Of a DNA stretch of 64,000 nt, positions 1 through 64,000 are shown in pieces. The first letter of the stretch is position 1. Each line of letters opens with the position of its first letter. Where the stretch lies: assembly GCF_041146345.1 (NCBI RefSeq), contig NW_027191404.1, forward strand, positions 1 through 64,000. Reading direction: 5' to 3'. The position numbers and the translations under genes are program-made. The notes under the pieces are model-generated. The model was given only the letters and a program-made list of their open reading frames with translations. It made no database searches and was not told the origin of the DNA. The stretch comes from Neodothiora populina (lineage: Eukaryota).

Positions 1-73
1 ACCCTAACCCTAACCCTAACCCTAACCCTAACCCTAACCCTAACCCTAACCCTAACCCTAACCCTAACCCTAA
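1..73. repeat. Telomeric repeat (CCCTAA)n / (TTAGGG)n, chromosome end
   Basis: Perfect CCCTAA tandem array from base 1 to 73 at the start of the window. Confidence 0.99.
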
Positions 74-938
74 TACCCTCTGCGCCCTCCACACCCTCTT
101 CCTCCTCACCATCATCACCACCCCTGTCACGATAGGCCGGCTCGGCAAGCGCGCTAGCGGCTAGATTAGCCAGGAAAGGGAAACGAGCCGGATCGACCGC
201 CAGAGCGGCGGCGGCAGCAGCAAAGGCCGCAGGAGAAGCGACGGCGGCGTTGTTAGTCGCGTCGGCGGCCAGAGCGGCCATGAACAGGACATACTGCAGC
301 AAGTCAGCAAGGTGCTGCGCAGGGAGAGCGCATGGGTTACTTACATAGTACGCCAGGTCGTAAAGACCTTCCAACGCCACACGAATGCCGCGGGCCTCGC
401 AAAGCAAGGCGTCATTAACGCTAAAGTCGCCACCTAGGAGCACCGCATTAGCAGCGCCGGCGGGAGTCTTAATGCGCGACGGGGTGGGGATGTCATCCAC
501 CGCCGCCGTGCGCTAACGCGCGCCCGCGTGCATGCGAGACTCGAACTCGCGATATAAGTTGTTAACGTGCGCCGCGTTAGCGTTAATCTCCGCCTAGGTA
601 ACGCTAGGGTCCCCTATGCGCGCCTTATGCTCGATGCGAGCCTCGATCACCCTATTCATATAGGGGATAAAGCGCTGCTCCACCGCAGCGCAGGCGCCCT
701 TCTTAGCCTTGTAGCAGCGCCAGCAACGCTAAGTCATGCCCAGCTCAAAACGCGCATCGCAGTCGGCTAGAATTGTCGTTAGCGCACGTGGACCGCAGGG
801 TCTGCGAAAGAGTAACTTACGTTCGCCGATGCGGTAAACATGATGGGCACAACGGCCGCACATGTGTTCAAGTGGCTCCTCGTAAGAGCGAGTCTATCGC
901 CGCACAGGCGGCGCGGGTACGATAAACTTTAGCGGCAT
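74..938 (-). pseudogene. RIP-mutated 3-exon gene for a Zn(II)2Cys6-like protein, 3' end fused to the telomere
   Basis: ATG at 938; exons 938-821, 766-345, 293-74; introns 820-767 (GTAAGT..GCTAAC..TAG) and 344-294 (GTAAGT..GCTGAC..CAG) keep one frame. Translation includes CGRCAHHVYRIGEPDCDARFELGMT*RCWRCYKAKKGAC. Four in-frame stops (896-894, 731-729, 596-594, 515-513) are all TAG, compatible with CAG>TAG. No stop before the telomere. Confidence 0.75.
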
Positions 939-1271
939 TGCTGCAGCGCGGGAGCAGCGATGATGTTTAATAGATAAGCAGGCGCAGCGCAGGCGCCGCG
1001 AGTGAGTTATCTGTGAGGTAGACTAACGAAACGCAGGAGCAAAGCAGTTAGATCATAAGATCCAAAAAGAACAAAGTGAAATGTGATTAAAGAAAGAAGG
1101 AAATCAAAACAACACCTACCAGTTGATATAACCTACTATAGGGGCTACGCACCGCACGCGTGGCTAGGGGGGTTGACCTTTGTTTACATTCTTATTGCTA
1201 TCCTATAGAATGGATGGTATTGTTGCTATTAAGATGAGGACATCTCTATAGAGAGAGAAGGTAGTTGTAAT

Positions 1272-1315
1272 AGCATAGGTGACCTGTGCTTTACAGCATA
1301 GGTGACCCGTGCTTT
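1272..1315. repeat. Tandem duplication, 23-nt period
   Basis: agcataggtgacctgtgcttt followed by agcataggtgacccgtgcttt. Confidence 0.9.
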
Positions 1316-1523
1316 GGGTCGCTAAGTAGGGGTCTAGATGCCTTAGGCGTCGACCCTTTTGTCCGAACCCCGCTTACAGTACCGCATGCTTGTAGCATGC
1401 GGGCCGCATGCGCGGTATTCACTATATGAGAGGGGTGTCCCCTCATTGCCTATTGAAGGCAACGATTAGTCTTGATCTTATAGGACATCTATTCCTATAG
1501 GAGGACCATACGTTGCTACACTT

Positions 1524-1553
1524 AGTTATTCCGTTACAGTTATTCCGTTACAG
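1524..1553. repeat. Tandem duplication, 14-nt period
   Basis: agttattccgttac twice, followed by ag. Confidence 0.9.
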
Positions 1554-1594
1554 ACAGCTCATATAGGCATAAGCCTACAAATAGCTTATAGATT

Positions 1595-1614
1595 AAATCA
1601 AATCAAATCAAATC
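1595..1614. repeat. (AAATC)4 microsatellite
   Basis: Four exact copies. Confidence 0.9.
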
Positions 1615-1776
1615 TTTAACGGATCTACTCTTAGCCTTATCTAATAAAATTTTCTGAATCCAACGTACCCTAAATCTAGTGTACCTGGCTCTGGCCCCCG
1701 TAAAACCTTATTTGTATGGGCTTCTAAATCCAGTCTACCATCGCTGGATTTGACACTTTTGGTTCGACAATTACGT

Positions 1777-2342
1777 AGCCTCACAACTAATCCTTAACAG
1801 ATACCACCAATGTCGTTTATCTGCGTGACGGTCGCTACTGATATATAAGGTGGTATTCCTTCCTAAGAGGCAAAAAAAGCAAAGTCTTCCGCGAGCTGGC
1901 GTTCCATGCCAGCCTTAAGGACAGTAGTGCTTACAGCCTGGAGCACAGGAATCGGCTGCGACAGCTTCGGTGGTAAAGTTATGAGTCGATGATTCTAAGG
2001 CGAAGTCTTCTTATGAAGCGCTGCTACATCATTCTCGAAAGTGTCACGATATGTGAAATCCTAAATCGACATCTAGCTCGGAGGCTTAAATGGTTAGAAT
2101 GATTTCAAGCTGGCGAGCTCACCTGAATTTGTCTACAGATCTGTCGACGTCGATAGCTGCTGGCCCCGCAATGCTTCTCGCTGATAATCTATGTCTGTTA
2201 TGCAAAGCTGCGTGGAGCAGCGTACCTCTATATATTATCGGTGCTGTTAGAGCACGGTTGAGTTAGATAAGAGCTTGTCCAGCATAGCGTCAATCTGACT
2301 GACGTCGTGCATGTTGATGTCGCTTTAAGATGCATATGTCAT
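1777..2342 (-). pseudogene. RIP-decayed ORF, possibly the N-terminal part of a fungal OTT_1508-like deaminase-domain protein
   Basis: One frame from ATG 2342 with scattered TAA/TAG stops; contains ERQLAEDFAFFAS*EGIPPYISVATVTQ..GLVVRL, resembling the E-x2-LA-x2-(F/L)AF..V-x-A..L-x2-R-L segment I recall from fungal OTT_1508-like proteins. Family call is from memory only. Confidence 0.4.
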
Positions 2343-2359
2343 ACATATGAAACTATGCA

Positions 2360-3441
2360 GATGCAAGAGGCGGCATAGCAATATCTAACCCTACTGTTCA
2401 CGTACGTACAAGCTCTTACAGCAGTTTCACTACCGGTAGATATAGGGACTAGCTGCTGTATTGTACTTTCTGTTTCTCTTCGCACCAAATTTTGTAACCT
2501 TATCCGCAAATGTCAATTTCATGCACACTTTGTAGTTGTCGAGCTACTTACTTGGGCTGGTGGGGTAGCGTTGGCTCATGGATGATCTAAACGTTTCGCA
2601 TAGTAGGGAGATTTGCGCACTGGTCAGATTCTCCCAGTCTATTTGCAGGTACAGTACTCCGTAGCTACCATGGCGCTCCAGAAGGTCTTTGCTTAGTCTC
2701 AAGGGATAGGAGAAAAGGTTGGCCGGAGTCAAGAGGTCCTACGAGCGCATTCTAAGCTGAAGTCTTCGAATCAGCGGTGAACAATCCATCGATCATTTCT
2801 TCACGTGTTCCGCGGACTGCTTCTCTTTCTCTAGTCGATGTCGGCGACTTCAGATACTATTATCAGGTGGTAAAGTACGAAGGGCTGCGTTAATGATTAC
2901 AGAGACAATTTCCAGGTTTAGAAAAGCATTTGTGCTTTTAACGATCTTCTCTACGGTTGGGTTAGAGAATCGCTATCTTCAAGCGGCTTTGTAGACAGGC
3001 GTAATCATGCTCTTACAAAAGCCATTGTAGCTAAAGTCCTTTCGTACACTGTTAGAATAATTCGACCTTAGATCCTTACTGCATATTGATACAATTTTGT
3101 TAGACAGCCTAGCTAGAATTCGATCGTCCCGTAGTGTTTTCAAGGATAACATTTAGTCTACCAATCTGTGTCCTAAATTGTCCTGCGCTTGTAGCTGAGC
3201 ACTACTATCGCCTTTAGCAGATTAACGAGAGGTTCTAACTGCAGCTCTATGAGAAGAGACTCCAGCTGGACCCCATTTAAAACAGCCGGCAGATATAGTC
3301 ATGATCGGGTCTATAGATTTCGAGGGCACTGTCATCTCGCATCTCGAAAGCCAGGACAAGATGTATTCGATGAGACTGGACCTGAGGCCTTGTATATTCT
3401 TGCTGATAATCGCGGTGGACAGGAGTGCATTGGGAAGGCGA
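2360..3441 (-). pseudogene. Decayed (RIP-like) coding fragment of unknown family
   Basis: The frame of track ORF 3222..3710 continues with protein-like sequence (ALLSTAIISKNIQGLRSSLIEYILSWL..LARLSNKIVSICSKDLR..FCKSMITPVYKAA) broken by isolated stops; TpA-rich. Confidence 0.35.
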
Positions 3442-4675
3442 CACGGGTGCGTCAGCTCTCGATGGGTAATAGAAAGCGAGATCCCGGATTTCGATCTCGC
3501 CATTGCATTGCAATGGTACTTGACCGATTGCGGACATTGAATCGACTTCAGAGGGCCTGTCAATAATCTTGAATAAATCATGCGCAGCTGAAGCGGCTTT
3601 TGCGATCGCAATGATCTGTGGAGCGGCTTGCGTAAGAGCTGTCGCGGCCACAATGACGGCGAAAACAACTGTAACGACAGAGCCCGACGCTTTGATCTCG
3701 CCATTGGCATACATATGAGTGCCTCGCCAGAAGGTCAAGCCGATGCCCGCGATGATACAGAAGAACTCGGTGGAAGACATTACCCCGTATACAGGTCTCT
3801 TCCTTCGCCCTTCGCGTTTAGCTTTGAGGAGCAGAGCATCATATCTGTCAGCTAAGCGAGGACGAGCCCAGAGGGCATGTACATTTCGCATGCTAGAGAA
3901 AACATCTTCAGCAAGAGCACCCGCTATACTATAGATATCCAACATCTTTGCTTCGATCTTCATATCAATACCAACACAGATAGCAACGACAATCATAATC
4001 GTTGGCACAATGCTGGATGTGATCAATGTCAACTTCCACTGAACGGCGAACGCCTAGTGGCGGTTAGTCGATTTGACGCGGGAGACTGATTTTGCCATTA
4101 TATTGTACCACTGCGAAAGCAGCAACAAAGGTTGCCAATCCTTGAATAGTAAGTCCGAATTTTTTCGCAATAGCGACGTTCACCAAGCTTGCGTGGGTGG
4201 TTATTTGTACGGTGATTGCACCATTGCTTGACTGATCGAAGAAGGCGATGTCTTGCCGTAGGGCTTGTCGCAAGAAGTCAATCCGCAAGCTTTTAGTAGT
4301 ATGCAAAGCGGATATATTGAGCGCCAATGTCCAGATATATGTCAAGCAGAATCTTGCGATGAACAGGTAGATGAACCACAGCGTCCAGGGTACAGACTTC
4401 GCGCGGAACTCCCCCGGTGATATCCTATCAGTACCAAAGTCGGTAAATGTGGTCACTGTCTTACCAAAAACAAGATCCATCAACGGGAGAAGCGCTCCTG
4501 AGATTATGGCTGCGACTAACGCGACCGAGTTCAGGATCCATCCAGTCGTGTCATTGTATGTGAACATCCGCCAGTAGCTTGAGAAGCCGGCATTGTCTTT
4601 GTCTTCGTCACCATCCTTAGTGCTCTTATTCGTGATATTGACTGGGAGGTCTGTTTTGTCTGAAGGTTCCTTCAT
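3277..4675 (-). pseudogene. Truncated ABCB/MDR-type ABC transporter (first transmembrane domain only)
   Basis: ATG 4675; intron 4108-4054 (GTACAA..ACTAAC..TAG) joins ..FVAAFAV|AFAVQWKLTLIT..; typical TMD1 motifs (LRQDIAFFD, GEIEIRDLAFYYPSR). ABC-like sequence ends at YYPSRADAPV (~3442), before Walker A; an unrelated tail runs to a stop at 3277. Confidence 0.85.
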
Positions 4676-5423
4676 GATTTTCAAATCGATCCTCACACCC
4701 GATGGTCAATGACCTTCTATGATTGCTAGTGGGATAGCCCATATTGAATATCAGGCAAGACTACTTAAGGTATACATACAAGAATACCTCATCAGTAACA
4801 TTAGACTAGGCAGCCAGGATAGACATACTGCTCGAGAATAAATTTACAGGACCTAGAACCGATGACGAGATTAATGCTGAGTGATTGGTCCTTGTAGCGT
4901 GGAGATGCTTGGCGGGCGATGGTCGGAGTAGCTTGGCCGGATAGCGAACGTGTAATTGGCTATAACAACGCCCGAATCGTCACCACTTCTTTCTTTCGGG
5001 ACCGGACACGGGCTGAGAAGAAACTTGCGTAGTCCGGGTACGATTGTACAATTGCAAAATGTGTGGAGGTGTAAAATCCACCTTGTATCCGGTAGGTATA
5101 GCAAATTTGATGTCAGGGTCGAGTACAGATCTTAATCTCGCAGCTGAAGAAATGTATGTGTCATCGCTGATGCAGCAGAGCAAAGCCTACTTCTGCATAG
5201 GACACTACGAGCCATAGGATCTTCTGCACTGCGGCTGACCAGTCACGACCACACACCTCGTGCCTGACGTGAGGTAGTTTCGTATCCACATGGTGTAGAA
5301 CACCGTATATGCAGATCGGGGTCCATGACCGAAGTTCGTGTGTTAGTGTATGGGGACCAAGATTATCAATCTTGCTGGCCTATTTGTCGAGCCATTTCTG
5401 CAATGGTGCCATACAAACGCCCA

Positions 5424-6673
5424 TTACTTTTTGGTATAGGGCGGTACTGTGTAATATAACAAACCGTGCGCAGAAGAGGCACAGAATGCAGATAACCAAT
5501 GTATCCAGTGGGCATGCATGTCCAGATTTGCAGCCATTAAGCCAAAGCATCTTGCAGGATTGAGTGCTGTGGTCAGGAGAGGAAGTAATTAGCCGCTGTA
5601 GTTCAAACGACGACCAAAGATGTGAGGCATGCATTGGGGCCGCAAATGTAAAGCCCATACTATGACATCGAGGGGAACGCGAAGGTACATATGACTCACA
5701 GGCTCCAGCCCATCCGTTATTTGTAAACGCTGAAGCAAAGCTGACTAGACCGACCGACAGACCAACCAACACAGGACCGTATGCAGGACCGAACACTTGG
5801 CTTTGTCGCGGGTCTAGACCAACGCCAAAAGCTATGAATAGCAAAGTAAGGGCGGACATAAATTCGAGCACGAAAGCTTGTCCATTACTGATCATACTCG
5901 TATCGATAGAGCAGCCAGCAACTGTTCCCTAAAGAATTGTAAGCACGATAGGCCATCAAGCAAGAGACCACGATGTCCAGGGTAGTAGCTCTAATAAGAT
6001 GCGGAGAAGGAAGGAGAAGGACTGCATAGGGTGGGAAAACGCACTCCAGGGTAATAAAGATCACCTCCTAGGCCGAGTTTCAACATAAAAGCTCCGCATA
6101 AAGAGCCAATGCTCTGGACGAGGACATAAATGACTGAACGAGGAAATGTCGATAGCCCACCAGCGAAGGTGCCCATGGTAATGAGTGGATTCAAATGGCC
6201 ACCACTGACTGGACCACACGCATAAACCAGAAGTGTCACCGCGATCCAAGTAGTCAGACCAGCCACTAATTGGACTTGCAGCGATGTAGAAGCCACGTAA
6301 GGTCCGCTGGACGTTGCGATCATGCCCACAATGAAGACTAACATTCCAGTGCCTGAAATGGAAAAGTAAGTACACCACCGTCATGTCTCTTGCATGCATA
6401 GAAGCTACCTAGGAACTCAATGACGGCTGCCCTCCATATTATAGGGTTGAAGAAGCCACTCAGATCGAAGACATCCTTTAGATGACTTAGTGGAGCAGCG
6501 TCTCGTGTTTCTTCGATAAGGTGTTCTTCTGTAGAATCCGATGAAGCAACAAATGCCTGGTTGCCACCAATTCGACCAGCAAACAATGGCTGGTCAACTT
6601 TCTTGTTGGAAAATGCCTGGTTACCACCAACTCGACCAGCAAAAAAAGGCTGATCAACTTTCCTTTGCGACAT
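5424..6673 (-). CDS. Aquaporin, X-intrinsic protein (XIP) subfamily
   Basis: Exons 6673-6409, 6352-6045, 5928-5700, 5566-5424. Motifs SGGHLNPLIT (variant first NPA), GLDPRQ and SLNPARCFG (NPARC, the XIP signature). Confidence 0.9.
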
Positions 6674-8499
6674 TATAGATGCGTGATCTTCTACTACTTT
6701 AGTACAGTATGAGACAGTCTCCGCGCCTAGGATTGTGCCGATATACACGAGGAAACAAAATATAAGAATTCGATTCTTTCTACCGTGTTCATACTTACGT
6801 GTCAATTGTGCGTCTTAGTAAGGTCAGAGACCGTAGAGGAGCGATGGTGTCAGACCCTCTTGTAATTATCCAGTACCTTAGTCTGAGGCGACCGCTAAGA
6901 CCGTTGGTGTTGGATGCTTACTACAGTAGTACCTTAGGTACACAACGAAAGGGTCTATCTTGCCAAGTGTGGCTTCACTGCTTTTGAACGGGTTTTCGAA
7001 CGAGCTTAATTACCCTAATTAGCTGACTTTTGCAATTCACTGATAAACTGTGTTACTCGGCATACAAGTATGCCAGATGCGGTTGACACAGACTCCTGGC
7101 AGGTTACCAGTCTGGACATCTGTAGAAGGAATGCCACTCGAGAACGCAGAATCTTAATGATGTTTAACAATATGCCTACGAGAAAGTTTTCGCTAGAGGA
7201 CCTGCCTGAGGGTCCGCTTCATCGGCTTACAGCAGTCGAGAGGTCACTGAATTGACGGCAAGGCAGGAACAGACAATCCAGTCAAGTATAACGATGTACC
7301 CAGAACATTGACGAAGGCTGCGTAGATTAAGCATGCGTACCTTGCTACGGTCTACATTTAGCAGCAGTGATGGTTTCGGCTTCGGAAGCCAAGCTACAAG
7401 TCAGCCGTGGCTGTTGAAGCCCACCTAGGTAAGGTACCTAATCACCTTAGTCAACAGAGCCTTCCGAGCGTTTCGTCCGATATGCAAAGAGGGGTCATCG
7501 ATCAAATATGATCGTCTTGCCGCCTAGTGACCAAGACTGAGCCATAACCCTCATCAATTGATTCGATCCCCTTCATTGTAATTTTGGTGGCTAAGCCAAG
7601 GTACAGTAAGAAGGGTAAGCACCTCAAGACAAGATATGCGAGGGACTTGGCGGACCCGGAGTTTATCTAGATGATCACGTGATCTGAATCTTCCATGCGC
7701 ACCACCGCCTCATTGTTTATTGTCATCATCATCTCCCGACAACGTGCACTTCTTATTGCATCCTGACATCTTACTCAACTACGTGCAGTGGCATTCAATA
7801 TCAACTATAGGGCTTTTTCCGACGATACGACAACACAGAATCCAACCTTGCAAGGAAGCTCTCACCACACGACTGACGCGTTCCTGTGCGAGTGTCTCAC
7901 AGCTGCTTCACGTCGCCGCAATTCTCTCTACAAAGGAAGTTTCGCTCGGTCGTGTCAGCCACTGTCCATCCTATCACCGCGAAAGTCTCCGAATCGCTCG
8001 ACCGCGTCCTGTATTCGTTGACCCTATCGCTGTATTGTGTGACTCTCCATAGGACTTGCTCGATCTCGTTTGTGGTCGACTGTTTGGACCGCCGCATGCT
8101 TCCTGCAAGAGTGTGCTCGGTACTCACTGACTCCTGAACATACAGTAGCATCGTCCTTCTGGAGGGTCATTCTCTGCCCGAATTGTGTCAGCGAGTCGGG
8201 TTGCTTCGTCGCGATTGCTGCTATAGACTCGCCTGGTAGTGTCAGTAGCCTCGCATCCAGGACGTTGATGCGCATACAGAGCAAATTTCCACGTGCATTC
8301 AATTGGAATAAGGTCAAGGCTGCCTGTACTCCACCAATTTCCGCAAAAGCCTGGGTGGGTGGGTTCGCACGAAGCTATTTGTGCGGGACATGAGTATATC
8401 TCTGCTCAGTGAAGGTACAGTATACGTTGCGACGTATAGGCAGCTAATGGTCCTCACTACAGCTCGGTCCTTCCTCCAACCCAGATATTAAAACAAGCC

Positions 8500-10641
8500 A
8501 TGCGCCCTGCACGTGAAGACATTGATTTTCTCAAGTGTCGACTGGCGCATCATGAAGCTTTGGAATGGTTGGTCTATGGACAACCAGTCGTCGCTCTCTT
8601 CTCTCCATCGCGGAAAGCAGCGTATAGCGAGTATGACCGTGAGTATCTGGGACAACCGTCTCCGCATAAATCTGCAGACAAGGATCTCCGTCTCTGGGTT
8701 GGCTTCGACGACAACCAGGGCCGACTGGCCATTGCCATGACTCAACGAATCGTGGTATCAGCTGGTAGAAAGCCCCGATTGTTCTATTTTTGCATTCCCG
8801 TTGAGTCTTTGGTCCTCAGCACCTTCCCACCTGCTTTCTGGAATATGTCCGACAGCGTTGTGCCGCTTAAAGCAGTCGACAATTCAGGCAATATGGGCTC
8901 TACCTCGGCTGCCAGACTGCTGCGAGTTTCCCTGTCCCTGGGACGTAACAAGAGCTGGGTAATAATGCCAAACTTTCCTCACACCGGTTCTGTCTCTCTT
9001 GAAGCAATGTCGCTGCTCCGTAAGCTCAAAGCCTTGTCTGAGGCACCTCAGTTTGATCTCTTCACCTGTCACAATTCCTGGGTCCAGAGAAGCTTTTGCG
9101 TCATACAAGAACTATTGAGTAGGCGTAAGGTATCCTATCCTACGATTGACCATGCGCAATTCTATCCCGCAGGTCGCGATGCAGTCGTCGATGCTTGGGA
9201 AGCGCAGGGTTGGCGTCCAATCCAAGACAATGTTGAGCAAAGGCATGAAAAGACGACGGATGCTACGTTGCCTGGCACGGGAAAACCTCTGAAACGTAAA
9301 CGAGACCCCGTCGTGGATCTAGACCAACGTATTGCTGCTGATACACTGCCTCCGCCTTACAAGGCGTCCAATTCTCCACCTCTTCTCGCGGATGCGGATC
9401 ATCTTAAAGGTGCAGGTCATGATGCTGGAATGTTCGGTGCCCAGCCAGGTCAGCGCACAAGTGAAGGCGGAGATACTGACTCGATGTTCTCTCTGCTGTT
9501 TCCCGTTAGGGATTCTGTAGAATCGTCGTTGTCTCCCTCAGCACCTCAGCGTGTCGTAACATCCCAACACGGTGTGCCACGGGGCTCAGTCCGATATGCT
9601 TTTACACGTGCAAGCATCAACTGTTCTTCTTTCGCCGCGACTCGGATTGATGAACAAGCTCTGCCAAATGCTTCGGACGATGCGATTTCAACGAGGCATA
9701 GTGATAGCGCAACCTCCTCAACTTACGGTGACATATCCCAGCCCAATGCTAACCTTAACCTGCCATCGCTTTACCATACCAATTTTACACCTCCACATTG
9801 CAAGGCTGGACTTCCACGTGGTTCCGAGAAACTTTCACCATCTATGTCTCCTACCGTAGTGTTCCCGTCGTCCTCACCCGAGACCGCCTCCGCATTTGCA
9901 CGCCGTCTCGTTGCGCCATATCCCTCCCTCTCATGTATGTCATGCAAGGACGTGCGTGCAAAGGAGTGCACCACGCCTATATGCGAGCATAGCACAGCTG
10001 CACATGCACATACAAGTGACGAACTTGACGAAAGGGGCTCATCCGCTTCACACGTCCCAGATACTCCGCGCCCAAGTCTAGCTGTGCTTCCACAACCCGG
10101 TACCAACACCATAAGAGGACTGGACCCAGATGAACTGCTAGACATCGTCTCGCGACACAGACTTATGTCTTTGCTGTTGAGACTGTGGAAACTGTGTCCC
10201 TATGCCCATTATGTTTGCGTTGTCGACCTTATCAGACTTACTATCGCGGTACGGGATTCGGACGCAGACTTATTCCATGATGCCCGTGCACGGAGTGTGA
10301 CCACGCTCGTACAGCATTGCGCTCAGGCGGAGCATGATCGCGATACGTCTCCTATTACTTCAACCAAATCGATTGCCAAAAGTGGACGAATCTATCAGTT
10401 GGTCTCATGGTTGTCATTACTAGACTCGGAAGCTGATTTGGTTTTTCTTGAACAACTCGGCGAGTTGGCAAAGATTGACGAGCAGACCGAGAGAAATGAG
10501 GCGTTCGCGGAGAAGATGGCCGCTATCGTGGTAGATGCGTGTACGCTCTTCGGAAGTAAGACATTGCATTGTTATGAGGACATTGCATCCATATCAAACA
10601 CCAGGAGGGAACGAGTTCGAGATATCATAACTGGAAGTTAA
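8500..10641 (+). CDS. Hypothetical protein, 713 aa, intronless
   Basis: Long uninterrupted ORF: globular-looking N-terminal ~240 aa, KPLKRKR basic patch, LPPPY motif, Ser/Pro-rich middle, helical-looking C-terminus. No family recognised. Confidence 0.75.
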   Translation: MRPAREDIDFLKCRLAHHEALEWLVYGQPVVALFSPSRKAAYSEYDREYLGQPSPHKSADKDLRLWVGFDDNQGRLAIAMTQRIVVSAGRKPRLFYFCIPVESLVLSTFPPAFWNMSDSVVPLKAVDNSGNMGSTSAARLLRVSLSLGRNKSWVIMPNFPHTGSVSLEAMSLLRKLKALSEAPQFDLFTCHNSWVQRSFCVIQELLSRRKVSYPTIDHAQFYPAGRDAVVDAWEAQGWRPIQDNVEQRHEKTTDATLPGTGKPLKRKRDPVVDLDQRIAADTLPPPYKASNSPPLLADADHLKGAGHDAGMFGAQPGQRTSEGGDTDSMFSLLFPVRDSVESSLSPSAPQRVVTSQHGVPRGSVRYAFTRASINCSSFAATRIDEQALPNASDDAISTRHSDSATSSTYGDISQPNANLNLPSLYHTNFTPPHCKAGLPRGSEKLSPSMSPTVVFPSSSPETASAFARRLVAPYPSLSCMSCKDVRAKECTTPICEHSTAAHAHTSDELDERGSSASHVPDTPRPSLAVLPQPGTNTIRGLDPDELLDIVSRHRLMSLLLRLWKLCPYAHYVCVVDLIRLTIAVRDSDADLFHDARARSVTTLVQHCAQAEHDRDTSPITSTKSIAKSGRIYQLVSWLSLLDSEADLVFLEQLGELAKIDEQTERNEAFAEKMAAIVVDACTLFGSKTLHCYEDIASISNTRRERVRDIITGS

Positions 10642-11073
10642 CATTGAAAAGTAATCTGCTCAAAGCACAAATGTACTTTCATCTTACGCATGAATAGTCT
10701 GCGTACTGTCTGTCCCATCGTCATTGGGTGAGAACAAGCGTATTCTTATAAGAAGGTCGAAATGTAGTTTAATCCAGCTGTCGCCAACTTAAATGAACCC
10801 CCACCATGTCTCGGTTGAGTGGGGGTAGACTACCTTACCTTATCTTCCCGAGCCTAGAGCTTCCGAGTGCAGCCTGCTTATCTCCTTGGCTCACATGTCT
10901 CAATACGCCGTCGGATTGTTTTGTCTACGTATGAGTATCAGCCATGATTGTGGTCTCGATTCGTGATGTTACTCTTTCACAGCTTTCTGACTGCGGTATC
11001 TCGATCTTGAACTCCACTACCGTCTCTCTAAATATTTAGGGGCTTCTGCCATTCGGGCAATACTGGATTCAAG

Positions 11074-12669
11074 ATGGAGTCAATAACTGGTATACCTGAT
11101 TCGAATAACTCGCCCGAGAGTTGTGCTGATGTTTTGAGGAGCAGTCGACAACTTAAAACACCTGGCAACCTCTGATCCTGGTCTACCTGTTCGATTTCCT
11201 ACCCATGCTGGGTGGCAAGCAGAACCATCTCGGCTTGCTGAAGTACAGTCACAGACTTTGCCTGGCCTCGTTGATGTAGTCATCGTAGGGTCTGGGATCA
11301 CGGGAGCCAGTGTCGCAAAGACATTGTTGGAAGGGAGTGCCAGCGCTCAAGTAGCCATGTTAGAAGCTCGAACATTATGTTCAGGTGCAACTGGCCGTAA
11401 TGGCGGTCAGATCGCCACGTATGGCACTGCGTTGTACTCATCAGCGAAGAGTCTTATTGGCATAGAAGCCGCGACCCGCTTTGTAGATTTCACGCTGAAG
11501 AATGTCGAGGCGCTGGCTGCGTTGATGGAAGAATATGTCCCAGTCGACGCGGAATACCGCAAAGTAGACAGAGTGCGAACATTCTCCGATGATGTCTACT
11601 TCCAAGAGGTCAAGCGAAGTGTTGCAGAATATGAGAAAGACAATCCTCAGAGCATACACAAGGGCATGTACACTTTCAAGACGTCGGACGAGTTGCTCAA
11701 GGTAAGAAGACATGTACATGTGGGCGAGCTTGTCTCAGTTGACAATCTCTACAGGAACACGGTATACACGGCGCAGTAGGTGGAATGGTATTCCCAGCAG
11801 CAGCATGTTGGCCATACCGTTTCATCTCAAAGTTATATCAAAGTCTGCTCGAAAAGTATCGAACGAGATTCTCGATTGAGACCAACACTCCAGCCACTGC
11901 CATCACTTACGAAGCTCATGGAGACCCCTCGCATCCCTATCTTGTCGCCACTCCTCGAGGTACCACACGCGCCACGCATGTAGTGCATGCCACCAATGGC
12001 TACAGCGGCCATCTGGTACCAGAGCTTCGTGGTAGGGTCATACCGTACCGCGGAACAATGACAGTGCAAGACCTGAGTAGTGCGGTACCAAATCATGGAT
12101 ATGCTAAGACTTGGAGTATTCACCATAAGCCCAAAGTCGACAGAGATTTCGAGGCAATCGCCACGGGCGCGTTCTATCTCCAGCAAAACGCGCACACAGG
12201 GCATTTTTGGTTTGTTGGCGAATGCAAGAAAGCTTCAATGACTGTTACTGCCGATGACTCATTTACAGATGGAATAGCTGTAGATTACTTGCGAGCGAAA
12301 CTAGCCAGGTTCTTTGGACTTGAGCCCTCATTGGCGCACAAGCTAGTCGCCGCATGGACTGGTATCATGGGTTTCACTGCCGATGGATTCCCCATGGTGG
12401 GGCCTCTTCCCAATTCTGTCACATCTCGCCAGGGTAGTGGCGAATGGATCGCCGCTGGGTTCAACGGTGTTGGCATGAGCTTATGCTTACTGTCAGGAGA
12501 AGCTGTCGCCAATATGATCCTTGGTCACGCCGTCGATACTGACTTTCCAGGGGAGGTGTTCGCACTGAGCCAAGGTCGCATGCAGAAACGTCTAACGACA
12601 GATGAGACGCTCAAAAATCTTTCGTTCTTCGTGGACCTGCCGAGCAAGAGCAGGACTAGTAGGCTATAG
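11074..12669 (+). CDS. FAD-dependent oxidoreductase (DAO/PuuB-like family) with C-terminal PTS1
   Basis: Exons 11074-11089, 11145-11701, 11755-12669. DVVIVGSGITG Rossmann motif, CSGATGRNGG, HATNGY, AWTGIMGFTADGFPMVG, AAGFNGVGM; ends -SRL. Confidence 0.9.
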
Positions 12670-12996
12670 AGGAAGCACTCGGATAGACCATTCATCACAT
12701 GCAATAGAACATCATACTGTAACCTATACGGCACCAGCCTATGCGACCTGGCCTCGTTCCTTATGCAGTCTTGTGGACTATCATACTGCAGCTGCATGAC
12801 CTATCTAAAGAGATACGTTCGGGACTTGCAGACGTGTCAGAATTGTATGCTCAAAGAGTCTTCCATAATTTACCATGGGAAGGATTGACTTGGTTCTCGT
12901 CGCATGACCTCGAAGTACATTCTTTTGCCGTCTAAAAGTAATACCGAGAAGCTTTCTTTACGTTGATGTTTCCAATGTCTCTCAAACTAGTCTACA

Positions 12997-14417
12997 TCAA
13001 ATACGAGGCTGCTGCAAGATGGTCGTGAACCCCCGGAAAGCCTCCAGAGTCTGAATGATGTGCTTCTCCTCGTGAACGACACTGAGATTCATAAACCCTC
13101 TTCTGCCGACGTAAATGCCTTGGTCAAGCATGTGGAAGAAGAGAGCTTCTTTCAAGAGCTCGGGCGAATCGCCAGTAAAGTGTACGCCTACCAGACTACC
13201 AAAGCCTGTAAGGTGTATACAGTCCACGCCACTCTCCACCAGTATCTTTCTGGTCCCATCACGCAAGGCGTTCCCGAGCGAGTTCATTCCTTCAATCTTT
13301 TCAGAGGTGAGGAACTTACTGACTGCAATTCCGGCAGACATGCTGAAGATGTTGTTGTTGTATGTTCCGGCATGGGATACGCCTCCGTCCTTTGCGCTGC
13401 GTCGAGGATTGAAGTATTCCATGATATCCTGGCGTCCGCCAAAAGCACCGAATGAGAAGCCTCCACCCAGGTACTTTCCAAGCGTGGTCATGTCAGGATA
13501 TACGTCGTAATGCTCCTGGAGACCCCCCATGTGTTAATGTGAGGTGACAACCTCATCGAAGATCAACACTGCCCCGATCTTGTCTGCGGACTCTCTGAGA
13601 AACGTAAGGAAGTCTTTTGAGGCAGGAATCATGCTCCCCGCTCCTTGTATCGGCTCCACGATGATTGCAGCCATGTCTTGGAGTAACACTTTCCGCGTCG
13701 ACTCAAAGTCATTGAACTCGGCCATGATATAGGAATGCGGAATGTTCATCGGATTATCGAGTTCATGGAAGGTAAGTGTACTGCCATGATAACCATCCTT
13801 AAAAACGAGTACCTGGGTGATGTTGAGTCGACGATCTTATTACGCGCTTCACTCACTATTACGAACCTTGGATTTACCGGTATAGTGTTTTGCAGCTGCT
13901 AGAGCGATCGTTTTGGCTTCGGTTCCAGAGTTAGAGAACCTGATCGAATCGACTGATTTGAACCGTGCGACTAATACCTCAGCCAGTTCCACTTCGTACT
14001 CGTTACAACCTCCAAGGTTCATGCCGTATGTTGTAGCGTCAAGTATCGCCTGCTGTACCACAGGATGCGAATGACCCATTAGACTGGCTGTGGATTCTGA
14101 TACCATGTCCAGATATTCCCCGCCATCGATAGAAGTGACATGACAACCATGGCCGCCCCTGAAAGTGATGGGAAATGGGTCGAAATGTAGTACAGATCTC
14201 GTGTTACCACCAGGTAGAGAACGGCATGCGCGAGTATTGTTTTCACTCGACAGCGGATTGCGCTTGATGTAGCATTCCTTGAGGCCACGCACGAGCTCTG
14301 CTGCAGCATCGAGTCTGACTCCTGTCTCAACAGAATGTGTGATAACATTGGATTGTCTGACAATGTCAGTATTGCATGCAACATACGAATGGAGGAAGCC
14401 CTACGTTGTTCCTACCA
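12997..14417 (-). pseudogene. Class III PLP aminotransferase (glutamate-1-semialdehyde aminomutase-like) with premature stop
   Basis: LPGGNTRSVL, GHSHP, FSNSGTEA, intron 13866-13813, GYHGS, IIVEPIQGAG, LIFDEVVTS, TTLGKYLGGGFSFGAFGGR, HAGTYNNN. In-frame TAA at 13536-13534 lies upstream of the PLP-lysine motif. 5' end uncertain. Confidence 0.85.
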
Positions 14418-16311
14418 TATCGCTAAAGCGGCTGACTCCAGACGAACCAAACATGACCTCGGGAGATAAGCCGTTTACCAGCATCTTGTCAAGTTCAAAT
14501 CAAGGCCGACCATATGAGAAGACCATTTCGAAAGGTAGACTCTGGATACTAGGTTCTCCAAAGATTTGTAAGGGTGACAATGGTCGTTTGTGGTGGTTCG
14601 GTAGAGGGCGAACCGACAGCAACAGCTTATGTGGGGTTCTTTAAATAATAACATCTAGCCCCAGTTACTGTAGGCATGGTATGATGATGGTACCTATTCC
14701 AATGGCCTGAGTGATGCGCAGCACAAGTATACTTTCAAAAGTGATAGATAGGGCGAGTAGATACTCCGGTTAGTCTAGCCATGACTTGGCACAGACAATA
14801 GGAACTGAGGATCTGGCTGATCCTTATCGTAAAATAGAGTAGGTAGGCTGCATGAAGCTGCGCTTAGATCCCCGACTAAATCTTTATTATTAGGAGCTGC
14901 CCTATCTTCTGGACAATGCATCATTGCAGGCGATTCTGCTCGCGATTCCAGGCTGCCGTCCCTGCGACGAGGTCTGGATAACACGCCTGACAGGTAGCAA
15001 TACTTAAGCGAATTCGCGAATTGTTGTCCCCCAAGTCTAGATCTAGATCATGCGAATTACGAGCCTGCGGCTGATTCGAGAAACTCGAGTGGTTTCTTAG
15101 ACGATAGCAGTATTCGCGGTTTACAAGTCGAGCCACTAAGAACAAACAGCGTATCGTTCCATAATCAGCGAACAACAACGGACGCTTTTGCAGCAATGTA
15201 CCCACCACCTCACACATGCATCTGAGAAGCCCATACGCACTCTCAAAATGCAATGTTCTCCGAGCTGGGCTTGTCAGAGGACTATTCGGCACAGATAATG
15301 ATCCGTAGTCTTTCAAGTATCGCAGAGTCCGGCATTTCTTATTCCGAGGGCGGCTCGATAGTCCAAGTGGAACTCCTTATGTATGTCGATACATCCGACA
15401 TCTCTCCTGATCTGCCTCGCGCATTTTCCAGTGAGGCATACAGATGGAGTTGCCTGGAACGTCAGTGCAGGTTCAAGCCAATGCCAGCTTCCAGATAGAT
15501 ACTCCTCGCATTGAGTGTCTACGACACATCCCAGTCCTGACTTGGAAAGCACGTGAAGTCAGCCATGCCCATGCGAGCGCATTGGTACTTTCGAACTATA
15601 CTTGGTGCTCCATATTGAGCTTCTACTCGTGCACGATCCGCTGCTTATTAAACCACAAGTTGAAGACCGATCTTTGAAATCTTGACCTAAAAAGGCATTC
15701 ATGTCTACAGGAAACCATACCAACAGTGGGCATTATGGTTATCAGATATAGAGGTCTACAAGCCACCGCCATCGACGGCAAAACCAAAGACACCAGAAAA
15801 CGCACCGAAAGTACCTCACACAAGACCCCATTCCCTATTCCCATTCCTCCTGGCTGATTTGCAGCTTTTTTCTGATCTAGTAAGGAGCCCACAAACAGCG
15901 CTGAACACCCCTGAGTGCTGAGTCTATTGTGCCGATCTCTTGCCCCGCACGCCCTTCGCTGTCTAAGTACTATACAAGAATCCGCTGTCGCTGCCGATGT
16001 GCTGTATGTAGATATGTATATGGGTGTTGTCAGTCGTCGTCGGGCAGTTATACATGCATACGCATACGCATACATGCATACAAGGTGAGGCTGAGGGGTC
16101 TCAGACGCGCGCGCTTACCATGAGCTGGATATGATACACGATGTCCATATATCACGCCACCACCGTAGATGTACATGTAGTTGAAGCAATTTAGTCTTCC
16201 TCCGAACAGAAACACTCTCGTGAGAATTGAAGTCTGGAGTTCAACAGGAAGGGATAGTTCACTTTCTACGAAGTCAAAAGGTGTATATATTCACTCTGTA
16301 AGGTAGTGAAA

Positions 16312-17252
16312 ATGAGCGTCCGGTACGAAAAGTTAGTCTCCCTTTACATGAACACATGCTGTAGATGGTATCTTCCAACGAGCTAAACACAATTATCGCC
16401 AGCTTCATGAAATCACCGCCCATAAAATTTCTCGTGGGCGACGAGGAAGCAGAGACAGAAGTCTTCTACGTCCACGCGAACCTGATGGTCGAGCAATCCG
16501 AGACGTTCCAAGCAATGATCGAAGGGTCCATGAAAGAGGCGAAAGAGCAATGTGTTACCATCGAGGACGTAACGTCCGCTACGTTCCTTTGCTTTGCGGA
16601 GTTCGTCTACACAGGCGACTATACCGCGGTGGAACCAATTATCGAGAAGATTTATCAGTCCGAGGAGAAGGATGATAAGGACAAAGATAATGACTCGTAT
16701 GATGAGGACACAGTCGATCGTCGATACAATGGAAAAAGTTGGCGCAAGGTAGGAGTCCCTGCACAATGGAATCAGCAAAGAAGAGTTGAACATGCTCAGC
16801 TGAACGGCTCTTATTCCCAGAGCGGGACAGCACTTTTGAATAAGTTCCGGGAATCTGCGCCCACCTTTAAGACTACCTTAGCCTGGCAGCCACGTACTAA
16901 CACTGGACCGGACGAGAACTATGTGCCAGTCTTCTTAGGTCACGCCAGGCTGTATGTGTTTGGTGACAAATACGGCATGACTCTGCTGCAAGAGTTGGCA
17001 TTGAAGAAGCTCCACCTTACGCTTGCCAGGTTCTGCCTATACGAGGCGAGGGTTGGGGATATCATCGAGCTTATCACTTTTACATATGATAATACCGCCG
17101 ATGTCCAAGGTTCGCAAGACCCTTTGCGGGCGCTTGTGGCGAAGTACGCAGCCTGCCACTTCCCCGACTTGCTCAGAAACAAGATCTTTAAAAAGGCTTC
17201 AACAGATGACGGTTCGATTGCTACTGACATCCTCCAGCAGATAGCAGACTAG
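16312..17252 (+). CDS. BTB/POZ domain protein
   Basis: Exon 16312-16331, intron 16332-16402 (GTTAGT..GCTAAA..CAG), exon to 17252. IKFLVG..FYVH..SETFQAMIEGSMKEA..FAEFVYTGDY and HARLYVFGDKY, typical of fungal BTB proteins. Confidence 0.88.
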
Positions 17253-17391
17253 TAAGCCAAGGAAGTAGACTTGATTTCGGTGTGTCTCAAGTTTCGAATC
17301 GAAGGCTTCATGGACATACTTTCTCTATTAGTGCGCGACATCGTTCCGTATAGCATATTCGGTTTCCACCCTCTTTTGCGCTTACCTTTTG

Positions 17392-19123
17392 TTACTCCAC
17401 TTTTTTGAACCATGTCTTGCGATTCAGTGCAGCCAGCTCGTCATCGATCTGGGCACCCAACTCCATAACGTGACCGTTCGAACCAACACGGAATTCTGCT
17501 TTGGTCTTCTTCTCTATCTCCTTCGTATCCGAGTCCACCACTGTGACAATCCAGTATTCACCAGAAATGTGGTCGAGATAACTATCAGAACCCGCTACAA
17601 GTGTTTTGTTGAAGGTGACATGCAGTCCAGATCCTTTGGCACTCAGTCTGACATTGCCATACGCTGGGTGATGATAAGAGCCAGCGTACTTGGTCAACGG
17701 CAATAACTTAGGAAGTCTTGAGGATGGCAGGTCGGGATACAGTGTTTCTTCGGCGGACTCGAGTAATTTTGCTTTCTCAGCAGTCTGATTGCGGTATCTG
17801 CCGTTGTCAGTACACATGACCATCAGCAGCAAGCGCGGAGGGCTTACAGTTCGACATAATCAAAGCGATCCTCCTCTGCTACACTGAGGAGATCGTCTAG
17901 CAGGCCAAGAATTACAACTTGCTCGGCTACAGATACTTGTAAAACATTGTTGCCCATCATTACGGCCCCCCACTCAAGTTGCGGGACATAAAGAAGAAGC
18001 GTACCAAATCCACGGATACCGCCGCTGTGGGAAATGACTAGATAGCCTCGGTAGACAAATCGTTCCCATCCCAAGCCATACGTAACGTCACCAATATAGC
18101 CTTGACGTAGCATGGATTCGAGATCCATTGGCACCAGAGTCCTGGCTGAGATGACGGCTGCGTGACCGCTCTTGCTTAGAGGCGGCGATTGATATATCAT
18201 CACACGAAGCCATTTTGCGTAATCGGACACTGTAGAGATAATGAATCCGGCGCCGCCGATCTCGCCTACTGGTGTGTAGGGAACATCTATGAATTGGCTG
18301 GTGTCATTCTTCCAGGCATAGCCTGTGGCGAAATGCCGAGGACTGTTCAGGGCATCATCGACGGACGAATAAGTGTTGGTCATATTCAAAGGTTGCCAGA
18401 TCTTCTCACGCATGAAGGCTCCAAGGGATGAGCTGCTGACTTTTTCGACCACATAACCCATGGTGGTGAACATCAAATTACAATACTGGAAACGAGTTCT
18501 CGGTTCCGCAGTCAACGGCAGATCCCGGAGGCGTCGTACAATGCTTTGTGCAGTACCTTCTTTCCCGCCATATACAAAATCGTGTCTGGGAAGTCCAGTA
18601 CGGTGGGACAGGGCATCCTCAACAGTGATGTGTTTAGTCGCCCAGTCATCTGAAAGAACAAAGTCGTCATGTATGATGGTCGATAACGGAGTGTCCCAAT
18701 TGAATGAGGAGTTGTCTACGAGCAAGGAGACGGCAGCTGCTGTGAAGGCTTTTGTGGTACTGCCCGGATAGTAGAGAGTGTCTGCTGTGGCAGGCACGTC
18801 CGGAATAGTTGCCAATCCATAGCCCTTTGGCACTCACTGTCAGCTTGCTCGGGCGATGGATGCTAGCGATAAGATAGGAAGTCACCACCTACTGCGGCAT
18901 ATGTTTCCGAACCATGAACCACAGCGATCGAGAAACCGGGGATATGAAGATCTTCCAATAGACTGTTGGCAGTCTTGTTGAACCTGGCAGTAAAAGGGGA
19001 CGCCGACGAGTCTTGCAGAAATATCTGAGTGCACAGAGCGAGATTGCGAATTCCTACTGAGGACAGCATGATGAAATGTATGATGAATCCACGCACCGCT
19101 ACACTCCTGCGACTTGGAAACAT
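17392..19123 (-). CDS. Beta-lactamase/penicillin-binding-family serine hydrolase with C-terminal DUF3471-like domain
   Basis: Exons 19123-18893, 18824-17848, 17797-17392. SxxK (GSTTKAF), LSHRTGLP, YCN and HSG motifs; YAGSYHHPAYG in the last exon. Confidence 0.9.
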
Positions 19124-19959
19124 GGTCAAAGATGGGGTCGTTGATATATTATATTTTCATTCACCGCTCAATGCTATTCAAGGGTTGTGTAAGTATGCGC
19201 GATGCATTGTGGCCCGAAGACTGGGTTACACAGCTTTATATGCGTGAATTGGTGAATGATATGTAGTTGCCTAGCCCAGCGGGGTCGTTTGCGTCGAGGC
19301 TGATAACGCTACATGCGATTGGTTCACTTGTCGAATTCAGCTCACTCAAGCAAGTCGAGAGAGGGGATCCCCGACGATTCCCATCGGTACAGAAGCGTAT
19401 GAGGTATCTTACCTTGCTGCCTGGTACAAGATGTAATTGTAGATGATGGTTCACAGCAGCAGGGGGCCAGTAGCAGAAACAATATTCCGCACTTTTTAGT
19501 GTTTTGATTGTGTGATTGGTTGATTGATTGATTGATCGATCGATTCTGATGATTTACTGTACATTTGCAGCCTCTGTTTTTCCCTCTCTCTTAGTATCTC
19601 AAACTTGCCGAGATGAAGGAGAAACCCTCTTCTTCCCATCCTTATTCAAGACACCCAAAACCTCTTCATCGGTACAATGTAAATGTAAAGACCCTCCGCG
19701 ACTTTTTTTCTGCTGTTTATTGAACGCTCAAAATGGATCGTTTGCTTTTTCGGATTTTCCCCTTGCTCTGTTCGCTCCGAATCATGAATTTCCAGGACGA
19801 ATAAAAGAGGTGGTTTTATGATAAAGCGCTTGAAATGTGGAATAAAGAAAATAGGTACCATCGTCAAAGGGTCTCGACCCCTTCCATTCCAGACGATCCT
19901 GCCGCACCTCGGCAGGACGAGACGACGAGACCCTGCTTACAAAGAGTAGCAAAGCAAGT

Positions 19960-22900
19960 CTATCGTCTCACGCCACCGTTCATCCTTGCCGCTCCGCCTT
20001 GGAACAAAAGCTTGAAGCCATTCTTCAGAGCGCGCATATCAGGGTACTGATGTCGTTGTAGCTCGAATGCATTAGGGATAACCTTGACGGGCCACGAGGC
20101 CAGAGGTGCTGCTTGACCGGCCTTGAAGCAAATATAGAAGTAGCCGGGGTATTTGGGGTTGATGCAGAATGCGTACATTGAACGTTTAGGGTTAGCTTCG
20201 GTGTATGTGTTGAGCCATTGTTCTGGGGAAGAGAAGTCAGTAAAATGAGATAGGAGTCAAAGAGTCAAGACTTACCAGTCTGCGCCTTCGAGCCGTTTTG
20301 ATAGCGCTCGTCTGTCATCATCTCCTCCATTTTTCGGCTCATCGCTTGCACGTGAAGAACGATCAACTCGTCGAGATCAGAATAGCTGTACTTGCCACCG
20401 ACTTTGAGCGTACGACCGACGGAGAACTCGTTCTCCTTGTCGAGTTCTAGCACGTCGATGTGCTGGAAGACGCCTTCTGAAACCTTCCAGGTGACAGCCA
20501 AGTGGTCCAGCCCCTTCGACGAAGGGCGGATCACAACGTCGCCTCGAGACTGAGATCCAAGATATTCTTCTGCTTGTGCGGAGTTGAAAGGTCGGAAGAG
20601 AGGGTGCTTGATGACACGTTGAGCGCGTCCAGTGGCGCGGTCTCTCTCCTTGTCAACCTCTTTCTTGTCCAGAGCCTCCTGTTGGTCATCCCACTCGCCA
20701 GGCTCGTGATCGAAGTCGCGAGTGAAGCCGCTGCGCAGAGCATCCTCCCGTAGACTCAGCTGCGCGGTGAATTTCTTGCGGTCGATGTATAAGAGCTTGG
20801 CTTGGATTGTCTGGTGCGCTTGCCACACATTACGCGGCTCGACTCCACCATCGCCTCCTACGCCCGAAGGGTATTCCATCTCGGAAATGCCACCGTCGAT
20901 GCCGCAGTCCAGCTTGACCTCGATGTGATCGGCAAACGTGCGCTTGACCTGAACAGGCACAATCATGCCATCCATGAGCGATTGTTTCGTTTCGCCCGTA
21001 AGCATGGTGAAGATCTCTTCGCTGCTCAGCAGATAGAATGACTGGCGTAGCTCTTCGTATGGCTGCTGAAGCTCGCCACGGATGAGTTCGAGAGTTGCCT
21101 TCTTCTTGAGACCCAACTTTCGCATGATCTCTTCTGCATAGTTGTCGAGAATGAGCTCGTTGAGAGTCTCCTGTTGCTCTTCTTTAATGAGCTTTCTCAC
21201 CACACCATTGGGACCGAATTCGTCAATCTCGGCCTTGACATCTTCTTCGTCCATGTCCAAGGTGTCTGCGACAATCTTTCGTGCTGTTTCGTAGTCCTCG
21301 GGGTGGATACGGGTGTTGTCGAGGTAGTCGGACTCGACTTCGGCGTCTTCGTAGGTGATGTAGACGAAGGAGGCGCAGTTCTCAAAGATCTTGGGGCCGA
21401 CAGCAGAACGCTTATTTCTTTCAATGTCGCCGACAAGTTCATCCCTGGTTAAAACTTCGCCGCCGTTCTGGTTGGCAACTTTGATGATCTGGGCAGCTTT
21501 CCTGGGACCCAGTCCGGAAACGTAGGGTAATAGATTAGCCGTGTACGAGTCGGAGATGGCCTCGTTGATGTCGACACCGACGAGATTCACGGTCTCAATC
21601 ATGGCCATTTCGAGGTTCTTGATGATCTTCTCTTGCGGGATGAGGGACTGGTTCGGCGTAAAGGAAATGGAGATGATGTCACGGCCGAGGGCGGCATACT
21701 CCTTGAGGGGCGATTGCATGTAGCGAGCGAGGGCAACGCAGTATCGGGCGAGTGGCGGCAAGGTGGGGTGTTCTGACTGGGCACGGTCGCTGGTGTGATA
21801 GAGACGGGCGACCTCGTCGTTGGTGATGACAACGTCGAGTTTCTCGCTCATCTCCCTGCCATCGTCGTCCTCGTAAGGGGTTCCTCGGAGATCGAATCTG
21901 TCGATGATGTCCTGGAGGTCCTTGTACAGCCTGCGTGTCTCGACGGACCAGCCAGAGACGGAGACGACATCGGGCTTGCGACGTTCGATGAGGTCCACCA
22001 GAGGAGCGACGTCGGCGCCGTTTGGCAGGAATCGCTCTTCGTTGCCCAGGCGCAGGTCACTGTACTTGCCGTTCTCGAGCACTCGTCCGTTCTCGTCCAT
22101 GTAGACCCAGCACACGGCATCGTTCCTCTTGCCGGCGCCGTTGGATAGCGCCAAGACTCGAGGGGTGGTGCCCAGGACCATGCCTCGCGGCTTGAAAGGG
22201 GCCTGGTCCAACTTCTCGGCGTATGCGGCACGACACGAGCGCGCAATCTGAGACTCGCACTCGGTCTTGAGGTTCTCCTTGACACCCTTGATGATGGATC
22301 GGGAAATTTTGGAGATGGCTTGGTCCAAGACCTGTCTGCGCATCATGTTCCATGCGTCGGCGACCTCACTGAAGTTGTCGGATTCGATGTGCTTGTACAG
22401 GTCCTCGCGGAAGCGCTTGGAGTTTTGCAGAGACAAGCGCACCTCGACCAGGCCTTCGTCCTCGGCCTTGAGCATGCGCAGGAACAGCTCGGGACGGCGG
22501 GCGATGGCGCCGAAGCCTTGGGCTCGGATGTACTTGAATTCGTAGTAGGGATGCTCGGCGTCGATTTTCCTCAGACCTTTTTCGGTGCGGTAGACATCGA
22601 ACAGACCGTCCATGTAGAAAGTCTGGCGCATGACCTTGCGCATGCGAGGACTCAAGGCCAGCTCCTCGGCGAACATGGCCTTTGCCGCATTCGTGACCTG
22701 CTCTCCCGTAGAATACTGATCGTCGAGGAGTGAATCGGCCATGTCGTCGGGTCGCTCGGGCGGGTCCTCGGTGTAGTGCTTCTTGCCCAGCTTCAGCGCG
22801 TTCTGCGCCAGAGCGTCGGGGGAGATGCCAAAGGCCTTGACCATGTTGTAGACTCTGCTCTGGCGGATGCGTTCCCACACGCTGCGGGCGCCTCTCGCGC

Positions 22901-24462
22901 GCTTCTGGGTGCCGTTGGATTCGGCATCGTAGACGACGGCGTCTTTGAGCTGCTCGGCATACTGGAAATGCATGTAATCCTGGACGTCCTGCAGCTCCTC
23001 CATGGTCACGGCAGCGGGGATCATTTCGTCAAAGACATTGTCCTCAAAGTTGGGTCTCTGCTTCAGGCCATCGACGGCTTTGGACAGAGCCTCGCGCTTC
23101 TCGGCAAATGCCCGATATTTCAAGTCGAGTTCGCCGATTTCCCAGAGATCAGCGGCGACGAGCAATCGCTGGGCCTTGATCTCTGTGCGCTCGCCATCCG
23201 GGTCGTCGGGCGAAGGGGAAGATCGAACGCGCTCTTCGTGGATCAGGTAGTCCTTGCGGTTGTGCAGAATAAAGGGCATCTCGAGATCGTCGACATTCAT
23301 GAAGCGCAGGACGTCGCCGACGATGGCGCGGAAGGGCTCGATGAGGTCGCGGTCGAGTCGTTTCTTGGGCAAGAGGAAATCGGAGATCCAGCGTGTCTCC
23401 TCGAGCAATCTGGCGCTCATCTCCTCGTCGGACAAGTCGACGGGCCTGAAGGCCTTGCGGGCGATCTGGTAGCGCTCGGGCACATCGGCCTTGCGGATAA
23501 TGTCGTCCTCCTCGGTCAACATGCGGTCGACGAGCTGCGAAGGCTCAAAGACATCCTTGAGCTCGAGGGGTTTGTCCAGTCCGTCCTGCTCGTCGTCGGC
23601 CTCCTCTTGCAGCTGCAGCGCCCAGTCGTACTCTGTGCCGTCACCGAAGGCGGCCATCATGTCTTCCTGGGCCGACTCGTCGAGGCCGCTCTGCATGCGG
23701 ATGGGGTCGACGTAGCCGTGTTTGGCGGGTCTGCGGACTTCTGCCTCGTCGCGCATGGCCTCGCGCTCCTCGTCGGGGAACTCGTCTTCCTCGATGAAGT
23801 CTGCGAACTCGTCCTGCATGCCTCTGGCCTCGCGGCGGCGGTCGTCGGCGCCGGCGTCATCGTCGTCGTCGGAGAAGATGTCGTCGATGCCTCGAGCTTC
23901 GGCGCGTTCTCGGTCTTCGCGGTGGCCGCGCTTGAGGCGTTTGAACTGTTTCTGGTTTTGGGTTGTTTTAGTCTTGCGTCTTGCCACACTTGAGGATGAT
24001 GCAGAGAAAAGGGCAGAAAAGAAACAGAGAAAAGAAGAAAAGATACCTGTTCGTCCTGTCGGCGCTGGTAGTCCGGATGCGTCTCTCCGATCAGATCCAA
24101 ATCCTCATCGTCGAGCATGGCATCCTCCTCCTCTCGCTCTTCTCTTCGTCGCTTTTTGCGCTCGCGTCTCCTGGCTCGGCGCTCTTCCTCGTCGACGTCT
24201 TCGTCTTCGTCGACGATGAAACCTTCTCGAATCTGTGATTTGATCTTGTCAACTATGACCGCTCTTGTATCTGACAGTGATAAAGGCTGACCTCTCGCTC
24301 GGCTTCTTCGTCGTCGTCCTCTTCCTCCTCGCTCGAGTCGTCCATGTTGGCGCCATTGGTGGGTCTGGTCTTTGTCTTGACCGCGCCCGTCTGCTCGTCG
24401 TAGTCCTCGTCTTCTTCGCTGCCGAGCTCGGCGTCGAGATCAAAGAGGTTCGCGGTAGCCAT
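19960..24462 (-). CDS. SPT6: Transcription elongation factor / histone chaperone Spt6
   Basis: Exons 24462-24292, 24232-24047, 23951-20276, 20222-19960. Acidic N-terminus, VFEPSQL, YqgF/HhH region (SGLGPRKA), TRIHPEDY, S1 and SH2-like regions ([15 protein letters not shown]). Confidence 0.97.
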
Positions 24463-26222
24463 GATGGCGCAGGGGTGTTTGACTACCCGATGTGACTAGG
24501 CGATGGTGTAGGCGAGATTGCAGGCGATGATGGAGGGGGAGAGTGGTGGACAGAAAGGTGGCTCTGGGCCGTGACGCAGCGGGGCGCGCTTCTCGCCGTC
24601 TTCTGTCTTCGAACAGAGAAGGATGCAAGTAGATCAAGCGCTCATCCAGGCGAAAAGGAGCGACGTCTAGACAAGATGGAGTTGGCGTGGGGATGTGGTG
24701 GATGGAGCTTGTGTCGTCTCTGTAATTCATCCACTGTGCCAAAGCGTTCCTGCCGTGAGTTGTAGAGCAACTCTTGTCTACTGCCTCTTTGGGGATAATC
24801 ACTCTTGTTTGACGCGTTTGTTCTCTTCTGCGCTTGTCTGTCCAGTCGGCAGTCTGCCGCCGAGCCCTAAGCATCTGTCTGCATCTGCACTTTTGTCAAG
24901 TCTGCCCTGACTCTGCCTCTACCTTACGGTCTACGGATTACAGCTAAGGTACAGTAGGTATTCTTTCATCCACTGTCTAATTATAGTCACTGTGTTCTGT
25001 CTGAATGAGTGACTAACGAGAGTGCAATAGAGATAGGGTTATTGTACGACTCAGGGCAACTGAGGTGGCATACAACAAAGACAAAAGAGATTGTGATGAC
25101 CATTACCACGATTGGATCACCTCGTCTGGGAGATCTACCTAGCATTACCACCTCTTGCTTTTTGTCGCTTTACTTGACCCCAAGCGTCGTAATGTAGAAG
25201 CACGAAAAGGATTGTCGCTCTCCCATCCTTCTCCACTTGTGCACCGCAAAATAGCAACCCGCCGAAACACTCGAGCCCAGTCTAGCAAAGTATTTCGGGT
25301 CGACATGTCATCATAACCATCACAAGACATTGTAGACAGGCGGATGTGCAGTCGCAGTATCACACCTCAAGGTACTTGCTACAGAGACAGCTGTTTCACC
25401 TCCTGACACGTAACGTGTAACGAGACACAGGGGGAGAAGTTTCCTGGTGTACTGTGACTCGGCTTGCTGTATTTATTACCTATCTTCTCTTTCTCTTTCT
25501 CTGATGTACTTGTACACTCTGGCTGCAGAGTACCTATAATATCACCACTGCTTTCTCCGCGAGCCGAACAGCATTAGACAAACCCCTGTCGACTGTCGCT
25601 TTATTATCCATCGCCGCCGCTGCTCGTCCCGCTGCCGTTGCCGCCCGCCATCAACCATCATTCAATCGATATTACGGTATTCTCATCTGTTATTCGCTAT
25701 TCATTACTCGCCTCTGAATTGCCCCGCCATAAGCCCAATAAGGTGTCTCTGGTGTTCTGGACCCGCCAACACTCCCTTTCTCATCTTCTTGTTCTTACTG
25801 CATACTCTGTGCATACATTGTCCCTTTTTGCTGCTGCTGCCGCTGTTGCTGTTGTTTTGTGGTACCGTTCCCGTGTCTGCAATTCATGATCGCGCGACAA
25901 TAATACGATCTACGTGCGACACAACGACACATGAAACCTTAGCATTTAATCCGGCCGCTACTTCTCTCATACTCACCGTACCTGCGGTACCACACCACAC
26001 TTTTCTACCTTACGTTGCCGCCCGACAACTGACTGCTGCCCTGTCTGATCATATTTCCCTGACTCGACGAATCACGCTCGACCTTGTGCCGCCCGCTCAT
26101 CTACATAGCACTTCGGCCCTGTGTCCACCAGAAAGGAGACTTTGTCTTGGTGGTGGTGCGACACCCTCTCTCCCACCCACGACTTGTCAGAAACAAGAGA
26201 CCAGAAGCACAAATCGCCCGCC

Positions 26223-27946
26223 ATGTCGTCCGACGCTTTCAAGCCAAAGACGATGAAGAGGAAGAACGTCAAGGGCCTCGCTCTCGGCGCCCCCTCGATG
26301 CGCGCTTCTCCCTCGTCGGCAGACACCCAGGTCCCTGGCGCTCTGGGAAACAACAAGGACGACGGACGAGGCGACACACTGGAGATCGGTGTCGAGTTCC
26401 GACTGGACCTCCGGAACGAAGACCTGCAGGTCATCAAAGAGCTCGGCGCCGGAAACGGAGGCACGGTCAGCAAGGTCATGCACACGGCGACCAAAGTCGT
26501 CATGGCCAGGAAGATCATCCATGTGGAAAAGAACAAGGAGGTGCGCAAGCGAATAGTCAGGGAGCTCCAGATCATGCACGACTGCAACTCGCCGTACATT
26601 GTCTCCTTCTACGGTGCCTTCATGAACGACATGGGCGACGTCATCATGTGCATGGAATACATGGACGTCGGCTCCCTCGACAGCATCTCGCGCAACTTCG
26701 GTCCCGTGCGAGTCGATGTGCTGGGCAAGATCGCCGAGGCGGTCTTGGGAGGGCTGACCTATCTCTACCGCGCCCACCGCATCATGCATCGAGACATCAA
26801 GCCCAGCAATGTCCTCGTCAACAGCAAAGGCCAGATCAAGCTGTGCGACTTTGGAGTCAGCAGCGAACTCGACAACTCCGTCGCCGACACTTTCGTCGGG
26901 ACCGGAACCTACATGGCCCCCGAGCGTATCCAGGGCAGCCCGTACACGGTGAAGAGTGACGTCTGGAGTGTCGGTCTGACGCTGATGGAGCTGGCCATTG
27001 GCAAATTCCCCTTCCATGCCGGCAGCTCAGAAGGTGGCGACGACGACGACGAGCCCTCGGGTCCTCAGGGCATCCTGGATCTACTGCAGCAGATCGTCGG
27101 CGAGCCCAGCCCGAAGCTGCCTAAATCAGATGCCTTCCCTGTCATACTCGACGAGGTCATTGACAAATGCCTGAAGAAAGACCCGCACGAGAGACCGACG
27201 CCGGCTGAACTATTCGTATCTTCCTCTTTTCCTTCTTTTCCTTTTGCTGTTCACTGACCTCGACCGCGCAGGAACACGACGCCTTCCTCCAAGCCGCCAA
27301 ACGCACACCAGTCGATCTAGAGGCATGGGCGGTGAGCATGATGGAGCGTCACAACCGCAAGTCTCACCTCGCCTTCCCACAAATGTCTCCCGCCAGCAAA
27401 GCCCTGCTCCGAGGCGAACATGTCAATTCCACCATAACCCCTTCGCGAGAGCGAGAGCGACGACCAAAACCCCCACCAGCAGAACCCTCGTCCGCCACAT
27501 CTTCTACAGCTTCATCACTCGCCGCGACGCCGACGAGTGGCGATATTGTCATCACCCGTGACCCTCAGGCATCAGCCAACGGACGAGCACCGGGCACGAG
27601 ACCCGCATACCCTCTCCGCACCAGTTCGGCCGGTCAAGTGCCACAGCACATGCAGGGAGGTCAAACCATGAACCTGCCAGTCCGCCCCGCTCCCCAGCTG
27701 TCGTCAATCCCACCCCGCAGACGACCCGACACGGCCGAGGCGGTCGACCCGAGACGACACATGGTGAGATCGGGCTATTCAGACCCGAGAATAAACGGTG
27801 GCTACCCTTCTGTGCCCGGCTCGCGAGACGGCTATATCGCATCGAGTTCGTCATCACATTCGCGCGACGGCGGTGGTCCAAACAGCGGTGGCGACTCGCA
27901 CCATAATATTCCCTCGACTGCCAGGAACATCTACGATCGATTTTAG
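26223..27946 (+). CDS. STE7: MAP kinase kinase, Ste7/Mst7 type
   Basis: Exons 26223-27215 and 27272-27946. N-terminal docking motif MKRKNVKGLAL, LGAGNGG, HRDIKPSN, activation loop DFGVSSELDNSVADTFVGTGTYMAPERI. Confidence 0.95.
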
Positions 27947-29425
27947 AGGCGCCGTAATGGATGATGATGATGATGATGATGCACAATCTCTGAAACAAAA
28001 TATCTTTCATATTCACGAGCGCGAAGCCAACAGGGATCCCTCTCGGCGTTGATACGGCGTTCGGTCACCAATACGCCAGACGCTCGCAGATATTACGCTC
28101 CATTGGCGACAGGAGTCTACAGGTCCCTTACCCTTGCTAGGTCGAGCTTCCATCGAGCCGCATAATTCCGGGAATGGTATTTGCATCCGAACGTCACAGA
28201 GGGAACGCCAAGGGCTGGACCAACCGACCGCATATCTGACCATAACAAACTCGATAGATGAACGGTCAAGAATGATCTTCTTGTACGCGCCGCTGTAGCC
28301 ATCATGTCCGTCAAAAACACCTACTTTCCAAAGAGGAGAAAGGTCGTCACATGTGTTCGACCAGCATTTTGTTCGAAGAAAAGAAGAGATGTACACATCG
28401 ACAAGCACTCTGCTGCAACCATGTCAGAGGTAGCAATGATAGCATCAATCTGTTCAGAAGGACAAGCTTTTTGTCTCTTGTTTTCCCGTTTCACTCTTTT
28501 TTTTTCCTTCTTGTCTGTCAATTGCCAGCGCGCATATGAATGAGCGAGCGAGCAAGCAAGCGAGTAAGCAAAGCAAAGCAACGCATTCGGTGGTTTCGAT
28601 ACCCAAAATGAACACGTTTCCACCTTTTAGATCTTGACTGTTATTTTATTTTCTTCTCTTCTCTGGTCTACTGTCGAGAAACGTCCCTGCTTTGTATGAA
28701 GCACCTACTTCTGTCGATTCTATAAGATGGCAATAATCTGGCTCATTCTCGTCTCGAAATGTGATTTTATGCAACTAAACACCAGCAAGGATACTCCAAT
28801 CCGCTTGATTTATGAAAGCCCGACTATACAAGGAGGATTCATTAAGAAAGTGAAAGGAAAGGTTCAGCCTTATCTGTTTTCTCGTCAGATCATGCGGTCT
28901 GTGCTGCTATGTACCTCTGATATAATGACCTATGGTTGGGATGATACTCACTGGTGAAAGACATGGTTGCCCTCCTTACCTTGACTTTCGATGGGCAGTG
29001 GTGCCAAGGCGCGCGCTTGAGAAGCTGTCCTTCCGGACATCGGCCAACATCCTGCTACACGGTAAAGTATAATTATTGCACCTCTATGTCCGTCCACAGC
29101 TCGAGCCGGAAACAACACTGATAGAGATCCCCGCCATCGCTGCAGCGCTGTAGCGAAGCGCCGTGTGATATCAATTCCTCGACATGCTTGAGCACAAACC
29201 AGAGAGCCTTGTAGCCAATGAGAGATCACTCGTGGCCAACATCCGTCATGCATCGCCATTCGAACCGAGTTTAGTGCTAGCATTGGCCAAGCAGTGAGCC
29301 TCAGGTGCTGGTGATTATCAAGTCAAGGCGGCTACGTTATTAGCTGGGAACACCTTTCTACCCTCCGTCCATCACACTTTTGTCTACCTGAACATTTCGT
29401 TATTGTCGTAACGAACAATTCTCCG

Positions 29426-29957
29426 ATGGCTTCGATTACAACCCCTGAAGCGTCATCCAACACCCAGTCTCCTGCAAAGGAATCTCCACGACGAGTGATC
29501 TTGAGACTCCGTGTGATTGATTTCGACAGTAACGGCCATCATTGGCAGCAGAACCCAGATGCTATAAAGACTCATCTGGAGTGGGCCGGGTATTCAGCGG
29601 ACGATTATGAAATGGGCAAAACGGGACAGAAGCACTACGCACACGTCGAACCCCTCCGGTCTCTTGATGTGCCGCAAAAACAATCCCATATTATGCTTGA
29701 CATGTATTGCCATAATTCGCCTACTTCAACATTAGACGAAGTGCCTCACGAATTCTAAGGAATCAATCGGGACAAGAATTACCAGTTGTCCGTCAACTCA
29801 AGCCTCCCTTCGTTCACACTTGGCTAAAACATATCCAACGATTGTGACGATGTTCCGTGATCCAGCTGAGGCACGCAACCTTATTTCCAAGATCCGACAC
29901 ATCTTCGACATGTTCTATCCTTGGGGCAAGCAAAGGGAGAAACAGTCAAAGGAATAA
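29426..29957 (+). pseudogene. Small hypothetical gene, possibly disrupted
   Basis: 110-aa ORF ends VPHEF-TAA at 29758, but protein-like sequence continues (GINRDKNYQL, GTCCGT donor at 29788, GCTAAA branch-like site, then IVTMFRDPAEARNLISKIRHIFDMFYPWG to TAA 29957). No AG acceptor at the expected position. Confidence 0.35.
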
Positions 29958-30234
29958 GCTCTCTGTGCCTTTGAGATGACATAAGTCTTATAAAGCATAT
30001 TTGCAAAGGCATCTTGTACTTCACGGAGATTGATAGGACGATTGATCGCCTTGTGCCTCTTGTCAACGCTGATGTCTTGAAGGTCACCAAGAAAGGAGAT
30101 CAATAATGGCCTTGTTACATGGTAGACCGGACAAATGTTTGTCACTTGAGCAGCAGACCTGCTTCCCATGGTATATGTCTCAATAATTACATGCAAAATT
30201 AATTCTAGCTAGTACCATGGACTCCTTGACCAAA

Positions 30235-31716
30235 CTAATTGACATCGTTATGGAGCAAACCCCTATGATATGTGCTCTTCACAGCTAAGCTGACCACCTC
30301 TAGAAACCTCTCATCTTCCATCCGAACTTCCTCAGCATGCCAGTCCGAGCCTTCTGGGACTTCATCTCGTGCGCCATGGGTGCTGAAGTAGGTGTGTCCA
30401 GTCATATGAGCCAGGTTGCGGAATCCCTTATGCGCCAACCCATTAGGAAGTATCTCTACAACGGTAGACTCAGGAGGTAAGAACATGGTGTGCGTCAGAC
30501 CAGCGCCGTGGACACCGACCAAAACATCAGTCTTGCGGATTATCGCCAGTTGCTCGGCGAAAGGTATTGCTGCAAAGTCGATACTTTGTATAACGACATG
30601 TTCAAATCTGGCCTTCAAGGATGTGATCAAGGTGTCCTGTTCCTGTAGATGACGTGTCGACTTTCGATCGATGACGGTCACTGTAATCGGAGCAGATAGG
30701 CCCCTGGGCTCTATAGCCGGAAAGAGTCTTAGAACCCGATTCACAAAGCCGCGAAGCAGCGCGGATCTGTCGCAGTTATGCGGTATCCAGTCCCCATCCC
30801 ACAACGGGCTACTAGCACCTGCAAGCGGGACAATAACGTTGTCGACACACAGCGAGGATGTGTTCTGCATAGCATCGAGACGGGTCGCCGGTCGGCCCGT
30901 TATAAGTCCCCAAAGCTCGAAGTAGGGGCCGGGCTCGAAGTCGTCCAGTATCAAGACTTGAGAGTCTTTCAGGAACACGGTTCGATCTCCAGAGACGGCC
31001 ATGTTGCCGTTGCTAAAGGCTACCATCTGCGTTGCATCCATGGTGATCATGTATGAGAAAATCTCCATGAGACAGTGCCAAAGATTGTAAGGACCTTCTC
31101 GTTTGATCAAGACGAAGCTCTTAGGTTTGTTTCCCGGGATTTCCAGGTCCGTACAGTTCTGATTGGCGATCTTGTCAGGATCATCGCCAACCCTGATATG
31201 ATGTTCAAACACATGCCCAGGCCCAGTTTCATACCAATGGTGAGGCAAATGATTCACTTGCGGCATTCCCGTCAAGTCTGGAGAGTTCCAGTTCCGAAGC
31301 CGGCAATTGATCTCGAACTTGCGTGTTTCCGGATCCCATAGCAGTCGAGAAGCGGTACAGAAGATGTCGGTTTCCTTGTTTCGAGAAGGACTCATGAAAC
31401 ACGCGAGTTGTGACTGTGTTTCCACAGGCTCACAGTAAGATGCACCGGAGCGAGAGATGTCATCAAGATATGAAAGCCCGTATTTGGATTCGCAGACCTC
31501 GTCGTCGAGCTCGGGTAGAGCATATTCTTGGCTCAACGCTGTTGAGATGTCTGTCTTGTCATCCTGAGAGCAGAGATGGTCCGCAGGAATGTGTCTGGCT
31601 ATTCGCAGGCGGGTGTGACTGGGGGTTGTAAATGTCCAGAGATAATAGACCGACACAAGAGAGAGCACTATTGCCGGTATGAGAGCCTGTTTGCGAACAC
31701 GTCGTAAGGAGAGCAT
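30235..31716 (-). CDS. Glycosyltransferase family 61 (EOGT/DUF563-like), type II membrane protein
   Basis: 493-aa intronless ORF; N-terminal TM anchor; NLWHCLMEI, IDRKSTR, EQLAIIRKTDVLVGVHGAGLTHTMFLP motifs. Confidence 0.9.
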   Translation of the reverse strand: MLSLRRVRKQALIPAIVLSLVSVYYLWTFTTPSHTRLRIARHIPADHLCSQDDKTDISTALSQEYALPELDDEVCESKYGLSYLDDISRSGASYCEPVETQSQLACFMSPSRNKETDIFCTASRLLWDPETRKFEINCRLRNWNSPDLTGMPQVNHLPHHWYETGPGHVFEHHIRVGDDPDKIANQNCTDLEIPGNKPKSFVLIKREGPYNLWHCLMEIFSYMITMDATQMVAFSNGNMAVSGDRTVFLKDSQVLILDDFEPGPYFELWGLITGRPATRLDAMQNTSSLCVDNVIVPLAGASSPLWDGDWIPHNCDRSALLRGFVNRVLRLFPAIEPRGLSAPITVTVIDRKSTRHLQEQDTLITSLKARFEHVVIQSIDFAAIPFAEQLAIIRKTDVLVGVHGAGLTHTMFLPPESTVVEILPNGLAHKGFRNLAHMTGHTYFSTHGARDEVPEGSDWHAEEVRMEDERFLEVVSLAVKSTYHRGLLHNDVN

Positions 31717-33079
31717 GGCTTCGTCTGCTTCTTCAAACAGTGGACGCGTCTTACAACAGCAAAGATCATGGGAAGCGCAGTCTTGTGAACAGGCAGAACG
31801 GCTTTCCCAGCGTTAATGTAGTAGAATGGTGAAAACTCGCAATTAACTTTTCCGAACATAGGACGTCTGCTACAAACTTATGGATAAGTAGCCGCGTTCA
31901 TCTATTTGGCCTCTGATATCGGTATGTCATTGCCATCGGATTTATTCTAGGTGCCACTTTATCCATTACACATTCTATCTTGTCGCCAATGTAGAGACTT
32001 ATCCGGACCTGTAGGTGATCCCATGTTCTTGTGGAAGATGTGGTACCACATCTCTACAACTAATTGCCAGGGGACCCGGTATTTAGCACATAGGATTGTC
32101 TCGATGCTGCAACGAGTTCTTAGTCCAGCACGTTCTTGCTGTATGACCAAAACACCCTGCATATCCAAGCCAGAGTGAATAAACTATCTAGCCTCAAAAA
32201 ATATCAGATTCTGTCGCAGTGCCTGCTAACCGACTACTCAATTCATAGCGTTAGCAGTCGTAAATTGGAGAGACCCCTCTGTTCATACATGTACGTTGAT
32301 AGCAGCCAATAGTCTTACCTTTACAAGCGCTCCATCAACATCAGCGCAAGAAGGATGCTATAGCGCCATGTCGGCGCCTATGTAATCCTCGGATATATTG
32401 GGATCCACTGACGCTGCAAGAGAAGACATTACACAATCGTCAAAGTACACGACCTTTCCGCCTTCTCTGAGATACTCCGGATAGATGACTGAGTCGTGAC
32501 TTCGAGAAATGATGGAGCATACTGCGCTTCGAGGGGTATAGCCATTGGTTCCAAAGTTGGCTTCAATCATGGTGATAAGATTAGTGCTTGGAAAACTCAG
32601 CACGACGATCACGCAAGTGGAATGGCGCTTAGAGCCTCCATCTCGCGCCATATATGAAGGTCAGACTCTGGAAGTGCTGATACTGCCGTCACCAGGGCCA
32701 TGCTTGATTCTCCGTCGAGTATAAAGGTATGTACGGAGTCATCAGATACTACAAGACACATCTTACCAAGAAGAGCAAATGACAGGCGCAATTAGTAACT
32801 CGATAAATCAAGTGCAGGAAGTCTTGCATCTGCCATTCGCAAAAGGAGCTGGACACACAAGCTCCCCCTTGTCTCGACGACTGGCAACTGGGAGACGTCC
32901 ATTGCAAACTCTGATTATGGAATCCTTCTCCCAGCCATCGAATCCAAAACGCCATCAACGCGAGCGAAGACTCGATACGCCCTCGGTCGAAGATTGGCTC
33001 ATAGCTGTAAAAGATTGGGCTGTCGAGATCTCGAGGATGTTCACTTCGGTAGACTTGAACTCACGCGTGGATCTTATGA

Positions 33080-33084
33080 TATAA
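33080..33084 (+). promoter_or_regulatory. TATA-like element at -29 of the 5S rRNA gene
   Basis: TATAA starts 29 nt upstream of the 5S start, the position known for dispersed Neurospora 5S genes. Confidence 0.55.
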
Positions 33085-33108
33085 TCCAAGTTGTTTGGAC
33101 AAATCAGC

Positions 33109-33227
33109 ACATACGGCCACAGGCAGCTGAGAACTGGGCATCCCGTCCGCTCTGCCAGACATAAGCAGTTGACCGGCTGATTAGTACTACGGTGGGTGAC
33201 CACGTGGGAATCCCACCTGCTGTATGT
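33109..33227 (+). rRNA. Dispersed 5S rRNA gene
   Basis: ACATACGGCC..GCATCCCGTCCGCTCTGCC..TTAGTACTACGGTGGGTGACCACGTGGGAATCC..GCTGTATGT; 119 nt with complementary ends, followed by T-runs (Pol III terminator). Confidence 0.95.
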
Positions 33228-35020
33228 TTTGTTTTTGTCTTTCCTACCTATCGTTCTCACTCTTTTGATATCGCGTCAGAGGTGCTGCCGAGCGTGGATT
33301 ATGCGCGGGTGAAAGCGTCTGCTGGGGAGTTGAAGGGAGCCGTGCACGTCTCTGATGGCACATACCATTCCGCCCTATCAGATATCATGTTGGTAGCAGA
33401 TTGGACTGATCTCGACAATACTTCTGCAACTGAATTTGATTATACGATAGGGTTTCTATGCCGACTGTTGACGATGCCGTGTCCGCTCTAGCGAAACAGG
33501 AAATATCGTTCTCCATCTCCATTAACAATTTAATAACTGCAGAGACTCTCCATGTTGTTAAAGAAAGCAGCCTGTTGACTCAGGTATGCTTCCAGAACAG
33601 CGTTGTTGAGCTTCTGATAAGATCCCAAGATTGGCGAAATACGAGTACCGTGAGAATGTATTGTATGAACTTCCTGTGCTAATGTAAACGAAGTTTTGTG
33701 CCTGAAATGTTGTAAGCTTCGCCAAGCTTATTTATACGAAGATAAACGCCTATCCAAGGCTGCCATATAACTCAACTGATGGCTATCACATCTATGCCAT
33801 GCTGGACCTGCGTTCAGCACGATCAGCCTGGTAGTCGTATAGCGGGTGTATCACAAGTCGATGCTGGACCGTCCATCTCTGCCTCGACAAGAGAAAAGTG
33901 AACGACCATCGCTACTCCTGCAACTGCGAAAGCTAGCTTAGCCTTCTCTCCTGTCAGCCTCGTTTCTATCAAAGCTCCTAGGCCTCAGGATCTTAGTATT
34001 GGACCGGGCAGAAGATCAGTGAAACCGGTCGGGCAAGGATATAGATAGTGAGGCGGCAAAGCAGTTGGGGATTGGTTCTAGGAGATCCCTCTGTATAGCG
34101 ACGTTACGACGTTAACTCTAGGTTGTCGATGGTGGGATATCTACATCCACTTACTGGGCATCGACATTGTTGCTGATGAGATGATCTTCAGTGCTCCTTT
34201 TCGGGTAGACATTGATCCAAGGACATTTAAAGCCTGGCAAACTACGTGCCGAGGCTCGAGTGTACGCCTAAGGTCAATACCACGTGGTGAATCCTGTGCA
34301 GTGTGAGCCTAGACGACCTTATAGTAGAACATAGCCTTCATATTGGCTCAGCTCGAGCAAGTACTACAGAACTCATTCGTTGTGTCTGTCTTCGTGCCTT
34401 GTCAAAGCCGGCATATTCAGGTCGTCCGTGAACAAATTGAATCTCTGAGAGTCTTCAATGCCGCCGAGGGCTCGCTTGATAGTGAGTGTGAAAGCTATGT
34501 TCTTGCAGAACGCTTATGAATGGCATGACTCGCAAAGCACCGGAGCTGGTCGTCGTGAGACTATACTGACATGCTTGAGGAGTACTGTAAGGTATATCCC
34601 TAGCTTCCTTGCCTATGGTTCACGTGGAATGCCCATCTCACACATGAAGAAGAGAGAAAAAAAGACAAGATTGTTGGAGAGGGTCTGGGGGTATTACTCT
34701 TTTCAATTATTTCATAATAAATTATATTATAATCTTACGTTGTGTGTTCCAGGCCTAGACGCGCTGAACATCGGTGGCATTCTTTTCGAAAACAAGCACT
34801 TTGTTTCTTTCTTCTTTCAACAATTAATCTCTCGGAGTCTATCGTTTTCTTCTTCTAATAGATCCAATTGAATGATTGTATATGCCAATAGAGACCCGGT
34901 CGACATTTCTTTGCCCGCTTAGCGAGTGAGGGGCAATAACCATTTCTTTTTATTTGACAATGATGACACCCCAGCTCGAAAAGAGTCAAATCAGTCTAGA
35001 CCACTGACAGATTTCGTAAT

Positions 35021-35850
35021 CTAGAAGTTGACCTTGGCGACGGTCTGGTAGAAAGCCTCACCCTGCTTGGTGGCGAGCTCAATCTCCTTGGCGGAAGGCT
35101 GGCGGGAACCGTCGGGGGCCTGTTTTGGTCGTGTCAGTATTGTCAACAGCATCAATGGCTCGATTTTATCAACTTACGGCGAAGGTACCGGCACCCCAGG
35201 GGGATCCACCGCGGACCTCGGAGAGATCGGCGAGGAGAGGGAAGACGGTCTTGTAACCGAGAGGGACGTAGATCATGCCGTGGTGAGCAAGAGTGCTGAG
35301 GGCGGCGACGACGGTGGACTCCTGGCCACCACCGGGGGTAGCGGTGGAGACGAAGACACCGGCGTACTTGCCCCAGAAGGCACCAGACTGCCATTGGCCA
35401 CCGGTATGGTCCCAGAAGGCCTTGAATTGGGCAGGGAAGTTGCCTGTTTCCTGTCAGCTGACTGCTTCTATGCTTGTACAGGACACGGAGAAGAGGAAAA
35501 CAAACATACCGAATCTGGTGGGGATACCGAAGAGGAAGGCATCGTATGACTCAAGGATCTTGGGGTCGTTGAGGACGGGGTAGTCGGGCTTGGGGGCGGC
35601 GTACATCTTGGTCAGGACCTCCTGGGGGAGAGTCTCAGGGACCTGGTAGATGTCGACGGAACCACCAGCGGCTCTGATACCAGCAGCCTCGGCCTCGACC
35701 AACTTGGTGATGTGGCCGTACATGGAGTACTGTATGGATGTTAGTCGCCACCAATGTGCCATGCCATGCCACTGCTCAGGTGTCGCCGAGCTCAGTAGCT
35801 GCTCGAAAAGGGAAATGACATACGAAGACGATAGCGATCTTGGGAGCCAT
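35021..35850 (-). CDS. Flavodoxin-like NAD(P)H:quinone oxidoreductase (WrbA/Pst2/Ycp4 family)
   Basis: Introns 35823-35730, 35509-35444, 35177-35120. [53 protein letters not shown]. Confidence 0.95.
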
Positions 35851-37906
35851 GTTTGCGGTGTTTGTGTGTTGTTTGGGTGGAGATAGAAGAGAGTCAAAAA
35901 AACAAATGTGGACGGGAGAGGAAGAGAAAGTAGAGACAAGAAACGGGGGAGGTATTATACTATGGGACGGTAGGGATCGATCTCGCAAAGACAAGAGCTC
36001 TGTCTGTTTCTCTGTTGCTCTCTGTAATAATAGGAGCTTACCGAATAATTAAGGGTAATTTCATGTCCCCACGATCCGGCTCTGCATTCCCCAATCAAAT
36101 CACCCCACTAGTAGCGAATAGCAGATAGCGCAGGTACAGTAAAGCGACTGTGGTTCGAGCATTGGCAGGCTTACAGCAGGAGAGAGGAATGCGTGCTAAG
36201 TGGCGGTTAGTAAAAGCCAATAACTCGCCCGTTGCCTGTTGCCCGTTGGCGCCATGTTTATAATCAGCAAGAGAAAGAAAGTCTGGTTCGGATCGTCGTC
36301 GTTGGCTGGAGAGCGGAACGACGACGCTGCCTGCAGGCTTCTTTCTGCTGCTGCTCGCATTACTATGCCTCATCCACAGCTGCTCCGTAATTCCGCCATC
36401 CGGACTACCCTGTCTGTCTCTGAGGGTACTGTACCTGGCACTACCGCTCATAGTGGTCATCTAGCGTCCTTTTGACCACCTTTTTCTCTCGACCCTTGCA
36501 GCAGCATCATTGAGCGACACAGCGAACGGGGCTCGAATGATCTAGACTTGGTATTGACAAGCTGGTCGGTTGATTGGTCACTCTCTCACTCTCTGTTGGC
36601 CCATCTACCGCAAGCCACGCTTGACCCTGCTTTTGCCTTTCTTACGCATCTAAAACGTCCTCTTAGTCGTACAGACACCGCTTATACCACAATAATCGAT
36701 AGTAAGCAGTGCACGTATTGCTCTTCTGCTTTTCTTTGTTCATCATCATGGCTTCAACGCCCAATTGACCTCTGATGACGCGATAGAAGCATCGCAACGC
36801 AATAATATCTGCTAAGAGCAAGTCTTGATAATCATCACCAAAGTGATCAACAAAGAAAGACGTACGTGACGTGCCTTAGGTTACACACCACCTACCTAGA
36901 CATGTGGGGTCCGATGGGTCGAACATGAGGAGAGGACCACGCAAGAGCAGATCTCGAGGTCCTTGGTATGGTGTAATCTACAGTACACGTATCCATATTA
37001 TTCTGGCCCCGCTCGAGAAGAAAACGTACGACGCGCCAGCCGGCCAGCCAGCCGCCACAATTTGCTGTACAGAGGAAAGAACAAAGAGAAACCAGTGGAG
37101 TCCTAACAGACGATTATCATTGCCTCAGTTAACCCGTCCATACTTCCATTAGATGTCGCCATTTCAGACCCTTGAGCTATTATCATCGTCGACTATCGTA
37201 TGTTAATGGCACAAGCATGATGCCTTGATGTACCACTCCACTGTGTGATGGACGATAGTACCACTTTCTTTGTCCCTTTGCCTGGTCGCTCCGCTTGAAT
37301 TTGTGTCTTTCCCTTTACGTGTGTCAAACTTGCTCATACTGTAATTGCATGTCCTGCTTATGCCTGTGAGTGGAACAGCAGAGGCTTTCTTCTCCTTCTC
37401 GGATATACGCGGAACAAGGTAAGCTCTTTCCTCCATCCGTTGGAGCTTACTGTATTTCTCCGAACAGGGTCGTCGTTGGAAAAGGCACCTTGATGGGCGG
37501 GGTGCACATGCATACATGCATACTTGCATACTGCACTTACTCGTGATGGTTACAGAAACACGTACGACAATTATAAAAGACAGAGGGAGTGAACTGATGG
37601 ATCAATTATGTTGATTTTGCTTCGCCTTGGTCTTACGGTAGATGGAATCACACCACTGCAGACAGCACACGTCAAGGACGGCACTTTGACATCGAGTAGT
37701 GTCTTCATGTTTTGTGTGATATTATGTCTCGTGAAGTTGATCAGGACATTTCGTCGTCGCTTCAGACATTACTCTCTCCGTTCCATAATCCGGACACATT
37801 TACATACATTACAGGTGGTTTACTTGTCCATAAGCTACTTTTCTGGTCTAGCAGTACATCCGCCCATTCCACTCTCTCCCTCACTTCTCTTTCTTGATTA
37901 GATCTT

Positions 37907-39090
37907 CTACCAAACAGAACCGTTGCTGCGCTGGTAATAGTGCAGTGCACCAGGAGCCTTTGCGCACGAAGAGCCCGATCCGGTGGTATTGGTAGGCAAC
38001 CAAGCACCAGACTGAGGGCGACCATACGCATGGAAATAGTACCACACCTCAGAAATCACAGTCCGGCCGCTGTCCGTCGAGTTTGCGCCGGCGGCAGTCT
38101 CGTTGTATCTAGGTCCGCTGCAGCCGATATAAGGCAGCGCGCCGTAGCCCTTGTTCAAGGCGGACTGGAAGCTGCTGAGCGAGTATGTCGTCGTGTTGCT
38201 GGGTTTGATGCCCGCGCTGGCGAGGAAGTCCCAGGTCGGCAGGCGGCGGTAGTACATGATTGCCGTCTGGAAGAAGTCGACGACTTCTTCGTGCTCGACG
38301 TATTCCGGTCCGTAGCAGGGCACGTCGAAGGTCGAGTAGCAGGTTGCGTGTTTGCTGAATTCGTGGCCCCAGAAGTCTGAGTTGGGCGCGCCTTGGTTGA
38401 TCCCTGTAGGGGTCATGTGTCAGGTTCTTGTTCTTCGTACATTGCTCGTGCATATGCTCTTCTTCGGCGGGTTCAGCGTACAGTACTTGTTCATCCAGGC
38501 GAGTAGATCGAAACGCTCAAAGGGCTCGAGGAAAGTGCCGATGTTTGGACCGGTGTAAGGAGGAACGACGGTGCCTGTTGATTTTTACACATCAGCTTCT
38601 CTTCTTTATATCCTTAAAGAGATCACTTTACCATTGGGAAGACTGTTGGTAGTGTTGGGCGACGGCGTAGGATCGTACTGTCTATCCAAGTCGCAGTACT
38701 GGGTGTAACTCCCATTGCAATAGTCGGGCCACAGACCATGCAGAGTCCACGAGTCCGCCGGGAGCAGCTGTCCCTCGGACTCGAGCCCGGTGTATATGCT
38801 CCAGAACTGGGTGCTGAGGAAGAGGCCGCCGTATGTTTCGACGCAGCAAGAGTCGACGAGGGAAGGGTTGGCTTTGCTCGAGCAGGATAGGACGGCGCTC
38901 GAGTCGGCTGTTGATGATCAGTGTAAGCTTGACTTCTCTATAGTAACGAGGTCAGAAGAAGCTCTGGAGCAAATGACATACTTATCTGGCACGTATGATT
39001 GACATTGCTCTCGCCATACAGGGAAACAGAAGCGACAGTAGACGCCAAAAGTCCAGCGACAGCAGCGGTAGTGGCAACGACCGACATCAT
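37907..39090 (-). CDS. Secreted ribonuclease T2
   Basis: Signal-peptide-like N-terminus; introns 38981-38908 and 38631-38575; CAS I WTLHGLWPD and CAS II FWGHEFSKHATC. Confidence 0.95.
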
Positions 39091-40479
39091 CTTTCCTGTT
39101 GATCACCCAAGAACAAACGAAAGAGTATCTCTGGTTTCAAAAGCAGAAAACAAAAAGACATGATGATCGTCGGCTCTCTATTTATGCTCTTCCTCTCTTA
39201 GAGTTTTGCCTACATGGAAATCGTAAAGAGTAAAGCCAACTCGCCCGCTCGCCCACCCCATGCTTTCTTGTGTTATCGATTACCAACTTCCCTTACCTGA
39301 CTCTTGACAATGCATAATGGAGCTATCATAGGTAGCCCTTTGCGAAGATGATGCATGCATGAGAGGCACGGCGGCCGGCCCCACAACCCAGCCAGATGAT
39401 AAACAGATAGACAGATAGAGATAGATAAAAGAAAACAAGGTTCAGGACCTACATTGCATTACATTAACCAAGATCTCTATCTCTCATCTTCCTATCTCCG
39501 CCTCCGCGCAAGCGAACGACAACAAGAGAACAAAACACAGACCAGGAACCAGCAGAGCCGGAGGTCGTGCAGCAATAGATAAAGATGATTGGCGATGATG
39601 ATAACTCAATGCTTGAAGCAACGATGAGGTGCTTTTAGCCGCGGCTTCGCGCGCGATGACGGCGAGCCAGCCAGCCAAGCAACCTCAACAAGGAAGGTAC
39701 TTGGACCTCTCGAGGTTCAGAGGGCCAGAGGCCAGAGAGACGAGGTTCTTTTACCGCCGGAGTGCTCCGATGTCCTTTTATTGTAAAGCTGTGTGCTTGA
39801 CCACTTTACCCTAGGGGTAGGTACCTTACTCGTACTGTTCGGTAAGGTGCCTTCGTTCAGCACGTCGCTCGTTCGCTTAAGATGGTTGGCTCGGTTGGCT
39901 CGGTTGGATGGTCGAGTCGCATGTCCTTGGCGAACGCATGATGTCAGGGTATTCTTTGATGCACTGACTTACGGTAAGGTAGGTGTCTTACCGAGGGATA
40001 GTATGCTAAGGTGCGGTAGCCAATCAATTATGCGAGATGATCAGAGTCTCTTGCATGCCAGGGACGAGCAAGGGGACACGGGATATCGTGTACATATGTC
40101 TGTACCTATGAACAACGTCGAGAATGCTGTGAATGGATGCCTGCGTACTATGTCCTATTGTAGTAAATGTTAAGCATGATTGACAAGGTGGATCAAAAAG
40201 GAATACAAGACGCTCCGCTCTGCATACATAGCACGGTAAAACACAATTAACAAAGCATAATCGTCGATGCTTCACATTATCTTCCAACGCTATAGACAAG
40301 TCAGGGGTAAGCACATATACCGAGACACGGCACGAAGTCTACCAAGCAGATCACATATAGTATCATATTACACCTCTTATTCCCCCCGCTTCCAAATATG
40401 GTGGGCAAAATTAGCTGCTTCAGTTACTAAATATCTATAAATGTACAATGTCTGTAAGCAAATCCCACAGGTTCGAAAG

Positions 40480-41688
40480 TCAAGACAAGTTGCCTGGCGC
40501 GACAATCTGTTTGGCCAGATTAAGAGTGTAGAGTCTCTGCTGAGCCAGAACAACCAGGACGTCGCCTGCCAGAGCAAAGTTCGCAATGGCCAGAGCGGAG
40601 TTGGGTACGAGAAGAGAAGTTGAAATAATGGTTCCGATGGTCTTGCCGTCAGGAGCCTGAACCCAGATGCCGGCGTAGTCTGCTGTCCACACATTGCCTG
40701 CGTCGTCGACCTTCATACCGTCGGCGAGACCAGAGCGGGTGAGACCGAACATGCTCTTGGTGACAGGAAGGCCGTCGGCGTTCAGGTCGTACTCGTAGAT
40801 GGCGCCGTTGCCCCAGCTGGAATTGGCGGCACCGGAGAGTCCGGACATGGATGAGTCCCCGACGTAGAGCTTGGTGCCGTCCGCGTTGGCTCTGACACCG
40901 TTGGGGATGGCAACGTCAGATCTCGGAATGACAGGTCTGAGGCTCTTTCTGGCTGGGTCGAATCTCCAGACAGCGTTTTGCAGAAGAGGAGCCGGGTTGT
41001 CCTTGAGAGCAGGGAAAGTGCCGGTCAAGGCAGGAGCGCCGAGGTCGGTGAAGAACATGTAGTCTTTGCCACCAACATTCACCCATGCCATGTCGTCGAT
41101 GTAGTTGAAGCGAAGACCAAAGTAGGAGTTAATGACGGTGGTGACATGCTTGGTGGCGGGATCGATTGCGACGATGCCGCCGGCGTGGGTGGCGTTTCCG
41201 GCAGTGGTGAAGTACATGGTGCCGTTGTAGTAATAAGCACCGTTGGGATTGGGAATTGGGTCTCCGGTGAAGACTGGCGTCGAGACAGAGTTGTTCACCA
41301 GGTTCAGGATCGAAATGGTACTGGCCGGCACTCCTTCGACGGTGCTGCTGAACCACACCTCATTCCTGTCGGATGCCCAGGCTCCACCCTCGGAGGCAAA
41401 GGGCTCATCTCGCTGCTCGACGAGCTGGAAGTTTGCAGTCTGGCCGATGATGTCCAGGAAAGAGTCGTCGTAACTCAGAAAGCTGGCATTCTTGGTAGAC
41501 CCAAACAGAGTGTTCAGGGAGGCATCTGTCGTGGTGGTGGTCGTGGTCCAGCTGTTGAAGCTGCCGGTGTCGTTGCCCTCAAAGGTGGGCGTGAGCACAT
41601 AAGCATTCTCCGCGTTGATGGAAGCCACGCGGGTCCCCTGGGCCACGGAGAAGACGCCCGAGCAGAGAATTAATGTTGAGATCGACAT
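40480..41688 (-). CDS. Secreted SMP-30/gluconolactonase-family beta-propeller
   Basis: 402-aa intronless ORF; signal peptide; NPNGA, NSYFGLRFNYIDD, PNGVR, ADGMKVDDAGNVW motifs. Confidence 0.88.
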   Translation of the reverse strand: MSISTLILCSGVFSVAQGTRVASINAENAYVLTPTFEGNDTGSFNSWTTTTTTTDASLNTLFGSTKNASFLSYDDSFLDIIGQTANFQLVEQRDEPFASEGGAWASDRNEVWFSSTVEGVPASTISILNLVNNSVSTPVFTGDPIPNPNGAYYYNGTMYFTTAGNATHAGGIVAIDPATKHVTTVINSYFGLRFNYIDDMAWVNVGGKDYMFFTDLGAPALTGTFPALKDNPAPLLQNAVWRFDPARKSLRPVIPRSDVAIPNGVRANADGTKLYVGDSSMSGLSGAANSSWGNGAIYEYDLNADGLPVTKSMFGLTRSGLADGMKVDDAGNVWTADYAGIWVQAPDGKTIGTIISTSLLVPNSALAIANFALAGDVLVVLAQQRLYTLNLAKQIVAPGNLS

Positions 41689-43460
41689 CGGTGGTTTTGG
41701 GTATGGAGGGTCGAGTCGTGCAGGACTTCGCTGCTTTTATGTACAAAGCATCACGACATCAGGGCTGGAAGGGCAGCAGCAAGTGGTGCGGTATAACCAC
41801 GAGTCAGCATGGCTCGATACTGTCCAAATCAAACACATGGTATTGCAATTGGTGGGCTCTACTCTGAGCTCTGACTGCCGAGCTGCCGATTCGTGGCTCT
41901 CACACACACTACACATTGAGCTGTTTTTTTTTCTTTCTGATATGGGTTGGGAACGTCGAGCCATTGCGGCGGTATCGAATTTCGCAATGGGCGCAGCATG
42001 TTGGCTGTCTGATCCGGTGGTTCAGCGCACTCATTCTGTAACATGTTGAAGAGGAGTGTGCGGCAGGGATGAACCATAACAAAGCTTCGCTCAAGCTTCT
42101 CCACATGAACTCCGGGCTCCAGTCCACGTGCGGTATGGCGCTTATGTAAGAGTTACACACAAGCGCAAAGGGTTCCGGCGCTGTGCCGGATGATCATGAC
42201 ATTGATGCTGGGCCCACGACTAAAGGAGACAAAGGTGGAATTCGCAACAGGGGTGCGGCATACCATAATATGAACGGCTTGGCGCTGGATCAAGCCCTCG
42301 CTTGCTGCAGTGGTATCTTCTGTCGACGCTTTCGCAGGCCGAGTCAAGTGGTGAAGGTTGAAGTTACATCTTGACGAGCTCGAGCCCGGGCGAGCACAGA
42401 GTGCGAGTGGCCGTCTCCTGCGGCAGGTGATCCGGCAAGGCACGGTGCGGAACAGTCGCCATTGCGTCGAGATATAGATTGGACATACAAGGAGGTTTAT
42501 CTGAACAAGGTGCGGATATTGAAAACACACACCCCGAACAGACGGGGGCCGTCGGGGTAGACGCCTGCGGGTCCGGATCGACAGTGCTTGCTGTACTTCT
42601 GCGTGCTGTGCAGACGAATGCCCTGCAAGGTACAATTGGAAATAGATTTTGGCAACGCAGGTCTTCATCTAACCCTGCATGTCATGTTTACGTTGATGGT
42701 CTGGAATACGTCGGGCATGGTCTGGATCGTGGCCGTGGGTTATTGGTGTTCGGGCAGGATTACTGTCTCCTGCGGTCAGTGTCAAGGTAACACCGACCGG
42801 GCCCAGCGCATTGTATAGGGCATGGACGAAGAGTTCAGCGAGTGTTTTCGGTTGGTGCCGGGCCGTGATGACAGAGACAAGCGCGAGCATGTGAAAGTGG
42901 TCAGCATCGGCGCTGTACTTGGTGTCGATGATGGAGACTGTATCTCTGGTGGGCTCGTGGCCAGTGTATGAGCTTCGCAATGAATCCAGGCTGTCGGGGA
43001 TGACCCTCGTGTCTGCGCAAGGATGAAAAAAATCAACAGCATTGCGATCTTCCGTCTTCGCTTTTCACGCTTCTCTTTCAGGGGGGACTGAGGGGCGGTG
43101 GAAAACCACGCTTCGTATGTGTGGCAAGACTACTATGGTACGCGCAGTCCAATGGTCCTCGGTGGACATGCTATCTCTACGCTATCCGCAGCACCGCACG
43201 CACTTGTTACATACAGCCGATTCTCGTACATGACTGTCATAAGCTTGCTGAAACTCGCAAGTGATTGTTTTCTCGCCTTTCGTTTCCTTGTCAAGTTAAG
43301 TTGACGCATTTCCACGGCTGTTGAAAGAGCCGGCTGTTTTGAATAACCCATCCTGATCCGGAACACCGTCGCTGTTGAAGAAATGAAAACAGATTGTTGA
43401 ATGATTTGTTTTGTGTAGACGAGGCTTCTCTGTAAGCACAGGTCAAGTCCGTCCGAACGC

Positions 43461-46400
43461 TTAGAAGAGGCCGTCGATCTCGCCGGTCTCGGTGTCGACA
43501 TCGACGTTGAGGTAACCGGGAGCAGTGGGCAAACCAGGAATGGTCTGGATATCGGCCGCGAGGGCGTAACTGTAGATTATTCGGTTAGCGAGTGCAAAAA
43601 GTGCGGATTCAGATGTGACTTACAGGTAACCAGCACCGGCAGCCATCCTGACGTCTCTAATCGGCACAGTGAAGCCGGTAGGTGCGCCCTTCAATTCGGG
43701 GTCGTGAGACAGAGAGTACTGCGTCTTGGCGATACAGATGGGGAGGTTTCCGAAACCCTGCTTGGTGTAGGTGTCGACCTTCTTCTGGGCGAGCTCGCTG
43801 AACTCGACAGCGCCGGCGCCGTACATCTTCTTGGCGATGGCCTCGATACGCTCCTGGACAGAGCCGTCGACCGAGTAAAGGAGCTTGAACTCCTCGGCGT
43901 CGGCCTTTTCGCAGGCGGAGACGACACCCTTGGCGAGGTCGACAGCACCCTTGCCGCCCTCGGCCCAGTGGTTGGCCGGGATGGCGTCTTCGGCACCGGC
44001 GGCGAGAGCCTCCTCGCGGATGACGGCAACCTCGGCCTCGGTGTCCGTCTCGAACTTGTTGATGGCAACGACGACCTTGACGCCGAACTGGCGGGCGTTC
44101 TCGATCTGCTTCTTGAGGTTGACACAGCCCTTGCGCAGGATGTCGACGTTCTCGGTGCGGTAGATCTCGTGGAGCTGAGCGCCGGGAGCGATGGGAGGAC
44201 CACCACCGTGAGTCTTGAGGGCACGGACGGTGGCGACGATGACAACAACGTCGGGCTTGAGGCCGGAAGAGCGGCACTTGATGTTGAAGAAACGCTCACC
44301 TCCCATTGTGAAGTCGAAACCAGCCTCTGTGACGACGAAGCCGACCTTGGCGTTGTGGTCCTCATCGGGCTCGGTACCGGCAAGCTTGAGAGCGAGCTTG
44401 TCGGCGAGGACGGAGGAGGCGCCAATGGAGATGTTGGCGAAGGGCCCAGCGTGGACGAAGACGGGGGTACCCTCGAGGGTCTGCATGAGGTTGGGCTTGA
44501 TGGCGTCCTTCATGAGGGCAGTGAGGGCACCGCCAGCGCCAATGTCGTCGCAAGTGACCGGGTCGCCGCTGCGGGAGCTGCCGATGACCATGCGGCCGAG
44601 TCTCTCGCGCATGTCGGCGAGGTCGTTGCTGAGCGCGAGCACGGCCATGCACTCCGAGGCAACGGAGATGTCGAAGCCCGTCTCTCGGCTCTGGCCCTTC
44701 TCCGTGGGCGCAGTGCCGACGGTGATGCCACGGAGATGTCTGTCGTTGACGTCGAGCACGCGGCGCCAGGTGATGGTCTCGGGGTCGATGTCGAGACGGG
44801 CGAACTTGCGGATCTCCTCGTCGGTGAGGTCGTCAGGGTTGGTCTTGTCGATGCCGAGCTTCTTGAGGCGGCGGAACATGATGGGGACAAACTCCCTCTT
44901 GCCCTTCTTGGCGGGCACCAGTCGGCGGAACAGGGGACCGTCCTTCTGGGTGTTCTCGTGGAACATTCTGGTCTCGATTGCGGCAGCGAGCAGGTTGTTG
45001 GCGGCGGTGATGGCGTGGATGTCGCCGGTCAAGTGGAGGTTGAACTCGTCCATGGGGATGACCTGCGAGTAGCCACCTCCTGCGGCACCACCCTTGATGC
45101 CGAAGGTGGGACCCTGGGAAGGCTGGCGCACGTTGGCGAAAGCGATGCGGCCGAGGTGGGCAGAGAGTGCCTGGGTCAGACCGATGGTGGTGGTCGACTT
45201 GCCCTCGCCGAGAGGGGTCGGGGTGATGCCGGCGACGAGGACGTAGCGACCGTTGCTGCGGTGCTCGAGACGCTTCAACAGGCTGAGCTCGACCTTGGCC
45301 TTGTGTGCTCCATAGAGCTCCAGCTCGTGCGGTGTGATTCCCACCTCTTGTGCGATCTTGCTGATGTGCTTGGGGTGCTGGGCGCGCGAGATGGCGATGT
45401 CCGAGGGGACGGGCTGCTGGAGCTTGAGCGGCAGAGGAGCGACGTGACGGGCCTTTTGCTGGTCAAAGTATCTGGTGGCCGAGTCGACGACGTTCTGGAG
45501 CAGCATGGCGACGGTCATCGGGCCAACACCGCCGGGGACGGGGGTGATCTTGGAAGCGACGTCGACGGCGGATGCGTAGTCGACATCACCGACGAGGCGC
45601 TGACCAGACTTCTTGGTGTCGTCGGGAATGTAGTTTGTGCCAACGTCGATGACGACGGCGCCCTCCTTGAGCCACTCGCCCTTGACGAAGCCGGCGACAC
45701 CGATGGCGGCGACGACAATGTCGGCCTGCTTGACCATCTCTGGCAGGTTCTGCGTCTTGGAGTGGCACACGGTCACCGTGGCATCGGCGTTCTTGAGCAG
45801 GTACGACACAGGGCTGCCGACAATGTCGCTGCGGCCAATGACGACGGCGTTCTTGCCCTTGGGGTCGACGCCGCTCTCCTTGAGCAGGACCATGACACCC
45901 TTGGGGGTGCAGGGAGTGAAGAGAGGGTGGCCTCCGCGCTTGGCGAGCTCGCCGATGTTGATGGCGCCGAAGCCATCGACGTCCTTTTGGTCTGACACAG
46001 CCGAGGTGACGGCGTGCTCGGAGATGTGCTTGGGGACGGGCAGCTGGACGAGGATGCCGTGCACGGAGGAGTCGTTGTTGAAGGCCTCGATGTGGTTCAG
46101 CAGCTCGGCCTCGGTGATGTCCTCGGGGTATTTCTGCAGGTTGCAGACAATGTTGGCCTCCTCGGCGGCCTTGAGCTTCATGCGCACATAGGTGCTGCTG
46201 TCGGAGCGATCGCCGACTTGGATGATGGTCAGAGAGGGGATGTAACGCGGGTTGCGTTCCTGATCGGCCTTGATCTGCTGGCCGATTCGCTCGCGAATGG
46301 ACTTTGCGATGGCATTGCCATCGATCTTGTCGGCAGTCATGGCGCGCAGGGTTGACGAAAAGCCTCGAGGGTGTTGCGAGGCAATGGTCAGAGCAGAGTG

Positions 46401-46526
46401 TGTTGGTAAAGAGGAAAAGGAAGAAATGCCACTTCTATAAGAAGCTGAATTCAGAGTCAGACGCAGATGCAGAGTTTGGCCCCGCGGCAGGGACAGACGG
46501 GCGGCGCTGATCAATCGACCGCGCAT
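43461..46526 (-). CDS. ADE3: Trifunctional C1-tetrahydrofolate synthase (Ade3/Mis1 orthologue)
   Basis: Exons 46526-43624 and 43569-43461. Dehydrogenase/cyclohydrolase motifs ([37 protein letters not shown]) and synthetase motifs ([31 protein letters not shown]). Second in-frame ATG at 46340. Confidence 0.97.
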
Positions 46527-47296
46527 TACTACAGGAAATGACTGGTGGAGCGACGACAGATAGATAGAGAGAGCAAAGGATTCGGGAAAAAAGTGTTCGA
46601 TAAGGATAAGGTAACGTACAGGCAAAAGAATGACTGGGAAAAGAGATCTACACAATCGGCAGACGAAAAGGGCACGGGAAATGGGTGCCTATATTATGTT
46701 ATTTCTGTTACGACCCTGGCTTTATCACAGAAAAGTGACTCGCAAGCACACAAAAAAAAAGGGTAGTGTCGGAGCTTTCTAAGAGGTAAAAGGGCAGCGG
46801 TAACGGCGAGAAAGGATGATGCAAGTGCAGCAGAGAAGTGTCGATCTTATCTTATCGAACCAGTATGCCTACTTGTGTAGGGTATCTTTTTGCCTTTCGG
46901 TGGCTCCAACGAGATATTATTCTCTCGCACGAGAGAGCGCGAGACGAGCGTGTCATCTGGCTAAGGTGCTGTACCTACCTAGTGTCATGCAGGAGCGAAG
47001 AGGTAGTCACATCATCGACACAAGCTTCGGCGGGGTTTCGTAAGAGGATTGAGCAATTGAACAAAACTAATGCCAAGATTTGGAGCAGATGTGCAGATGC
47101 AAGTCTTGGCAAGCAAGAAAGTCGGCGGGCGGAAACGGGGTCTGTGCGCAGTGAATTTTGGAGGTGGTGGAGGAATTGGTGGATTATTATTGGGAAGGAG
47201 CGAACAGGCAGAAGCAGCCGCAGAAGCAGCCGCCGTACAGACAACCTCTTGTCTTCTCTCGTCTTTGAATCAAATCATCAACCACACCACGCCAAG

Positions 47297-48576
47297 ATGA
47301 GACCTATTCTTCTGTCCGGTCACGTATGTCGCTCAGCCAGACATGTACACACTTGCGCGACCGGCCTCGCTGACTCTTCTTCTTCGTCTAGGAACGTGCG
47401 CTGACCCAGGTCAAGTCAGTCTCTCTTGCATCACCGCCCCTCCGCTGCGCAGACTTATCGCCACTTCGCTCGACACTGTCACTGACACATGCTGCCTCAC
47501 AGATTCAGCAAGGAGGGCGACTTCATCTTCTCCGTGTCCAAGGATCACAATGCATGCGCCTGGTACTCGGCAAACGGCGAGCGATTCGGTGTCTACAAGG
47601 GCCACCAGGGTGCCCTCTGGACCGTCGACGTCGACCCGCGCACCGTTCTTCTCGCCACCGGGGGCGCCGACAACACGATGAGACTGTGGGAGGTCAAGAC
47701 CGGAAAGCTGCTCAAGACCTGGGAGTTCGGCACGGCGATCAAGAGAGTCGAGTTCTCCGAGGATGGAAAGCAGCTTTTGGGTGTGACGGAGAAGCGTCAG
47801 GGACAGCTCAGCACAATCATCGTCTACGACATCGACCAGGACCCCGAGGCCGAACAGTCCAGCGAGCCCACGCTGAGAATCGTCGTCGACGAGATCCCCA
47901 AGGTCACGGTCGCCGGTTTCTCATACCTCAGCAAATACATCATCTCTGGACACGAGGACGGCAGTGTGTCGCAGTGGGATGCAAAGGTGCGCTTTCGCTT
48001 TTGCTTCCAATTCCAGAAATGCTGACTTATCCCCCCTCAGACTGGTGAACTCATTAACAACGTCTTCATCCACGACGCAGACATGCTCGTCACCGACCTT
48101 CAGTGGTCAGCCGACCGCACTTACTTCATCACCGCATGCAAGGACAAGACCGCCAAGGTTTGTTCCTTCTTGTTCCCCACATCTCAGACAGCGGAATACT
48201 GACCCTTGCTTCCCACTAGCTCATCACCGCAGACGACCTCGAGGTTCTCAAGACTTACGTCGCAGACACTCCCCTGAACTCGGCAGCAATCACCCCTGTC
48301 AAGGACTACGTGATCCTAGGAGGTGGTCAGGCCGCCATGGATGTCACCACCACCTCGGCACGCCAAGGAAAGTTCGAGGCCCGCTTCTACCACAAGATCT
48401 TCGAGGAGGAGATTGGCCGTGTCAGAGGTCACTTCGGTCCCCTCAACTACGTCGCTGTCAGCCCTCTCGGAACCATGTACTGCTCCGGCGGTGAGGACGG
48501 TTACGTGCGTGTGCACCACTTCGATCCTCCTTACTTTGACTTCAAGTTCGAGGTCGAGAGGGAGACTAGGTATTGA
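47297..48576 (+). CDS. TIF34: Translation initiation factor eIF3 subunit i (WD40)
   Basis: Exons 47297-47323, 47392-47414, 47503-47986, 48041-48157, 48220-48576. [54 protein letters not shown]. Confidence 0.97.
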
Positions 48577-49706
48577 GAGGATTGATTTCACTTATACCGC
48601 ATGACGGGCACGGCATGGCGTTATGGCGTCAAAATGACAGAGACAAAAAAAAAAAGAACAAACATTTCTTTCCATATCGTTTCTGTAGAAAAGAGAGAGA
48701 AACAAAAAAGTTGAATATCCGCGATGACGGGACTGATCGTGGTCTAATTCCCATCGATTCTACATGGATTTGTTTTATTGGTGGTCTACGGCGTGACAAA
48801 AGCCGAGATGAGATGATGAGATCGTATGCAGATACCGAAGCAATGAATCCAAGGACTCGTTGATCATTTTGTTTGGTTCTTACCTTGCATTTCTTGCTTC
48901 TTTTCTCGTTTGTTCATTGCAGTAAGCATGAGGTTGACTTGGTCTCAAATTTGTCGAATATACAGACCGCCTTGTCTCGACGTTTATGCTTCCTGTTGCA
49001 GCAGCCTTCCACTCGAAACCACTATCGGACTTGCGTCGGCAGCACCCAAAAGGGAAACGAATGACCGTCTGCCTTTGATATGCATAGATCTTCAAAGTGT
49101 CTCACAAAAGGCCATGCTCCAATTGATTACGATATTCCACCTAGAAGCTGGGACTTGCACCATGGCTCCAGTTGCGATGGAAGGGGTCTCCACCGCCACT
49201 CTCCTTGTCGACCAGGGTCGCCCTCCCACAAAAGCGCGGAAATTTGCCAGTCCTTCGCCGACCCTTCTCTCCATGCGCACCGACTTCATTAAGGTGCAAC
49301 TTCACCTCTTGGCATGGGCACCTACTTTGCACCAATAGTCGCGAGTCGGGAACCCAAGAATCGCAACGAGTGCCTCTCATTCCGTCGTTGCTTTCTTTTC
49401 TGTTTATTACGTCGTCGTCGTCGTCGTCGTCTTGGTCTCCTCTAGGCAGAAAAGAAAAGCAAGGAATAGAGTTTTTCCTTCATGATAGGGAGATGAATGC
49501 GAAACATTCGCCTCTGAAATCACTACGTCCGAAATCTCGTAGTCCGTTATATCATTTACCCGAGGCTATCCTAACGTATGCAAGACAGCCCCCCTTTTTT
49601 GGTTCGACGACCACAACAGGCTGACCACCAAACTCATAGTTTTATCTCGATAATTGCTATATACTACATCTGTGGCCTGCTGTTCAGTGGCGACGACGAC
49701 CGTAAA

Positions 49707-50718
49707 ATGACGTTACCTGATCCCAAATATAGATTGAGCGTCGTTCCGGGATTCTTTCAGCAATCAGAGACCAACACTGATGTCTCCCTTCTTGACTACG
49801 TATGTGAAAATCCCTGTTCTGAATCTATGTCGAAAACGAACTCTGGCTGACATGCGGCAGGCGAAGAAGAATTTCGGCTTGATCGATCGGAATTACGAAA
49901 CCGATGCCGAGTTCGATTCAGAGCGCAAGTTCACGCAATGGCAGCGATTCGCCAGATACGTGGAGCACTTGCGCAAAGACGCCGACTACCGAGTCTTGTA
50001 TCTCGGTCGACACGGCCAAGGCTGGCACAATGTGGCAGAATCGTATTACGGGACTGCCGAGTGGGATGTAAGTGTATATTTCTCTCTTACTTGTCCGAAG
50101 CGCGCAACTAATGACGTGAAATCACAGCGATACTGGTCCAAGCTAGAAGGAGGCACGATAGACAGCGAGACAGTCTCATGGTCAGACGCGCATCTGACAG
50201 CCCGAGGAATCCAGGACGCGCTGGCAGTCAACGCCTTCTGGCGCGAGAGTCTGCAAGTGGCAAAGATGCCGGCGCCACAGAAATACTACACGAGTCCATT
50301 CCATCGGTGTTGCGCCACAGCCAACCTGACCTTTTCTGACCTAGATCTTCCCTCGAACCAGCCCTTTGTGCCCGTGATAAAGGAACTATTACGAGAGACC
50401 AACGGCGAACACACCTGCGACAGACGCAGTAACGCCTCGTACATCCACTCCGAGTTTCTGACTTACCAATTCGAGTCCGGCTTCTCGGAATCCGACGAGC
50501 TATGGAGACCAGACGAGCGCGAGTCGGAAAGCGAAATGACCAAAAGGCTACACGCCGCTCTGGAAGACATTTTCGAACACGAGCCCGACAGCGCCTTTAT
50601 TTCCATTACTGGCCATTCGGGGAGCACGGCTGCCATCTTGAGAGCTATAGGGCACAGAGCGTTCGCGCTACCGACGGGTGGGGCCATGGCTGTTTTCGTC
50701 AAGGTCGAAAAGCAGTAG
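49707..50718 (+). CDS. Histidine phosphatase / phosphoglycerate mutase-like protein (Pmu1-like)
   Basis: Exons 49707-49799, 49861-50067, 50128-50718. LYLGRHGQGWHN, YTSPFHRC, LRETNGEHTCDRRS, ISITGHSG. Confidence 0.9.
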
Positions 50719-51029
50719 AAGTGTTTTTGTCGCGTTTTATTCTTGATACATAATTCATGCATTGGGTCGGCGTTTTTGTTGATACGGAGCGGGATCGAGG
50801 GCGCGAGAGAGAGAGCAAAGATTTACTGATCCGACGTCTATATTTTTGACAACACAAGGCGGGTGGAAGTGCGCCTGATTTGTTTTCTTCATCTAATGTT
50901 CTTACACTTTTCGATGCCTCAAGCAGACTAGGTAGCTGCAAGAAGAAGGAGAAGAAGAAAGAGATTGTCATTGCGCCTCGGACGTGCCTTGTCTGAAGAC
51001 CTACCTCATCTTGAGATATGGCCTCGGCT

Positions 51030-51030
<1 letters not shown>

Positions 51031-51097
<67 letters not shown>
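51031..51097. repeat. (AGAC)16 microsatellite
   Basis: Sixteen perfect AGAC copies plus a partial copy. Confidence 0.97.
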
Positions 51098-52306
51098 TCC
51101 ATCCGCAGACAACAGTCCAGATACAAAGGCAAGATAAGCACAGCCACCCCTTCCTTCTTCGTCTACGAATACAAATCATCTCGACTTCCAACTCTTTACC
51201 TTGCCTTGTCTAAAAACAGAAAACGAGGACTAAGCCTCGATCCATACCTTGCCTTCCACTGTGCTCACTCCTTTCCGTCAGTCTCTCTTGCTTTACGTTC
51301 TGCAGGATGAAGGTCCTTGCTTGTGATGCCGGTACCTGAGATCGAGTATGTCAAGAAGTTGCTTCAGAAGTGATTAAGATGTATTTCATGCACGAACGAG
51401 TGAAGAGAGATAATGATGGTTGGACTGTTCCGTCTGTTGTTATTTGCTCCATGTATGTATCTGGAGTTGCGACTTGGGTGCTGTGTGGGGTCTTGTTTCA
51501 TGTATCTTTGTTCTACTTGGGTTTGTGTTCGAGTTCGAGTTCGAGTCCGAGTTCACATTCAGTGGTCGTTTGTATAAGTAATGGTGCCACTTTAGAAGGC
51601 CCGGGGTCATGTTTCTTGCTCCCACATCTCGTGACTTATCTACCTTACTTGTACATCTACTGATAGTGCAGACAGACATGATACCTCGTTCAAGACCAAG
51701 GTCGCAAAGATGCAGTAAGTCATGCAATCACAAATCTCACACCAGGCCCAACAAGACAATAGAAAGGACACAGCGAAAACACACTCATATAGCTTTCTCA
51801 TTTCATTTCATTCAACATGCATGTGCTCCATGTGTATATACATGTAATAACAAAAATCGACACCACTTCTCAGCCCCGGCCCCCTCACCACCCCCTCACC
51901 ACTTCACTTCTCCATCCCTCTCTTGTGCCACTGTCTAAAAAGAAAAAAACTCCAAATAATCTCTAGGAGTTGGTCTCGGTCTTTTCTCGATCGCGCTTCG
52001 TAAAGGGAGAGAAGAGATGAGACCAGGTATATATATGTCGTAGTAGTGGTTCGGTGGTGGATAGTGGTGTTGATGGTAGTGGTTGTGGCGCCCCCTTCGT
52101 TCCCAAAGACTTTTGCGAACAGGGAGACATGGAAAAAGAAGGAGGAGACGAGAGGTATAATGTATGTACAGGACATCTCCCCCTTTCTTTTTCCGTTTTT
52201 CTTCACCGCGTAGACTGTCGTCGTCAGACAATCGTCATGGTCGTACTCTTGCCGTCAACAAAGCTTTGGTTGGGCGCAAACAATTGAATCGTCACAAGTC
52301 GACTGT

Positions 52307-53311
52307 TTACTTTCCCTCGGGGAACAAAACGGCTCTGTAGCGGACCTTTCCGGCCTCGAGGTCGTCCATGGCCTTCTGGATGCCCTCCTCGTTCATCTTG
52401 TAGTGGACGGTCATGGGGTAGATCTTGTGGAGGGCGGCAAAGTCGAGCATGCGCTGCTGGATGAAGCGGGTGGCGACAATGGATCCCTGGACGGTGAGAC
52501 CGGAAGCGAGGAGACCCATGTAAGGGATCTTGAAGTCGCCGCCAGTGACGGTAAGAGGGTAGATGGTGGCGCCGGGGGCCATGATGGGAACATAGAGGTC
52601 CCAGTCGGGCTGCTGCGAGGTGGTGACGAGGAGACGGTCGATCAGAGGGCTCTTGAGCTCCTTGGCGCCCTTGGTGGCGACGAAGTGGCTGGCGCCCAAC
52701 TTCATGGCCTCCTCCTTCTTGTTCTCGGTGCTGGAGAAGACGACAACCTCACAACCCATCTTGGCTGCGAACTGGATGGCCAAGTGGCCGAGACCGCCGA
52801 TACCGACGACACCGACACGCTCGTGGGCCTCGGTGTTGTAGAAGTTCAGGGCCTGGAAGACGGTGGCACCACCGCACTGGAGGGGAGCGGCGGCCTCGTC
52901 GGGGATCGACTCGGGGATCTTGAAGAGGAAAGCCTCGCGCCAGACAATGTTGTCGGCGAAGGAACCCTGGTCGTGGCCGTGGTATCCGTAGAGTTGACGC
53001 TCAGTGCAGAAAGTCTCGGAGCCCTTGAGACATTGCTGGCAGAGACCGCAGCAGTCGGCCTGGTAACCCCAGCCGATACGGTCGCCGACCTTGAGGTTCT
53101 TGACGGCAGGGCCAGTCTCCTCGACAATACCTACACCCTCGTGGCCGAGGACCATGCCGGCCCTGCGGTAGTGTTCATCAGTACCGCAGAGTCCAGATGC
53201 GGTGATGCGGATGTAGCATTGATCGCCGGAGAGAGCGGGCTTGGTGGTGGTATCCCTCTTGATGGCACCGGACTCGGTGCCCTTGAAGACCTTGAAAGTG
53301 TGCTCAGGCAT
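52307..53311 (-). CDS. Zn-dependent medium-chain alcohol dehydrogenase (cinnamyl alcohol dehydrogenase-like)
   Basis: 334-aa intronless ORF; GLCGTD, LGHEGVG, structural-Zn CGLCQQC..C, APLQCGGATVF, GIGGLGHLA. Confidence 0.93.
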   Translation of the reverse strand: MPEHTFKVFKGTESGAIKRDTTTKPALSGDQCYIRITASGLCGTDEHYRRAGMVLGHEGVGIVEETGPAVKNLKVGDRIGWGYQADCCGLCQQCLKGSETFCTERQLYGYHGHDQGSFADNIVWREAFLFKIPESIPDEAAAPLQCGGATVFQALNFYNTEAHERVGVVGIGGLGHLAIQFAAKMGCEVVVFSSTENKKEEAMKLGASHFVATKGAKELKSPLIDRLLVTTSQQPDWDLYVPIMAPGATIYPLTVTGGDFKIPYMGLLASGLTVQGSIVATRFIQQRMLDFAALHKIYPMTVHYKMNEEGIQKAMDDLEAGKVRYRAVLFPEGK

Positions 53312-55315
53312 TTTGATTGTTTGTTTCTGGAGGATTGAAGGAAGAGGTATGGGTTATAGTTCAAGGGGTAAGGGAAGAAGGATTTGGATCAATCTGCGAG
53401 AGGGACAACAAGTATATAATATAGAAGGGAGAGCTCGGAACTTTTTCTGCAAATGGGGCTCCCTATTTATGGGAGCAAAGACACAAACCACTTTTCTCAC
53501 CACGACCCAACGGATTAGAAACACAAGCAAGGGCGAAAATCATCTTATCTCCAGGTAACAGCGTGCACCTCCCAATGAGCATCGACAAAGCTGCCAGATT
53601 ACAAACCCATCTGGCCTAGAGGACCACACTGAAACCACGAATATTTTCGACGCTGTTCCACGTTGACAATGACGTCCAGCAGATCCAAGAGCCGTTGCTC
53701 GGGTGGGTCCACCCGACCGTGGACACAGCACAGTAGCTCCCGTTGGCGGCGAACTGGGCGACGGTGCGCTGCTGGCACGCGGTTAGTACAATACAGCACT
53801 GCAACTGTGGTGATAGATTATCTTGGTATCATAGAGATATCAGGGCAGTAATTCGGTCTCCAATTCGAAGTTCCAAAGTGCGGACCCGACAGACGTCAGT
53901 GCATCGCCCGTGGCTCGTCCCAAAGAGGTTCCGATCACCTCCCTCTCGTCTCACCCTCGCGCAAATGAAATTAAGCTTGGATCATAGCTTTCTTTTCGAA
54001 GGCGGGAAGAAGGTTTTCGTCTTGCGCGCTCGCAATTCTGGTCCTGGGGGAATGAACTGGCGCTGATAGATCGATGCGTACGGTAGGTAGCAAGACGGTT
54101 GTCATCAGCCCAGCCAGGAAGCTAGAGGGTAGTGCGTGGGCAACCCAACGCCATCCACCATGAAAGGCATCTAACTTGCTCTGATAGTAAGTCAATTACC
54201 CGACGAGATTTCTCACAAGAGTCACTCTTTGATTTACTGCGTGAGAGACGAAAGGGCATTTGGAAAAAGGTTGAGACCGAGAATTTAGATAGATCTACAG
54301 CGAGTCGTAAGGAGTAGAGCCGCCACTTGCCACGTACAGAAGCAAGGGACATAGACACACTGCAAAAGGTCGACGAGTCGACAAGTCGAACCGCGGTCTT
54401 TCTCTCGACAATGGTCACAAAACTCCTCTGACCGCTCTCCGGATCACTTTGCTGTGACGATACGATGGGCCCCGAGAGGCGTTTTGACCACAGTGACGTC
54501 TGGCTCCCTGAGACAGGGTTAGAGAAGCGGCAAGCGGTACGACGCTGAAAGTTTATTTCATCTAGGCCAGAAGACAGATTCGGGAAAGATTCGTGGACAA
54601 GGCATCTGTGCATTTTGCGCATGCAGTCAGCCTTTAGGTAAAAACATAAGGTAGTCGCACTAGCCGAGGCAAATGTGCACGTGGGAAACTCCCCGTGCCG
54701 AGTCTAGAAAGTTGCTGCTCTTCGGGTGTTAACTCCATCCATGGCATTGTTAAAGCCGTACTAAGTACAACAGACACCCCCCACCATGTTGCAATGCGGG
54801 ACTTTCTGAAGCCTTCCTAGGACATGGACATTCCTCAAGTGAATTGATGAACGCATTTCTTGTCTTTCTACAGCAAGTCGCATAGTATGGACAGCGCGCG
54901 ACCCCCTTTCCATCTCATGTAATCCCCCTTGCCGCTGTGGTTGGGACCGGCACGGCACTGATCAACTGCAACTCGTCGATCTAGCAGGGACCTTGGTGAC
55001 AGTGCTCAGATGTCGACCTGTGGATCTCTTAGGAGCACATCTTATCATTCACGTTTTTGGCCTCGGTATCTTTTGCTGTACAATGTACATACACACAGTC
55101 AACATGCGTCGGGGCAAAACTCGCGAGCTGTGAGCAACATATCGGAAGGTTCTGCTACTACCATTGATCCGGGCGCGTTATGTCTACAGTAGACCAGTTG
55201 TGACCTCCTCTTCGTAGTATTCGCATGTAGAACGCTTACTCTTCTTCCATGGTACAGCACTTCTCGCAAGAATGCTAATACTTGTAGCACAACCTGTCTC
55301 CGGTCTTACATCAAA

Positions 55316-55407
55316 TCCGATGTGGTCTAGTGGCTAGGATTTGCCGCTCTCATGGCTCTACAGCAAGAAGATCCGGCAAGGCCGGGGTTCAATTCCCCGC
55401 ATCGGAA
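55316..55407 (+). tRNA. tRNA-Glu (CTC) with 20-nt intron (55353-55372)
   Basis: Acceptor TCCGATG/CATCGGA, D-arm GGTCTAGTGGCTAGGATT, anticodon stem TGCCG/CGGCA around CT-CTC-A, T-loop GTTCAATT, downstream T-run. Confidence 0.93.
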
Positions 55408-55751
55408 TCGTCTTTTTGTTTATTTTGCGTTATTTCAAAGCGTAGAATGACATGACAGGATTGGTTCGTTGACAAATGCCTATTCGGTGAGGTGTGTCCT
55501 GTAAGTCAGAAAATTTTATGCCAAGGCTGCGGAAATGCAGGGTCTTCACCCAGTATCAAAAGTTCGTTCGCCGATCCGGGTGGCACTCGTTTGGCGTGCG
55601 AGACGGCTCGGGTTCACCTTGAGCCGTAGAACCCTGACATCTCTGAGAGCACATTGCAATCATGTAGAATATACTCCGTAACAGCCGTTCGGTGATCGCT
55701 TCGTATCGATACGGATTAGGGGAAAAAAAGAATCCCAAAAAGAAATTTCTG

Positions 55752-55851
55752 TGGACTAGCCGCGAATCGAACGCGGAACCTTCTCCACTCAGGATCACAG
55801 CTGGGAAGCTGTAGATGCTAAGAAGATGTCATACCATTAGACCACAAGCCC
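55752..55851 (-). tRNA. tRNA-Ala (AGC) with 28-nt intron
   Basis: Minus strand GGGCTTG..TAGTCCA acceptor (G3:U70), GGTCTAATGGTATGAC D-arm, TCTTC/GGAGA anticodon stem around TT-AGC-A, GTTCGATT T-loop. Confidence 0.93.
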
Positions 55852-56209
55852 GTGGTGATGGTGGCGGAGTTTCAACTGAAGATTATGAAGCGGCATGGAT
55901 GGATTCTTCATCTCGCCCAGCCTTTCCTGCCAACGTGAAGTCTCCAGGAATAGATGATTTCCGAACCTGCATAGATTTCTGACATATGCTAAACAGCGTC
56001 ATCCAATGAGAGCGCATTATCATGGTCGTCGGTTGTGGCCGATCAGATGTGACAGCAGCCAGCTTTGCCATTCCCCAGGGGCTGCTCGTACCCGTTTTCA
56101 GTGCATGCCAATCAGGAGCGAGAAAGAACCAGACACACGAAAACCGGAAAAGAGCCAGACTCAGACGTCAGGCTAGCATCGTATACAGCATGAGACAGGC
56201 TTTTTCGTC

Positions 56210-58372
56210 TCAAGGTTCATCTTGCATCAGGGTCCTCAGCCTTGCCAGCTTGTCGATGCAAGGCTCAGCGAGCATGAAGTAGTTGTTCCTGGCCTTTTTG
56301 GTCAACAGAAGCTGCATGATGAGCCAATATGGGTAGCCATTCTTCCAGAAACCCAGGCTCTCCCATTCTGAGGGGGTGCATGATGCACGCATGTTCTGCC
56401 ACGATTGGTGCCATAAATCGAGAGCGGCCCTGATGGGCTGGAGAAAATCGGGATGATCTTGTCGATGACCACTAACAAAAGTGTCATGTTCTGCGCCTAC
56501 AAGGAAGCGCAAACGCATACGGCTGTGTAGTACAACATACAGGGCTTGACACGGTCAGCAGGCGAATGAGCTTCAATGTGCAGGTCGAGACATACCATGA
56601 ATCACAACAAAGGTATCGAAAGCCAGCATGCCTTTACCCGTGGGACCTGCGTTGAACTTGGACAATGGATCTATACACCTGCCATCCACGTCTTTTTCTG
56701 GGTGCAGGTAGTCTTGCAAGATGTCGAGGATGGTGGTGCGACGCGACGGGGAAAAGTCGGGCAAGGAGAAAGGATGGAGGGACTCGAATAACGAGTCCTT
56801 GCTTGGCAGATCACACTGCATCTCTGTCACGTCGAAGTGGGGCGGAAAATTGACAAAGAAGATAAAAGAGCAATCGACCAGCCATATGCAGTTCATAATG
56901 CTGTATTCGTGTCAGTCAGAAGGCTCGGGTGAAATGCAAATGAAAGTCAATTGATCTGCGTACCGTACTTGACACTCTTTACGTATCCACGCCTGTTCCG
57001 AGATGGAGTCTTCAGGGAGATGTCGCGTTCGTGTAAGGCCCATTTCGCGGACTCTCTGAGGCTTTGTCAGTCACATATCTCGGTTTCTTGATATAAGCAA
57101 GCTCACCGTGACGAGCTGGGGAAACCTCATTTCTAACGCGCGCTTCCTGGCGATCCCGTTGCCACCCCAGTACTGGATGATGAACATCAGAAACGCGGCT
57201 TGCAAATCTGGACCATTCCTTTCCCAGGAGTAGTCCTCCTTGGAGGGTGCTATGCCTTGGTATGCGTTGCGGATGGACTGGTAAGGAGTGTACATGGAGG
57301 TGGAGAAGATGAAGACCTCGGCGATGTCGAGTATGCGGCGCACGGAAACCATCTCCACGGCGTCGTCAGAGAACATGGCACCCATAAGCACGATGGCAAC
57401 AACTAAAGTCGTTGCGCTAGTGTTGATGTCAAAGCCCGGAGCGTAGATTGTGCGGAAGTTGGGCTGCCAAGTCGAGAAAAACAGGGCGGTGAATCTGGTC
57501 ACCCTCTCTGGAGTCAAGAGAAATTCTAGCGTCGAGAGGATGGCTTGCTCCCCGGCGGGGTCAAGGCCGATTTTCCAGCAATTGGAATATATGGAAGAAA
57601 TCAGATTGGAGCACAACCCATCTTGGTTCGGTGGCGCGGCTGGACAAGCCGGATCAGCGGCCACGTTGGTCAGATCTTCTCCGCCTGGTATCAGAAAGGG
57701 TTTCGACGTTAAATCCTGCGGTACAGAAAGGCCGAAGGGGTTGCTGAAGTAAGAAGTCAGATTTTCGTCGAAAGTCTGAAAGCCGTCGAGTGGCTGAGTG
57801 GTGGGGATCTGGAAGGCACGTATATAACGAGCAGGCAGCGCGACTACAGGAGCAGTAGCACCGGCAGTAGCACCAGCATAGTGCGAAATGTCGTTCACGA
57901 TGGGGGCGGACCGGACGTGATCGATGGGGCGAGGGAAGTTGAAGGGCACCAACCAGCCCTCGGTACCGGCATTCAAGAGGAAATTGATAGAGCCGCGGTC
58001 GGGAACCTCATTTTCGTGCTCGATCACGATAGACTCAGGAGTGGGAGTGCGAGTGTCGGGTTGCCTGCGGCAGGTGTAACTCTTCTCGCGGCACCAGTTG
58101 CACGGTTGATGTCCGTCACATCGCTTTTTGGAGGTGATGCACTGCTCGCAAGCGTGGCGACGTCGGCCCTTGGGCGCAGACCTGGGGATCTCACGATTGC
58201 CCCGCTCGTTGCAGTCATTGTAATGGTCTCGAAGTTTTTCCGATCGAGTGAAGGCCTTTGTACAAAATTCACATTTGTACGGCTTCTCACCCGTGTGACG
58301 AAGCTGATGTCTCCGAAAATGGTCGGTCCTCGAGAAGGACAGGCTGCAGATCTTACATGTGTGATCATTCAT
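56210..58372 (-). CDS. Transcription factor with C2H2/C2HC fingers, Zn(II)2Cys6 cluster and fungal TF-type C-terminal region
   Basis: Exons about 58372-57107, 57055-56964, 56900-56596, 56544-56210. CKIC..HFRRHQLRHTGEKPYKCEFC..HYNDC, then CEQCITSKKRCDGHQPCNWCREKSYTC. Confidence 0.9.
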
Positions 58373-60465
58373 TCCGACAACATGGAAAATTATGTGGGGG
58401 GGCCAAATGAATCACAGGACGAGGGTTGTGGCAGCACACAGATGTCCGAGTCAAGCCATGTTATAAATAAAGCGGTGATCAATCTGAGATGGATGAATAC
58501 CTTACCTACCTTAAGGTACCGAACCGGGGTACACGAAGTCGGTAAACGCAGGCATACGTACTTAATCGTACCTTACATTCACTGTACTTTGAGTCGTTGG
58601 GGACCATCACCACACTATTTTGTCATCCTACCTCACGGTATACCTAATCTTTGAGAGCAGCGTTGCCAAGAGCGCCATGCTCGCCGACCCATATATAATC
58701 ATTGTCAAGTAGATGATTTCTGTATCCTTCGGGGCTGGCACCGAGCGAGCCATTTGACTGTGCTGAGAGTGGTTGCTTACCAAGCCCGTCAAGGCGAACC
58801 TCTGCTGCGCGCTGCTCAAGTGGGCAGCAGCACAAACGTCACTCTACGATAGTAATTACTGGTGTTTTGTAGGGATGGCATAGACCGAAAGCATCGATAC
58901 TAGCTTTTCGAATTCGCCTGCGTCGACAGGGTTGACAGGTTCACTTTTTTCGACAGGGCTAAACGGTGCGGTTTCTTTCAGTGAAGCCGGATGTGGAACA
59001 CGAACTATAATTCGGGGCCTCGTGCAAAACATCTCGCATGCAGAGTGCCGCAAAGTGCCATAAAGTGAGATGGGATAGACCACTGGACACAAGCCATCAT
59101 ATATGGTCAACAATGCAATGTTCTACATTCGGAGCAAGCCGCAAGCCGCAAGTCGAGTGATAATTGTGACTGCGAGGAATCATCATCGTTAGAAAGCGGA
59201 AATAGTGTCGCTGCATGTGATGTTCGGGGAGGGGGGAGAATAGCCGGAAGTAATGTATCTCGGATGTATCTCGGATGATGCACTACCTGGTCATGGATGT
59301 GGGTTAAGCTTTCTTTGATCTGTCCAAATAACCAACGACTGGTACTGTGTCAGATAGCCAACGGAAGGATCTAAAGGATCTCTAAACGACGAGAACGATG
59401 CAGCCTCTCGAGACATGCTATACTTGTGTAGCATGCCCAACGAAGCCACAGATGCCAAACGCGCCGGGGCTCGAGTACGGCCCTAGAAACTTGACGAATG
59501 GTGTGGCCACGAGAATGTCCATCATGGTAACGTCAGGTAAAGTACCTTGTGTAGATGAATAGTCGACAGTACACAAAGAGGTACGGTGTTTACCTGATCT
59601 TCAGGAATTTTCCCACCATGGTACTACCTAGCTATGTACAAGGGGGACCCATGAACTTGATCTCGGGCAGGGCCAGGTGTTGGACAGGGTCTGTGTCGTT
59701 CGGGAAGAGGTTCGACACGACATAATTATACTCCGTACACTTTCTAGAAGGCAGCATTGACGTGTGGGATATTACTTGCACAGTAAGAGAGAATATGGGG
59801 GGCAGATTAAAAGGCGGCTCAGGGAGTTCTAGCTCGAGAGTGTTATGTGGAAAAGGAAGATGTCAACGCAAGCATAGGCCAATCTCGGCGGCTGGGGAAT
59901 TAAGGATAGATTCGTGATGGAATTAAGGGTCAAGATCCATGCCGGCGTCAGTCAGGTACAGTGAAGTGCAGTGCCTCCGTATTTCCACACACTTTGAGGT
60001 TTGTTGTGAAGATAGCTTAGCACAGTAGTGGTAGCTGTAGCAGTGCTGTAAAAGCTCAGAAAGGTGGATTGATTTATTTTGCTTCAGCCACTACGTGTAC
60101 CTTACCTTATGCTTATGCTTATGCTTTACTGTGCTGCGCAGCATACTTTGTTAGCATTTCAATCCCCCCTTCCTTCGTCCTTACCTTGCTGTATTCATTC
60201 ACTTGACGTTTTCCCGAGCCCTCGTCCTTGCTTTCCATTTGTTCCTGCAGCGTGCTGTCCATACATAGCGTGTCAGAGGAGTCGGCGCTTGATAATATAT
60301 TGGGAGGGGATATTCACAGTCGCCTCATCGTCCTCGATAAATCAGAGGAAACAAACCCGAGAGTTATAGCCATTGAACAAGATGATGCAACAGAAACGAT
60401 AATTATCCCATTATAAAATTACCTCGTCAACATATAGACGTCTGAACACACGCAAATCGTCATCA

Positions 60466-60513
60466 ACGACGACGACGACGACGACAACAACAACAACAAC
60501 AACAACAACAACA
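60466..60513. repeat. Compound (ACG)n(ACA)n microsatellite upstream of the PLD gene
   Basis: acgacgacg.. changing to acaacaaca.. Confidence 0.9.
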
Positions 60514-60674
60514 GCAACGACACAAGGCAGCTGGTTCTGCCACTCGAGCACCCTTGACACTCAGACGTCGACGATCAGGCCCGACTGTACTTTTCTCTGG
60601 ATATCTTCATCGCTCTTACTATCAGAGAAGCAAGGCGCAAGTGTAGCAAGAACAAGAGAAAGAGAGACCGAGGG

Positions 60675-62748
60675 ATGGAATTGTTTGTGGAGAGACCCCG
60701 CGAACAGGTTTCAGCAAGAGACACGAGTCCAGACCGGAGTCCGCGCAATCTATCACCAACGACAGCGACCACCAGATCCAGATCCAAGTCCAGAGAAGAC
60801 CACAGAGACAAGACTCTGGCGACAGAGGCGAACGGAGGCTATGTCTTGCCTGCCTCACCCTTGCGAGCTGCCTTTACTCCTGACACGGCGGGAGATGACA
60901 CCTTGAGACCATCGACGGCGCCCGGTGGCGGTGAATTGGATGACGAGCACGTGTACGACAATGGACAGAACAGGAGTCAGGGTCAGCAGCAGCAGCAGAA
61001 TCAGAATCATCATCTTCACCATCCGAGACACCATCTGGTGCATCGTGTGCATCCTGGTCCCCCCAACCCCTCGGACTTCCATCTCGCCGCGTCGTCACAC
61101 GGCGATGCTGCTCCTTCTTCGTCTCTGTCTCCCTCACCCTCACCCTCACCCTCGCTACTCTCTGGCAGACCGAGGCCTCTCGCCCTGCGTCACGATTCGG
61201 ATCCGCAGATGTCCACACTGGCCCAGAGACGCGCCAACGCCGCCTCGTCGTCCGTACAGCCGACCGCCGCCGACGGCCAGCCACACATATCACTCGCCGA
61301 GCTGCAAGCCTCACTGGCATCGACGTTGCATCTGCCCGACGAGGCCGAAGAGACCACGGAAGCAGAGGGAGAAAGAGGCAGGAAAGGTTCCTTCTTCGGC
61401 AAGCTCAAGGCCAGCTTCACACCCACACACTCGCGTCAAGCCAGCGAGATGACGACAGCAGGAGGAGCCGCCGCCGCCGCCGCAGCAGCAGCAGCAGCAG
61501 CTGGACCAACAGCAACAGCAGGAGGTGCGGCGGCGGCAGGAACAGGATACACCACGCCAGTCATGACGCCCCATTCAGAGCTGGACGAGCCGCGCTACCC
61601 CACCTCCAACCTCGACGGAAGCGAGGCAGAGGCAGACGTCGACGACAGCGAACGAGACGACTCGACCCACGCCGCCACCGCCTCGGCCGCCGACCCGGCC
61701 AACAAACCCAAGAAGAGACGGAGGGGAAGAAAGAGAGCGGCTGGCACAGACGACGCTCCCTCCAGCGCACCCACAACCCCCAAGACGCCTCGCTTCCACT
61801 CGTTCATGAACCGCCACGAGCCTCGCGCCGACCACTACTTCAGTCCCATCAATGCCAGTCTCTCGTCGTCCATGGACCAGCGGCCCCCTGGCTTCCTTCC
61901 TCGCCGCTCCAACACGATGAGCGAGATCCCCGAACACGCAAGAGCTGGAGTGTCCGAGGACGAGGGCCGCGACAGGCTGGCCAAGAGCGCGTGGAGACGA
62001 GGACTGGACAACGCCAGGGGGTTGAGCTATGCGGCGCACAACAGCAGCAGCAGCGGCAACAAGCGACCCGGCGAGTCCGAGACGCCAGACACACGCAGAC
62101 CGGGGCTCAGTGGCATGCGCCGCATGACGGGCTTCGAGAGCGGCAACGGCAGCTCCCCCTGGAGGACACGCGGCGACCGACAGATGAGCGCCAGCGCGCA
62201 GAAGTGGCGCCAGGTCAAGGCGGGGCTGCAGATGCTGGGCCGGCGCGAGAAGAACAAGCGACAGACTGTGGACCACCAAAAGTCGGCCGAGCTCATGGCC
62301 GAACTGCTCGCCGGCTCGCCCGCCGCCATCTTCTTCGCCAGCATGTATCAGCGCGACGAGCACGGCCGCCGCAAGATCCCCGTCTTGCTCGAGCAGCTCA
62401 AGATCAACATCCCGACCAGCCACACGCGCGAGAGCAAGGGCGAGCGCCACACCGTCTTCACCATCAATCTCGAGTACGGCAACGGCCCGTCGCGCATGAC
62501 CTGGACCATCCACCGTTCGCTGCGTGACTTTGCCAATCTGCATCTCAAGTACAAGTTCCAGAGCCAGAGCGAGCGCTACAACCTGCTGAAGAGCGACGAC
62601 CGCTCGGGGCTCAAGATGCCGCGCTTCCCCAGGTCTGCTTTTCCCTACCTGAGAGGCGTGCGAGGACTCGGCGACGACGAGGGCGAGGACGACAATGATA
62701 ATGCCATTGCCGAAGTCAGCGGCCCGGAGGGAGAGGCCAGTGGTCCCG

Positions 62749-62779
<31 letters not shown>

Positions 62780-64000
62780 GCAACAACAACACCAGAGACC
62801 TGGCTTCAAGAAGACGAGACGGTCCTCGCTGGCACCTTCCAGGCGAAAGTCCAGCGGAAGTCACGTGGTGCCCGACAGTGCGGCAGGCGCGCTCACCAGA
62901 GCAGGCAGCATGGTCGGCGCCGTCAGTCTGGCGGCCAACAACCCGCGGGCCAAGGAGCTGTACACGGATCGACAACGCAAGAAGCTCGAGATTTATCTGC
63001 AGCAGATGATCAAATGGCTCATCTTCCGTCCCGATGCCAACAGACTCTGCAAGTTTCTCGAGCTGTCCGCCTTGGCCATGAGGCTCGCCGTCGAGGGAGG
63101 TTACCACGGGAAAGAAGGCCATCTGACCATAGTCTCCAAGCCCAAGATCGATCTCCGAAGACGGCCGACTGCTCCCTCGGCCAGCGCCTTCAAGCGTAAG
63201 CATGCTCCCAAGTGGTTTCTGGTTAGGCACAGTTATCTTGTCGCTGTCGACTCGCCCGAGTCGCTCGTGCCGCAGGAGTGTTTTCTCGTCGACGCCGATT
63301 TCTCCACCGAGCGCAAGAAAAAGGACATGCGTGATCAGAGCGGCAAGGAGATGGCTAGAAGCGCCGCCGCCACCGCTCAGCCCAAGCATCACATGTTGAA
63401 GCTGTACAACTCGGAGCGAAAGCTCAAGTGTCTGGCCAAGAACGAGCGTCAGCTGCTGCAGTTCAAAGAGTCCATCGAGATCATGCAAAAGAACACGATA
63501 TGGTCTCAGAACCACCGCTTCGACAGCTTCGCCCCTGTGCGCAAGAACGTCTTTGCCCGCTGGCTGGTCGACGGCCGAGACCACATGTGGCAAGTCTCGC
63601 GCGCCATCGACAACGCCCGCAGCTTCGTCTATATCCACGATTGGTGGCTGAGTCCGGAGCTGTACATGAGACGACCCGCCGCCATCAGTCAGAAATGGCG
63701 TCTCGATCGGCTTCTGCTACGAAAGGCACAAGAGGGAGTCAAGATTTTTGTCATTGTCTACCGCAACATCGAGTCTGCCATTCCCATCGACTCCGAGTAC
63801 ACAAAAGCCGCCCTGCTCGACCTGCATCCCAACATCTGCGTGCAGAGATCTCCCAACCAGTTCCGACAGAACCAGTTCTTCTGGGCCCATCACGAGAAGC
63901 TCGTCGTCGTCGACAACGCCATGGCATTTGTCGGCGGCATAGACTTGTGCTTTGGCAGATGGGACGACCCGAACCACTCCGTCACTGATGACAAGCTCAC
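60675..64000 (+). CDS. SPO14: Phospholipase D1 (Spo14-like), 3'-incomplete
   Basis: Open frame from ATG 60675 to the window end (absent from the ORF track because it has no stop in the window). FASMYQRDEHGRRKIPVLLEQL, PX-like region, WLVDGRDHMW, IHDWWLSPELYMRRP, first HKD motif WAHHEKLVVVD..GGIDLCFGRWD. True start codon uncertain. Confidence 0.95.

Follow-up and report, generated by a model that had tools for sequence, protein, structure and literature searches.

A subtelomeric pseudogene of an unnamed six-cysteine protein family is the last gene before a chromosome end of Neodothiora populina

Zn(II)2Cys6 binuclear clusters, such as those of Gal4, Ppr1, Leu3, Put3 and Pho7, are described by the pattern C-x2-C-x6-C-x5-12-C-x2-C-x6-8-C, and the first half of the Gal4 cluster carries basic residues that contact DNA. 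The canonical C6 architectures covered in the available excerpt of a published account have a first loop of x6 (PMC6078315), and a literature search on atypical cysteine spacing in Zn2Cys6 binuclear clusters found no report. RIP requires a duplicate, and its readout is the set of transitions relative to the unmutated copy. According to the accessible part of one source, RIP is widely reported in Dothideomycetes and the stringent RIPper cut-off is a substrate index below 0.75 (PMC11412873). For chromosome ends, the sections available of a study in Magnaporthe document telomere-linked families whose copies include truncated and mutated ones, as well as de novo telomere truncations in Magnaporthe oryzae (PMC1635262). 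The locus analyzed here is a genuine, though rather unremarkable, subtelomeric pseudogene, the last gene before the chromosome end of the dothideomycete Neodothiora populina, in a window of 64 kb (the whole stretch of DNA that was analyzed). A literature search on this species returned no genome paper by title.

The original prediction had proposed a three-exon frame of about 253 codons with two canonical introns, four TAG stops, a defined cysteine spacing and an acidic tail, and each of these elements was recovered, coordinates included. The frame lies on the minus strand and runs from an ATG (938-936) down to base 75; its spliced exons sum to 759 nt, or 253 codons, with no frameshift, and the nearest in-frame stop upstream of the ATG is 29 codons away. 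Exon 1 (938-821, 118 nt) encodes the N-terminus and the first CxxC and contains one TAG (896-894). It is followed by intron 1 (820-767, 54 nt, phase 1), which reads GTAAGT...GCTAAC...TAG. Exon 2 (766-345, 422 nt) encodes the stretch from Cys3 through Cys6, a helical region, a basic linker in which PTP occurs and an additional helix, and holds three of the four TAG stops, one of them two residues ahead of Cys4 within the second x11 loop (731-729) and the others at 596-594 and 515-513. Intron 2 (344-294, 51 nt, phase 0) reads GTAAGT...CTGAC...CAG, and exon 3 (293-75, 219 nt, 73 codons) encodes an Ala-rich segment and then an acidic tail (75-128, reading DRGGDDGEEEEGVEGAEG) that is cut by the telomere before any stop is reached. 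The six-Cys module (690-860) extends from the Cys1 codon (860-858) to the Cys6 codon (692-690), is split by intron 1 and lies upstream of the acidic tail; once spliced, its spacing is C-x2-C-x11-C-x11-C-x2-C-x7-C.

The codon-position composition of the frame is of coding type, with 43% G at position 1 and 7% A at position 3. By itself, the openness of the frame is within chance expectation, as the best of six frames held four stops or fewer in 1395 of 5000 mononucleotide shuffles (28%); the family cysteine spacing was found in none of 30 shuffles of the window. Because the lengths of both introns are divisible by three and both introns are stop-free, splicing is not proven by the frame alone, and the proof comes from relatives.

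A phmmer search against 1.84 billion protein representatives retrieved such relatives, headed by P0002 (E=3.5e-5) and P0003 (E=2e-4). A further match, P0001, is a 581-aa, internally repetitive protein with seven short matched stretches; it was considered spurious and excluded from all alignments. When an HMM built from 14 relatives, with the window row left out, was run against the six frames of the window (127,996 residues), it produced a single match, located in exon 2, at 41.0 bits (E=4.5e-14) and aligned through profile positions 11-141. This match and the conserved introns bear out the earlier claim of a hidden spliced gene missed by the ORF track: the spliced gene is real, although mechanical ORF lists overlook it, and, as judged by homology, the locus is a gene relic belonging to an unnamed family comprising P0002-P0015. 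The relatives are hypothetical proteins of 134-243 aa, and the window copy shares 16-35% identity with them. Only one carries a species name (P0011, hypothetical protein Q7P35_000810 of Cladosporium inversicolor, 207 aa). Pfam assigned no family to the 15 members and indicated no transposon protein among them, and on the read-through window protein it returned only DUF3857 (E=0.11), below the cut-off. A word-indexed homology search with the single window sequence gave no match, and the protein atlas contained only Ascomycota "hypothetical protein" clusters without a family. The locus points to a family of small six-Cys proteins conserved at least in Dothideales and Cladosporium that has neither a Pfam model nor a name.

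In the alignment rows covering each site, Cys3 is conserved in 10 of 10, Cys4 and Cys5 in 11 of 11 each, and Cys6 in 10 of 11. Cys1 and Cys2 are kept in all three rows that contain exon 1, which are three of the five rows nominally covering these sites, the two misses being ORFs that begin within intron 1. Homologues, as the original prediction anticipated, do exist and do keep the six cysteines, and none of the three outcomes named there as grounds for rejecting it was observed. The spacing of the spliced window protein is identical to that of P0003 and falls within the family spacing, CxxC-x11/12-C-x10/11-CxxC-x6/7-C. P0003 shows an 18-column gap at the intron 1 site, and its start likewise reads MP, with a leader of similar length; intron 1 is supported because only the spliced form yields the x11 spacing of P0003. 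At the intron 2 column, unspliced relatives read "VS" (GTAAGT), and P0011 is spliced there; a branch-point-like "LLT" read-through also occurs in unspliced relatives. Both intron positions therefore appear, on the indirect evidence of the relatives' protein sequences on which the comparison was made, to be common to the window gene and its relatives. P0011 is the only correctly spliced relative, and its acidic tail reads EKEDEEDEEDEEEDEGMEDEMDE and then stops; the R/M-rich C-terminal text of other relatives is taken to be a frameshifted acidic tail. Prokaryote-style ORF calling misreads this family in most collection entries, where relatives read through their introns. The resulting family layout is an N-terminal six-Cys module, a helical hairpin, a disordered basic PTPxK/R linker, a helix and an acidic tail.

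Membership of the module in the GAL4 type, also part of the original prediction, was not supported. PF00172 matched none of the 15 family members at E<=10, and the window's genuine Zn2Cys6 protein (57071-58372) scored 24.3 bits against a PF00172 cut-off of 21. An hhalign comparison with that domain, the only canonical Zn2Cys6 domain of the window, gave a probability of 0.3% over 11 columns, and a PDB search with the Cys-module profile found no match. A separate PDB profile search returned one NNF1 match (E=5.4), which was rejected as spurious. The first loop, x11 in the window protein and P0003 and x12 in P0011, is outside the x6 of the pattern, and the other spacings fit. No sequence test placed the family within Zn2Cys6.

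Structural predictions were also considered. The AlphaFold models of P0011 and P0003 contain a short helix behind each CxxC, confidently predicted helices (block means of pLDDT 83-93 over P0011 residues 61-110) and a disordered basic linker and acidic tail, and the Cys module itself is modeled at low confidence (pLDDT about 48-64). With the P0003 model (mean pLDDT 59), 11 of 22 weak Foldseek matches were Zn2Cys6 DNA-binding domains (E 2.7-8.6), every E-value of the search being 2.4 or worse, and since Foldseek scoring includes amino-acid identity, the aligned cysteines may drive these matches. The P0011 model retrieved generic helical hairpins (best E=0.6), and a homodimer prediction for two copies of its helical core (residues 55-170) scored 0.02. 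The one lead toward Zn2Cys6 kinship is a weak and non-significant resemblance of predicted folds. Because a metal module, helices, an NLS-like basic stretch and an acidic tail occur together, intact members may nevertheless be predicted, by analogy, to bind zinc through the six cysteines and to serve as small regulators in the nucleus, much as zinc-cluster factors do.

At its 3' end the gene meets the telomere. Positions 2-73 are (CCCTAA)12 on the plus strand, that is, TTAGGG toward the chromosome end, with 11 overlapping exact 12-mers. No interstitial telomere repeat was found elsewhere in the window, where four other matches carry two mismatches each, and neither tandem-repeat blocks nor interstitial telomere motifs adjoin the gene. 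The junction (74-80) reads ...GCAGAGGGT-A-TTAGGG on the minus strand, and up to 7 nt can be assigned to either the gene or the telomere because AGGGT belongs both to the last gene codons and to the telomere repeat. The terminal stop codon is absent, and the frame runs on into the telomere as (RV)n. This loss of the stop codon and 3' end had been overlooked when the gene was first proposed.

Upstream of the gene, the flank (939-2000) has 44-49% GC, is TpA-rich and lacks recognizable coding. No transposon or second gene is recognizable beside the locus, since a six-frame Pfam search of 939-3304 was empty. The gene's neighbors are decayed as well and comprise an ABC transporter fragment, truncated behind the first membrane domain, and an incomplete match to MIP. 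For one neighboring ORF, a protein atlas look-up returned taxa at phylum level only.

The stops in the gene had been called RIP-type, and several compositional features agree with this description. All four stops in the gene frame are TAG, compared with 25 of 69 (36%) in the remaining frames, five in number. The gene has roughly 3-fold more T|A codon bridges than expected (18 observed, 6.1 expected, p=5e-5), TAN codons number 14 where 7.4 are expected (p=0.017), and Gln codons are depleted (1 against 8.8, p=0.0013); NTA codons show no enrichment (6 observed, 4.3 expected). CA+TG per kb is the lowest among 9 sequences, and the TA density of the gene, 50 per kb, is matched among three intact ORFs of the window that have low GC3 (38-50 per kb). 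The 759 nt contain no indel, and splice signals are still canonical across the 864 nt. Furthermore, the composite RIP index is clearly positive only in the gene and its upstream flank; it is 0.37 in bin 1-1000 and 0.25 in bin 1001-2000 (product 1.23, substrate 0.98) and at most 0.01 in the other 62 of the 64 one-kb bins. Among the relatives, 24 of the 28 differences leading from P0008 to P0012 can be read as C>T or G>A changes running one way, and a directional bias of this kind is absent from the control pair, P0008/P0013.

Other observations speak against RIP. Positions 73-940 have a product index of 1.18, a substrate index of 1.13 and a marginal composite index of 0.06. The conventional cut-off of the substrate index is 1.03, and the value of the locus misses both this and the stringent 0.75; the window, moreover, offers no second copy to compare. 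By inspection, the residues of the relatives at three of the stop columns are mostly K, E, N or R, with Gln in one row at one of them, so that the relatives give no guide to the original codons at the TAG sites. RIP at this locus would be light at most.

Taken together, these data lead us to read the locus as probably a dead, 3'-clipped gene of three exons for a small, probably nuclear protein of about 200-250 aa, truncated by the telomere and carrying substitutions caused by light RIP. The chromosome would have broken or eroded inside the last codons of the acidic tail, with loss of the stop codon and 3' end, and the break would have healed by joining of telomere repeats at the GGGT microhomology. 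The damage, which would consist of point substitutions only, with a bias toward creating TpA, most likely reflects a light RIP episode at a time when the terminal ~2 kb were duplicated or lay beside duplicated DNA. Because of the four in-frame TAG and the lost stop codon and 3' end, the gene cannot function at this locus.

A reading that goes further, and that we consider unlikely but worth weighing, is that the gene belongs to a multicopy, telomere-linked family or subtelomeric element of N. populina whose intact copies at other chromosome ends would have exposed it to RIP. The direct adjacency of gene and telomere, the limitation of the RIP-like signature to the terminal ~2 kb and the precedent of telomere-linked families in the available part of the Magnaporthe study (PMC1635262) fit such an element, as do the near-identical family variants of other fungi, some of them directionally hypermutated (the 24 of 28 differences above). 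Clusters in the collection comprise as many as 20 member sequences, and a single representative occurs on 28 contigs, but these sizes may merely mirror the number of strains or samples sequenced. Copies themselves were not encountered: a repeat search of the whole 64 kb returned low-complexity families alone, among which 74-938 had no copy, and the six-frame family HMM gave no second copy in the window. Among the 1.84 billion representatives, phmmer found 0 proteins at E<1e-10, and a word-indexed protein collection of the same kind includes the N. populina proteome (Spt6 is 100% identical to AAFC00_000760); no close intact annotated paralogue is therefore on record. The one species-named relative, P0011, lies on a 4.05 Mb Cladosporium contig for which the distance to the end is not given.

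It is decidedly improbable, in our view, that the gene was instead a single-copy last gene, never duplicated, whose 3' end eroded and whose decay was due to ordinary mutation or to RIP spilling over from a neighboring repeat. Such a history would account for the missing stop codon at the telomere, for neighbors that are likewise fragments (the ABC transporter and the MIP match), for a substrate RIP index that is not depressed and for the absence of a second copy from the window. However, four nonsense changes with zero indels and canonical splice signals suggest a burst rather than slow neutral decay, and the exclusive use of TAG (4/4 against 36% in the other frames) and the roughly 3-fold enrichment of T|A bridges also speak against it.

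We give little credence to the more speculative proposal that the family is an unrecognized miniature relative of zinc clusters, with an expanded first loop, that rides, in Dothideomycetes, a short segment (subtelomeric or mobile) that duplicates, and has repeatedly been copied and then killed by RIP, the N. populina copy and the hypermutated relatives P0012 and P0014 being casualties. If the family were such a variant and traveled with duplications near chromosome ends, it would be relevant to the way in which fungal chromosome ends make and destroy regulatory genes.

Only a very small chance attaches to a cysteine-rich secreted effector of a plant pathogen, a kind of gene that often lies near telomeres. 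The gene is small, contains cysteines, is subtelomeric and without a Pfam family, and comes from a tree-associated fungus, but on inspection neither the window protein nor P0003 or P0011 has the hydrophobic core of a signal peptide at its N-terminus. The protein consists largely of helices, along with a basic linker and a long acidic tail, and its cysteines are arranged in pairs of CxxC knuckles, as is typical of metal sites and not of disulfide knots. Finally, that no gene exists here, the frame being open by chance in GC-rich DNA (as in 28% of shuffles) or an assembly artifact, is effectively refuted by the 41-bit match of an independent family HMM at one place and is further opposed by the conserved cysteine and intron positions and the coding-type composition.

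The direct importance of the locus is small, as the gene is dead, and its interest lies in flagging the unnamed family and in being a worked example of a chromosome end, in which gene loss by terminal truncation, telomere repeats inside coding sequence and a RIP-like burst of nonsense changes come together.

Compared with known systems, the family resembles Zn2Cys6 proteins in having six cysteines in two CxxC-containing halves, of which the second (C-x2-C-x6/7-C) is canonical, a predicted short helix behind each CxxC followed by a long helix, and an acidic tail. It differs from them in a first half that, by inspection, lacks the DNA-contacting basic residues of the Gal4 type and in having no large regulatory domain, the whole protein being only ~200 aa. 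With the TLH copies of Magnaporthe oryzae, as far as the available part of their description goes, the locus shares a gene that adjoins the telomere and is cut by truncation or killed by stops. In contrast with TLH, the window protein is unrelated and has no helicase domain, tandem-repeat blocks do not adjoin it, and the comparison covers one N. populina chromosome end. Relative to RIP-mutated duplicates of Dothideomycetes and Neurospora, the locus is still 60% GC, its substrate index is not depressed and its duplicate is not at hand, but it has in common with them an excess of TpA, point changes only and TAG nonsense codons, the type that CpA-to-TpA changes would be expected to produce where a gene is GC3-rich. 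Its closest counterparts are P0011 and the other members of P0002-P0015, from which the window copy is set apart by an added Ala-rich stretch in exon 3, four TAG stops and the absence of its own stop codon, and with which it shares the six-Cys module, the helical core, the PTP/basic linker, the intron positions and the acidic tail.

The feature is real, and the original prediction described it accurately. The locus holds a pseudogene, cut off by the telomere and riddled with nonsense codons, from an unnamed family of small Cys6 proteins. The window starts with a telomere, (CCCTAA)12 at 2-73, and telomere-type repeats occur nowhere else in the 64 kb, the 4 other matches each carrying two mismatches. 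Directly inside this telomere, a minus-strand frame runs from an ATG at 938-936 to base 75 and is interrupted by 4 stops, every one TAG (896-894, 731-729, 596-594 and 515-513). Removal of two canonical introns on the same strand, intron 1 at 820-767 (54 nt, GTAAGT...GCTAAC...TAG, phase 1) and intron 2 at 344-294 (51 nt, GTAAGT...CTGAC...CAG, phase 0), leaves 759 nt, or 253 codons. The spliced protein has the cysteine spacing C-x2-C-x11-C-x11-C-x2-C-x7-C, together with a segment rich in Ala and the tail DRGGDDGEEEEGVEGAEG. Frame, introns, stops, spacing and tail were all as predicted. Both introns are stop-free and have lengths divisible by three, so the open frame is no proof of splicing.

The openness of the frame alone is not beyond chance, since 1395 of 5000 shuffles of the 60%-GC segment had four or fewer stops in some frame. 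Independent evidence comes from base composition, which differs between codon positions as in coding sequence (43% G at position 1, 7% A at position 3), and the cysteine spacing of the family had 0 occurrences in 30 whole-window shuffles. Furthermore, an HMM built from 14 relatives, with the window's own row left out, gave a single match (41 bits) in the six window frames (127,996 residues), located exactly on exon 2.

Pfam assigned no family to the protein, and a word-indexed homology search with the single sequence returned no match. Exhaustive phmmer comparison with 1.84 billion representatives yielded 3 matches at E<=1e-3, and not one reached E<=1e-10; one of the three (P0001) was dropped as an internally repetitive protein. 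The other two, P0002 (E=3.5e-5) and P0003 (E=2e-4), represent real relatives. The cysteine spacing of P0003 is identical to that of the spliced window gene, and its alignment contains an 18-column gap located at intron 1, so that only the spliced gene matches it. With a profile search, the family grew to 14 members, 134-243 aa long, among which P0002 and P0003 scored highly because both belonged to the query. One member is named to species, P0011 (207 aa), a Cladosporium inversicolor protein annotated as hypothetical (Q7P35_000810), and this NCBI entry is also the sole correctly spliced model among the relatives; its acidic C-terminus, EKEDEEDEEDEEEDEGMEDEMDE, resembles the tail of the window gene. 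In the others, the conserved LVEVGK helix is directly followed by 'VS' (GTAAGT), and 'LLT' precedes the third cysteine; we interpret both as read-through of the same two introns. P0002, P0004-P0010 and P0012-P0015 are mostly mis-called ORFs in the collections, beginning within intron 1 or crossing intron 2 into a frameshifted (R/M-rich) acidic tail. Conservation of the six cysteines is almost complete: Cys3 is kept in 10 of 10 covering rows, Cys4 and Cys5 in 11 of 11, Cys6 in 10 of 11, and the first two in each of the 3 rows containing exon 1.

The window gene has lost its stop codon and 3' end. The frame passes into the telomere as (RV)n, and the coding-strand junction reads ...GCAGAGGGT-A-TTAGGG. 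Given that the acidic tails of the relatives finish within about 25 residues, the missing piece is probably short. A break inside the end of the gene, followed by addition of telomere repeats, would fit the GGGT common to gene and repeat; truncations of this kind are recorded at Magnaporthe chromosome ends (PMC1635262).

The stops had also been called RIP-type, a designation that the data support in part. Relative to eight intact ORFs within the window, the gene is enriched in T|A codon bridges (18 versus 6.1 expected, p=5e-5) and TAN codons (14 versus 7.4, p=0.017) and depleted in Gln codons (1 versus 8.8, p=0.0013), and its CA+TG density is the lowest among these nine sequences. TAG accounts for 4/4 stops in the gene frame versus 25/69 in the other five frames, and the gene is free of indels, with intact splice signals. 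Among 64 one-kb bins, the composite RIP index is clearly positive only in the first two (0.37, in a bin that takes in the telomere, and 0.25). On the other side, 73-940 has a substrate index of 1.13 and a composite index of 0.06, missing the stringent RIP criteria given in PMC11412873; NTA codons are not enriched in the gene, and TA density is similar in three intact low-GC3 ORFs of the window. Because these indices are mixed and the 64 kb holds no second copy to show the direction of change, RIP is rated the most likely, rather than the established, cause of the point damage. Among relatives from other fungi, 24 of the 28 residue differences between P0008 and P0012 are compatible with unidirectional C>T or G>A change, as are 12 of 18 from P0013 to P0014, many being R>C and C>Y. 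The control pair P0008/P0013 has no directional bias. The family thus has hypermutated duplicates in other fungi, which suggests that it is duplicated and RIP-mutated in those species.

These hypermutated duplicates, and the restriction of the RIP-like signal to the terminal ~2 kb, would agree with a multicopy, telomere-linked gene family, as originally proposed. However, there is no second copy within the 64 kb, and the protein collections, which cover the N. populina proteome, show no close paralogue. A secreted effector is argued against by the N-termini, which on inspection have no signal-peptide-like hydrophobic core.

The terminal 8 kb, in which the telomere-clipped pseudogene lies, gives the impression of a region of gene fragments. 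At 3277-4696 (minus), an ABC-transporter sequence carries one ABC_membrane domain (about 4522-3649), split over two frames, and stops at the first residues of the nucleotide-binding domain; no ABC_tran domain turned up downstream in 939-3304, and a truncated pseudogene is the probable reading. At about 6072-6353 (minus), a match to Major Intrinsic Protein (aquaporin) is limited to profile positions 17-109 of 222 and represents either one exon from a gene with many introns or a further fragment. A six-frame Pfam search of 939-3304 returned nothing recognisable. Upstream of the gene, the TpA-rich DNA contains short local duplications and an (AATCA)n microsatellite, seen by eye (1273-1316, 1526-1553 and about 1593-1612, plus strand); AGCATAGGTGACC.GTGCTTT and GTTATTCCGTTACAG each occur twice. 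Two 52-nt direct repeats, 60 nt start to start and 90% identical, lie at 6551-6662 (plus). Further inside, the Spt6 ORF (20265-23987) shares 100% identity with AAFC00_000760 from Neodothiora populina, an aspen canker agent, the next-best matches being a dothideomycete (79%) and Aureobasidium (75-76%). ARAGORN reports a 92-nt tRNA-like gene at 55316-55407 (plus) as 'tRNA-???', anticodon undetermined, which may be an intron-containing tRNA. Long CAG/CAA/GAC triplet-rich coding tracts of poly-Gln/poly-Asp type occur within 60466-62800, in and around a 687-aa ORF (61575-63638) without a Pfam family.

AlphaFold models of P0011 and P0003 (mean pLDDT 60.9 and 59.0) both place a short, low-confidence helix beginning at each CxxC and predict long helices with confidence (block means 83-93 across residues 61-110 of P0011); in P0011 there are also a disordered basic linker with a conserved PTPxK/R motif, another helix and a disordered acidic tail. 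A first fold search retrieved generic helical hairpins only, and a second gave no significant match (best E 2.4). Zn2Cys6 DNA-binding domains make up 11 of the 22 weak matches in the second search (Ppr1, Leu3 x3, Gal4 x3, Pho7 x2 and Put3 x2), none significant, and the aligned cysteines may drive them. A Zn2Cys6-like fold is thus a lead from predicted models.

At the sequence level, all tests of membership in the GAL4-type (Zn2Cys6) family came out negative: PF00172 matched 0 of 15 family members, PDB profile searches returned nothing relevant, and hhalign gave a probability of 0.3% when the comparison was with the canonical Zn2Cys6 domain in the window itself. The window has just one canonical cluster motif, CEQCITSKKRCDGHQPCNWCREKSYTC at 58150-58070, which belongs to an ORF at 57071-58372 (minus) that joins it to C2H2 zinc fingers. 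We tentatively entertain that the intact protein acts like a small zinc-dependent nuclear regulator, outside the Zn2Cys6 family as defined. Such a pseudogene is ordinary at fungal chromosome ends, and the family behind it is modestly interesting. The first cysteine loop of this six-Cys family spans x11-12, in contrast to x6 in canonical C6 domains (PMC6078315), a difference that likewise sets the family apart from the GAL4 type.
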